Positions 1 through 64,000 of a stretch of 64,000 bases of DNA are shown here, piece by piece; position 1 is the first letter of the stretch, and every line of letters starts with the position of its first letter. The notes beneath the pieces are model-generated. The model did no database searches. It had not been told where the DNA came from and saw only the letters and a program-made list of their open reading frames with translations. A program made the translations under genes and the position numbers. Origin of the DNA: Eledone cirrhosa (Eukaryota); the NCBI GenBank assembly GCA_964016885.1, contig OZ024740.1, forward strand, positions 177,258,001-177,322,000, read 5' to 3'.

Positions 1-1687
1 TCCCGAGCAATGGCACTTATTACATGCAAATACTGTTTAACAATGTAGACTATGACTCACTCAGGGGTTAATATCGTTGGCTATGTCTCTGACTCTTAAA
101 TTTTGCGTTACCCCCTCCCCCCCCCCCCCCTGCCCTATATATACGGTGTTATAAGCCTATGAGCGAGATTTTGAGAGCTATTATATAAAGTCAAATATCA
201 CTTCTTAACTTCGTATTTTGAATCGAAAGCTAACACAGTTTCTATTCTCTCACGTCATAGACATGAGTCAAGAGGAGTATGTGCGTACCCCCTGACATTG
301 CATTTCTATGTTGTATTTTTTGCGCAACTCCTAAAGGACTCTTTTGCATATATACACGGCTCCTTAATTGTAGAGCTAACTTAGTTGAAAGGACTCGGCT
401 GCTATTTATAGCTGTCGATCACCCTATTCACGCCACTGGGATGACGCTAGCATGTTGTTAGTAGTTTTAGAATTGCAACACGTGCGATGGGTCAGTCGCA
501 GATTTACATTTGATGTGTAAACACAGGTAGTTAAATCCCTTGCTGAAATCCGAGATTTGACTACTGTGACTTTACGGACTAATGGTGAAATATATTTTTT
601 TAATGAAATATATACAAGGAAGATTAATCATTTTTTAAAAGATAATATTTGAAGCTCTAGTTAAACTTTAATTAGTTACCTACCTCGCTATGTGTGATTA
701 CACACTTTACAAATTATCCCCTGTGATTGTTTCATGTGTTTATTTTAAATATATATATATGTCAATTTCTAGTTGATATAAAATGTTCTTCTCTATTCGT
801 TGGAATCTTTGAGCTTATTCTACGGTGGATATGGCGCATGTCTCTGACATGACTCCCTTAATTTAATTTCATTAAATTAATTTTGTATATATATATATAT
901 ATATATATATAAACGCGTATATATGAATATCAAACATTAGATAATTTGTCACCAATATACATAATATCACAATGGAAAGATCGCTAAAATAAATCAAATT
1001 CAGAGAAACGTATACATATATAATATGTTATACAAAATCACTAACAGTTAGATTTCCAGAACAAAAATCTGAAACAAGAAAACTTCACAAGCATCTCACC
1101 CTAGGGTTAGATTCATAAGTAAGCAACCTAAAATAGTAGCTTCACTAAGTCCGTTTCGAGAACTAAGAAACAGTACTTACGATCTTAATGGATTAAGACC
1201 GTTCATCTTGCAAGAAGATTTTTAATTAGAGGTTTTCTCTTAAGGTGTAAAAAAACTTTATGTTCTACGTAATAATTGTTAATTTATAGAAAATTCTTAA
1301 TTTATTGAAATACCTTTTGAAATAAAAATAGTAATTAAAATCTACTGAGAACTCTTGGCGACTCTCAAAGAAAAGACATAATTTTAAGAATTTGAAATAC
1401 ATTAATTTGAATGACTTAATTAGACTTACAAGCGCTCGCGTCCTGTGGCGCACGAGGCAGCCAAAGTGCTCCAATTACCACGGACTGTTGCATAAGGATG
1501 AAATTTATATATCTAGGAGAGTTATTTGTTTGCTGTGGACATAAAGGGACATGAGTTTCGGTTAATTTGTCCGGACTACATAGTACAATGCTACAGAATT
1601 TACCGATCTGTAAATACATTTTAGACAATGATTTGTATAATTATAATAAAAATAGTGTCATCTCTCTCCCCTTCTCAGTACATTTAC

Positions 1688-1724
<37 letters not shown>

Positions 1725-1785
1725 CGTGTGAGTGTGGGTGCGCGCATGCGTATATGTGCGTGTGTGTGTATAACAGCAATGATAT

Positions 1786-1975
1786 AATTAATTGTTTCTA
1801 CTTTTGGCACAAGGCCATCAATTATCTCAGTACATTACTGGTACTTTATTTTATCGACCCCCGTAAGGATGAAAGGCAAAGTTAACCTCAGCGGGATTTG
1901 AACTCAGAATGGCAAGGGCCGTAACTCTATACGTCAAATCATGGTGGCCGACCCTCTAGCGATACTGCCATGATA
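1786..1975 (-). mobile_element. tRNA-derived SINE (dominant family of the window); partial second copy at ~1985-2080
   Basis: Reverse complement of the consensus seen intact at 61001-61186: B box (ggatttgaac on +), central ttttatcgaccccgtaaggatgaaaggcaaagttaacc, AT-rich tail. Confidence 0.85.
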
Positions 1976-2206
1976 TAATTAATATAATTGTTTCTACGTT
2001 AGGCATAAGGCCAGCAATTACCCAGTGTATTACTGGTACTTTATTTTATCGACCCCGTAAGGATGAAAGGGAAAGTTAAATAATTAATATAATGATGTAA
2101 GGTTACAGAATACTGCCTTATTCTTCATTATTGTATATGTTTATTTTGAATAGAAATGGTCATCTCCCGATGCCCATCGGGAATCTACCCATAATTATAC
2201 ACACAG

Positions 2207-3120
<914 letters not shown>

Positions 3121-4396
3121 TATATCTTTCAGTATGCCTTTTTTTTCTCTTTCCCGATTCTTACAAAGTCTTTCTTAAATTTCGTTTTTGCTTATGAAGA
3201 TGATTTTTATATATTTCCTCTGTGTACTCTCTTCAAACATCTTGAGTCCTTGTGACCATTAAAATAAATCCTCCTCATCCTCGTCATCATCATCATCATC
3301 ATCACCATTAGTTGCCATATTTACGGTAGTTGTTGTTTTTAGTTATCATACTTCATTATTTAGTTCTCTGCTTCATTAAATCAAACATGGTGGCGTGGTT
3401 TGATGACATAGATGGGTTTTTATTTATTTATTTATTTATTAGATATGTGAAGGTAGAAGGCGTTTAAAGACGTTGGCATGTTTGACATGTCAACAAAAGA
3501 CTTCATTCACTATTCGCTTAAACTTTTTTTTCTCTGCAGTTATTTTTGCTATTGTTGTTGTTGTCACTGTAGAATGAATGAGGGGGGAAGAATAAAATAT
3601 AAATAAATACATTTTCCAAACGACCCTTCTCAATTTTCCTCCATCACAAACACGCACAGGGCAGACTTCGAGACTTGTGCACTAACATACATGTTTGAAC
3701 ATAGACATGCACACTACATGCATGCTTGCATACATGCATGCAGACTTGCATGCACACAAATGCACACAAACGCATACGCAGATGTGCATAGAATGGATAC
3801 GTATAGATGCTAATACACACATGAGACAGACTCATAATGACAGCTATACATATATATATATATACATACATGCAAACAGCACTTATATGCATACGCATAT
3901 ACGCACACAAGCACATGCACATATATACACATGTACTCTTATATAGACAAGAACGTACATTCACACATACACACACGCATGCAATAATACACACACACTC
4001 AAAGATAGTCCCCACATACAAGATCTCATAGCTGGTGATAAAATAATTATTCCTTCGCATTCGGAGATATTTAAATTTTGAATAAATGTGTTTTTCTGAT
4101 TTGCAACTCTCACTATCATTTAATTTCCTTCGAAGAAACACTAAGAAGGAACATGCCATTTGGTCTGTGATACGTGTGTGCGAAGCAAATTCCTTTACCG
4201 CACAGTCATGCCTGTATATATAAATCCAAGCAGGCTCAACCAGATAATATATATATGTACAGTTTACTTGTTATTTTCAACTGTAATGAGGTTTTTGAGG
4301 TGTTTGAACTGTAACTCTATGACGAAGTGCAGGTCGGCTGAAATTTATGTTACTTTGAAAATGCATTGATTCTTTGGTGTTTTTCTTTTGTTAATA

Positions 4397-4428
<32 letters not shown>

Positions 4429-4456
4429 GCACACACACACAAACACACATATATAT

Positions 4457-4480
4457 GTTAAGGGTGAAAGCTTAAACTTT
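4457..4480 (+). ncRNA. 3' half of a minimal hammerhead (GGGT GAAA GC TT AAACTTT), same family as 29234-29288
   Basis: gttaagggtgaaagcttaaactttaatctgttat is shared with 29252-29298; palindromic AAGCTT stem III; 5' half replaced by (TA)n. Confidence 0.5.
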
Positions 4481-4498
4481 AATCTGTTATTGTAATAA

Positions 4499-4536
<38 letters not shown>

Positions 4537-5439
4537 GCACACATATATATATATATATATATGTGTGTTTATGTGTAGTGTCTTATTGTGTATATATATA
4601 TTTATCTGTATATATACTCCTATAAACATCACACTCTCAGATATACACGTGCACACGTGCACCCCACTTACAGATTCGCGGTCGACCACAATTTTGATTT
4701 TAATTCCTGACACACGATTGAAAATAAAACGAACATGAAACTCGGATATTTGAGCAATATCAGATCTAGTGATCGGGTGTTCATTTTCTCTGGGAGGAAT
4801 GATAAAGAAATGTAATTTGAGCTGAACCGGTAGCTGAAGATTCCCATGGATGTCACATGCATAAAGGGGTGTGGGACTGATTGGGATAGTTGCAGGGTGG
4901 AGGGGAGGCTTATAAAAGAATGTAATTTGAGAAGAGATAATCACCGAAGATTCTCTTGTATCCCAGATGCAAAAAGGGGTGTGGAATTGTCTGGGGCCTA
5001 AAAATCTGAAAGGAAGAAAGAAAAGGATAGAAATTCATTGGAAAAGGGATAATCAGTGAATATTCTCTTTGTATTTCATATTCACGAACGGGTTGGGATT
5101 TTCTAGAATAATTTGAGCGAGGCGTGGAATGATAAACGAATTTCATTTAATCGAGGCCAATAATTCCGAATTCCCTTTCTATGTCGTATGCACGATAACA
5201 TGAGATACGTCTGTAGATATTTGAGAGACTGATAAATGAACTGAATATGGCCAGAGCCAATTATTAATCTGTTTTGCACAACACACGTATCAAAGAGTGT
5301 GGATTGGACCGAAACATGAACTTTAATTGTGTTGTGTATTTCTCTTACGTTTCACATTCTGTGCTGCATCTCTGCGTGTATAATGTACAGTAGGTGGGGA
5401 TGTGGTGGTAGAGCCCAAATACAAGTGAGTTATTGAATA

Positions 5440-5635
5440 ATGGTTTCTGATTTAGGCACAAGGCCAACAATTTTTTGTGGGAGGAGGGAGAAGTCGATTA
5501 AATCGCCCCCACTGTGTTACTGGTACTTTATTTTATCGACCCTGCAAGGATGAAAGGCAAAGCTAACTTCAGCAGGATTTGAAACCACAACGTAAAAAGG
5601 GCCATAACTATATGCAACAAAGCATATAGTCTGAC
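5440..5635 (-). mobile_element. SINE copy
   Basis: ctggtactttattttatcgaccctgcaaggatgaaaggcaaagct...ggatttgaa matches the family core. Confidence 0.8.
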
Positions 5636-6519
5636 TCAGAAGACAGCAAATTCTTGAGTAGTTGGAAAAATCGAGTAAATTACACATGGAGTAAAAAAGA
5701 AAAAGAAAATGGACAGAGGCCCCTATGATAATTCTTTCGGGTGACAGGCAAGAGCTTTAACCACTAGGCTTTCTTTACACTTCTAAATAGAGGCATACAA
5801 TCTAAAATGACGGAATTAGTGGCCAGCGGCGCTTGAGAGTAGTAATTAACACACCGACCCGACATCCGAGAGGTGCGGAATTCGAATTCTCGCAGGTATC
5901 ACTCTCAATAGAGAGCGAGCCCTACAGACGTAAATATATATATATATATTTGGCTCTGTATATGACAACATACTAATGCTTACAAAGTAACTGTTATTGT
6001 TGATGTGAGAGTGAAAATAATAATAAATATTTCTAATAGAAGTGTAAACACCACACATTTCGTAAAGCAGAGGTCGATTTTATCAAAGTTGGTTGAATGA
6101 AAGACATGTGCCCCGAGTTTGGTACTCGGCGCTGAGAAACAAATCAAATACTGCAAACAATGCGTACGGTGTTTTACCGATTCTGTCCCTCGTCCCATCT
6201 CAATACTGACAACAATTAAATACATAAATAACCCGACACATAAATAAGTGATGCCTTGAAATGAGGAGTTTGGGGAACAATCAAGCGAAGAAAGATTAAA
6301 GATCATAAGTGATTGTTTAACATGATATAAATAAAGGCCAGGTCTTCAAAGCATACTTTATTGACATAGGACGTATTAAACAATGAAGTGCTGTAAAAAT
6401 ATGGACTGGACACTATCACTACTATACTATATTTGATCATAGATTTTCTTGATCAGGTCTTACCTGGAGCTAAACAACATGAGTAAATCTACTTCTAAAA
6501 CAAAACAATGATGAAATTA

Positions 6520-6700
6520 ATAATTGTTTCTACTTTGGGCACAAGGCCAGCAATTACCCAGTACATTACTGGTACTTTATTTTATAGACCCCGTAAGGAT
6601 GAAAGGCAAAGTTAACCTCGGCGAGATTTGAACTCAGATCATAAAGGGATGTAACTCTATGCTTCAAAGCTTGGCGTTCGACTCTCTACCGATACTGCCA
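6520..6700 (-). mobile_element. SINE copy
   Basis: Near-identical to 16545-16735. Confidence 0.85.
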
Positions 6701-7529
6701 AATTAATAATATCAGTTTCTAATTTAAGGGCAAGGCAAGATATCGAACCCAATACTTCGGTGGTACTTGGTATTCTTTACTAAACAACGAAAAGAAATGT
6801 TGTGCTCCGTAGGATTTTAATTCAAGAGCTGTAACTAAATACTGCAATGCATTTTGTGCGACGCTGTAACAACTTTGTGGAGCTACCATCGAAATATAAA
6901 AACAAAATCAATAACAAAACTAGACAGATCATGTAGAAGCAATAACACCATGATTATCCTCGTTATAATATATACACTTTGATTTGATTTGATTTTTTTT
7001 TCCTTCAAAGGGTCATCGCAACATCAATAGTGAACTAATTAGCTGTCTAAACGTACCAACAAAATAACTGTCTGTATTTGTTAAGAAAACATTGTGACAA
7101 GGTGTTTAAGATGACAAATATAAATTACACACACACGTAGAAATCGTTGTTCAGTGAGATAAGCGGCAGCAGTAAACGTCATGAGAGAATTCTACCTCAT
7201 CTTTGTTTTATCGCTTAGTTAAGAAGAAGGGTCTTGCATGTAACCCTTTCGTTTTTCTTTTATTTAAGACCTCTACTAGGAGACGAGGAAGAAGGTGTGC
7301 TCAAACCGACGACTTGGTTCGAATGCTTGCAATATAGTGGATTCCATTAATGCGTCCAAGTTTGAAGAAATGGTGTTAAACCTGGTGAAGGATATGATCC
7401 AGTACCAGAAAAGAAGAAAGTTATACTCAAACTGAAGATTTGGTCCTAATATTTGCCTCAAAGTGTACTCCATTATATCCAACAACTAGGTAGTTCTACT
7501 CAACCAGGTGACGGAATATATATATACAT

Positions 7530-7533
7530 TCTT

Positions 7534-7564
<31 letters not shown>

Positions 7565-7925
7565 TTCACACATTTATTTTTGAGAGGTTCGTCGGGGCAG
7601 AGTCCTCAAAAACTCCTTCCAGCGGGTCCTGTCAGAAGCAACAATCTCTAACTGGGCTGGATCCCAAAACGAGACCAGCCAAGCTCATGAATGTTATCCA
7701 ACCATCTTGTTCGAGTCTACCCTTGGGTCTACTGCCGGTTGGCATTCGAGCCAACCTTCACGTATGTGAATCTTGAGTAATGACCAGAGAATACTATCGT
7801 AAATACAAGCAGCCGAAATGGGGTTCTTCCGAAAGTTCTTAGGAATAATATTACTCAATAATGTGCATAGCTCGGAGATCAGAGAGTCCCTTCACGTAGC
7901 ACCGCTACTTCTCCAAATTGAGAGA
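7530..7925. mobile_element. RTE-clade LINE 3' fragment with internal inversion and (GAA)n tail
   Basis: 7575-7750 is the reverse complement of the 51820-52000 RTE segment (GRRPxGRPRTxW); 7760-7925 matches 51590-51750 in + sense; (CTT)n at 7530-7563. Confidence 0.7.
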
Positions 7926-8067
7926 TCACAGCTCTGATACCATGGATATGTAGTTAGAATATCACAGGAAAGAATCGCTGAACAGATTTTACAGGCATAT
8001 ATATACTTATACTTCATATATACATATACTTCGTTTTTTAATTTGTTTTGAAAACGTGTATTGAAAC

Positions 8068-8350
8068 ATATATTGTTATACTTTGGGAGGGTCATGTTGC
8101 CAATAAAAGACACGCACCTGTTGGTTTTCACTTCAAGTTATTATAAATTTCCGTTTGGTAGGTTGATTGGTTCGATAACCGGATGATTGTTTATATATTG
8201 TCAACGCTCTTTCGTCACACATTCTGTGACCTCTTCAGTGACTTCACTATGGAACCAACCAAGCAGAAATGTATAATAAATTGAAGTGAAAACCAACAGG
8301 TGCGTGCGTTTTTATTGGCAGCATGACCCTACCAAAGTATAACAATATAT
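8068..8350. repeat. ~105-bp imperfect inverted repeat (arms 8068-8177 / 8248-8350)
   Basis: ttgttatactttgggagggtcatgttgccaataaaa...cacctgttggttttcacttcaa versus ttgaagtgaaaaccaacaggtg...ttttattggcagcatgaccctaccaaagtataacaa. Confidence 0.85.
8200..8242 (-). ncRNA. degenerate minimal hammerhead in the spacer of the inverted repeat
   Basis: Minus strand: gtca CTGAAGA G GTCAC agaatgt GTGAC GAAA gagcgt tgac; stems I and II pair but the NUH triplet is out of register. Confidence 0.5.
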
Positions 8351-8718
8351 ATATATATATATATATCGGCTACCACCAATAACAACAACAGCAATAATAA
8401 TAAAATGATGTTGATGGTGATGATTACTGAAGATTTTTTTATAAAAATGCCTAGAAAATGCTATTTTCATCATTTCTAAAAATAGCAAAACAATTGATGC
8501 TTTGGATAGGGTCAAATGGAAGTCGTTAGACATGCTCACCAACCGTGACGCCTAAACCAATCAGCTTCAGTAATATAGTGAAACCACACACCGATTGGTC
8601 GAAATACAGTTTGCAAAACTTAGCATTCTGTAGCCCCTTTTTACTGTATATAAGACTCAGTTTTTACCCATCTCATTACAGTTGAAAATTGCCAACTTGA
8701 TTATCACCACTGAATATG

Positions 8719-8753
8719 AACCTGAAGATTGCGAAAGCATGAAAGTACTTGTT
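8719..8753 (+). ncRNA. minimal type I hammerhead ribozyme (PLE pLTR type)
   Basis: aac CTGAAGA TTGC gaaa GCAT GAAA GTAC T T gtt: intact core, GAAA-capped stem II, palindromic AGTACT stem III, CUU site, short stem I. Confidence 0.75.
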
Positions 8754-8859
8754 GAATTAACATTTAATATTCTACCATACTATTTCATTATAATATCATT
8801 ATAATTTTAAAGGATTGTAAATAAAACGAGTAAATCAGACAAAGTTAGAATTCCTTTTA

Positions 8860-8912
<53 letters not shown>

Positions 8913-8940
8913 AACATGTATATATATTATATATATATAT

Positions 8941-10176
8941 GAGTTTTACCAACAGGTTACGGGGGTAGCCATGGGTACAAGAATGGGCCCGAACTATGCC
9001 AAACTTTTTGTTGGCCATGTTGAGGCCCAAATCTTTGCCCAGTTCACCGGCCCCACGCCCGAACTGTACGGTCGTTACATTGACGACTGTATCGGAGCCA
9101 CAACCCTCACCCGAGAACAGCTCGACTCCTTTCTCTCCTTCTTCTGCTCCTTCCACCCCTCCCTCCACTTCACCACCTCTATCTCCACCACCCACGTCCA
9201 CTTCTTAGACATCTCCGTCGCCTTCGACCCCTCCCACCACTCCCTCGTCACCTCCGCCTTCTTCAAACCCACCGACTCCCACTCTTACCTTGACTTCACC
9301 TCTTCCCACCCCACACACACTAAACACTCTATTCCCTACTCCCAACACCTCAGGATCCGCCGCCTCTGTAGCCGAGATGCTGACTTCGAGTCCCAGGCCC
9401 TTTCCCTAGTCAGCAATTTCATCCGCAGAGGTTAACTCCCCCCCCCCCCCCTCTCTCTCTCGTCCACACCGCTCTCACCCGCGCTCGTGCTGTCCACCGC
9501 TCTCACCCGCGCCCGTGCTGTCCACCGCTCCACCACCCTCACGCCACCGCACACCCACCGTCTCCCCTTCCCCATCACCTACCACCCCTCCACCTTACCC
9601 CTCCACCGCACCATCCGCCGCCTCTCCCGACGCCTCCAGTCCGACCCCTCCACCTCCCACATCTTCCCAACCCCACCACTCCCCTCCTTCAAACGCGCAC
9701 GCAATCTCCGCACCCTCCTCGTCCACAATTCCCTACCCCCAACCCACGCTCCCCCCCCCGGTTCCTTTCCCTGTTCTAGGCCCCGCTGCAACACCTGTCC
9801 CCACATCACCAACACCACCACCTTCCAGGGTCCCAACGGCCACTCTCTCTCTGTCCGGCATGCCTTCCGCTGCACCTCCTCCAACCTAGTCTACGGACTT
9901 CGCTGCACGGAGTGCAGCGCGACTTACGTCGGACAGACGGGACGTCGCCTGGCGGACCGATTCACTGAGCACCCCCGGGATATTCGTCTCGGTGGTAGTT
10001 CCCCCAGCGCCCACCACTTTGGTGCCCCTGGACATTCCGCACGCGATCTCACAGTCTATGGCCTACTCCAATGCCACGGAACACCCGCCAATCTCCTCAG
10101 AGTTGAACAAAGAACCATCTTCATCTTACAGACCCACACTCCCCCCGGCCTGAACTTCCCACCCTTATTCCTTTAG
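8941..10176 (+). pseudogene. PLE RT/GIY-YIG ORF, broken at ~9435-9490
   Basis: Track ORFs 8971-9435 and 9487-10176; stop, poly-C/CT insertion and short duplication between them. Confidence 0.9.
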
Positions 10177-11604
10177 CCTTCGACTGCCCCCCTCCCACCA
10201 CACATATCCCCCACTAACACCACTAACACCCCCCCCCCCCTTTTCACCGCCCACCCCACAACTAATAATACTAACACCTCCACTCCACCCCTCATCCGAC
10301 CACCCTTCCCCAACTAACATACTAACATCCCTCCCTTCTTCTCCCCCCCCCCTTCTTATCACACGCACACACCCACCGGCACAGATATACACGCGCTCAC
10401 ACTAAACACACACCCTACTACCACCACTAACCCTCACTCCCACACATCCATCCCACCACCCCGCAACTAACATCACTAACACCTCCTAACCCCAAGCACA
10501 CGAACACACGCACCCACTTACACCACCCACCCCACACGCAACTAACATCACTAACACCCCCCAACCCCACGCACACGTACCCACACACCCTCGTACACCA
10601 CCAACTCTACACACCCTACCACCACTAACCCCCACTCACACCTGCATTCAACCCTTTCTCCACCTCCCGTATACTAACACCCACTAACACCCCCTTCATC
10701 AAACTACACACACACCAGTACACCACACTCTCTCCATCGACCCCCACACCCTTCTCTCCCCGCTCCACCCACACCCTTTCTCCACACTCATCCCACTAAC
10801 ACCTCTACTAATACACACACACACACACCCTCCTCACTCCAACTTTCACACCTACCCATCCTCGCCCCTTTACCATTCCACCCGACTGCTGCTATGCCCT
10901 CTGACCACCTCCCAGCACACACAGACACACAGCACTCCTACCGCCTTGACCACTTCCTGTTGCGCGCGCACCCCACATCTCTCCTCTTCCGACCATCTCT
11001 CCATGGATTACTCGTATGTGGAGCTTGACCGCGGAATCAACTAACATCCTAGGAGTTTACCAACCTTTCAACCACATCTTCTTACGGAATCACCATTATA
11101 ACTCACCCACACACACACCCAAAGAAACATTTTTCCCACACGCCACCTACACCCACAACACGCTTAAACCCCACACACACGTGCTTTCCACCACATATTT
11201 ACACCTTCAGCCTCCGGATTCCTCTCCCCCCACCCATCTATCCACACACGCACGCACACTCCGACCTACACCCCACCCCACACACACCTCTTCCTGAACA
11301 TGCAACCCCGTTCTTCTCCCAACCCTTGCTTTCACATACACACACACACACACGTACACCTACACACACACACCACCTTCAGCCCTCCCCACTCGGACAC
11401 CCCGTCTCCCTCTCCCCACTCCACCCGCCACCACCCCTACACACACCACACCCTTCCACCACCTGTTTTACCTCATTTTAATTTTATTTTATTTTGATCA
11501 TGCTTTTATTTTTAATTTCATTCGCACCGTTTCCTCCCACCCCTTTTCGCTATATGTCTCTCCACCACTCCCCTACACACCCTTTGAACTCTCTTCCCAC
11601 ACAC

Positions 11605-11675
11605 TTTTCACCTGAAGAAGGGCTTATGCCCGAAACGTCGTTCCCACCACCACTCCACTCTCCAGAGCGTGAAAT
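11605..11675 (+). ncRNA. PLE 3' hammerhead motif
   Basis: CTGAAGA A GGGC ttat GCCC GAAA CG TC at 11612-11639; stem I only by distal pairing tttcac/gtgaaa (11669-11674). Confidence 0.75.
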
Positions 11676-11747
11676 TAATAAACATTCGTTGTACAGCCTC
11701 TCTGTTTTGTTCCTGTTCAAATTTTTCCATTATATATATATATATGA

Positions 11748-12827
11748 CTAGCAGTAAAGCCCGGCGTTGCTCGGGGTCGCTCAGTAGCTGTGTTAAAGTT
11801 ACAATGTTAAGTTTCTTTTTTGGCTTAAAAACTGTAGTGTCTACTGTGCAGACTTGCATGTGGTGTTTTTGATTAATATTCCCTCAACCAACAATATGCC
11901 TTATGAAGTTAAGAAAACATAACGATAACCCGAATGTTATAACAAAAGAGGATGCTGGGGATAAAAACTGCACTGGTTATTTATTAACAATGATCGAAAA
12001 TGTAAACACTGCAACGCAGAGAAAAACATTAGCGTAACCAAATTATCAGTTATGTCTGTCTGCACGCCTATATCACCTCTCTGCACGACTGTCTGTCTGC
12101 ACGCCTATTTCACCTTTCTGCACGACTATCTGTCTGCACGCCTATATCACCTCTCTGCACGACCGTCTGTCTGCACGCGTATATCACCTCTCTGCACGAC
12201 TGTCTGTCTGCACGACTGTCTGTCTGCACGCCTAACGAAATTTACAGATACATATATTTTAAATAAACTTATATAATTTTTGCTTTTTTTTACGAAATAT
12301 TTGCTTGTTTTACGTAGTCTTTAAATAGACTTGTTTTCAAGTAAAAATATTGTTTTAAAATGCTTTTAAATGGAAATGAAGCTTGTTTTACGTAGTCTTT
12401 AAATAGACTTGTTTTCAAGTAAAAATATTGTTTTAAAATGCTTTTAAATGGAAATGAAGCAAAACGGAAGCTTAGTGTTCGAACTGATGAATTTTGCAGG
12501 TCAATATTTTGCTGGCTCGACAACTGTTCGTGTATTGTGTTAATGTCATTTTAAACGCTGAGAAAGCCAGCGTAATTTTTTACGTAAGACGCTCAATGTA
12601 AACAGAACAAAGGGAAATAACTGATAACTTACGCTCAAAAATCGATACATTATATTCGATTTCGTCACATAGGGTGGGTCAATTTGAAATATTTTTTTTC
12701 CGATGTCTTCGCTAGGGCTCAATGTACACGTATAGCAATTTCGGTGCAATTCCGTGAGAGATTCTAAGAGGAGATGTGTGCCAAAAATCGATAGACAGAC
12801 AGACAACCACAGTTTTATATATATAGA
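11748..12827 (-). mobile_element. non-autonomous Helitron
   Basis: Minus strand starts A|TCTATATATATAAAAC..(GTCT)n and ends with hairpin CCCGAGCAACGCCGGG then CTAG|T; internal ~40-bp (12052-12235) and 78-bp (12303-12460) tandem repeats. Confidence 0.8.
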
Positions 12828-12870
12828 TAAAGAACACAAGAGCGTCTACAACATCAAAAGATTTTTATTG

Positions 12871-12915
12871 GCTTACAATGTTTCTTCCTTACGTAACCGT
12901 AGGATTCGTCAGAGC
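12871..12915 (-). ncRNA. minimal type I hammerhead ribozyme
   Basis: Minus strand: gct CTGACGA A TCCTACG gtta CGTA-A-GGA A GAAA C att G TA agc; GUA site; stem I gct/agc, extendable by tttta/taaaa. Confidence 0.75.
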
Positions 12916-13139
12916 TATAAAAGGGATTTGATTGGTGTTATGGACTCTACCAACCAAACATTCAAGAACAATTATTATGCTGCCAATACCTTAATGGGAC
13001 ACGGGTATACAATACCTAACTCCTATTAACCTAAGTATATATATATATATACTTTATTTTGTATTGCACACCCTCACACATTATATATCGATAGAGCGTC
13101 AGACACCATTCTTTGCATCATAGACTTATGGTCCTTTAT

Positions 13140-13255
13140 GAGTTCAAATCTCGCCGAAGTTAACTTTGCCTTTCATCCTTACAGAGTCGATAAAATAAAG
13201 TACCAGTAATACAATGGTATAATTGCTGGCTTTGTGCCAAAAGACAAAACAATTA
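13140..13255 (+). mobile_element. SINE 3' part
   Basis: gagttcaaatctcgccgaagttaactttgcctttcatcc...gataaaataaagtaccag. Confidence 0.8.
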
Positions 13256-13364
13256 CACACACACACACATACACAAATATATATAAATCTATACTGTATA
13301 TAAATATATATAAATATATACAGTATATAAATATATATATAATATATATACATATATATATCGA

Positions 13365-13515
13365 CAGTCGATCGACTTTCGTCAAATCGGACCGAGGAAA
13401 CAATGTTTCCATCGGTCTTTCCAATTGCTAATACTATCTATCGCTCGCAACTCCAGGTAGAAGGAGCAACGTGAAATAAAGTGTCTTGCTCAAGGACATA
13501 ACGCATCACCCGGTG
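13365..13515 (-). mobile_element. second SINE-like repeat family (also 29328-29535; related 18895-19220 and 57270-57530)
   Basis: Shared gaccgaggaaacaatgtttcc...ggagcaacgtgaaataaagtgtcttgctcaaggaca; B-box-like tcgaactc in the longer copies. Confidence 0.65.
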
Positions 13516-13821
13516 TATGTATGTATATATGTGTGTGTGTGTGTAAAGTATATCTATGTTATTAATATAAGAATATGTGTATCTTCATCGTATTATAATA
13601 GTGCAATCTTATTAAAAAAAGCCTTCGTGAATAAAAAAAATGAACAGAAAGAAAAAGTAATGAAAGACAAAGACAAAGACAAATAATAACATATACAAAC
13701 ACATAAAAACAAAGGATAAATGTTTCCGTAAAACAAATAATAAGACGGAGGATTTAAAACAATGATAATTACAATAATAAACATGGAATAATCAGACTTA
13801 TATACCATCTGTCACTTAACA

Positions 13822-14689
13822 ATAGTAGTAGTAGTGGTGGAGGTGATGATGTTGATGATGGCGGTGATGGTGGTGGTGGTGGTAGTGGTGGTGGTTGGGG
13901 AGGTGGTGGTGGTAGTTCTAGTGGTGGTAGTAATGGTGGTGGTATTGGTGGTGGTGATGATGTTGATGATGGCGGTGATGGTGGTGGTGGTAGTGGTGGT
14001 TGGGGAGGTGGTGGTGGTAGTTCTAGTGGTGGTATTGGTGGTGGTGATGGTGGTGGTGGTGGTTGTGGTGGTGGTGGTAGTGGTGGTGTTAGTGGTGGTG
14101 GTGGTTGTGGTAGTGGTGGTGGTGATGGTGGTGTTGGTAGTAATGGCGGTAGTGGTGGTGGTGGTGGTAGTGGTAGTAGTAGTGGTCGTGGTGGTAGTAG
14201 TAGTTGTAGTGGTGGTGGTGGTGTTAGTGGTGGTATATGTGGTGGTGGTAGTGGAGTGGAGGTGGGGGTCTTGGTAGTAGTGGTGGTGGTGGTAGTTGTG
14301 GTGGTGGTAGTAGTAGTAGTAGTGGTGGTGGTGGCGGTGGTAGTGATAGTAGTAGTGGTGGTGGTGGTACTGGTGTTGGTAGTAGTGGTGGTGATGATGA
14401 TGGCGATGGTGGTGGTGGTGGTGGTGGTGGTAGTGGTGGTAGTGGTGGTGGCGATGGTGGTGGTTGGGGAGGTGGTGGTGTTGGTAGTTCTGGTGGTGGT
14501 AGTAGTGGTGGTGATGGTGGTGGTAGTGGCAGTGGTGGCAGTAGTGGTCGTGGTGGTAGTAGTAGTTGTAGTGGTGGTAGTGGTGGTGGTAGTGTTAGTG
14601 GTGGTATATGTGGTGGTGATGGTGATGGTTGTGGTGGTGGTAGTGGTAGTGGTGGTGGTGGTAGTGGTAGTAGTAGTGGTGGTGGTGAC

Positions 14690-14723
<34 letters not shown>

Positions 14724-14789
14724 TTGGTGGTAGTTGTAGTAGTTGTAGTAGTAGTATTGGTGGTGGCGGTGGTAGTGGTAGTAGTAGTG

Positions 14790-14839
<50 letters not shown>

Positions 14840-14912
14840 GGTAGTTGTAGTAGTTGTTGTAGTAGTATTGGTGGTGGTAGTGGTTGTAGTAGTAGTAGTA
14901 GTGGTGGAGGTG

Positions 14913-14966
<54 letters not shown>
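13822..14966. repeat. complex (GGT/GTA/GAT)n trinucleotide satellite
   Basis: Direct reading; source of poly-V/poly-T/poly-P ORFs. Confidence 0.95.
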
Positions 14967-15174
14967 ATATATTTATTGGTCACGAGGTCAGCCGATGAGA
15001 GACACCTGACGGCGACCACACAGCATAGTTAGGAGGTTTAGATTCTAATAATAATAATAATAATAATAATAAGAAGAAGAAGATGATTCAGGGGAAATGG
15101 TTTGGATGAAAATCAAATATTATTGTTGGTGTTAAGTGACGATATTTTAAATAATTACTGGTAAGTCTATGATC

Positions 15175-15392
15175 ACTTCACTGATAAGGTCTAATAAGAC
15201 CGAAACACTACTGGAGTTGTCACTATACTGCCAAAATCAGATCACTCATACAAAACAAATATTATGTTCGGTGCTAACATACTTAAGTCAAGAAATGTAA
15301 ATTAATTACATGCTTGATTCGCTGAGAGGTTAAATAAAGACTGAAACATACCCCGTCCTTTCATTATACTGCCATTATCAGATTTCACCCTC
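15175..15392 (+). ncRNA. two degenerate hammerhead motifs in a ~141-nt diverged tandem repeat
   Basis: acttca CTGATAA GGTC taataa GACC GAAA cactac tggagt (15175-15216) and CTGA-GA GGTT aaataa AGACT GAAA (15322-15346), each followed by tcaytatactgcca..atcagat. Confidence 0.5.
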
Positions 15393-16364
15393 ACCCTTAA
15401 TGCCTAAACAAATCATTTTCGTGCATTAGTTCTATAGACACTTTCAGTGTTATTACAAATGACTACGAAGGATGTTAAAACTAGTAGAATATTGTAAACA
15501 TTGACATGCAAATATATACTTTTACGTTTCAAGTTCGAATCTAAATGAGTTTGTTTTGCCTACTCATAATTCACTAGTCAATAAATAAGACAAAACTACA
15601 TTTTATACTTACATCCTTTATTTTCTTAATTCGAATCTGACTTTTCATCCTTCGCAGTTCAATAAAATAAGCACCAATAAATGATTGTGGTTAATTTAAG
15701 CAACTATACTGCTCTACTTTGGCGGCGAATTAGCTGAGTCGTTAGAACGTCGGATAGGGTGCTTTGCAGTATTCGTTCCGGCTCTCTATTCTCTGAGTTC
15801 AAATCCTGCCGAGGTCAACTTTGCCTTTCATCCATTCCAGGTTGATAAAAAAATGTACCAGTATAGTACTGGAGTCGATTCTTCCTCTATATATCTTTTT
15901 CGTTTCCATTCTCTCACTCTCTATCCTTCTTTGGCTGAAATCTGCTGTACTGAGACCTAGAATGGAGAAGATCTCCGCCAGTTTATGAAAATAAATGCCT
16001 TAAGAAAGGCCTCATTTCAATATGGAGCTCCTACTTCTCCCTATAATGTATGGCCTTGTGCCCACGTTACAAATCAGTGTTGTTTTTTAGATTTAAATGA
16101 GACTCCATAAAACATATCTATGATCAAACATAATTCTAATTGTCAATTGTGTGGGTTTCACAGTGAACCCAACACTGTAATGTTCGACATGTCCGACTTT
16201 TTTACAATGGTGATACCTTGTGGTATTTTTACCTTACGTTCTAAGTTCACATCCCTCTGAGTTCAACATGGTTTTTCATTTTCGCGAACTCAATAAAACA
16301 GTACTACTCAATTACTGGCATCGATATCATCGATTGCTATCAACATCAAAGGTTTTGGCCTTAT

Positions 16365-17210
16365 AATAATTGTTTCTACATTTGGCATAGGGCCAGCAAT
16401 TTCCACAGTGCATTACTGGTAGTTTATTTTATCGACCCCGTAAGGACGAAAGGGTAAATTTAACCTCAGCGGGATTTGAATTCAGAACATAAAGGGTCAT
16501 AACTCTGACGCTCTACCGATACTGCCAATCTGCCGCCCTTATAATAATTGTCTCTACTTTAGGCACAAGGCCAGCAATTACCCAGTGCATTACTGGTACT
16601 TTATTTTATCGACCCCGTAAGGATGAAAGGCAAAGTCAACCTCGGCGGGATTTGAACTCAGATCGTAAAGGGGCGTAACTATGCTGGAAAGCATGGCGTC
16701 CGACCCTCTACTGATACTACCAATCCACCGCCCTTATAATAATAATTATTATTCATACAGTGTTTACGTCCCTTTACATTCTGAGTTCAGATCCCTCCGA
16801 GGTTAGCTTTGCCTTTCATCCTTACGGGGCCAGATTTTAAATGGCCAATATACGCAGTATATCATGAAGTTGCTCCTAAGACCCTTATTCCTACTATATC
16901 TTCTATTCCACTAAAACTCTAATAAGTAAATAGGTTTATTAGGCTAGTGGATATATTGTGTGCATCATTGTCGTTGTTGATGGTGATACTATTTAGCCCT
17001 AGTGGGCGGAAGATTGGCAGTATCGGTAGAGCGTCGGACAACATACTTTACAGCATATAGTTACAGTCTTTTACGTTCTGAGTTCAAATCTCGCCGAGGT
17101 TAGCTTTGCTTTTTATCCTTACGGTATCGATAAAATAAAGTACCAGTAGTGCACTTAATTGACTTTCACCTGCCCAAAAATGATTGGCCGTGTGTTTAAA
17201 TCAGAAACTG
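16365..17210. mobile_element. SINE cluster: two tandem minus copies (16365-16540, 16545-16735), + fragment (16765-16830), + copy (17002-17210)
   Basis: Family core and A/B boxes visible in each; further diverged copies at 15720-15880, 18120-18310, 18760-18890. Confidence 0.85.
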
Positions 17211-18323
17211 CTATTTAGTCTCAGGTTAGACCTGTTTAAACAAATTTATGAATGATAAAAGGTGCCGCAACGACGAACAACAAGTCTTTTATTCAGTCAG
17301 TAACGTATGGTTTGAGGGAGATGTGACTGCTGTCATTAAGTCGACCAAACACGTACAGGAGTTCTCGTTACCTGTATAGCTTTTGTTATTTAGAACCAGC
17401 AGATATATCATGAGCGAGTAGACTTGATCAAATGATTATCTCGTCTCTTTCCACTCATAAAAACAACCTAGGTCCACATACAACATGCACATTTCTAAGA
17501 TGGTAAAGTGTGATTTGACGCAGATTTAGCTGCTATTTCTAGCAGAACAACCGACTGCATAGAAGCTCAATGCCTCGTTAGTTCGAAGAAATGTTCGCTT
17601 TTATAGTGGCTGGAGGGTGGAGTAAAGAAGTTTGTGTGTGGTGGTGGTGGCAGTGGCAGTGTCGGCAGCAACGGCAGTAGTGGCGGTGGTGGTGAGTTTC
17701 GTCGTCGTCGTTATAGGTGAGGCAGCATAGAAATGTATTGTGGTAGCAGTGGGGGGGATGTGTTGTAGCAAAGAAATGATGATGGTGGTGGTAGGAGGTA
17801 AGCAGCAAGGAGAAGTGTTTATAATGACGGTGATAGTAGTGGTAGGAGTTGGGGCTGCTGCAAAGAAGTAGCATGAGGTAGTGATAGAGGGAGATAGGGT
17901 TGCAAATACGAAGTATGTGGTGGATTGATGGAAGGATAGAGGTGTAAGTAGCAGAAGAGTGTGGGGTGGTTAAAAGGTAACGCAGGTTAGTGTTTAAGGA
18001 TCAGACCTACAACAATGAAAGCAACAATAATAGTGGCGCCAGTAGAAACAACGACAGCAATAGGAGCTAACGAGGGATGTCTCAACGTAGTCGCACGACA
18101 TGTTAGAAATTGCAACAAAACAGTGGCAGAATCTGTAGAGTGACGAACATGATACCTTGCGGTATTATTTGCTCTGAGTTCAAATCTCGACGACGTCAAC
18201 TTTGCCTTTTATTCCGGGATAAATATAATACAATACAAATTAATTACTGGGAGTCGATGCAGTGAACTACTCCTTCAACAAATGTTTGATCTTGTAACTA
18301 TGTAAGAAATAAATATTGATTCA

Positions 18324-18625
18324 AAATCTAGCAGAAACAGAAGCTTCAGCTGCACGTTTGACTAGAGAAATTTTAGCCTGATAGTGGGATTTAAAACCCC
18401 TAAAATTGGAAAAGGGTGAATATTGACGTACATTCGTCAATACCCATCCTTTTCCATTTTTTAGGGGGTTCTAAACCCCATTATCGAGCTAAAAATGGAA
18501 AAGTATGAGTATTGACGTACATCCGTCAATACCCTGTCTTTTCTATTTATTAGGGGTTTTTAAACCCCACTATTGGGCTAAAATTAGTCAAAGGTGTGAC
18601 GGGAGCTTCTGTTTCTGTTAGATTT
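18324..18625. mobile_element. MITE/foldback with long TIRs and two internal palindromes
   Basis: aaatctagcagaaacagaagct...agcttctgtttctgttagattt termini; tattgacgtacattcgtcaata at 18421 and a copy at 18510. Confidence 0.7.
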
Positions 18626-20430
18626 CAAGCTTTGCTCGCTGTTTCAAGGCAAACTTACTTGTTAGATATTGATTTGTGAAATTGTTATATATTTATTTGT
18701 ATATTAACCATTTCGATTTCTAAATCTATTGTTAATTAATGTTTGTTATTTCGAAGGGGGTAGGCTGGCAGAATTGGTAAAGCGTCCAACAAAATACTAT
18801 GTGGTATTTAGTTATGAGTTTCTACATTCTGGGCTTAAATCCCTCCGAGGCCAACTTTGCCTTTTATCCTTCCGAGGTTGATAAAATACTATACTGGACA
18901 CTCCGTCGGTTACGACGATGAGTGTTTTAGTTGATACGATCAAAGGAACAGTCTGCTCGAGAAATTGATGTGCAAGTGGCTGAGCATTCAACAAACACTA
19001 ACCCTTAATGTGGTTCTCAGGGAGATTCAGCGTGACACAGGATGTGACAAGGCCGATCCTTTAAATTACAGGCACAACTAATTTTTGCCAGATGTGTAGA
19101 CTGGAGCAACGTGAAAATAAAGTGTCTTGCTCAAGGACACAACGTCCCACCGGGAGTCGAACTCACGACCTTACGATTGTGAGCCGAATACCCTGACCAC
19201 AAATCTACCTGCCTTCACTAATAAGATACCAGTAACGTACTAGGTCTGTTATAATACACTTTCTTCTTCCCCTAAATTGCTGGCCTTGTGCTTATGTTAG
19301 AAATCAATGATTATTATTTTATCTTCTTTATGAATGTCTGTGGAACTGTTTTTTTATTTAGACTTTTTATTTGTCTTTCGTTTTATTTATTTTTGTTAAT
19401 TTTTGAGGTTAGTGGGGGTAAATGTCTTACTGGACTAATTAGATAATCCGATTAGCCACCAGCAACCTTCCTCCCACTACTATTTTACCCTTTAAAGAAC
19501 TCACACATACATACATAAGGACTCCAACAAAAACAAATGACACAGGTTAGTAAAAAAGACAAGACATATAATTCGTTATGTCACGTGTCACTGACGGCTT
19601 TCTTTATCCTTCTCTAATTTTCCTGTCTCTTTTTTTTAGAGCCGGAGGTAGGAAACATTTGGTAAGGCCAAGTATTTTGATAGCATACATACCTGCAGTC
19701 ATTGTTGGTGTGTTGCCCTAGATCAAGTCAGATCGAGCAGTCAGACTTATGGTACGTAGATACTCGATCAAATTATTAGGTATAACCTAACAGATAAATC
19801 CATTACTTCAAATAAATCACGCCTCACACAACAGTGAGAGCCATACTGCACACGCTCGTATGCAATGGTGAATCTTGTGGAATGGTGATGACCAATTTGG
19901 AGATGTAGCACCTACTCCGTCCACTGTCATGTTCGCATCTTTGAATATAACCATGATCATCTATGATTGATCATGGTTATATTCAAAGATGTACCAACTA
20001 TGATAACCCCATTTAACAAGTGATTTGAGGGACATTTTGCTGTGATGTTTTTCAATTTTTCTTTTTGTTTGATAGGAGTTTGTGAATTTGACTTTGGCGT
20101 TCATGCATTCGAGGTTGATAAAATAGTACCAGTCTAGTATTGGGATCGATTCTTTCTCCATATATCTTTCTCACTTCCACTCTCTCATTCTCTATCCTTC
20201 TCTGGAAGATATCTACTGAATTCTGACCTGTTTGGAGAAGAGATAGGATCCGCCAGGTTTAAAATGAAATGCCCTAGAAACACCGTATATCAATACGGCG
20301 TCCTACGACTACTTCGTAAGTTACGAGATCATGCATGCATGTATATATATATAAATACACACACACACACGCACACACACACGCACATATATATATACTA
20401 TATATATATATATATATATATATGAAAAAA

Positions 20431-20517
20431 TATGACCCCGACGGCAGAGCTCAAGCCGTTTCGACAGAGTCCAGAAATAGCCGCCGAAACGGCTTGAGCT
20501 CTGCCGTCGGGGTCATA
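20431..20517. repeat. perfect 33-bp GC-rich inverted repeat with 21-nt loop
   Basis: tatgaccccgacggcagagctcaagccgtttcg (20431-20463) / cgaaacggcttgagctctgccgtcggggtcata (20485-20517). Confidence 0.95.
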
Positions 20518-20604
20518 CTTTTCCCTAATTCCCACTCTACTACCCTAAGTATTGAGTACTCTGGTGCGTTATGGTCCATCTGGTTCCTTACCACAATTCC
20601 TTTG

Positions 20605-20639
<35 letters not shown>

Positions 20640-20944
20640 CTTAAAAATGGAATGAGAATAAGAAGAAAGCGAGAACGGGGGGAGGGGGTCCTCATCAGTT
20701 GTCTACTGGGGGTCTTGGATATATCAACGCTTTAAAGACAATATATCTACCCCAGAGCGTTCAATAACTGGGTAAGGTATTGGGAAAACGGAGGAGCGAG
20801 GGAAGGAAAATAGAAGAGAAAATGGAAAAAAGGGAAGAAAAGAGAAAAACAGCGAAAAAAACAACAAACCGAAGAATGTGCTAGCAACTTAAGGTAAGAA
20901 AATCCAAGACCACATCGGTAACTGAACGTAATTTCGAGAGCGAA

Positions 20945-21040
<96 letters not shown>

Positions 21041-21400
21041 TATATATTATGTGTTGCTTGTTTGATTCATCCAGTGGATTGATGAATTCATTAGTCATAG
21101 GCTTCGGTGAAATTCAAGTACAAGTCAATCAAGATACGTTGGAAATAAGGCCTTACTATAAGTATGGAGTGCCGACATCAGTAAATATTTGTTGTTGTTT
21201 TTTGTGACTATAAATCTACAGGCCATCAGTAAGATTTATACATAGAGTGGCTCTGGTATTAGGTATTACAGTGGAAGTGGCTGAAATACCTACGAAGTTT
21301 ACCCATGGCCAGATGTGATATCGACTCCTGCATTCCGAGGTCGAGTATAAAAGCACTCGCCCCTCCCAGCAACACACAAGAGCTTTTCCTTAAGTATATA

Positions 21401-21461
<61 letters not shown>

Positions 21462-21477
21462 TAACCCATACACATTC

Positions 21478-21571
<94 letters not shown>

Positions 21572-22135
21572 TGTGTGTCTGTATATATAGATATATATAC
21601 ACACACATTTATATATTACTCCCACATTTCAGTGAGTATTGTTTAGATTTTGCTATTTAGCTGAACCTCTGAAAACACGTGCGAAATCCATTAACTATAA
21701 CAATATAGATGTTATAGTTAAAGACATAAAAAAAAAAACTCATTGGTTCAATAAAAATTCGAACCTCACATTTCTTTTGATGTGAGAATTAAATATCGTA
21801 TTTTGAAACAAGAAATATATCCTTTAAGCTTATCAATAGCCCAGAATAAAAGAAAACTGAAAGTCTAGCCTGAATATAATATAATATAAGGAGATTTGTG
21901 AGACAGGGGTGAGGAAAAATTGTCTGACCTTTTCCCCGTTATCACAAAGATCAACTTACCCCGAAAGCAGGTAATCTCCAGTGTGGGTATGTATGTAAAT
22001 ACGTTTACATGCATATAGTCACACATTGTATCATTCTGTTTAGGTTTTTTCTCTGCACCTTTGACTGTTCCCCGTTTTATACACATCTATCTATCTATCT
22101 ATCTATCTGTCTGTTCATCTCTCTTTCTCCTTCTC

Positions 22136-22215
<80 letters not shown>

Positions 22216-22290
22216 TAGATATGCACATGGATACAGACACATGCACAGACGCATACATATACGCACACACAACTACACACACACACACAT

Positions 22291-22354
<64 letters not shown>

Positions 22355-22575
22355 TGGAGGATTGGGTCTAAAATTATTGGTTGCCAGGAGATGAAGGAGC
22401 CCACCTACATATAGAATGCTATCATTTGATTATTATAATGAATAAATAACATTCTCGAAAAAATATATAAGTTGAAACAAAACAATGCAATCAAATTTTT
22501 GCAGAAAAATATCTTACCTTCTCAAATAAAAAATATTATGTATTTTGCGAAATCCAGAGACTTTCAATAATGACC

Positions 22576-23054
22576 AGAAGTCGACCCTAAATATTACTAA
22601 TAGCTCTAGGAAAGCCATGAACGACACCACATCTTTTTAACTTTGATTTTGAAAGTAGGTTTATAATTATGAATTTTCATCATCCTTTTGAGGCTGTCTC
22701 GGTGGCCTAGTTGAAGGAATCATAGACGGTGGTGATCGGGAGTAGGGCTCCCGGTAAACCTTTTCAGTTTTTTTATTATATTGGTTGTAAAATAAAAACT
22801 CAAAAAGTACCTCTGGGCTAGGATTGAACCCAAGGCTAAGATCTCCACCGTCTCTAGTACCTACCGCTAGGCCACAGAGACAACTACGAAAAGTCCTATG
22901 AAAATTCATACTTATAAACCTACTTTCAAAATTTTCAAAACATAGTATTGTGGTGTCGTTCATGTCTTTCTTAATGTTATTGCTCCTAATTAAGGTCGAC
23001 TTCTAAACCATTTGGATGTTTCATTTCTGTTGCACCTCATTTCTTTCTCATTCA

Positions 23055-23129
<75 letters not shown>

Positions 23130-23201
23130 ATATTTGAATCTACTATGATTTGGGCTTACTTTATTCATATATATGTCAGATTCAAACTTACAATGATCGG
23201 C

Positions 23202-23240
<39 letters not shown>

Positions 23241-23930
23241 TGCTAAAATAATCAAATTAGATTAATTCAACAGTTAAACACACATAGGAATAATAAGGTT
23301 GTTAGCAAAGGGGCAGAAAATTGACAAGCCGACCCTAAATATTACTAATAGCTCTAGGAAAGACATGAACGACACAACATCTTTTTAACTTTGATTTTGA
23401 AAGTAGGCTTATAATTATCAATTTTCATTATACTTTTGGCCTAGTTCGAGGAATCATAGACGGTGGTGATCCTGGTCGGGAGTAGGGTTCCCAGTAAACC
23501 TTTTCAGTTTTTTTCCATTGGTTGTAAAATAAAAACTGAAAAAGGTTACATGTACCGCTTGACCAGGATTGAACCCAAGGCCAGAGACAACTACGAAACT
23601 CTTATGAAAATTCTTACATATAAACCTACTTTCAAAATTTTCAAAACATAGTATTGTGGTGTCGTCCATGTCTTTCTTAATGTTATTGTTCCTACTTAAG
23701 GTCGACTTCTAAATCATTTGGATGTTCCATAAACTACATCCTCGTTTTTGTTTCTCATATATCTAGACTATATTTTAACCTGTAATCCATGTTTCATTTC
23801 TGTTGCACCTCATCCCCCAGCCTCTCTTTCTCTCTGTGATATTTGAATCTACTACGATTTGGCCTTATTTTATTCCTATATATATGTTTTTGCATGTCAG
23901 ATTCAAACTTACAATGATTGGCATTATGTA
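22576..23930. repeat. MITE-like element (TIRs 22576-22680 / 22897-23004) within a ~750-bp diverged tandem duplication (second copy 23330-23930)
   Basis: agaagtcgaccctaa...ttaaggtcgacttct; both the element and its downstream flank (tgtttcatttctgttgcacctcat, gtcagattcaaacttacaatgat) recur. Confidence 0.75.
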
Positions 23931-23983
23931 TATTTATATATAATATATATATATACTGTATATATATATAATATATATATAAT

Positions 23984-24066
<83 letters not shown>

Positions 24067-24075
24067 TAAAATATA

Positions 24076-24123
<48 letters not shown>

Positions 24124-24378
24124 GACATAATATGTAATCTAGATCCTTGTCCCTCTGTTGTCAAATATCTATCAGTAAACATCAGCATGTGCCAAATACG
24201 AAATTTTGTACATTATCGTTATCTGCACCATTTCACATTGATATATGTTCTGGTAAATTGAATTATTCTCTAGTAAATTTCAAAACATTCGTAACTACAA
24301 TTATGTGTTATCTATCGATTTCTATGTTTATACGAAGTTTTGAATATAGAAAGATTCAATGAAATAATTCTGATGCAG

Positions 24379-24650
24379 CAAATATTCCCTGAGGCTCGGC
24401 CTCCGGATCTGCCAACCACACCAATGTCGCTGCGGTTCCACCGTGGACACTTTAGGCCTCTAGCCGCTTTCCTGTCTCCACAGTGCCGGCCGTATTCAAC
24501 GCCATGCTGCCCTCAACGAGGTCATTAAGCATGGCTTGGACGCTGCAGGCTTCCCTTCCCAGCTCGAGCCGGTGGGGCTGGATCGAGGGGACAGCGCGTC
24601 TCCCTTGCCGTACTCCGGGGAAACGCCTTCTCCATTCTGTCCGCCGGGGC
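24379..24650 (+). pseudogene. C-terminal fragment of a CRE-like (restriction-like endonuclease) non-LTR retrotransposon, internally deleted
   Basis: Manual translation [67 protein letters not shown], then [13 protein letters not shown] in another frame; the PD..D core is missing. Confidence 0.75.
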
Positions 24651-24774
24651 TGTGGGTGGGCTCCATCGCGTACCGTTGTAGTTGTTGTAGAAGAAACGGG
24701 AAGACAACAACTGGAAAGTTTGATTTTCTACTTTATCATTTACTTCTGCACTGAAATCACAATATTATTTATCT

Positions 24775-24918
24775 CCTACTCTGAGTTCAAATCTCCTACT
24801 CTGAGTTCAAATCCTGCCAAGGTTAACTTTGCCTTTTATCCTTACGGGGTCGATAAAATAAAGTACCAGTAATGCACTGGGTAATTGCTGGCCTTGTGCC
24901 TAACGTAGAAACAATTAT
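24775..24918 (+). mobile_element. SINE 3' part with duplicated B-box segment
   Basis: tactctgagttcaaat twice, then the family core and tail. Confidence 0.85.
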
Positions 24919-26984
24919 TTATCTCCTACTGTCACGTTCCATATACATGATCTCTGTACCCACCAAACTCATCCTTTCTACACATATGTGTTGTTGATAT
25001 TAATGTAACAGTTGTTGTCGTTGCCTTCCTCTTGTTAATGGTGGTGGAGATGAAACTGCTACCAGGTCGGGCTGCCAGGCAGTATGCTGAGGCTCCAGTG
25101 CCTTCTTTTACCGAAGATGCGGAGTCGATGTTATTATCCTGTTGCTGTCGCCTTCTTGACCGGAGATGCGGGTCAGTGGCTTTCGGCATCATTTGGCAGC
25201 CCAACGACAAATAAATATATTCTCTATTTTTGGGGGGCTCTTTTCTTTCTCTCTGTCTAATCCGTTTCAAATTGGCAGTGAATTGGTGGTCGGTTTTGTT
25301 TTGTTTTGTTTTATGTTTCCATTTGCTTTTATTTATTTCTCTCGCCCTTCTCGAATGTTTCGGTTCGTTAAATTTGTGAGGTTCCTAGCAGTTATTATTT
25401 GAGGTTATATTTCCATTCTATGGTGTATTCCATCACAACAGCCCATACTGCTTCCCAGCATCATGGATTAAACTGTGAGTTAATGCCGCGAATGTTTGAC
25501 TATTGGGTAATCAGATAGTCCAAGCGTAAAATCATCAATGTAGATATCGATAGAGTCTAGTGGATTTGAGAATGTGTTAGAAGTGATGAAGCAGCGTGGT
25601 AAATGTTTAAGATAAACATTCATTAACTCAAGAGGGTTGGTATCTGATGCAGGCAAATTTCCTTCATCGATGTCAGGATCAACATCTTTATGGGCTTCGC
25701 GTGTTGAGTTACGTATGGCGAACTATAATGTTTAATAATTCGCGACTAGTATAACAGCTCTGTACGGCTCTCATTCAATGGGATGAAAAAACCTGTAAAT
25801 GGGTATGCTTGCTCCAAGGAATGGCATAATATTAGCATACCACATACATATATACACATACATGTATGCCCACGTACATATGTGTGTTGGTATGTCAAAT
25901 ACACACATATATGTGTGTATTTCCGTGTGGGGAGCAACACGTGTTGGTTTGTTTTTAATTTTTATTTATTCTCTCTTTCTAATCCGATTCAATATGGTAT
26001 AGCTTATTCGTCGCATATGTGAATATATATAAACGGATTTAAGGATACAAAAATTGCTCAACAAGCAAAGAAGACATGACATGACATAATATGTGTATAT
26101 AAATACATTTGAATACATTATTGATGCATATGTGTGTATGTTGAATAGCTGTCTCTTTCAACGGCGAATGTTGAGGTTGTTTGAGCAACGGAATAACCTG
26201 CTCGTGAAATGAATGTGCCTGTTGTTAAGTATTGCATAGATACTTGTACGTTTATTGCAATTTTAACATCCATTCAATATACCAATAGTTGAGACTAGTA
26301 AATCCATGTTTATAAACAATCACCAATTGAGAATTTGAAAATTTCGATGATTGGTGATATGTATAAAGCCACCATCGTTCAAGGATTTCACTTTTAAAAT
26401 AGATAGACAAAAATACCCATACAGCCACAGACACCCACCCACACATCTATATAAATGTAAATAAATGAATAAATAAATATACATATATGTAGATATGTAT
26501 GTACATATGTTGATAGGTAGGAGAGTTTTATAGTGATTCCAATTTAGGTTCGATACACATAAACAAATGTGAAACGCAGTACAAAAGACCAGACAACTGT
26601 TGATTTACATATGGCCCCGATATCACTTGTGTTTAATTCAATTTTACAGATCCTACTTCTTACTCGACTAGTCAAGTGGATCGGTTGGAAATAGAGCTTA
26701 ACATATATATATATATATATATATATAAATATAATTCAGCGAGAATCGTGTTTCGGCTGGTAGAAAAGCGAAACGAAACGCAAAATCGTAGAAATGCTGG
26801 CAAGCGCTCAATAGTTAAAAAAAACTAGAGCTAAACAATATGTTAAAACGCCATACAAACTGAAAAAGTGGTTAAGAAGGCATTAACCACCTAAGCCAAA
26901 AAACAAATCAAGCTAAACAGGTCAAACAAAATAAATGTATATATATAGAAACAAGCCCCTTGCAACAGTCAAAACCAGCCACTA

Positions 26985-28985
26985 CTCTAGCCTCCACATT
27001 TCTATTCAATGTACAAGGTGCCAGGTCTTCCATCAATATACAAAAATGAAAGATCCAATTAATTAAGGATTCACTTGGTAACCGTCCACATCACATCCCT
27101 TTCTTTCCCCTTACTGAGACCCATCTCGACAACTCCCACTTGGTAGCTGAGGTGAAGTTAGGAATTTCACAAGCATGCGCGCGGATCGTGTCGGCAGAAC
27201 GGAAGGTGGAACTGCCATTTTCCTGCATGATTCCTTTGCGGTAGACGGCAATATCATATTCTCCAATGACTCCTGTGAAGCAGTCACCGTGCACAACAAA
27301 GTCAATGATTTGATTGTAGCTGGGCTCTATAAGCCACCCCAAACGCCAATACTGCGCTTTAAAGAATGCCTCAACAGCATTAAGTGTTTTATACAACAGT
27401 GTCCTTCTGGTAAAATACTTATGATGAGAAACTTTAATCTACCCTGTGTTGATTGGTCTACAAACAGTTTGAAACCAGACACTTCCACCTCAACCGCTGA
27501 CAAAGCAACAGTAGAGACACTAGTCGACTTTATGGATATGTTTTCCATGTCCCAACTTATCTTTGCAATAACAAGATATCAGAAACACATTTTGGACCTA
27601 GTGTTTAGTAACCACATAAACACTATACATAATATTACAGTGGAAAAAACTCGTTTTTTTGGACCATGACTTGGTTCTCTGAAACCTGAGATTCCACCAG
27701 CCGAAAGCTAAACCCAATGACCTCTCTATAACCCACCCATTTGATAACATGGATCTTTATAATGCCAACTGGGATGCAATCACTAACGAGTTATCACATG
27801 TTGACTGGTCTTAACACACGTACACATCTCCACCAACATCAAAACATCTTGGAAGATATTTGGAGACTGTCACAAACATATGTGCAAAACACACCCAACC
27901 AAGACTTGTGAACAAAACTAAATGCAGAATCCCCCAAAACAGAAAAACTATTATCAGAAAAAAAAGAACAAAAATACTCCAACAAACTAAAATACTGCCA
28001 CCGAAAACACACACATTCGACTGCTATCGCAATGCTCGAATAAAAGAAAATAACCTCCAACAATGCATGAAGACCATCATCAATAACCAAAGAACAGCTG
28101 ATGAGAAATGGACCATTGAGAAAAATCAAACTCAATCCCAAAGTATTCTTTTCATTTGCGAAAAAAGACAAGGTCAATGTCTCCACTGTGATTATTGAAC
28201 ACAAGGTCACTGTCTCCCTGTGATTATTGAAAATAAAACACTCGAAGACAATCCTAAAACCATGTGTAAGATACTGCAGAAACAATACTGCTCTGATTTC
28301 AGCAAACCTGATATGGCTGATCTGGGCTGTATCAGTGATGTTAATCCCCAACACACTGTATCGGACATCACGTTTGGCGCCCCTGATATCTTAGCGGCAA
28401 TAAACGAAATTAATAGTCGTCCCCGATAGGTTTCCTGCTAGTGTCCTGAAGGTGTGTCGACACCAACTTGCATCTCCTCTAGCTAATCTTCGGAAGAACT
28501 TACTGGAACCTGGCTATATACCTGAACACTTTCTGTCCCAGTCTGCTGCTCCAGTTTTCAAAAAAGGGAACAAGTTCCTTACAGTGAAATACCATCCGAC
28601 CTCACTCACCTCTCATAACATTAACGTATTTGAGAGGATGATGAGATCAAGAATAACTCACTTTTTTGAAAGCAACAATCTGCTAAATTCCAACCGTAAT
28701 GGACGAGACTGCTTAACGCAGTTCCTGCCTCACTTTGATGACATTTTAAAAGCTTTGGGAGAGGGCTCAAATACTGATGTCATATACCTTAATTTTAGCA
28801 AGGCCTTCGTATGTTTAGAGAGTTACTGCAATGAATCAAGTTTTTCTAGTCGAAGAAGTAAAATCAAGCGTAGTCAAAATCAGTAGTGGCGTTCCACATG
28901 GTACTGTGTTGGACTCACTTCTTTTCAATATCTATATCAATGACATTACTGACGCCATTAGGCACAGCAACTTAAGAATCTTTGC
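26985..28985 (+). mobile_element. decayed CR1/L2-like LINE ORF2 (APE endonuclease + partial RT)
   Basis: FNVQG, RADRVGRTEGG, GLYKPP, NFNLP..W, LDLVFSN, PVFKKGNK..YHPTSLTS, YLNFSKAF, SGVPHGTVL..LLFNIYINDI; many frameshifts. Confidence 0.88.
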
Positions 28986-29138
28986 TCATTTGCTTTGGAT
29001 CCTCCATATCTACAATTTCAAATTTTCCAAATGCTTTTTATGTCCAAGGCTTTATCTCTCTCTCTCTCTATATATATATATATCTGTCTGTTTCTCTGTC
29101 TATGTGTCTATCTCTCTATTTCTCCCCATTTTCTCTCA

Positions 29139-29169
<31 letters not shown>

Positions 29170-29233
29170 TATCTCAACCTCTCTCTATATATATGTATAA
29201 ATATATGAATAATAGATTTGAAGACTAAAATAC

Positions 29234-29288
29234 AAAGTTTCAGAAGATCCCGTTAAGGGTGAAAGCAGCGATTCTTTACTTAAACTTT
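29234..29288 (+). ncRNA. inactivated minimal hammerhead (core mutation plus insertion)
   Basis: aaagttt CAGAAGA TCCC gttaa GGGT GAAA GC [extra bases] TT aaacttt; comparison with 4457-4480 identifies the insertion. Confidence 0.55.
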
Positions 29289-29864
29289 AATCTGTTATTT
29301 TAATATATATATATATATATAATAAAGGATCGATCAACTTTTGTCAAATAGGACCGAGGAAACAATGTTTCCACCGGTCTTTCCAATTGCTAATACTATC
29401 TATCGGTCGCAACTCCAGGTAGAAGGAGCAACATGAAATAAATTGTCTTGCTCAAGGACATAACGCATCATCCGGTCCAGGAATCGAACTCATGACCTCA
29501 AGATTGTGAATCCAATTCTCTAACCACTCAACCACACACACACACACACATATATTTATTTATTGCTAATCACTTTTCATGATGAATAATTTCATGGCGC
29601 CCGCCTAGCAGAAATCACTCAGCTGTTCAACATGATTATTTTTTAAAACAAACATGATAGTGGTGGGCAGGGAAACTGACAATAGAACAAAAGTAATATA
29701 ATTATTATACCCTGTGAATAAAATAAAGGCGTATATAGACCTATGTACAATGTGTTTATGTATAATAAACATATATTTACATTCACTGTTGGTATCTTAT
29801 GTTGTGATATTATCACAGATAACTCGGTAACTTGCTGACAGCGGTCTGTATACATGTATTTAAA

Positions 29865-30130
29865 AGCGGCAAATTGCCTGAGTCGTTAGAACGTCGGATA
29901 GAATGATTTGTGGTATTTGTTTCGGCTCTCTGCTCTCTCAGTTCAAATCCTGCCGAGGTCAACTTAGCCTTCCATCCACTCGAGATCGATAAAAAAGTAC
30001 CCGTTAAGTACTGGGGTCGATTCTTCCCCTATATCTCTTTCTCACTTCTATTCTCTCACTCTCTACGTTTCTCTGGAAAAAAATATATGTTCAGATCTGG
30101 AGTGGAATGGGCTCCGCCAGGTTTTAAAGT
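29865..30130 (+). mobile_element. diverged SINE variant (similar to 15720-15985)
   Basis: gagtcgttagaacgtcggata...gttcaaatcctgccgaggtcaac...ccttccatcc..gataaaa. Confidence 0.7.
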
Positions 30131-30699
30131 ACGATAAGAAACGCCGTATGTCACTATCGCAACCCTTCGACCCTCCCTTCCCAGGAGTTCCGGGTACATA
30201 CAAGTATTTCAAAATCGTTATTCTCCCTCTGCTGTCGTTTACATACGCCCTAATAATGTGAAAGACTGCAAAGTCTTATAGATTTCGTAAACAAACTATT
30301 GTTGTTGAAAGTTTATTTACCGGCATTGCTAGCATGATCTGCTAGTGTTAAGTAGCGATAGCACTATCACAGCGTGGTTCCGAATAAAAGCATATATGAC
30401 GCCATATGCAATACGTTTATGTTTAATATCCTTACAATTAGTATACTTTTGAACAAGATAATGGCAATGCGGCTACAAGCGATCATATATATATATATAA
30501 ATATATATACGTACCTGGTATTGTGTCGTTTCAGTAACTGGCCTTGATAATAATATATATACATATACACACACATATATATATATATGGATCTCTGCTT
30601 TATAAAGAATGCAGTGTTCATCTACAAAGTAAAGGTGACACAAACGATTCTCTCGTATCATAGCTTAGTAGAATTAATGATATGTGGTCTGAGAGTGTC

Positions 30700-32385
30700 A
30701 GCAAAGACGCCACCATTAAGAAGCACCGGGGAATTTATCCAGCCTAAAATTTCACAAGGCTGACTGGAAAGAGATCCAGAAGTAAAACTGGAGCGACAAC
30801 ATCACCACACAAGACACCAACACACATTTTCAACATTTCATGACAACACTACAAACCTTTTGCCATAAATTTGTCCCGGAGAAAAAGGTCAACGGACACA
30901 AAATTCGTATTCCCAGAGACAGGAAAATCCGTATGAGACGAAGAACTAAGCTCTCAAACCAGTTAAATGTACAACAGAAAAACAAAAAGGAACCCTATCT
31001 GAAACAGGCACTACTTGAAATTGAAACTGCACTCAAACTTTCCCATGTGAAAGAGAGGACAGAGAGAGAAGCCAAGGCCATAAAAAATATTAAACCAAAT
31101 CCTAAAGCCTTCTTTAAATTTGCAAAAGGAACTGCCTCAGTAAGATTGGGCCACTCTTCCATAAAAATGGTTCACTAACCGAGGATCCCCAAGGGATGAG
31201 TGAAATACTGAATGAACAGTACAAAAGTGTGTTCACACCCCATTGAGACACATGCAAATAACAAAGCCAGAGGATTTCTTTGATGCCACAACACTCCACG
31301 AAGAAATGGCGACCATCAACCACATAGACATAACGGAGGAAGATGTGATATCCGCCATAGACGAAATTAGAACAAACTCAGCTGCTAGACCTGATGGATT
31401 CCCAGAAGTCCTCCTAAAAACATGTAAACGTGCCTTAGCGAGACCACTGAAGATCCTCTTCAGAAGTTCTTTGGCTAGTGGTAAACTACTCAAATAGCTA
31501 AAAGAAGGCACAATATGCCCTATCCATAAAGTAGGAAGCCAAAAATTACAGGCCAGTCTCCCTGACGTCACATATCAGTAAGGGCATGAAACTGATCAAG
31601 TTCCTTGAGGAAAATGACCGCCTAACTAGCACACAGCATGGCTTTCGCCCAGGAAGAAGCTGCCTTACACAGCTGTTACAACACTATGACTGGGTACTGA
31701 AACAACTGCTGGACAGCTCACATGTGGAAGTGATATATTTTGACTTTGTTAAGGCCTTTGACAAGGTCGACCACGGAATGATATGCCACAAACTACACAG
31801 ACTCGGCATAATTGGAATCGTAGGTGAGTGGCTATCATGATTTTTTAAAAGACAGAAGCCAGACAGTTGCAACCAATGGGGTCCTCTCAAAGGAAACATC
31901 AATAACAAGTGGGGTGGCGCAGGGCACAGTCTTGGGACCACTACTGTTTGTGATGACTCTCTCAGACATGCCCTCTGTAGTACATACAACATCCCCCACT
32001 AGCTATGCTGATGTGATGACACAAAGGTAGCACAGGCAATCTAAAACCCAACAACATCTGGATGCCATATACAAATGGGCTGAGGACAACAACATGCAGT
32101 TTAATGCTAGAAAATTTTAAGCCCTACAATACCAACCTGCTAACACAAAGACAATACAACACAGCTACACCGGACCAGGAGGGATCGAAATCCCCGTGTC
32201 GAAATCGATACGAGACATAGGGATAGACATAAGCGATGATGCATCTTTTTCTTCACACAGGCGACTCGTTGACTGGATCTTGAGGACTTTCCGGACAAGA
32301 CCGTGAGACCATGTTGATACTATGGAGGACATTTGTCCTAAGCCGCCTGGACTATGGTGCGCGTCTACCTGAAATGGAAAAAAAA
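30700..32385 (+). mobile_element. decayed CR1/L2-like LINE RT fragment
   Basis: NPKAFFKF, SAARPDG, QHGFRPGRSCLTQL, YFDFVKAFDKVDH, SGVAQGTVLGPLLF, SYAD, RDIGI. Confidence 0.9.
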
Positions 32386-32484
32386 AACGTTTTGTAAATA
32401 GAGCTATACTTGTGCACCTGCGTAAGCATGTGTGTGTGGGTGTGTGGGTGTGGGTGTGGGTGTGTGTGGGTGTGTGTGTGTGTC

Positions 32485-32563
<79 letters not shown>

Positions 32564-32963
32564 ACATGTCCGTACGAAGCTAAGAAAAAATGTGTGTGTA
32601 TATGTAAGTAAAAGAGTGTGTGCATGTAAGTAGGAAGCTATGTTCAAAAGTATGTTAATATAAGGGTGCGTATGTGTGTATACAGAGCAGTGAAGGGAAA
32701 AATGGAGTGAGCATATATATAGTCGGCCTCTATTAGTTGTAAGAGATGTTAATGATCATATCTATTGACAACCAAAGAAATACTTCAAATCATTTGTTGA
32801 TGTCTACATGCGTTTCAACCTCAATATTAGCATATTAGCATATAATACTAAAGCATCGTCAGAATTTAGCTGCTGAGAGTACCAAATAAACAAAAGAATC
32901 ATAGTCAATACACCAAAAAATATATATATATAAACACACAACCACGCGCGCGCGCACACACAG

Positions 32964-33085
<122 letters not shown>

Positions 33086-33371
33086 TTATATATATGTATA
33101 TATACTCTCTGGCCTTCCCAACCCTGCAAACAATATGACAAGTTGTGCTCTAAAAACCTGTTAGGTGTTTACAAAGTAATCCTTCGCAAGACACTTTAGT
33201 TTGATAAGAGTAAGCTGTAGCTTGAAGTATGCTACTGTTGATTTCCTTGAAATTGGAGACGTTGAAGTTTTCGTCGCCATCGTAGTGGTCAACATCATCA
33301 TCATCCTCATCAGCATCATTACTTGACAACATAGCAAATCAAACTGAACAGAATGCATTGTATATGTAATT

Positions 33372-33562
33372 GGTGGTGGATTGGCAGTATCGTTAGAGGG
33401 TCCGACGGCATGCTTTTCAGCATAGAGTTACGCCCCTTTACAGTCTGAGTTCTAATCCCGCCGAGGTTAACTTTGCCTTCCATCCTTACGGGGTCGATAA
33501 AATAAAGTATCAGTAATACACTGAGATAATTGCTGGCCTTGTGCTAAAAGCAGAAACAATTA
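33372..33562 (+). mobile_element. SINE copy
   Basis: ggtggattggcagtatcg (A box) ... gagttctaatccc (B box) ... family core. Confidence 0.85.
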
Positions 33563-34235
33563 TATATGTAATTATTTAAAATATAATTTTTCATGTCAAA
33601 GGATGAGATTTATAATGCAAAATTTAAAATGCTCTTTTGCCAGCTTAGGCTTCGTACATACATAATGCTAAACAAATTGTATGCACCAGAAGCCAATGAC
33701 AGAGACTCTAGATGATTATTCAGTCTGCTAGATATAACAGCTAAATCTCCTTCTAAAAACTGCGGCCGGCACACCCAATCGTATATGACCTAGCTGGTGC
33801 CATGATATCAGTAATGGTTTTATGTGCTCATGTACTTATATACGGACACAGGACCCTTTCAGTCCTCACACCTTTCTTCCAATAGAATAGTAGATTGATA
33901 GTTGGAGGTAAATAGTGCAACGACAGCACTGGTCTAATACTTGCTGTATCGACTTCGCAAAATTCAGTCAAATTATCTACGACGGGATTGTGATACAGAG
34001 CTTAGAAAGTCGGAACTAATATCACAACACAATAGTTCCATACAGAATGATATGCAAAAGGCTGGAATAAGTTTGACCGGCAAATCTGTTTAGTCAGAAC
34101 ATACCTGGTATAAATACAAAAGTCAGTTCAATCTTCTACACACACATCACTTACAAATATATATATATATATACACACACATACAAGTGTTTACACACGT
34201 ATATTTATATATATACATATACATACATATATATG

Positions 34236-34361
<126 letters not shown>

Positions 34362-34939
34362 GACACACACATGAGCAGGAAGAGAGAACGAAAGAGAAGA
34401 TGGGGCCCTATTCGGAGAAGGGACCGGATCTGTTTAATGAGGAGGCCCAGGGGATTTCTCATCATCGCACCCCGATAAATCCACCCCTACTTGCACCAGT
34501 GCCAAACGTAACTAGTGAATTCTCCCATGAAAATCATTATTAAATTGCGATATATCAAAAAGTGCAGTGAGCAGATTTGGTACTTTATAGAGCAGAATTT
34601 AAAGCTTTTGTACAGCCTGGAGACAAAGATCAGCCACGTAATATATTAAATGAAATTATAAAGAAAAAAACAAGTATTAACCTATTCCCTAACACAGCAG
34701 GATATGTATGAGCTTAAATATTGAACCAAAGCACATCTGGTCACCTATTGCTATATTTAGAAGCTTTATATCGCCCCGCAAATGGCAGATGGCTGTGTCG
34801 ATTCCAGCAGACATTTCTGTTCCCATTTTCTTCTCTCTATATATTTACCGTACTCAGATTATTCAACCGTATTCAAATATTATTTCTAATAATCTGCATT
34901 GTGGTGGTTTCTTCCAAAAGCAAACACGTTTTCACATAC

Positions 34940-35770
34940 ATACATGTTGGCTGCCCTCTCGTTATTGAGTATGGCCATTGCACGATATAACATTATTAAT
35001 AATTATCAATTAATGCAATGCCTGTGCGTGAAGATTTTTTTAAAGTGAGGCGAGACTGTGCACTTAGCCAATCCCCCTCTCTGGGCGACAGTAGCTATAA
35101 CCCGAAAAGAAGAAAAGATCAACATCATCGGTAACTACTGAGCCGCAAGTTTTATGTCGGAGTTATCCCAGTTTCCTGAGTTGCCTTCTCCTAGAAGAAT
35201 GCCCTGACAAAGGCTAGGGGTCCTTCACTCCCACATACATACATACATTCATTCATACATACATGATGGGTGCAAACTCTGCTGAGAGTATTGCAATCGC
35301 TTGTCAGATTATAGAGTTTGTTGCACTTTTAGGCTACCGCCAGCCAGAACAGCATGTAACATATCCTAAACAAGCAATGCGTGTGCTTTGAAGGTTTTTT
35401 AAGCGGTGAAAGGCTTTGCACTCGAACAATCACACTCTCTGAGCATCGAACACACTCCCCGAACAGGAGAACTAGTCAACATCATCGGATGCTTCCGAAG
35501 CCGCACGTTTTTTTCTCAGAGTTGTGACAACAACTGGGGGCCTTTCACTCTCAAGTGAAAGAAGAAAAAAACAGAAAAGAAAACTACTATTTGGATGGCC
35601 GTTGACTCTGTTGCGTTCCTCCGCCCTTTGCCGAGTCTTGTATTTCATCCCGCATGGTGTCCAAATATCACCGCCAAGCTAGCTTGGTGGGGTTGCCGGT
35701 TTAGTCTCCGACCATATATACATACATGATGATGGCTGCCCCCTCGTTATCGAGTATGGCCATTGCACGT
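34940..35770. repeat. diverged local repeats (34945-35230 versus 35380-35550 and 35728-35770), probably retroelement UTR fragments
   Basis: ggctgccc..tcgttat.gagtatggccattgcacg occurs twice; tcaacatcatcgg...agccgca occurs twice. Confidence 0.5.
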
Positions 35771-35814
35771 AAAAAAAACAACATAATAATGACAATAATA
35801 ATAATAACAACAAC

Positions 35815-35847
<33 letters not shown>

Positions 35848-35942
35848 TGTTTCTACTTTTGGCACAAGGCCAGCAATTACTCAGTACATTACTGGTACTT
35901 TATTTTTTACTGGTACTTTATTTTTTACTGGTACTTTATTTT

Positions 35943-35980
<38 letters not shown>

Positions 35981-36281
35981 TTATTTATTGGCCACAAGGG
36001 CTGACATCAAGAAAAACATTACAGACGGTACAGGACGGCACAGGACGGTACGATGTGGGTTTTGTGCGTGTAAATATGTTTATTATTTATATAAGAAAAT
36101 AAAAAAAAGGACATAGAAACACATATATATATAAACAATAAAAATGAAAATTGAAACAATGAAAAATTCCCCAATAGGGGGGAAACCTCTGAGGGTTACT
36201 CGTGGCGAAAACCACACAAAAGACCACGGCCACCCTGACCACCAGGGCAAGCGGCCTCTCTCAATTTTTCCATCTCTCAAA

Positions 36282-39200
36282 CTACAGACGTATATTCAGA
36301 GTGGTCTTGTTCACTCGGACCATTCTCGCTACATTCACCCACCTTTCAACAAACTTGCTAGAAGGTAGCACTTGCTTCTCCACCCTGATTTTCCTCTTCA
36401 AGTGAAACTTGAAAAAGTTAATTAGGGATTCGCCGAAGAGGAAAGTGTCTGTCTTTAACCCTTTTAACCTTGTCCACCACACAATCTCTTTCGCCATGGC
36501 CACTAGGCAGATGAAAACCGCCTGCCCTTCCTCCTCGAAGGAAGACGGCGAGACTATCTGCACAATGGACTTAGTCGACAACCGGATCAGTCCCACACGC
36601 GACAGAAACTGTTCGACATAGCTCCACAAGTCAGCAATGCTCGGGCACTGAACGAGTGCGTGCACAATGGTTTCGTCGCTCTGCGCGCATCTCGGACAGG
36701 CTGGGCTGACGGTACTTCCGTGCCTGTAGAGCTTATCTCGAACCGGCAGCGCTCCCCGGTAGCACTGCCAGGCCAGGGATTTTTGGAAGTTATCCATAGG
36801 CCCCCGGGCTGAAAGTTCTCCGGAAGAGCGCAAACAGCTGATCTTCTTCGGCGCCCAGGATCTCTACGAGAATGTCGTCGCTCTTCCCCTCCACTAGTCC
36901 TCTATAGAACGCCGAGGTGGATGTTCCACCGATACTGGTGCCCAGCTGGGAGAGGGCAGTGAGCGCCTGGAGACATTCCAGTTTCCAAGCGCTATCCCTC
37001 GGTCTTTTTCTGACCCAGGACTGCAGCTCCGTCAAGGAGACGAGCTGTGGGAAAACGTGCCTGGCGAACGGCGACCACACCCGTTCACCATCAAGGAAGC
37101 ACCAGAGATGTCAGAGCCTCAGCGCATGTTTGCTCATCATCAGCCATGGCATGCCCAGTCCTCCACGCAACGGGTGTTGACAGCAGATGGATCGTCTGAC
37201 CAAGGGAGCGCGTCCCTTCCACAAAAAGCGGAAGAGGAGGCGCTCCATTTTGGTGAGATTTCGGCTGGAGCAAGGGACGACGGTGAGGCGGTAGCAGATG
37301 ACGGATGCGATGTACGCATTCGCCACCTCCGCCCGGCCTTTCAGCGACAGCTTCCTCTCAGTCCATTTCTGGCTGAGGGAGGACACCCTGATCGTCACCT
37401 CGTTCCAGTTTTTCGGTCCGAACCAGACCCCGAACAATTTAACCGGTCCTCCGTCCAACGCCACACGACGCTGTCGGACGGCATGGACTTGCCTCTCCAG
37501 GTGCCGAGCTGCAAGCCCACCGACGTTTCCTGGTTTATCTTTGTTCCTGTCACTGCTTCGTATTCCTTGAGAGCGGTGCCGAGAATCTGGACGTGCCTGG
37601 TGCTCGACACCACCACGGTGACGTCGTCAGCGTAAGCCGACTCGGATTTCCCGCATCCTAGTTCGCGTGGGACGCCCCTAATCGCCCCCAGTTTGTGCAG
37701 TAACGGCTCGAGAGCCAATACGTACAAGAGGTACGAGAGGGGAAACCCTGGCGGACTGAGCGCATGATGCTGAACGGCTGCGACAGGTGACCGTTCGCCC
37801 TCACAACTGAGCAGATGTCGCTGTACATTGCTGCGATCCAACCCCTCAAAACGGGCCCGAAACCGGCTGCCTCGAGGACCGCCGCCAGATACCGATGGTC
37901 GACCCTATCGAATGCTTTGGATTGATCCAAGTTGATCAGGGCCCCACCCTTGCCAGGTTCTTTAACCACCCTCTCTATGATGTATCGCATGAGGTGGAGG
38001 TTGTCGTGTATGGATCTGTCCGGAATGGCGCATGTCTGCGCCTCTCTCACCAGACCCTTGACGACAAGCGCCAACCTCATTGCTAATACCTTGGCCAAAA
38101 TCTTGAACTCTGCGTTTAGCAGGGTTATGGGCCTGAAATTATCGATAACATCCCCCTTGTTCGGGTCTTTTCTCAGCAGCGCCACTGCTCCCCGGCTCAC
38201 AAAACTGGGAATGCTCCCGTTCTGCTGCCAGTTGCAGTAGACATCTGCCAAGAGATCACCGAACAAGTCTGGCATAAATGCATAAAGCTCGTAGGGCAGA
38301 CCATCTAAACCTGGCGATTTACCCCTTGTGCAGTTAACCATCGCTTCCCGTATTTCACCAGCTGTTATTGGCTTTTCGCAACACTGTGCTGCGGTCGTCG
38401 AGAGCCGAGGCAGTCCGTCGAGGTATGCACTGAAGTCAATGCCCCGATCCGGGCTGCCGCCGCTCCCGAACAGTTCAGCAAAGTGCTGCTGAAAAGCTTC
38501 ACACATCCGCTCGGGTTCGAACATCACGCAACCATTTTGGTCAGACAAAGACCGAATTGTAGCTTTGTTGCCACGTCGCGCCTCTCCCACCCGGGCCCAT
38601 TGGACGGCTTTTGTCCCCTCGTGTTTCAGAGCAGGCGCTCTAGCTCTGACAACGCAGCCTTCGTGTTTTGCGTTGAAGAATTGGTCGAGTGCCAATCTCG
38701 GCGCAAGCACGTCGGTTGCGATGCCTGTGCTAAACGCCTCTTCTAGCTTTCTGACTAGCTCTCCCTCTACTCTATTTTCCTCTATCACTACTCCTTTGCT
38801 AAACCTAATCGACTCTACTTTAATTGCCCTTTTCAGGGCGAACCACCACCTGTTGTTGACGACCGCTCCCGTCAACGCCTGCTTAACTAATACGCTAATC
38901 CGGTCTCTGTAGGCTTTGCGCACCGGGAAAGACGCGTTCAGCTTCCAGTAACCAGGCCCTTGTCTATGAAGTCTGTCTATGTCGATCTCACAGATCACAA
39001 ATTTGTGGTCTTTGTAGTCGACTATTTTAAATTGTGGACAACTTATACTAGCCTTATCTAGTTACCTGCAGAATACCCTATCGAGATACGATCTGGATGA
39101 CCCGATACGGTTTGTCCATGTCCACATTGGCACATTCGGGTGATCCAGTCGATACCTGTCAGACAGTTCAAAACGTCTGAGCAGGTTGATGAGGCTCTTG

Positions 39201-39685
39201 CACCCTCCTCCCCTATCCACTAGCCTCACATGATCCCAGCGTTCATCCAAGATACCGTTCCAGTCGTCCACTAACACTAAAGAGCGGGACGTTCCAAGAA
39301 AGGTCTCTAGACGTCTGAAAAAATCTGGCCGTCCTGCCCCCGTTCGGGCGTAGACGGCTACTAGCCTGAAAGCATTGCCTTCGCTGCCGGTCACGTCCAG
39401 CACCACCGACTTACCTTCTGGGTCTAGGAAGATGGCCCGTATCGCGAGATCCAAGCCTCTCCGAAAAAGGACGGCAACCCCTCCCCCCGATCCTGGACGG
39501 CTGGGAGATGCGTATACATCGTAGCCGCCGAAGATCGGTGCGAAGGCTTGTGCTTCGGAGATTCTGGTTTAACTGATGGCCACCACATCTATGTTTAGTG
39601 ACCTGAGGTTATTGAGCAGGTGACCCTGCTTCCAAGATGACCCCAGCCCACGTGCATTTATACTGCCTATTCTGAGTACAGCCAT
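36282..39685 (-). pseudogene. LINE ORF2: APE endonuclease, reverse transcriptase, C-terminal zinc finger (frameshifted)
   Basis: ATG at 39685 (MAVLRIGSINARG), RLVAVY, DWN, SYLDR, GPGYWKLN, KSPGLDGLP, NFRPITLLN, LDQSKAFDRV, SVRQG, AYADDV, CPRC..ETIVHALVQC. Confidence 0.93.
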
Positions 39686-39717
39686 GTTGGATGAGAAACG
39701 GGGCAAGTGAGAAAGGG

Positions 39718-41745
39718 TCACTTACCTTGTTCGTGTGGTAAAGGGACAGTAGAACCGTCCCTTTCGCTGGTCATGGGTGTTTCCAAGAGGATGTCAGTGT
39801 ATATCCTCTTGGTAATCGACCCTCTGAAGTCTCCAACTGCGTTGGGGAATTTTTGTTTTGAAGGTTTGTACTGTTCTATTGAGATTTCGATGATGCTTAT
39901 GTTTGTCGGGAGAGTTCTTGGTGTTGGTGGGGTGTAGTAGTTTTTTCTGTGATGTCTGTGTGCTGCTTTATATATTGTATGATTTCTTTTTTTGCCATGT
40001 ATATGGCTGTGTACTTTTTGGGGGGAGGGGTGATTTTGTTGCTGTTTGGTGTGTGTGTCTTGCTGTGTTTGCGTTGTTGGTGTTTGTGGTGGTGATGGTG
40101 ATGGTGTTGCTGCAAGTTTCCTTGCTGCCTTTACACTTCTTTGTATGCCTTCGCTTTTGGAGGGTGAATCTAAGGGTTTTTTCTTTTTTCTTTTTTCGTG
40201 GCAGACCCTTTGCCACTTCACTCCCGCTCAAACTCCATGTCGGATTCTGTGGCGTCTGGGAGGGGTATGTGCTCCACGGCTATTGGTTGTGGTAGTGGAG
40301 CCCTCTTCGACAATTTTGTTGCTGATGTAGCTACTTCAAATGTAGCTATTGCTGTTGTCGCTACTGATGATGCTGCTTTAGTTGTCCGTGGCCTTGGTAC
40401 GGGTGCTACGGACATTACCTCCCTACTCACCGTGGAAGGGGCTGCTTCGTTTGATGCCTGCCCTGCTCTTGGTAGCAGCGGACCAGGTATTGGAAGGAGA
40501 GGGGGCCTTCTTCGCTGTCTTCTGCGGGCAAAAGGCCCTGAGGTGACCTTTCGACCCACAGAGATAACATTTTGGCCGTCTTCCTTCTACACTTATAGGG
40601 AGTTGGAGTCCTTCCTCGATGTCTATGATATCGGGGATAGCCTCGATACATTCCTGGTCAGTATAAGCATTTGCATGCCTATACCTGACCAGTTCTCTCT
40701 CCCTATTTTTTCTACTTGCAGCATGGTCGTGCTGTTCTTGATTCCAGCAAGGACAGACGGGGCCAGCCAAGGTATGGGCACGTCGGGTGGGACCTGGGTC
40801 ACTTTGACCCTCACAATTTTCTGCCCGCAGTAGGAGGGCACCAAGACTATCTCCTCACTCTTTAGGGTTTCCAAAGAGTGAGACTTTACTTCCTGGGGGT
40901 GGCGAAAAGTACGTCTACTGTGGCGTAGTTTCTGCCTCGGGTGATGTGGGTTTTGCATGCCCAGACGAACCCCAAGGTCTTTGGGATTTGAGCCTCCGTG
41001 GCTCTCTCCACTCGATGTGAGATTTTGCTTACGGTGCGGTAAGTCACCGTCCGTAGCTGCTGGTCCTTGAAAAAATCGGGTGGAGGTTTCAGGGAAACTC
41101 TATTTGCGCTTCTTGTCACCATGGCCCTTGCGACTGCCATCTCCTCCTCTGTGACTAACACTGTCTCGATATTTCGGGCGACACCTGCAAAAGAAGTGGT
41201 CCCTTTTTCAGTAGCACCACTATTGCTGCCGCTACTGGTCTTACTGGTGGTGCTGAGATCGCTATTACAGGTATCGGTGTCATTGTTGTTGTTTTCGTTG
41301 GTACATTTTTGGTGTTGTTGTTGTTGTTTTCGTTGATACTGTTGCTGTTGTTACTGTTATTGTGGCTGTTGTTATTATTGTTGTTTTTGTTGATACTGTT
41401 CCTACTATTATTGTTGTTGTGGCTGTTGTTATTGTCATTGTTATTGTCGTTCTCGACTTTACCGCTGTTATTTTTGTTATTGTCGTTCTCAACTTTACCG
41501 CTGTTATTTTTGTTGTTGCTGTTGTTATTGATGGTGTTGTTGTTGGTGATGTTGTTGGTGTTATTGTTGGTGTTGTTTGTGTTAGAAATATTTGTTAATT
41601 TTAAATCTGTAACAATCTTTTTTTCCTTTGTAATATTTTCGTTTATATTTACCTCCGCTGGAACGCTGTCTTGTTGACATGCTGATAAAGTCTCCCTATC
41701 TCTGTGTTGTCTGACAGCGCTCTCTCTCTTTCTTGTGTTATCCAT
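39718..41745 (-). pseudogene. LINE ORF1 (gag-like; Asn-rich N-terminus, CCHC knuckle), frameshifted
   Basis: EGRRPKCYLCGSKGHLRAFC knuckle in 40423-40770; overlapping ORF pieces 41745 to 39718 upstream of ORF2. Confidence 0.8.
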
Positions 41746-41984
41746 GTTGAAATTTAAAAAAATATATATTTTTACACAAATACGAATACGACACCCCGTA
41801 AAGGAGTGCCGTATTATTTACTAGTGAACCCCTGTATTAGGTGGGTCACTTCTTCTAAACTTTTATCAAATTTAAAACTTGAATATAGGTTTAGAACGGT
41901 TGAAAACGAGGTAAAACGTTGAAAAAAACTGGAGGCGATAAGAAGCGTGGCTTCACCAACAATAATAATAATAATAATAATAAT

Positions 41985-42085
41985 AATAATTGTTTCTAAT
42001 TTTGGCACAAGGCCAGCAATTATCCCAGTGCATTACTGGTACTTTATTTTATCAACCCCGTAAGGTTGAAAGGCAAAGTTAACCA
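41985..42085 (-). mobile_element. SINE 3' part (another at 35843-35942, flanking the other LINE end)
   Basis: aattgtttctaattttggcacaaggccagcaatt...ctggtactttattttatc. Confidence 0.8.
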
Positions 42086-42409
42086 TAATAATAATAATAA
42101 TAATAATACATACATACATACATACATACATACATACATACATACACACACGATAACAATTAACAGTGCTGCCAATGATCAAAAATGTCTTGCACAGAGT
42201 TGGCAACCAAAACATACACTGGCAGTAGCCGGCTGTGGTTGGAGTTCATGTACTTTTGCATGTCGTTTGAGCCCTCCTGCTGATTTACATTCTCTACTAC
42301 ATGCTTAGCAAGCATACATACATACATACACACATACATACATACTAGTTTTGGCTGAAAAGATCATATGCTGGCCAACATATTCTCATGGAATGTGACC
42401 AAATGAGGT

Positions 42410-42608
42410 TTATGTTTTAACATTGTCCCCTTTGCAGTTCACACACATCTTCCATCGGTGTTTCAGGGCTTGCATTCCATTTATGAAGAAGATTTCATCC
42501 TGTTGGTCAAAAATGTCATCAACGGCAGATAAGATGTCATCATCACTGCGGTAGTGGTTCCCTGCTAAGTGATTTTTCATGTTGGGGACAGATGACAGTC
42601 AGATGGGG
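42410..42608 (-). pseudogene. mariner transposase C-terminal fragment
   Basis: Manual translation with one frameshift: PSDCHL-PNMKNHLAGNHYRSDDDILSAVDDIFDQQDEIFFINGMQALKHRWKMCVNCKGDNVKT*, matching the mariner (YSPDLA)PSDYHLF...RW.KCV...GDYVE end. Confidence 0.85.
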
Positions 42609-42825
42609 ACATCTCATGCATACATAAATGCACATAAATACATATATACATGCATACATACATGCATACATACGTACTGGCATAAATATATATATATTCA
42701 CATGAATAGGCATATAATAGGGTGTATATGTGTGTGTGAACGTGTATGGGAGTGTACATGCGTGTGTGTGAGAGAGAGAGAGAATGAGTGTGTGTGTGTG
42801 TGAGAGAGAGAGAGGGGGAGAATGT

Positions 42826-42860
<35 letters not shown>

Positions 42861-43469
42861 GGAGAGAGGGAGAGAGAGAGGGAGAGAGGGAGAGAGAGAG
42901 GGAGAGAGAGAGGGAGAGAGAGAGTGTGTGTATGTGTATGTATGTGTGTGTGTGTGTTCTCATCACATCCACATCCCCTTCTGAAATTAAAGCCCGTAAG
43001 CTCCAATCCGGATATGCATACGCCAATCCTTAGATAACATATACACACAAACCGTCGCCCACGTACTCCATCATGCTCGCAAAAACACGCTCAATCATAT
43101 CCACAAACACATATATACATGCATATACAGGTGCACCGACTCAGGCATGTGACGTATATACATATATGAATTTCTAAATAGTTCTATCTCGTACTTGTTT
43201 CCAAAATTTGCGTGTCTTATCTGTCGTCTCAGCGATTTTCCAAATTGTGCGATCCACATAAGTGTGAACCTTGCAACGCTTGTGTTGTGTCTTTGAAGTT
43301 TGTCTACAGCCTAGAGTTTGATTGTTTTTGTTGTTTATTTTGTAGATTTATACATTTGACAGTGACACCGCATGGCTGAGCGGTTCGTCTCTCGATCTTA
43401 ATGTCGTGAGTTCCATCCTAGCTGAAGCGCGGTGTCTGTCAATGTGATACAATATTATGCTGAGGGGTG

Positions 43470-43509
<40 letters not shown>

Positions 43510-44070
43510 CTATTCGACGCTCGCTGCGACACTTGTAAGCCTTCAGTTAAAATTTTCATTCTGAAAAATTGAAGACCCTTTCCTATCTCGGTGGCCCTTC
43601 AAAATGTCATGGGCGTTGATTTTCCTCATTTGACTAAATCACAAAAACATATATAAATATAAAGAAAGAAGTCTCTTACTGTCATTGCGACACATGCACA
43701 TCTGCCATGTATGATTTGTTTATTTATTCACTCATTCATTCGTATATTTTCACAACAGATTCATTTTAGTGTCTTTCCGGTGTTAGGTGATACTTTTAAA
43801 AGCAAGTTCAATTGAGCTTAATAATACTCTTGTTTGGTGTATTACTTCACCTTCATACATCCAAATACACAAACGCTTCAACGAAAGCATAAATTTCACA
43901 TTCACTTGTATAATCTGCATAAATAAAGAAAAGGAGAAATAAAATAAAAGATATGTATAGAATATTGAATAACATTGCTATAGTTTGGAGTTCACTTTGC
44001 ATTTACCAAAAATATATTTGGTTATACATGTATTCACACGCATACATGTATCTAGTACGGACACATGTAC

Positions 44071-44159
<89 letters not shown>

Positions 44160-44295
44160 TGGAAGGGATATTTAATTTATTGGAAATTCAACAAATATAA
44201 ATGTTTATAACTGATTCAGAGCACTCGACAGTGTTCTGGGAGTAAATATTCAATGATATTAAATAAATGGAAACTATATTTATAAAAGCATATTC

Positions 44296-45217
44296 ATTCT
44301 ATTATATATACTAGCTGACGTACCCAGCTTCGCTCGGGTAAACAGATGATAAGAGAAGACAGGTAAAAGAGAAAATGACTGTATTGGGTGTTTGTCTGGT
44401 TACAGTATGAGGGGCGTCCGTGGTGTCTGTGTGATAGAAAAAACAGTAAACAAATCTTCCAGATATACCAGATTCTTCGTTGTACAGTTTGTGCATAGTA
44501 TATGAACAATTCTAGGTGTTCCCACCTAGAATAGTGACCTCTAGGAGATGGTTCATCTTCTGTCTGACTGTAAAACGTGTATCATTGCATAGACGTGGTT
44601 GTTCCACGTTTCCCAAAAGGATGATGGAAGTTCCAATCTTTTATATTATATATAGATATTGATATAGATAATTAATATAAAAGATTCCGTCAATATAAAA
44701 GAGGTCCCTATTTACTCCCTTCACAACTCTGTGTATGTTAGACTGACAGACAGGCACACAGACAGATAAACTACGTGGCGATTGTGGGATGCCGCACGTA
44801 CACACACATACACGCATGGAAACGCGCACACGCACGCAAACTTACACACACGCACACACTCACACATGTTGATAGTTTTTACTTTCTGTGGAACGCTGCA
44901 CGCACACACACAAAAACATAAGCGCACATACATACACATGCACACATGTTAATAGTTATTGCTTTCCTTCCCCTCTTATTTCCACACACACACATGTCTC
45001 TACACTGACATAGTGTATCCAAACACAGTGTTCACTTTGCCTCTCTCTCCCCTCCCACTCCCTCATTGGCAATATGCATATTAATTTAAGTTCGGAGTCG
45101 TTTGAAACCTATGAACCAATGATAATCGAGAATTATGACGGAATACTGACATTGTTCAAATTAATATATAGATTTCAAGGGTACCAAAATCTTTGGTACG
45201 TTTTCATCAGATAAAAT
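44296..45217 (-). ncRNA. hammerhead split by the Helitron (45217-45173 plus 44310-44296)
   Basis: Reconstructed: attttat CTGATGA AAAC GTACCAAA gat TTTGGTAC CCTT GAAA|TATATA TA atagaat; same family as 61651-61715. Confidence 0.75.
44311..45172 (-). mobile_element. non-autonomous Helitron inserted in a hammerhead core
   Basis: Minus strand A|TCTATATATTAATTTG ... hairpin CCCGAGCGAAGCTGGG ... CTAG|T. Confidence 0.8.
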
Positions 45218-45691
45218 ACAAAGAGTGTTTTATAAATGTTGACATAGCCAAGGAAAACATACCTTATCAGTTGAATATTCCTTGGGTAGTGAGATTAAAG
45301 AACGGATTTTTCAAACTTATGGATGAGTATGCAAATGAATATGTAAATAAGGTTGAGTTATATGATTGAAAAACCGTTATTTTAAACGCTATGGAAAGTT
45401 TAGATATATGAGTAAAGAGAGAAAGAAAGAAAAAGGAAAAAAAGGAAAAAAGAAAAAGGAAAAAGAAGAAGAAGGAAAAGGAAAAAGAAGACCACTTATA
45501 TACGTTAATTTGGGGGAATTAAATTTGGATATTTACCTATATTATGTATATATTTATATGGAGAATTATGTTTGTAAGTATTTATATTGTAGTGGGTTAA
45601 ATATATAAATATCTATATACATTTTAATAATAGCATATGTATTTTTATTACAAAGATAATTTATCTGTTTTATTAGGGAGAAATCATCAAC

Positions 45692-45736
45692 CTTCCTGAG
45701 GATTTCTCCCGAATGAAAGTTCTCGTCCTGGAGAAG
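45692..45736 (+). ncRNA. hammerhead-like motif
   Basis: cttc CTGAGGA TTTC tccc GAAT GAAA gttctcgtc..gaag; stem III and stem I imperfect. Confidence 0.5.
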
Positions 45737-45905
45737 CCATTTCTATATTAAGTATTTATACTCTGCTATGTATTGAGTACCTTACTTACTGTGGTTACTC
45801 CCGATTGAACCCGGGAAAAACTTATATATATATATATATATTTAATATAGAAGAGCTTCTACAGGACTAGAACTTTTATATATATTCATTTTATTATAGA
45901 AATGA

Positions 45906-45953
45906 CTTCTATGGGCTGAGAACTGTTTCATTCGTAAGAAATCATCAGGAAAG
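45906..45953 (-). ncRNA. hammerhead-like motif, inverted relative of 45692-45736
   Basis: Minus strand: ctttc CTGATGA TTTC ttac GAAT GAAA CAG TT ctcagcccatagaag. Confidence 0.55.
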
Positions 45954-46819
45954 TAATTTCCTTTCTAGTCCTGTAGAAGTCATTTCTATAATAAAATGAA
46001 TACACCTATACTCTACTAACGTAGAGAGTGACTTTTTTACTGTGGTCGTCTCACGATTTACATCGGGATCCTACATATTATATATAAACGTCTGTCTTCC
46101 ATAGAATTCTTTTTCGTGGGATTATTGCATTTTACTCTCAATTTCGGGGAAAGACATTTTTAACTGGAAATTTTCCCCAGTCAATGATTTCCTCAGTCAG
46201 TCATTGGCAAACGGGGCTATGTCTTTGATCATATGTCCGTTGAATTAAGGCTAACTTGCGCCTCAGCAACAACAACAAAATCACCAACAATTAGATGATT
46301 CTCCAGTCAATGATTCACAAAGGGGGCTACCGGCCCCATGCTAGTGCTGGGAGACACAAGATGGGCACCAGAGGGTAAGAGATCTAGGATCATTAAGGCA
46401 AGGAGTGGGGAAGGAGGACATTGGCAATGAATACAAAATTGTAATTGGTCGTAAAACTGTCATCTTTAGTTATACAATAAATGCTTGAATAAAAAAATGA
46501 TAATTATAAACTTTAATTTCTAATGTACGAAATGTATCACCATTAAACAGGGGGGTGGGGTACTAAAAAGGAGTGGTGGTTCAAAAATGCTTAAGAAACT
46601 TTAGTCTAAGGTATTTGAGGTGTATTTTCTTAGCCTCTCAATTTGTTTGCCAATGCGATCAGTATTTCAATGCTTTGGCACATATTGACACCATACAGCT
46701 TACAGTTTTGTAGTTGTTGATGATGATGCTGTTGATGATGATGAAGGTGATTATGATGAAGGTGATTATGATAAAGGTAATTATGATGAGGATGATTATG
46801 ATGAAGGTGATTATAAGGA

Positions 46820-47005
46820 TAATAATTGTTTCTACTTTTGGCACAAGGCCAGCAATTATCTCAGTGCATTACTGGTACTTTATTTTATCAACTTCGTAAG
46901 GATGAAAGGCAAAGTTAACCTTGGCGGGATTTGAAGTCAGACCGTAAAAGGCCGGAACTCTATGTTGTAAAGCATGGCGTCCAACCCTCTATCGATACCT
47001 CCAAT
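46820..47005 (-). mobile_element. SINE copy preceded by (ATG)-rich repeat 46718-46820
   Basis: Family core and B box. Confidence 0.85.
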
Positions 47006-47149
47006 GGTGGTGGTGGTGAGGGATCTGGTTGTTAGTGTTGTTAGCTAGATTTAAGTCAACACTGATCGAGTACACCGATGACAGAAAAAACATACAGCCG
47101 ATATCGACTTATCGTTTTTCACTGTGATGGGATAAAGACTTGCTCGATG

Positions 47150-48320
47150 GTTGAACATGGCGATAATTCTAACGACGACGGCGATGATGGTATCGACGAT
47201 GTTAAAGACGATGAAAATTACATAGATGGCAGTGAATATGGTGGCGGTGGTGGAGATGAGGTTGTTGTTGTTGATGGTGGTGGAGGTGGTAGTGGTGGTG
47301 GTGGTGGCAGTGGTGGTGATGGTGATGGTGGTGGTGGTGGTGAGGATGATGATGATGATGTTGATGTTGTTGATGGTGGTGGCGATGGTGATGGTGGTGG
47401 GGGGGGGGGATAGTGGTGGGGGGGGGGGGGGGGGCGATGGTGGTGTTGGTGGTGGTGATAATGATGGTGATGGCGGTGGTGGTGGTGATGAGGATGATGA
47501 TGTTGATGTTGATGTTGTTGATGGTGGTGGGGGTGGTGGGGGTGGTGATAATGGTGGTAGTGGTGGTGGTGGTAGTGAGGATGATGATGTTGATGTTGTT
47601 GATGGTGGTGGTGGCGGTGATGATGGTGGTGGTGGTGGTGGTGGTGGTGATGAGGATGATGATGTTGATGTTGTTGATGGTGGTGGTGGTGATAGTGGTG
47701 GTGGTGATGATGGTGGTAGTGGTGGTGGTGGTGGTGAGGATGATGATGTTGATGTTGATGGTGGTGGTGGTGGTGGTGATGGTGGTGGTGATGACGGTGG
47801 TAGTGGTGGTGGTGGTGGTGAGGATGATGATGTTGATGTTGTTGATGGTGGTGGTGTTGATGGTGGTGGTGGTGGTGGTGGTGGTGGTGGTGGTGGTGGT
47901 GGTGGTGGTGGTGGTGGTGGTGGTGGTGGTGGTGGTGGTGGTGTTGGTTGTGGTGGTGATGGTGGGGGTGGGGGTGGGGGTGGGGGGTGGGGTGAGGATG
48001 ATGATGTTCTTGATGTTATTGATAGTGGTGGTGGTGGTAATGATGAGGATAATGATGTTGTTGTTGTTGATGGTGGTGGTGGTGATGGTGGTGGTGGTGG
48101 TGAGGATGATGATGATGATGTTGTTGTTGTTGATGGTGGTGGTGGTGATGGTGGTGGTGGTGGTGAGGATGATGATGATGATGTTGATGTTGTTGATGTT
48201 GTTGATGGTGGTGGTGGTGGTGGTGGTGATGTTGGTGGTGGTGATGGTGGTGGTGGTGGTGGTGGTGGTGGTGGTGGTGGTGGTGGTGGTGGTGGTGGTG
48301 GTGGTGCTGATGATGGTTGC
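47150..48320. repeat. complex (GGT/GAT)n satellite with recurring gaggatgatgatgttgatgttgttgat unit
   Basis: Direct reading; explains poly-G/D/P/H ORFs. Confidence 0.95.
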
Positions 48321-48757
48321 TTAAAACGATTGTGAGAGTAAGCAGGAAATAACAGGATGAGATTAAAGAAGTCAAATGAGAAGATGATAGCCATTTATGA
48401 GACACAGAATGAAAGGGGGAATTGAACGGGTGTATACAGGTGTGTATAATAGATGTAGTGTAGGGGAGGTGTGTATGTGTTTATGAGTATTTTGTGTATG
48501 ATTCTATGTAGATTATAGTTTGTTTGCGTCTATACATGTATCATGTGTATATGGAGGTAATGGCATATAGGTTATTATGTGTGTGAATATGTACATGTAT
48601 GTGTGTATATATCTATATGCATATGTATGTATATATGTATATAACTATATATATATATATATGTATATACAAAGGGCGGAAGAACTCATAAGAGTCAACG
48701 GCTATCCAAAAATGTGTAAATATGTATATACACATTTACATATGTATGTGTGTATAT

Positions 48758-49460
48758 GCCTGAGGTGTCAGTGAGGGGCATGTACCTCTGTAGGGAGGGC
48801 TAGCCATGCCCTTTTCAGGACAGCTCTTTCTGCATGGGTCCCACCTGACACTCAGCTCTCACCTGTGGCCCCAAAAAGCTGTAGCAAGCGACAGCGGCCA
48901 CACCCCAGTAACCCGCCTTGGCTGGCGGGCCGAACCAGGTTGAGGGTAGCCGCACGGGTCTGAACCCCCCCCCCCCCCGGTGAGTTAGTTAGGGGATACC
49001 TGCCCCTGCATGCGAAGACTGGACTCGGCGCAGTGAGTGGAGGAGGACAACATCGTCCCAACGGTCACAAAGGCGGCGATAGCAAGCGGTCTGGAGCGCT
49101 AGGGCACGGCAAGGCACTACAGACGTCGTGGCCATCCACTGCAGCCAAGGAGGTCCCTGGTAGTGATGGGACTCCGTACCACCGGATTCTGGCTTCTGCG
49201 GCCGAGTGAGAGGGACCGTCACTGACCACTGGCCCTCCTACTATAAATCTTTCCCGCACTGGTTTCTTCTTTAGCGTGCACTCCCAAAGCCCTGCGGCGA
49301 TGGGCGAGAGGTGGAGGTAACAGGTGGAGGTAACCTCTGGGAGTTGCCAGTCTGACTCCGGTCTCTTCCCCTGCCCCCCACTATCCCCGGACCTGCAAGT
49401 CAAGGATCGGCCTCCAAGGCCACCTTCATGCCCACGGCAGACGGGAACAACAATAAAGAA
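48758..49460 (+). mobile_element. GC-rich 5' UTR/leader fragment of an RTE-like LINE
   Basis: cagctctcacctgtggc...gagggtagcc...ggtgagttag...ctgcatg.gaagac and tttcttctttagcgtgcactc resemble RTE leaders (recalled similarity, not searched). Confidence 0.55.
48775..48946 (+). ncRNA. candidate HDV-like ribozyme
   Basis: P2 ctctcacctg/caggttgaggg, P3 tggc/gcca, P4 cccgcc/ggcggg followed by CCGAA; P1 GGGGCA/CACCCC is imperfect and J1/4 reads AG. Confidence 0.4.
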
Positions 49461-49499
<39 letters not shown>

Positions 49500-49601
49500 T
49501 TAGTTAAGAAAAACAAGACCACAAATTGTTTTGCTTAACTAATGAATATATATATATATATATATGATAATAATGGAGCTGCGGCGCTGCAAATGGGTTA
49601 C

Positions 49602-50355
49602 ATATGAAAAAGTTTGTCCTCATCAGTGGCCATCCAACCGTCGTAGGCATTTCGTCGCATTAGAGGCCATATACCTCAGGTTGGTGCGAGCAACGGCTAA
49701 AAAAAAAGTCGTTGGGACACGTAAATAAGGGGGACGCTAGGGTAAACGAACAAAATGGTTTAAGCAGCAGAAAGTAATGTCAAAGGAAACAAGTCCCAGA
49801 TTTCTATGAATATAAATTCGGTGAAATCGTGAACGAGAGAATAAAGACTATCAAACCTGGTTGAAATGTGAGCAAGGAAGGAATTTCGCACAGGTCTAAC
49901 GGGAGGAAGAAGGGGTCTGGTCTGCGAATTCGGCAAACATAAGTTCTGTGAAGTCGCAGACGAGAGAGAGCCGGTATGATTTTTTTTCTCTCTCTCTCTC
50001 GTCTGCGACTTCACAGAACTTATGTTTACCGAATTCGCAGATCAGACCCCTTCTTCCTCCCGTTAGACCTGTGCGAAATTCCTTCCTTGCTCACATTTCA
50101 ACCAGGTTTGATAGTCTTTATTCTCTCGTTCACGATTTCACCGAATTTATATTCATAGAAATCTGGTACTTGTTTCCTTTTTCATTACTTTGTGCTGCTT
50201 AAACCATTTTGTTCGTTTACCCTAGCGTCCCCCTTATTTACGTGTCCCAACGACTTTTTTTTAGCCGTTGCTCGCACCAACCTGAGGTATATGGCCTCTA
50301 ATGCGACGAAATGCCTACGACGGTTGGATGGCCACTGATGAGGACAAACTTTTTC

Positions 50356-50359
<4 letters not shown>
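49602..50359. repeat. near-perfect palindrome, ~369-bp arms, ~21-nt spacer
   Basis: 49602-49970 is the reverse complement of 49992-50359 with few mismatches; mirrored ORFs in the track confirm it. Confidence 0.95.
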
Positions 50360-50390
<31 letters not shown>

Positions 50391-50391
50391 C

Positions 50392-50646
50392 ATTCATTAG
50401 TTAAGCAAACCAAGACCACAAATGTCACAAGGAAGACATCATTAAAAGATTGTCAACATAGTTTTAGTTTAATATAAGGAATGTAAAGAATAATAATAAT
50501 AATACTAATAATGTCCGTTTACAATTGTTTCGCTACTCCATATAATGTTTCTGGATCAAATGATTATAGATCATTATTGATCTGGTTCAGATGAAGATAT
50601 TTAACTTAGGTGAAATTTGTGGTCTTGTTTTGCTTAACTAATGAAT
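50392..50646. mobile_element. MITE with 32-bp TIRs; collapsed TIR-only derivative at 49495-49547
   Basis: attcattagttaagcaaaccaagaccacaaat / atttgtggtcttgttttgcttaactaatgaat. Confidence 0.75.
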
Positions 50647-50793
50647 ATTTCCAGCTCTGTGCACCTAGCTGCCTTACACTGCATATTGCACATTGAGCAC
50701 ATGCCTTTACGCTTTTGGCTTCTAACTAATTCACCAATCTCGCTTCTCCTCTCCTATCTCCATCTCTCTCTTTAAGATTGGTTACTCTTGAAT

Positions 50794-50849
<56 letters not shown>

Positions 50850-50854
50850 CATAC

Positions 50855-50899
<45 letters not shown>

Positions 50900-50920
50900 A
50901 TTAGGTTAAATCTCTACATA

Positions 50921-51105
50921 TATAATTGTTTCTACTTTTGGAGGCACAAGGCCAGCAAGTACCCAGTGCATTACTGGTATTTTATTTTATCAACCCCGTA
51001 AGGATGAAAGGCAAAGTTAACCTCGGCTGGATTTGAACTCAGAAAGGTACGGGCCATCACTCTATGCGTGGCGTCCGACCCTCTACCGATACTGCCAATC
51101 CACCA
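50921..51105 (-). mobile_element. SINE copy
   Basis: Family core and A/B boxes. Confidence 0.85.
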
Positions 51106-51534
51106 TACATATATAATGTATACTGATTAAGGTACTCAACAAAGAAAACTCCATGAACATTAAGCTCAGAACATAATTTATATAAATTCAAACGATATAC
51201 AAAATTTCTTTGCATGTATCTAGTTGAGAAACAACTAGTATTATGTACCTACATATAGAATGACAAATAATAAATGTCCTCACTTAAAGAAAGAATCAAG
51301 ACAAAATTGCCTAAAGTTCACATAAAAAATTCTACAACATTATGCTTATAACCGACTTAATGATTGGGCTCAATCACCAAATGTCGATCTTAGTAATAAG
51401 TATCATAAAGACCAAGGAACATCATTTATCAGCAATTGATTAAGGTCTTGTGCATTAATATATCTCACCCTGCACATTAACTAGTTATCTGCCCAAGCAA
51501 GACGAACAAATTCAGCATTCGCTAATCAGAAGAC

Positions 51535-52028
51535 GGGAGGTAAGTGTAAAATCCAAACTCGCTATCTTTAATTCAGTAATCGTGCCAACCCGTACCTATG
51601 GTCATGAATCTTGGATAATAACCGAAAGAATAGGATCGCGAATACAAGTGGCCGAAATGAGGTTCCTCCGAAGAGTGTTTGGAGTCATGTTACTCGATAT
51701 GGTGCGTAGTTCGAAGTTCAGAGAGTCACTTCAGGTAGAGACGAATTGGGAGATCAGGTCCGATATTATGGGCATGTAGTTAGAATGTTTACGGAAAAAA
51801 TCGGTGGACAGATTTTATGGATAAAACCAACCGGAAGGAGACCCAGTGGTAGACCCCGAACAACATGGTCGGATAACATCCATGAGCTTGGCTGGTCTAG
51901 CTTGGGGATACAGCCGGATCTGTTGAAGATGGTTGCTTCTGATAGAACCCGCTGGAAGGAGTCTTTTGAAGACTCTGCTCCCACGACCTTCTTAGGTATA
52001 AGTATTGTGAAAAAAAAGATGGAGAGAC

Positions 52029-52030
<2 letters not shown>
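51535..52030 (+). mobile_element. RTE-clade LINE 3' fragment
   Basis: TYGHESW..TE..SRIQVAEMRFLRR..GV, RYYGHVVRM, GRRPSGRPRTTW. Confidence 0.85.
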
Positions 52031-52069
<39 letters not shown>

Positions 52070-52109
52070 GTTACACTCACCACACGTACGCACACACACA
52101 CACACACAC

Positions 52110-52155
<46 letters not shown>

Positions 52156-52229
52156 AGGAACTGGATTATAATAAGCAATTTTCTGCTTCCCTAACTATAT
52201 ACATACCTATACAGACATATATATATACA

Positions 52230-52723
<494 letters not shown>

Positions 52724-53061
52724 CGCGCATATGAATTCCTAGGTATCACAGACAGACAGGGGGCTAGACAGTCAAATAACTAAAGAAAGAAGTGAAATCC
52801 AGTGACAACTGAATGAAATCAACTCATAAAAATGTTCCCCAAAATCTTACTAGAAATAGCAACTATCCCGTCAAGCTATTCATAAAATCTACTAATATTG
52901 TATTGTATGGCAGGTTATGGCGATCATTCGGTCATGCGTATCGCATTGTTTCATTAAACGGCCGAATAATGAGGCACTTGTATGTGTATGTATCATACTG
53001 ATATATATATATATATATTTATATATTTATATATATCAGTATAATACATATATATGTATAT

Positions 53062-53105
<44 letters not shown>

Positions 53106-53106
53106 G

Positions 53107-53164
<58 letters not shown>

Positions 53165-53243
53165 CACATATATATATGTATAAGTATTCTCATAGCCCTA
53201 TGATAAAAATATACATATACAAAAATACATACACAAAAACACA

Positions 53244-53277
<34 letters not shown>

Positions 53278-53377
53278 TACCCCGACAAAGAATTCCTATA
53301 TATATATATATATAGGATATTTGCTGCTTTGTTTTTATATATATAACACATATATGTATGTGTATATTTATATATAT

Positions 53378-53494
<117 letters not shown>

Positions 53495-54945
53495 TGTGTG
53501 TTCATTCAATCGAATCAACTGCTTATACGAAGGATGTTTATAGGTGGCTGCTTTGATAATTGAGTAGGATTTAATTTGGCCACGGCGCTCATAATGAATG
53601 TGATGTAGTGTTGTTTCTATGGGTTGTGATAGATTTTGAGCTGACACTGTTAAAGTGATGATAATGGTGGCATTCATGAGGCTGTTTTATGTTGTTTGGT
53701 TGCTTTTTATTGTTGTTATTGTGATAATGTTTGTGCTATTATGCCAGTGGATAAGGCTATATTTGTGGCCAATGAATTTCAATGCGACGTCCGATTTGCT
53801 TGCGCACCTCCGTTCTAACACACTATCAGAATCTCCCGGAGAGTTGTTTGAGCTAAGACAGGGTCCCATATTGACGTTCAGCCTGCTAGAAATAAAAGTC
53901 AAGTTACTCTTATCTTAAAACCATCTTCTTAAAATAAAAGGAGACTTTTGCATAATATTCTTAAACACACCATGTGGATCTGATTTTACTCATAATTATG
54001 TAACCTTAGAAATGCTGAGAATATATCGTTTTTTTTTTTGATTTTTTTTGTAAATGTCATGGATCAATCAATTAAAAACAATAACAAGGGAAATATCCCA
54101 TAGATAACTTTAGAATGAATAACAGATTGTTAAATAGCAGCTAACATACTTTATGCAGTGAATGAAGAAAAATGTCTGATTAATTAAATTTACACGCGTA
54201 ATAAAAAAAAAAATGCTTCATGTTAATTATATATTTTTTTAAAGGTAGTTGAAAGAAACCCCGAATCCAAATCGAAATGAATTATATTTTGTCTGGTACT
54301 CATAAATCTCTGTTTAAAGCATAGTCGTATTGTGTTATTTAAACTCTAATTGTGTTTCATACTTAAGATATTAACATGCTACGTTTCCTACATTAAGTTA
54401 CACAATATGCGCATCAATATCACCATTTCTCAACGAATCTTCCCAAACTTTAGCACAGTGACCCAGATCCATGGTAGAATTATCTATAACACGAGCCCTA
54501 TGGTCTGAGATCGTGATGATGTTGTCTAGAACACATTTCATTATAGTTCTGCTCGATGAGGGCTAACCTGTGTCTAAACAACAACATTACATGAATGTTT
54601 AATTAGAGTTGCATAAGATTGTTCTTCTTTTTCAGGTCCCAGATGAACCTTGATGCAGCAGACCTATAATCAAAGGCGTTCTAGGTATGACCATGTCATC
54701 GTTTTGTATTTCAAGGATGACATTTAAAATAGGAGTGTTTGGTTTGAAGGAGATTTATTTGTTTAATCTAGCAGGGTAAGCAATAGTATAGAGTTCACTG
54801 TATACTAGGTTGTTCAGATAAGTTGAGTGGTATTTATGATGATAATCTTGTTCTTTTTAATCCAGAATATCTCTGATAGTATAGACAGACCTATGATCAA
54901 CAGTATTAAAGCCATGTAAATCTTGTCTTTTTTTAAGATATAGGG

Positions 54946-55108
54946 CTGTCATAGGCAAACTACGGCCCGCGAGCTGCATGCAACCCGTTAAGCTTTCTGA
55001 ATGGCACGCCGAATTTCAAAATAGCTTTGAATTTTTAGTAGGGTGGCCCAACTTATGATGAGCCACGTCCTATGCGGCCCACTGCTCGAAAAAGTTTGCC
55101 CATGCCTG
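54946..55108. mobile_element. hAT-like MITE
   Basis: ctgtcataggcaaactacggccc ... gcggccc..aagtttgcccatgcctg termini; imperfect 8-bp TSD atataggg/atatagaa. Confidence 0.7.
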
Positions 55109-57065
55109 ATATAGAATATCACGAACATAACACTAAAATGTGCATTCATTTCTATAACAGAGGAAGATTTCGCTGCTAATTTTAGCATGTCAACCGATTA
55201 CGTAGAAAAACCCTTTGTTGGCTCGAGAGGTGAATGTTGCTGTTGACGGTAGTGATGGTAATGGACAGAATAAAAGTAAGGAACTATTCATGGTAATAAA
55301 ATGTAGATGTTTATAATGGCATTAGTGTTGGTGTTGTTATTGTTGTTGTTGTTACGGCTGTTGCTGTTGTTGATGGTGGTAGTCATTACCGTCGTTGGTT
55401 ATAGAAGAGGTTCATGAGTGGGTGGAAGATTTTATGTGTCCATGAGAAGTTAGTGATTGAAGAGAAATTTGTGACAACTAAAATTGTCCTGTTTACAGAA
55501 ATGCTACTCGAGTGTTATTCAAAAACACTTTTTAACAGGAAGTTTAATTTTATTTATTATTATTTTTTTTTTTTTTTTTAATGGTTTAGAAATAACCATA
55601 ATCCTTTTTCGAGCCTTCGATACTGTTGCGAGTAAACGCAGAAGCTATCTATTTATGAGAGAGCTGGCCCGAATACTTGCAACAGAGGAGTCACTTGCTC
55701 TAGAGAGAATGCAAGTCAGCCGTATTACTATTCATGCAACAATTATCAACTCCCTGTGTCTGCTAAGCAGGAATCGTTATAGCATCGGAAAAATTCTTTG
55801 TGATATTTGTTTATGCATTCTTGTTTTTTTCTTACGTACTATGTTCACATCAGGCGGTCTACTTTAACTTTCATCCTCACGACAGCAATAAAAATAATCT
55901 GCTAGAAGAGAGCGCTGAATTGATAGAATTGTTAGTGCATTAGACAAAATGCCACGTGGTATTTGCTCATTATGTTCTCAGTTCATACGTGATGCCATTA
56001 GAGCTGAGCTGAAACGATGGAATGGAGAGGGGATACATGCCTCATATACGACAGCTCGTTTTTCATAAAAATATAGAAAATATAGATACTTGTTCAACTC
56101 TGACTGACAGAATGTTGTTCAAGGCAAATCTGCAAATCTTCCCGAGTGAAATTGAGTTTACAGAAACTGCATATATACTGTATGCACGGTATATATATAC
56201 ACATGAAGGCTGTTTATGCCGAGCAGCGTCAATAGGTGTGTCGAGTTATATTCTTTCATGTCAAAAATAGAAATTTATCCCTCCAATATATAGAGATCGA
56301 TAGAATATGTACCGTGTCGGTAAAATAAGTACTAGAGTCTTTGTGACCAACAAAATAATCCTTGAAGATATTAACCCAGCATGGTTGAAGTTCACTGAAT
56401 GAAACCAATAAAAGAGCATACAAGATGTTTGTATCTAGACTGTGAGCAAAGAGACGGTGAGATCAGTGTGGTGTAAATAATATTACGTGTGCCTAAAAAG
56501 TAAGATATAATAGTTTTGTTGAAATGTATATGACTTTGTACTTACTGTGAACTTAGGTAATATGTAGTGTAGCCTCTGCCAGCACAATGGTTCGGTTTAT
56601 TGCTTCAATATAATATACAAGTATACTGCCACATTGTTGCATAAATGCATATATAATTCCCCCCCCCCCCCCCACACACACACTCATACACAGAAACACA
56701 TACCCAGACACACCCACACACTCATACACAGACACACACATGCACGCATTCATTCATAAAGCACATACACAAACATAAGCACACAGACACACATACAGAT
56801 ATATGCATACATACATATACACATACATACATGCATACACACATACATACATTCATACATACATACATGCATACATACATATATATATATATATATATAA
56901 TGTATATATAAAAGAAATTCATATCTGTCTATACTGACTTCCCATTTCCGTAAATAATAAATGTTGATGCTCCATGACACATAAATAATACATACACATA
57001 ATACATCCATACAACCATACATCCATACATGCATACATCCACACACACATACCTATTGACATACA

Positions 57066-57130
<65 letters not shown>

Positions 57131-58201
57131 AGTAATAATAATAAATTTGAAGACTAAAATCTAAAGAGGGCTCGATAAGGATAAATATATAACAGATATA
57201 TAAGAACCGTAGAGCAAATATTTATTATACATAATATATAGTTAAAAAGTTAAATTCTGTCGTAAAACTGGAGGCTCATCAGGTTGATGCTTATGCCATT
57301 TTCCTTGGTGTTAAAAGACAGAGAGGTACAAGAAATTATCCTGTACAGGACGCCAGCCCATCGCAGGGTAAACTCCCAGCTACTGCTGGTACTCATTTAC
57401 AGCTGAGTATACTGGAGTAACGTTAAATAAAGTTTTTTCCCCAAGAACACTACGCGCCACCCAGGTCTGGACTTGAATCTACGAAATTATGAACGTAGGA
57501 CCAACACCCTAACCACTAGCCCATGCACCTTATAAAAAAAACATACATGTTACGGAAGACGAAATTAAGAAAAATAGGGATAGATATATTGATACTGACG
57601 GATCGAAACAATATTGGTGAAACATAAAAATAAAAACTGTCATCAAATTATAACACAGCATGCTTGATATTGTTATTTGAGACCACACATGGAAAATATG
57701 CTCTATTGCAGGAATCAACTGCCCATTCCTTGTTAATGTAATGAGGGAAATACAATAAAAGGAGGATATGTACGGACTATTGTCAAGGAGTATACAGATC
57801 CACTACCAAAAATACTCTTATTTTCATACCTTTTTTTTTATTTGGGCTACAGGATATATAGCAACCCTACTAGACTGAACTTGGATTCTTGAGGAACGAA
57901 CACAGCTACTTAATACATACTTTACAAATGGCCACGATATCTGGAACCTTCGAAATCTGTAAATCATTCTTAAAATTCAAAGATTGTACGATTACGCAAG
58001 GACAACGGAAATTCCATTATATATATACGTATATATAGAGAGAGATGCATTGTTTTTAATGAGCGCCGATACATCTCAGACCCGCAGCAAACAACTAACG
58101 AGGGGAAAGGCCTATCTTTATGTTTGTGTTTCCTTTACTTTCTAAACACTCGTTCTTATTAACCACACAGCCTTGTCCTTTTCAATTGATATATATATAT
58201 A

Positions 58202-58744
58202 TATAAAAAATTGATGAGCAGAAAAAACAAACATTAAACAATCCTTTAAATAAATTAAAAAATAATTCAAATATCTACCTGTTCATAATGCTATTAGCGG
58301 CGGTTTCCATCCACAAAAGATTGGAAATTCAGAGAATTTCCAACGGAAAGTAGATTTCATCAGATAGCTATTTCCTTTCTATAGGACGTATATCCCAGGG
58401 AAAAAAATTCGTTGTTGCTTACTGCTATTTTTTTTTAGCAGCCAAGCCATCAACAAGTCTGTAATATTCCCGCTTGCTCTAGTGGCCAGGTCACGTATGG
58501 GTCACTTTAACTCATACGAGCTGGTAGTTAGCATTATATTTACGGACCCTGGGACATATGTCCTATAGAAAGGAAATAGCTATCCGCTGAAATCTACTTT
58601 CCGTTGGAAAGTCTTTGAATTTCCAATCTTTTGTGGATGGAAACCGCCTGTAATAGCATTATGAACAGGTAGATATTTGAATTATTTTTTAATTTATTTA
58701 AAGGATTGTTTAATGTTTGTTTGTTCTGCTCATCAATTTTTATA
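58202..58744. mobile_element. foldback/MITE with ~200-bp TIRs (58202-58400 / 58547-58744)
   Basis: tataaaaaattgatgagcagaa...cccaggg versus ccctggga...ttctgctcatcaatttttata. Confidence 0.85.
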
Positions 58745-58856
58745 GTTCTGGTATCTCTAATTATAACCATAGAACAACAATTATATTATAGACACCCTAT
58801 ATATCTTAATGTGTACTTAGTACTCAATGAGATATTTACCTCATTTATATATATAT

Positions 58857-59419
58857 GCATATATATATGTGTGCATGTATGTATATATATATATACATAC
58901 TACTGTACGTCGGTATACATATATGTATGTACGTGTACATACTTATATTTAAGTAACGGCCGTACTAAGAGTGGGAAATGAAATATCGTTTCATTTTTTC
59001 CGTTTATCGTTTTCGGTGCACCCGGCCGATTAACCCACTCGATATGCAAATTTGGCTACTCAGCCGTTAATATGCATAAGGTAAGTATATACGTTCAACA
59101 ATCTGGCAGGAAGGTATACGTTGCTGACGATAGCTAACAAGCTTGAAACTAGTACAGCGTTCCTTTGTCAGTGTTGAACAAACGAGCAACGGTGGTTGCT
59201 AGACACTACGGCTTAATACGGGATGTTTGTTTACAAACACACCAAGCATTATAATAAATGTTCGGTGAATCCATACGTGCATATATATATGTGTGCATGT
59301 ATGTATATATATACATACTACTGTACGTCGGTATACATATATGTATGTACGTGTACATACTTATATTTAAGTAACAGCCGTACTAAGAGTGGGAAATGAA
59401 ATATCGTTTCATTTCTTCC

Positions 59420-59425
<6 letters not shown>
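58857..59425 (+). mobile_element. candidate retrozyme/pLTR tandem: 418-nt period, ~1.35 copies, one HHR
   Basis: 58857-59007 repeats at ~59279-59425 (offset 418 at tactgtacgt and gtgggaaatg); no ORF. Confidence 0.6.
59118..59160 (+). ncRNA. minimal type I hammerhead ribozyme
   Basis: acgttg CTGACGA TAGCT aaca AGCTT GAAA CTAG TA cagcgt: 6-bp stem I, palindromic ACTAGT stem III, GUA site. Confidence 0.85.
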
Positions 59426-59497
<72 letters not shown>

Positions 59498-60010
59498 TAG
59501 GTTTAAATCGAAGTTGTAGCTGCAATGGGGCAGATACCAATCGAACTTTTTGAGGCAGTAACAAAGCAGTCAATGGGACGAAAAGTTAATGTACTTGCCC
59601 AGAGTTAACACAAGATTATATAGGTGTGACACCATGAATATATCGACTAGGTGTATGAAGCTATAGTATAAAACCACAATAACGACAAATACCAACAAGT
59701 AGAAGATTAACCTGCACCGGATCAATTCGGTTTCTGGAAACCCCAAAAAGTGCATTACGTGTTGCAATATGCATATGCCAGTCGTAAGTGCCCCTAGCAG
59801 TTGTTATAAATATATAAATATATATATAAGTATATATTACACAAAAAGAAGTGTGTTACACAGTGAGATGTGTGTAAAGAATTATTACGAGTGATTTTAC
59901 CGTAACTGTATAGAGAACAATATCTAGAGGTTAGCAATTAAATAGAAAAAAACCAATTCAGAATCAAATCTCTGGATTAGAGTTTTAAATCCCAAACCTT
60001 ATAACAATAT

Positions 60011-60085
60011 TTTGCTGATACGAATCTCGCTTCGTTTCACCACTTATATGTGAAGAATCAGGTCACAGGATCCTCCGTCAGCAAA
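60011..60085 (-). ncRNA. type I hammerhead, copy 1 (core mutated CTGAGGA to CGGAGGA)
   Basis: tttgctga CGGAGGA tcc tgtga cctgattct tcaca tataagt ggt GAAA CGAA gcgaga TTCG TA tcagcaaa. Confidence 0.7.
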
Positions 60086-60546
60086 TGCGAGCACTGAACA
60101 CTACACATGGATAGAGAGATTGCTAGTAGACACGCTGGCCAGAGTATGGCGAAATCACGTGTTATTTGCATCAAATAACGGCTCTCATGGATTGGGGAAG
60201 TCGCTAGAAAGTGCAGCCCAACCATTCGAATTTATTAGCTCAACAATTTGGAGCTCATTAAGTATACAAAGATCGGAATTAAGAGTATTCCGCAGTTCAC
60301 TGTAATAATAATAATAGTATTAGCTCAAAGAAGGATAGAGAATTTCCTTCTGAGCTCAAATGCAAGTATATATTACACAAAGAGAAGTGTGTTACACAGT
60401 GAGATGTGTGTAAAGAATTATTACGAGTGATTTTACCGTAACTGTATAGAGAACAATATCTACAGGTTAGCAATTAAATAGCAAAGAAACAATTCAGAAT
60501 CAAATCTCTGGATTAGAATTTTAAATCACAAACCTTATAACTATAT

Positions 60547-60621
60547 TTTGCTGATACGAATCTCGCTTCATTTCACCACTTATATGTGAAGTATCAGGTC
60601 ACAGGATCCTCAGTCAGCAAA
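60547..60621 (-). ncRNA. type I hammerhead, copy 2 (intact core)
   Basis: tttgctga CTGAGGA tcc tgtga cctgatact tcaca tataagt ggt GAAA TGAA gcgaga TTCG TA tcagcaaa: 8-bp stem I, stable stem III, GUA site. Confidence 0.82.
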
Positions 60622-60718
60622 TGCGAGCACTGAACACTACATATCTAACCTCATGGATAGAGAGATTGCTAATAGACACGCTGGCCAGAGTAGGGCGAAA
60701 TCACGTGTTATTTGCATC

Positions 60719-61238
60719 TGGTGAAACGAAGCGAGATTCGTATCAGCAAAATATAGTTATAAGGTTTGTGATTTAAAACTCTAATCCAGAGATTTGATTC
60801 TGTTTTTGTTTTTTTTTCTATTTAATTGCTAACCTGTAGATATTGTTCTGTATACAGTAACGATAAAATCACTCGTAATAATTCTTTACACACATCTCAC
60901 TGTGTAACATACTTCTCTTTGTGTAATATATACTTGCATTTGAGCTCAGAAGGAAATTCTCTATCCTTCTTTGAGCTAATACTATTATTATTATTACAGT
61001 GGGCGGTGGATTGGCAGTATCGGTAGAGGGTCGGACGCCATGCTTTCCAGCATAGTTCCGTCCCTTTACGATCTGAGTTCAAATCCCACCGAGGTTGACT
61101 TTGCCTTTCATCCTTACGGGGTGGATAAAATAAAGTACCAGTAATGCACTGGATAATTGCTGGCCGTGTGCCTAATGTAGAAACAATTATTATTATTACA
61201 GTGAACTGCGGAATACTCTTAATTCAAATCTTTGTATA
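60719..61238 (+). repeat. inverted partial third copy of the 536-nt unit, starting inside the HHR and interrupted by a SINE
   Basis: tggtGAAAcgaagcgagattcgtatcagcaaaa... is the reverse complement of ~60263-60579. Confidence 0.9.
61001..61186 (+). mobile_element. full-length tRNA-derived SINE with target-site duplication
   Basis: A box tggcagtatcgg, B box gttcaaatcc, core gcctttcatccttacgggg..gataaaataaagtaccag; ttattattattacagt on both sides. Confidence 0.9.
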
Positions 61239-61288
61239 AATATATATATATACATATTATATATACAGTAACTTCACGTTGCACTCCC

Positions 61289-61379
<91 letters not shown>

Positions 61380-61410
61380 GTACATAATATGTATATATAT
61401 ATATATATAT

Positions 61411-61510
<100 letters not shown>

Positions 61511-61650
61511 TAAAGAGTTAAACAAGATTCAATGAGTACATCAAAGAATGAGTTTTACAGTAGATTGGAAGCACTCTACAAAGGATATTTTGCAGAGTTA
61601 TTAATATGAATTCAAATATTAACAAAATAGATATTCTTGTGATCAATTAA

Positions 61651-61715
61651 ATTTTATTATACATATTTCAGAGGTACTGAATCAAGTTCAACAGTACGTC
61701 CTCATCAGATAAAAT
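61651..61715 (-). ncRNA. type I hammerhead antisense to and just upstream of the Naiad ORF
   Basis: Minus strand: attttat CTGATGA GGA C GTACTG ttgaacttgatt CAGTAC C TCT GAAA TATGTA TA ataaaat; 7-bp stem I, AUA site. Confidence 0.78.
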
Positions 61716-61718
61716 AAA

Positions 61719-63818
61719 ATGATACATGAATCTTTATTTAAATGTAGAAAGAATCCTCCATACAACAAACTCCTGAAGGATTTTGAAACTGAAATGCTCG
61801 GTATACTTAAAAAAATTAAATTTAGGAAAAACCCATATATAGGTCACCAATACCTTAGAACTCTAAAAGAAAAAATCACGGAAATAAAAAAGTTAACAAA
61901 ATATTGATTAAATCGGACAAAACAAACAATTTATATGGGATAAACAAAGAAGAATATAATAACTTGATTTTAAAGGAACTTAGGAAAAATTATAAATAAG
62001 CCCCGGCTGAAGATCTTACAGACATTAATGATGATGTATATAAATTAATTACCAAATTAGGAATCGAAGGAAGAACAGAGCCACTTATACCTAGGCAGCC
62101 GCGGATCAACTTAAAAGATCACAAAAGAAACTTCGAGGAACACTTGCCAGTTAGACTGATTGCTCCATCCAAATCGGATATTGGAGTAATCAGTAAAAAC
62201 ATTATTGATAGAATTCTACCTGCTCTGAAATTGAGGTCTAAATTGAGCTTGTGGAAAGATACAAACGAAGTCATTGAATGGTATAAGAATATAGATAATA
62301 AGAAAAACCATAAATTCATCCAGATGGACATAACAAGCTATTATTCTTCCATAACGCCCAACCTACTAAATAAGGCTCTATCATACGCTTACAAGCATAC
62401 TGATCTAATCACGGATGAAATTGATATCATATTAACAGTTAGAAGAACTCTTATTAACTTCGACAATGAGTATTGGACCCGCTCAGATAGAAATAGAAAC
62501 TTTGATATTACCATGGGGTCATCTGATTCAGCGCAAATCACGGATCTTCTGGGGATTTTCATATTAAATATGATAAATAGAAAACTGCCGGAGATTACCG
62601 GTGGTTTATATAGGGACGACATTTTATTTACGGTTGTCAAACACAACAATATTGAACTAATTAGAGTAAAGAAAAATATAATTGAATTCTTTAAAATGTA
62701 TGACCTTAAGCTAGAAGTAGAAAGTGGTACCAAAATAGTTAATTTCCTTGATGTTACGTTTAACTTAAACTCTGGCTTTTATTACCCTTTCCATAAGCCC
62801 AATGAAAACTTAAATTACGTTAGTTATTACTCCAATCACCCTAAGTCAGTAAAAAAGCAATTGTAAATAGTGTGCAAATAGAATATCTGCCAATAAAGCA
62901 ATATTTGATGAAAATGCAGGATATTACAACGAAGCGCTAAAAAGATCAGTTATGAGAATAATATAGAATATGTAGATAATAATAATCCAAGTTTTAATCC
63001 TGACAAAAATAATGGCATATATAAACGAAATTCTATAAATTCTAGTAATTATAATTCTAGTAATTATAACACCTATACTGGGAACAAATCGAGGAAAAGA
63101 ACCATAACTAAATCAGTTATATGGTTTGCCCCCCCCCCTTGCTTCTGTAGCAGTAAGAACACCAATAGCTAATTTATTCTTTAAAGCTTTGGATAGCTCT
63201 TTCCCTAGTCAACATAAATACCATTCCATTTTTAATAGACACACTATTAAATTATCTTATTCTACAACTATGAATATGGCCCAAAACATTGCTAAAATAA
63301 ACAGCAAAATTCTAAATCAAAATCAGCATAATGATATTAATAAGAGTGTTAACATAAATAATAATAAATCAAAATGTAATTGTAGAAATAAACCAGATTG
63401 CTCTCTGCAAAATAATTGTTTGGACAGTAATTTGGTGTATAAATGCACCGTAAAAACTGATAACAAGGCATACAACTAGATAGGAGCGACTTCTTCTACA
63501 TTTAAGGCTAGATTTGCGAATCATAAATGCTCATTCTCGAATTCTAATAGGAAATCTTCGACTTCTTTATCACAGCTTATATGGTCATTAAAAGACAAAC
63601 ATTTAAAATACTCGAACTTTTGGACGAAACTTTGTAATAGTGGAGTTTATCTCAACTCAAGTATATCAAGTAACTGCGCCCTCTGTACAATGGAGACCCT
63701 ATTAATAATTAATAATTATGAAAACTTAATTAACAAAAAAAGTGAATTATTCTCAAACTGCCTTCATAAAGCTTTGTCTACATTCCAAGCCTCGCATAAA
63801 GTCAGGAAAAAACAGTAA
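61719..63818 (+). pseudogene. Penelope-like element, Naiad type: RT + GIY-YIG endonuclease, decayed
   Basis: KDHK.NF...PVRLIAPSKSDIGVISK, MDITSYYSSI, FDITMGSSDSAQ, GLYRDD, VNFLDVTF, PFHKPN..YV..SNHP, IFNRHTIKLSYS, KCNCRNKPDCSLQNNC..NLVYKCTV..AYN*IG.T..FK.RF.NH. Confidence 0.9.
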
Positions 63819-64000
63819 GCAACCAAGCCTGGTTTTTAGACGTACATCATCAACTGTTGAACATATAAATCATAACGGCTTATAAAACTTTAATAATGTT
63901 TTATCTTCTAATCATTTATTTTGGAAATAATGTTTGAATGAGTGACACTTGTTGAATAACTTGCTTGCAGGTTGGATATGCATAACCTATGGCTTTTTGG

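What the first reader, a model, noticed from the sequence alone, without database searches (positions are those of the whole stretch)
59828..61238. Candidate 536-nt hammerhead retrozyme (circRNA-forming tandem repeat) next to a Naiad PLE
Seen: a non-coding 536-nt unit repeated head-to-tail. Each unit carries a minus-strand type I HHR with an 8-bp stem I, a real stem III hairpin (CGAA-gcgaga-TTCG), a GUA site and an unusual long bulged stem II; extra hairpins lie in the body (agaagga/tccttct, gttatttg/caaataac). Known: metazoan non-LTR retrozymes are HHR-bearing tandem repeats that self-cleave to monomers, circularise, and are thought to be mobilised by PLEs. Inference: this is such a family; the unit is on the long side and the HHR should fold as a monomer, unlike minimal PLE HHRs. 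I do not know of a description in this lineage but cannot search.
Basis: partly seen in the sequence, partly recalled or inferred. Interest (0 to 1): 0.85.

Follow-up and report, generated by a model that had tools for sequence, protein, structure and literature searches.

The report
Protein-less Penelope parasite with ribozyme
This is one of hundreds of scattered copies of a ~545-base, protein-less mobile element that carries a hammerhead-ribozyme motif and ends just before the same two small hairpin motifs as Hydra-type Penelope retrotransposons, whose enzyme it likely borrows to copy itself, possibly from an RNA circle.

Summary
The repeat and the hammerhead (HHR) motif are real, but this is neither a tandem array nor beside a Naiad. 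The locus is one insertion in (TA)n: 1.66 head-to-tail units, then an inverted arm split by a later SINE. The unit is a dispersed, ORF-less family of several hundred copies in at least three subfamilies; 0 of 103 loci join an ORF in sense. Of 180 arms, 151 end at one of two sites 101 nt apart. In the tandem, each site is followed by an RCTC…GAGY hairpin. The same hairpin follows both ends of two autonomous Hydra-clade families here and appears in published Hydra consensus sequences. The neighbouring PLE is Hydra clade. The HHR has a Hydra-type U·U at the base of stem II and a covarying 5-bp pseudoknot; Rfam misses it. Best reading: a non-autonomous Hydra PLE (retrozyme) copied in trans, with the hairpins marking internal RT start sites. 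Seamless copies longer than one unit, without long arrays, favour a circular template (~50%). Cleavage, expression and the partner family are untested. One window HHR copy has a core mutation. New variant of a known kind.

The parts
59828..60363 (-). Full unit (q1-536), 3' unit of the left arm; its 3' end at 59828 is end site 1 and abuts (TA)n
60364..60718 (-). 5'-truncated upstream unit (q192-536), seamless head-to-tail with the full unit, 94% identical
60719..60935 (+). Inverted arm, q322-536, beginning inside the HHR (3' half only, 60719-60750)
60936..61238 (+). 101-nt tail (q1-101) of the inverted arm, split by a SINE; ends at end site 2, abutting (TA)n
61002..61185 (.). Later insertion of an abundant SINE-like repeat; 18-bp target duplication at 60984-61001 and 61186-61203; not part of the element
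60011..60090 (-). HHR copy 1: pseudoknot 5' strand 60086-60090, stem I 60078-60085/60011-60018, core 60071-60077 (U4>G), pseudoknot 3' strand 60063-60067, GUA cut 60019/60018
60547..60626 (-). HHR copy 2: intact CUGAGGA core, one U-G wobble in stem III, GUA cut 60555/60554
60323..60355 (-). Hairpin 1 (GCTC, 7-bp stem, TT bulge, GAGC), starting 9 nt after end site 1 of the upstream unit
60944..60976 (+). Hairpin 1 in the tail of the inverted arm
60238..60254 (-). Hairpin 2 (GCTC...TTGAGC), starting 9 nt after end site 2 (q101, 60263)
61502..61729 (-). Neighbouring Hydra family A element: inverted pLTR piece with its own, different HHR (about 61652-61716)
61728..63820 (+). Neighbouring Hydra family A ORF, frameshifted: DKT, RT, CxCX5C linker, C-terminal GIY-YIG; a separate insertion in the next (TA)n tract

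Best explanation
The locus is one insertion of a dispersed, ORF-less ~545-nt element whose copies sit in (TA)n tracts and end at two fixed sites, each just before a hairpin motif shared with Hydra-clade Penelope-like elements; it is likely copied in trans by a Hydra reverse transcriptase/endonuclease that would bind these hairpins and start cDNA just upstream, probably on a circle made by the predicted pseudoknotted hammerhead. Shown: family, anatomy, two ends, hairpin position, HHR motif, absence of an ORF link. Inferred cycle: (1) a locus with two HHRs in one arm is transcribed; (2) both HHRs cut after GUA and a host ligase closes the monomer; (3) the Hydra protein binds hairpin 1 or 2 and nicks (TA)n, and the nick primes at the UA-rich site 0-12 nt upstream; (4) RT runs up to about two turns, giving seamless partial tandems; (5) a second priming at the other site gives the inverted arm with or without the 101-nt tail. 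Steps 3 and 5 are strong inferences (~0.8). Steps 1, 2 and 4 (the circle) are about 0.5. This window copy is probably dead as a circle source.
For: Family: 1,122 and 1,109 first-look candidates, 40 scored each; 288 exact hits of a 22-mer. Ends: 77 arms at q95-104 and 74 at q522-536 of 180, 139 of these abutting TA; 69 of 103 loci have inverted arms. This is the PLE anatomy of Craig 2021. Contigs of one outside sample show TA loose ends at the same two sites. No ORF link: 0 of 103. Hairpin after both ends in the unit, in Hydra family A (24 of 24 scored ends at two sites about 96 nt apart) and in family B. The motif also lies after a TA-rich end or before the ORF in 4 of the 6 consensus sequences of Craig's File S7, read by eye. 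Background chance about 1% per 16-nt window. Hairpin bases have no polymorphic column in 63 copies. HHR base T-CC...GG-T-GAAAC matches a Hydra fragment in L202 and the U.U pattern of most Hydra HHRs. Two internal RT starts make the tail in a Poseidon element and need downstream RNA. Pseudoknot: 2 pairs with double changes plus one A-U/G-U pair in a 5-bp helix. Circle: 31 tail-ended arms contain a further internal hairpin 2, yet only 1 of 181 arms has two. None of 140 fully listed exact hairpin-2 junctions has a same-strand neighbour one unit away. Unit junctions are seamless (105 of 119) and 5' ends do not pile up at the cut site.
Against: No autonomous family with alignable sequence was found, so the partner is unnamed. 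Direct fusions at the tail end point both ways: L019 to Hydra family B, L044 to a Poseidon-like RT. The active HHR fold is far from the nested minimum. HHR core and stems are no more conserved than the rest of the unit (6/53 versus 64/441 polymorphic columns, p=0.68). Covariation counts sequences, probably 1-2 events per pair; about 100 of 2,485 column pairs covary through shared ancestry, and pair 287-314 is broken in 10 of 62. Two measures that count pairs or types did not beat the shuffles (395/500, 497/500). Young family B carries a U4>A core, and both arms of L008 share a core mutation, so cleavage may be dispensable, as in Poseidon in vitro. L045's tandem units carry different shared variants, which one monomer circle would not give. 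In the 2026 preprint 8 of 9 predicted retrozymes did not cleave. 29 of 180 arm ends lie elsewhere. Sixty of the 130 fetched loci were picked by best score, which favours long copies.
Confidence: 0.75

Rival explanations
1. Same non-autonomous Hydra element, but copied from linear read-through RNA, either from a rare multi-unit master or by RT jumps from the RNA 5' end back to end site 1. The HHR is a weak or protein-assisted passenger and no circle is needed.
For: HHR not needed for Poseidon insertion in vitro; unfavourable HHR fold; U4>A core in active family B; mixed units in L045; a handful of the 14 hairpin-1 copies lacking the upstream unit end start within a few bases of q1.
Against: No master long enough among 181 arms or 140 listed junctions, although three subfamilies each gave tail-ended arms of 750-1,250 nt. 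Junctions lack jump scars. Compensatory changes in stem I and the pseudoknot imply the HHR fold mattered in source copies.
Confidence: 0.35
2. The unit is the pLTR of an unsampled autonomous PLE; the copies are 5'-truncated insertions.
For: Same ends, tail, target and HHR type as Hydra pLTRs; many Hydra families were not surveyed (37,682 RT candidates; only flanking fragments seen).
Against: Upstream of the unit lies the unit again (105 seamless junctions), never an ORF (0 of 103). Hairpin 2, which precedes the ORF in families A and B, is followed here by about 150 nt and then the HHR.
Confidence: 0.07
3. The element is moved by a non-Hydra PLE (Poseidon, Neptune or Naiad) and the hairpin likeness is convergent or a general PLE trait.
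For: A Poseidon-like PLE is in the window (8821-10176) and is fused to the unit's tail in L044; other clades also target (TA)n. Non-Hydra PLE ends were not screened for the hairpin.
Against: Hairpin sequence, bulge and offset match the Hydra families; the ~100-nt tail matches families A and B rather than the 30-40 nt cited for other PLEs; the HHR base is Hydra-type.
Confidence: 0.12
4. A DNA-level satellite or palindrome with a chance hammerhead-like string.
For: No Rfam hit; folding z-score near 0 for the isolated motif.
Against: Dispersed copies with fixed 3' ends, variable 5' ends and a (TA)n target; complete core with compensatory stem changes.
Confidence: 0.03

Closest known systems
Metazoan non-LTR retrozymes (Cervera & de la Pena 2020, PMC7229834; Li, Clavereau & Pollet 2026, 10.64898/2026.07.22.740005)
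   Same: ORF-less repeat with one type I HHR per unit, low GC, co-occurring with PLEs; length within the 51-972 bp range of the 2026 survey; proposed circle-templated copying by a PLE RT.
   Different: Dispersed insertions of 0.1-2.2 units, 69 of 103 with an inverted arm, not multi-unit arrays; two fixed 3' ends; a cis motif tying it to one named PLE clade; longer than the 170-400-nt circles shown in invertebrates; expression and cleavage untested.
Hydra-clade PLEs (Craig et al. 2021, PMC8557442)
   Same: (TA)n target, partial tandem plus inverted copy, tail on one end, HHR near the 3' end with U.U at the base of stem II; the paired hairpins are visible in their consensus sequences.
   Different: No ORF; no alignable sequence to families A or B; stem II insert of 32-34 nt with a predicted pseudoknot. 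The paper's main text does not mention hairpins or non-autonomous Hydra elements in the passages searched.
Non-autonomous Chlamys elements such as MRC1 (Craig et al. 2021)
   Same: Non-autonomous PLE forming pLTRs and head-to-tail insertions.
   Different: Those share 3' sequence with autonomous families and most Chlamys lack HHRs; this one keeps only short motifs plus an HHR.
Poseidon element PAc (Frangieh et al. 2024, PMC11167929)
   Same: Two internal RT start sites bracket the tail; downstream RNA is required; AT-rich target.
   Different: Other clade; AC-rich stem-loop inside the ORF, HHR upstream overlapping the ORF start; here two similar hairpins about 100 nt apart in non-coding RNA.
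Pseudoknotted hammerheads (Perreault et al. 2011, PMC3088659)
   Same: A base-paired stem I-stem II contact, a very short stem II and U10.1-U11.1 are all described as compatible with activity.
   Different: Here the contact is between the strand just 5' of stem I and the start of a long stem II insert, in an animal repeat; not assayed.

Membership tests
Non-LTR retrozyme | No protein-coding capacity and no attached PLE ORF | tested here: met
   No ORF of 120 aa or more in the locus; 0 of 103 loci with a Hydra ORF in sense into the unit
Non-LTR retrozyme | Type I HHR motif in each unit | tested here: met
   Core, stems I and III and GUA across 63 aligned units; no Rfam match
Non-LTR retrozyme | Tandem organisation with at least two consecutive complete HHRs | tested here: met
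   7 of 181 arms, including this locus; no long arrays
Non-LTR retrozyme | Self-cleavage | not testable with these tools
   Nested folding does not favour the active form; pseudoknot energy not modelled
Non-LTR retrozyme | Unit-length linear and circular RNA in vivo | not testable with these tools
   No RNA run was available to lay; copy structure is only indirect evidence
Hydra-clade PLE (the unit, as non-autonomous partner) | (TA)n insertion, partial tandem and inverted copies, tail at one end | tested here: met
   139 of 180 arm ends at the two sites and abutting TA; 69 of 103 loci inverted
Hydra-clade PLE (the unit, as non-autonomous partner) | Terminal sequence alignable to an autonomous family | tested here: inconclusive
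   None to family A or to 3' regions of nine other fragments; only short motifs shared; most families not surveyed
Hydra-clade PLE (neighbour at 61502-63820) | RT followed by CxCX5C linker and C-terminal GIY-YIG without CCHH; DKT; RWK-like motif; HHR | tested here: met
   Frames read by eye; 748-aa natural ORF of the family in L122; RWR-coding 5' part and HHR; criteria; no tree built; Pfam gave no hit
Naiad PLE (neighbour) | N-terminal GIY-YIG, DKA motif, no canonical HHR | tested here: not met
   Endonuclease is C-terminal, motif is DKT, HHR present
Satellite DNA | Long tandem arrays | tested here: not met
   Longest run 1,215 nt; no adjacent same-strand hits among 140 listed; collapsed arrays could be missing from the assembly

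The most novel reading that the evidence does not exclude
Hydra-clade PLEs use a conserved pair of bulged RCTC/GAGY hairpins as RT-binding start signals, and this element is a minimal circRNA parasite reduced to those two hairpins plus a pseudoknot-stabilised hammerhead. That would be a retrozyme with an identifiable address label for its helper, and genomic evidence that a PLE RT copies RNA circles into seamless tandems.
Probability: 0.4. Interest if true: 0.82.

Novelty: new variant of a known kind. Interest (0 to 1): 0.62.

Why it matters
Retrozyme mobilisation by PLEs has rested on co-occurrence, shared HHR type and pLTR similarity; the signal that recruits the RT and the role of the circle are open. 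This family supplies concrete, mutable parts: two hairpins that predict both insertion ends in the parasite and in autonomous Hydra elements from this genome and from a coral, a sea cucumber and a copepod, and an HHR with a predicted pseudoknot. That makes three questions directly testable: what defines the PLE tail, whether the ribozyme-made circle is the template, and how an RNA with no alignable homology recruits a helper. A two-hairpin module for (TA)n-targeted insertion could also interest genome-writing work. Rfam misses this HHR form, so similar families are probably undercounted.

Tried and rejected
Rfam scans gave no hammerhead, only microsatellite noise. Tandem Repeats Finder cannot see periods over 500. 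Expression: no RNA holder listed; three runs of one sample, kind unknown, contigs only, cannot show RNA ends or circles. Partner search: no similarity to family A loci or to nine other fragment 3' regions; the L019 fusion to family B is offset by the L044 fusion to a Poseidon-like RT. 5' ends at the HHR cut site: no pile-up, 9 ends spread over q341-355. Position-specific variants that would show a linear two-unit master: the recurrent 479/482 signal ran in both directions and is probably an alignment artefact; inconclusive. Whole-unit circular folding: z -1.5 to -4.9 on four copies with 25 shuffles, antisense similar, so not used; the deficit of variable columns in paired positions is circular reasoning. 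A direct count of HHR dimers was not obtained; arrays were judged from fully listed exact hits, which miss mutated copies. Pfam gave nothing for the neighbour. Earlier findings: none returned. Literature searches returned no description of this family or of the hairpin pair; the library lacks most subscription papers, Repbase and Dfam; preprint supplements and most of Craig's supplement (56 of 59 parts) were not read through.

Full report
What is at the locus. With q as the minus-strand coordinate of 59828-60363, BLAST against the window gives minus q1-536 (59828-60363), minus q192-536 (60364-60718, 94%), then an inverted plus arm q322-536 (60719-60935) running on into q1-101 (to 61238). A SINE-like repeat with an 18-bp target duplication splits that last part. 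Both outer ends abut (TA)n. So this is 1.66 head-to-tail units plus an inverted arm, not an array. The HHR motif is there: 8-bp stem I, CUGANGA, GAAA, CGAA/UUCG, GUA. Copy 1 has U4>G, copy 2 a wobble in stem III, and copy 3 is a 3' half. Rfam reports no hammerhead.

The family. The genome is 3.0 Gb in 1,796 contigs. No call named the organism; my guess of a cephalopod is from recall and untested. The unit gave 1,122 candidates, 40 scored, full-length hits 89-95% identical. Exact patterns gave 118 and 288 hits against 0 for controls. An older subfamily at 77-82% is also ORF-less. Of 130 fetched loci 103 were unique; 60 of the 130 were picked by best score. They hold 180 arms: 77 end at q95-104, 74 at q522-536, 29 elsewhere; 139 of the 151 abut TA; 69 loci have two inverted arms; the longest run is 1,215 nt. 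Contigs from one outside sample of unknown kind show TA loose ends at 60263 and 60367, the same two sites. Sixteen loci have Hydra protein fragments within 1.5 kb, none in sense into the unit. This is the PLE insertion anatomy of Craig et al. 2021 (PMC8557442; read: abstract, Results part 1 of 4, the Hydra section, searched passages, supplement parts 2, 52, 53 of 59).

The neighbour. Its frames read DKT, RT, CxCX5C, then GIY-YIG with CxxC and CxH motifs, and a natural 748-aa ORF of the family has the same order. That meets the Hydra criteria and fails Naiad; no tree was built. This family A has its own HHR (6,053 exact hits of a 21-mer) and no alignable sequence to the unit. It is next door because both target (TA)n.

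The new observation. In the tandem, each end site of the unit is followed 9 nt later by a hairpin with base GCTC / TT-GAGC (q9-41 and q110-126). The base columns have no common variant in 63 full units, and the upper stem of hairpin 1 keeps A-U, G-U or G-C at one pair. Family A ends at two sites, 51-66 and 146-152 nt past its HHR (24 of 24 scored; 7 unscored), each followed in tandem copies by an ACTC or GCTC...GAGY hairpin. Family B, with copies 98-99% identical, has two ends about 100 nt apart; of 32 and 23 contexts, 14 and 13 run into TA and 13 and 7 into such a hairpin. By eye the motif is also in Hydra-2_Amil, Hydra-1_Ajap (twice), Hydra-2_Ajap and Hydra-1_Crog, and is unclear in Hydra-1_Obim and Hydra-1_Amil. 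Background is about 1% per 16-nt window. Frangieh et al. 2024 (PMC11167929; parts 1-2 of 4 read) showed that a Poseidon RT starts at two internal sites that bracket the tail and needs RNA downstream. I infer that these hairpins are the Hydra equivalent. Eight searches found no description of them, and 'hairpin' and 'stem-loop' do not occur in Craig's main text. The library is partial and non-Hydra PLE ends were not screened.

The ribozyme. The base T-CC...GG-T-GAAAC matches a Hydra fragment in L202, and most HHRs in Craig's Hydra table have U.U at this place. Variation concentrates in the loops (11 of 22 columns versus 6 of 53 in core and stems, p=6e-4), but core and stems are no quieter than the rest of the unit (64 of 441, p=0.68). 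The five bases 5' of stem I pair with the start of the stem II insert: C-G 49/U-A 6/U-G 5, U-A 26/C-G 25/broken 10, A-U 36/G-U 26; stem I's end pair is U-A 45/C-G 15. These are few events, and many unrelated column pairs covary by descent. Pseudoknots, tiny stems II and U.U are known in active hammerheads (Perreault 2011, PMC3088659; passages and section 8). Without the pseudoknot the active fold lies 7 kcal/mol or more above the minimum, so easy monomeric cleavage is not predicted.

Circle or linear template. If a start at q101 needs hairpin 2 downstream, an arm that ends at q101 and also contains an internal hairpin 2 needs a template with two. There are 31 such arms of 573-1,246 nt (9 of 19 hairpin-2-bearing arms among pattern-picked loci), but only 1 of 181 arms has two internal copies, and none of 140 fully listed exact junctions has a same-strand neighbour one unit away. 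Junctions are seamless in 105 of 119 cases, the GUA junction is intact, and 5' ends do not pile up at the cut. A ligated circle explains this; 7 arms, including this one, have the two HHRs needed to release it. Against: precise RT jumps or an unassembled master would also do; L045's units differ at shared variants; family B thrives with U4>A; the Poseidon HHR is dispensable in vitro; 8 of 9 retrozymes did not cleave in the 2026 preprint (parts 1-3 of 5 read). I put the circle near 0.5.

Partner. Unnamed. L019 fuses the tail end directly to family B, but L044 fuses it to a Poseidon-like RT, so later insertions into the TA tract explain both equally well.

Verdict. Retrozymes as non-autonomous PLE derivatives are in print (PMC7229834, parts 2-4 of 6 read; the 2026 preprint). 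This is a new variant: dispersed, tied to the Hydra clade by a hairpin pair that predicts both ends, with a pseudoknotted HHR that Rfam misses. Activity and expression are untested. Interest 0.62.

Noticed in passing
L003, L009, L013, L015, L024, L032, L035, L095, L100, L119 and others (flanks): A very common short element, often a palindrome in (TA)n, with the 3' half of a hammerhead (GAAAC-GGC...GCC-GTC), two ends about 80 nt apart and the same ACTC/GAGT hairpin after the first end. Nearly all copies stop before a CUGANGA core (35 genome hits with one within 32 nt, mostly heterogeneous). Its full-length form was not found.
   Followed up: partly
L031:4600-8550 (just past the window end); L220-L239: Hydra family B, copies 98-99% identical, so recently active; its HHR has CAGAAGA (U4>A) in the copies displayed, with U.U at the stem II base.
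   Followed up: partly
window 61502-63820; L062-L091, L122-L129, L170-L199: Hydra family A has over 6,000 exact HHR hits, a 3' UTR of about 1.4 kb and a 32-nt stem II region; at least eight more divergent Hydra-like fragments occur in flanks, so the clade is large in this genome.
   Followed up: partly
L019:2135-3241 and L044:1627-3025: The unit's tail end (q95-96) is fused without TA to a 5'-truncated PLE in sense: Hydra family B in L019, a Poseidon-like RT in L044.
   Followed up: partly
window 8821-10176 (+): A second PLE of Penelope/Poseidon type (RT with YIDD, C-terminal GIY-YIG), frameshifted; clade label from recalled motifs.
   Followed up: no
window 61002-61185, with copies near 1784, 6518, 16541, 33372, 46819, 50922: Abundant SINE-like repeat; also seen inserted in the same ATT run of the tail in L131.
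   Followed up: partly
window 58206-58741 and 49700-50262: Long inverted repeats (195- and 271-nt arms, 95-98%); possibly further two-arm PLE insertions or MITEs.
   Followed up: no
window 58857-59003 and 59277-59423: Direct repeat of about 145 nt of another TA-associated element whose end also flanks several family loci.
   Followed up: no
window 36282-41099 (-): Broken non-LTR retrotransposon with endonuclease, RT and upstream gag-like frames; further LINE fragments at 27151-29208 and 30786-31178.
   Followed up: no
G000:C4:87488965, 87504672, 87523175; C11:5745573 and 5748233: Unit copies repeated at 15-18 kb spacing or as a 2.7-kb inverted pair, probably segmental duplications.
   Followed up: no
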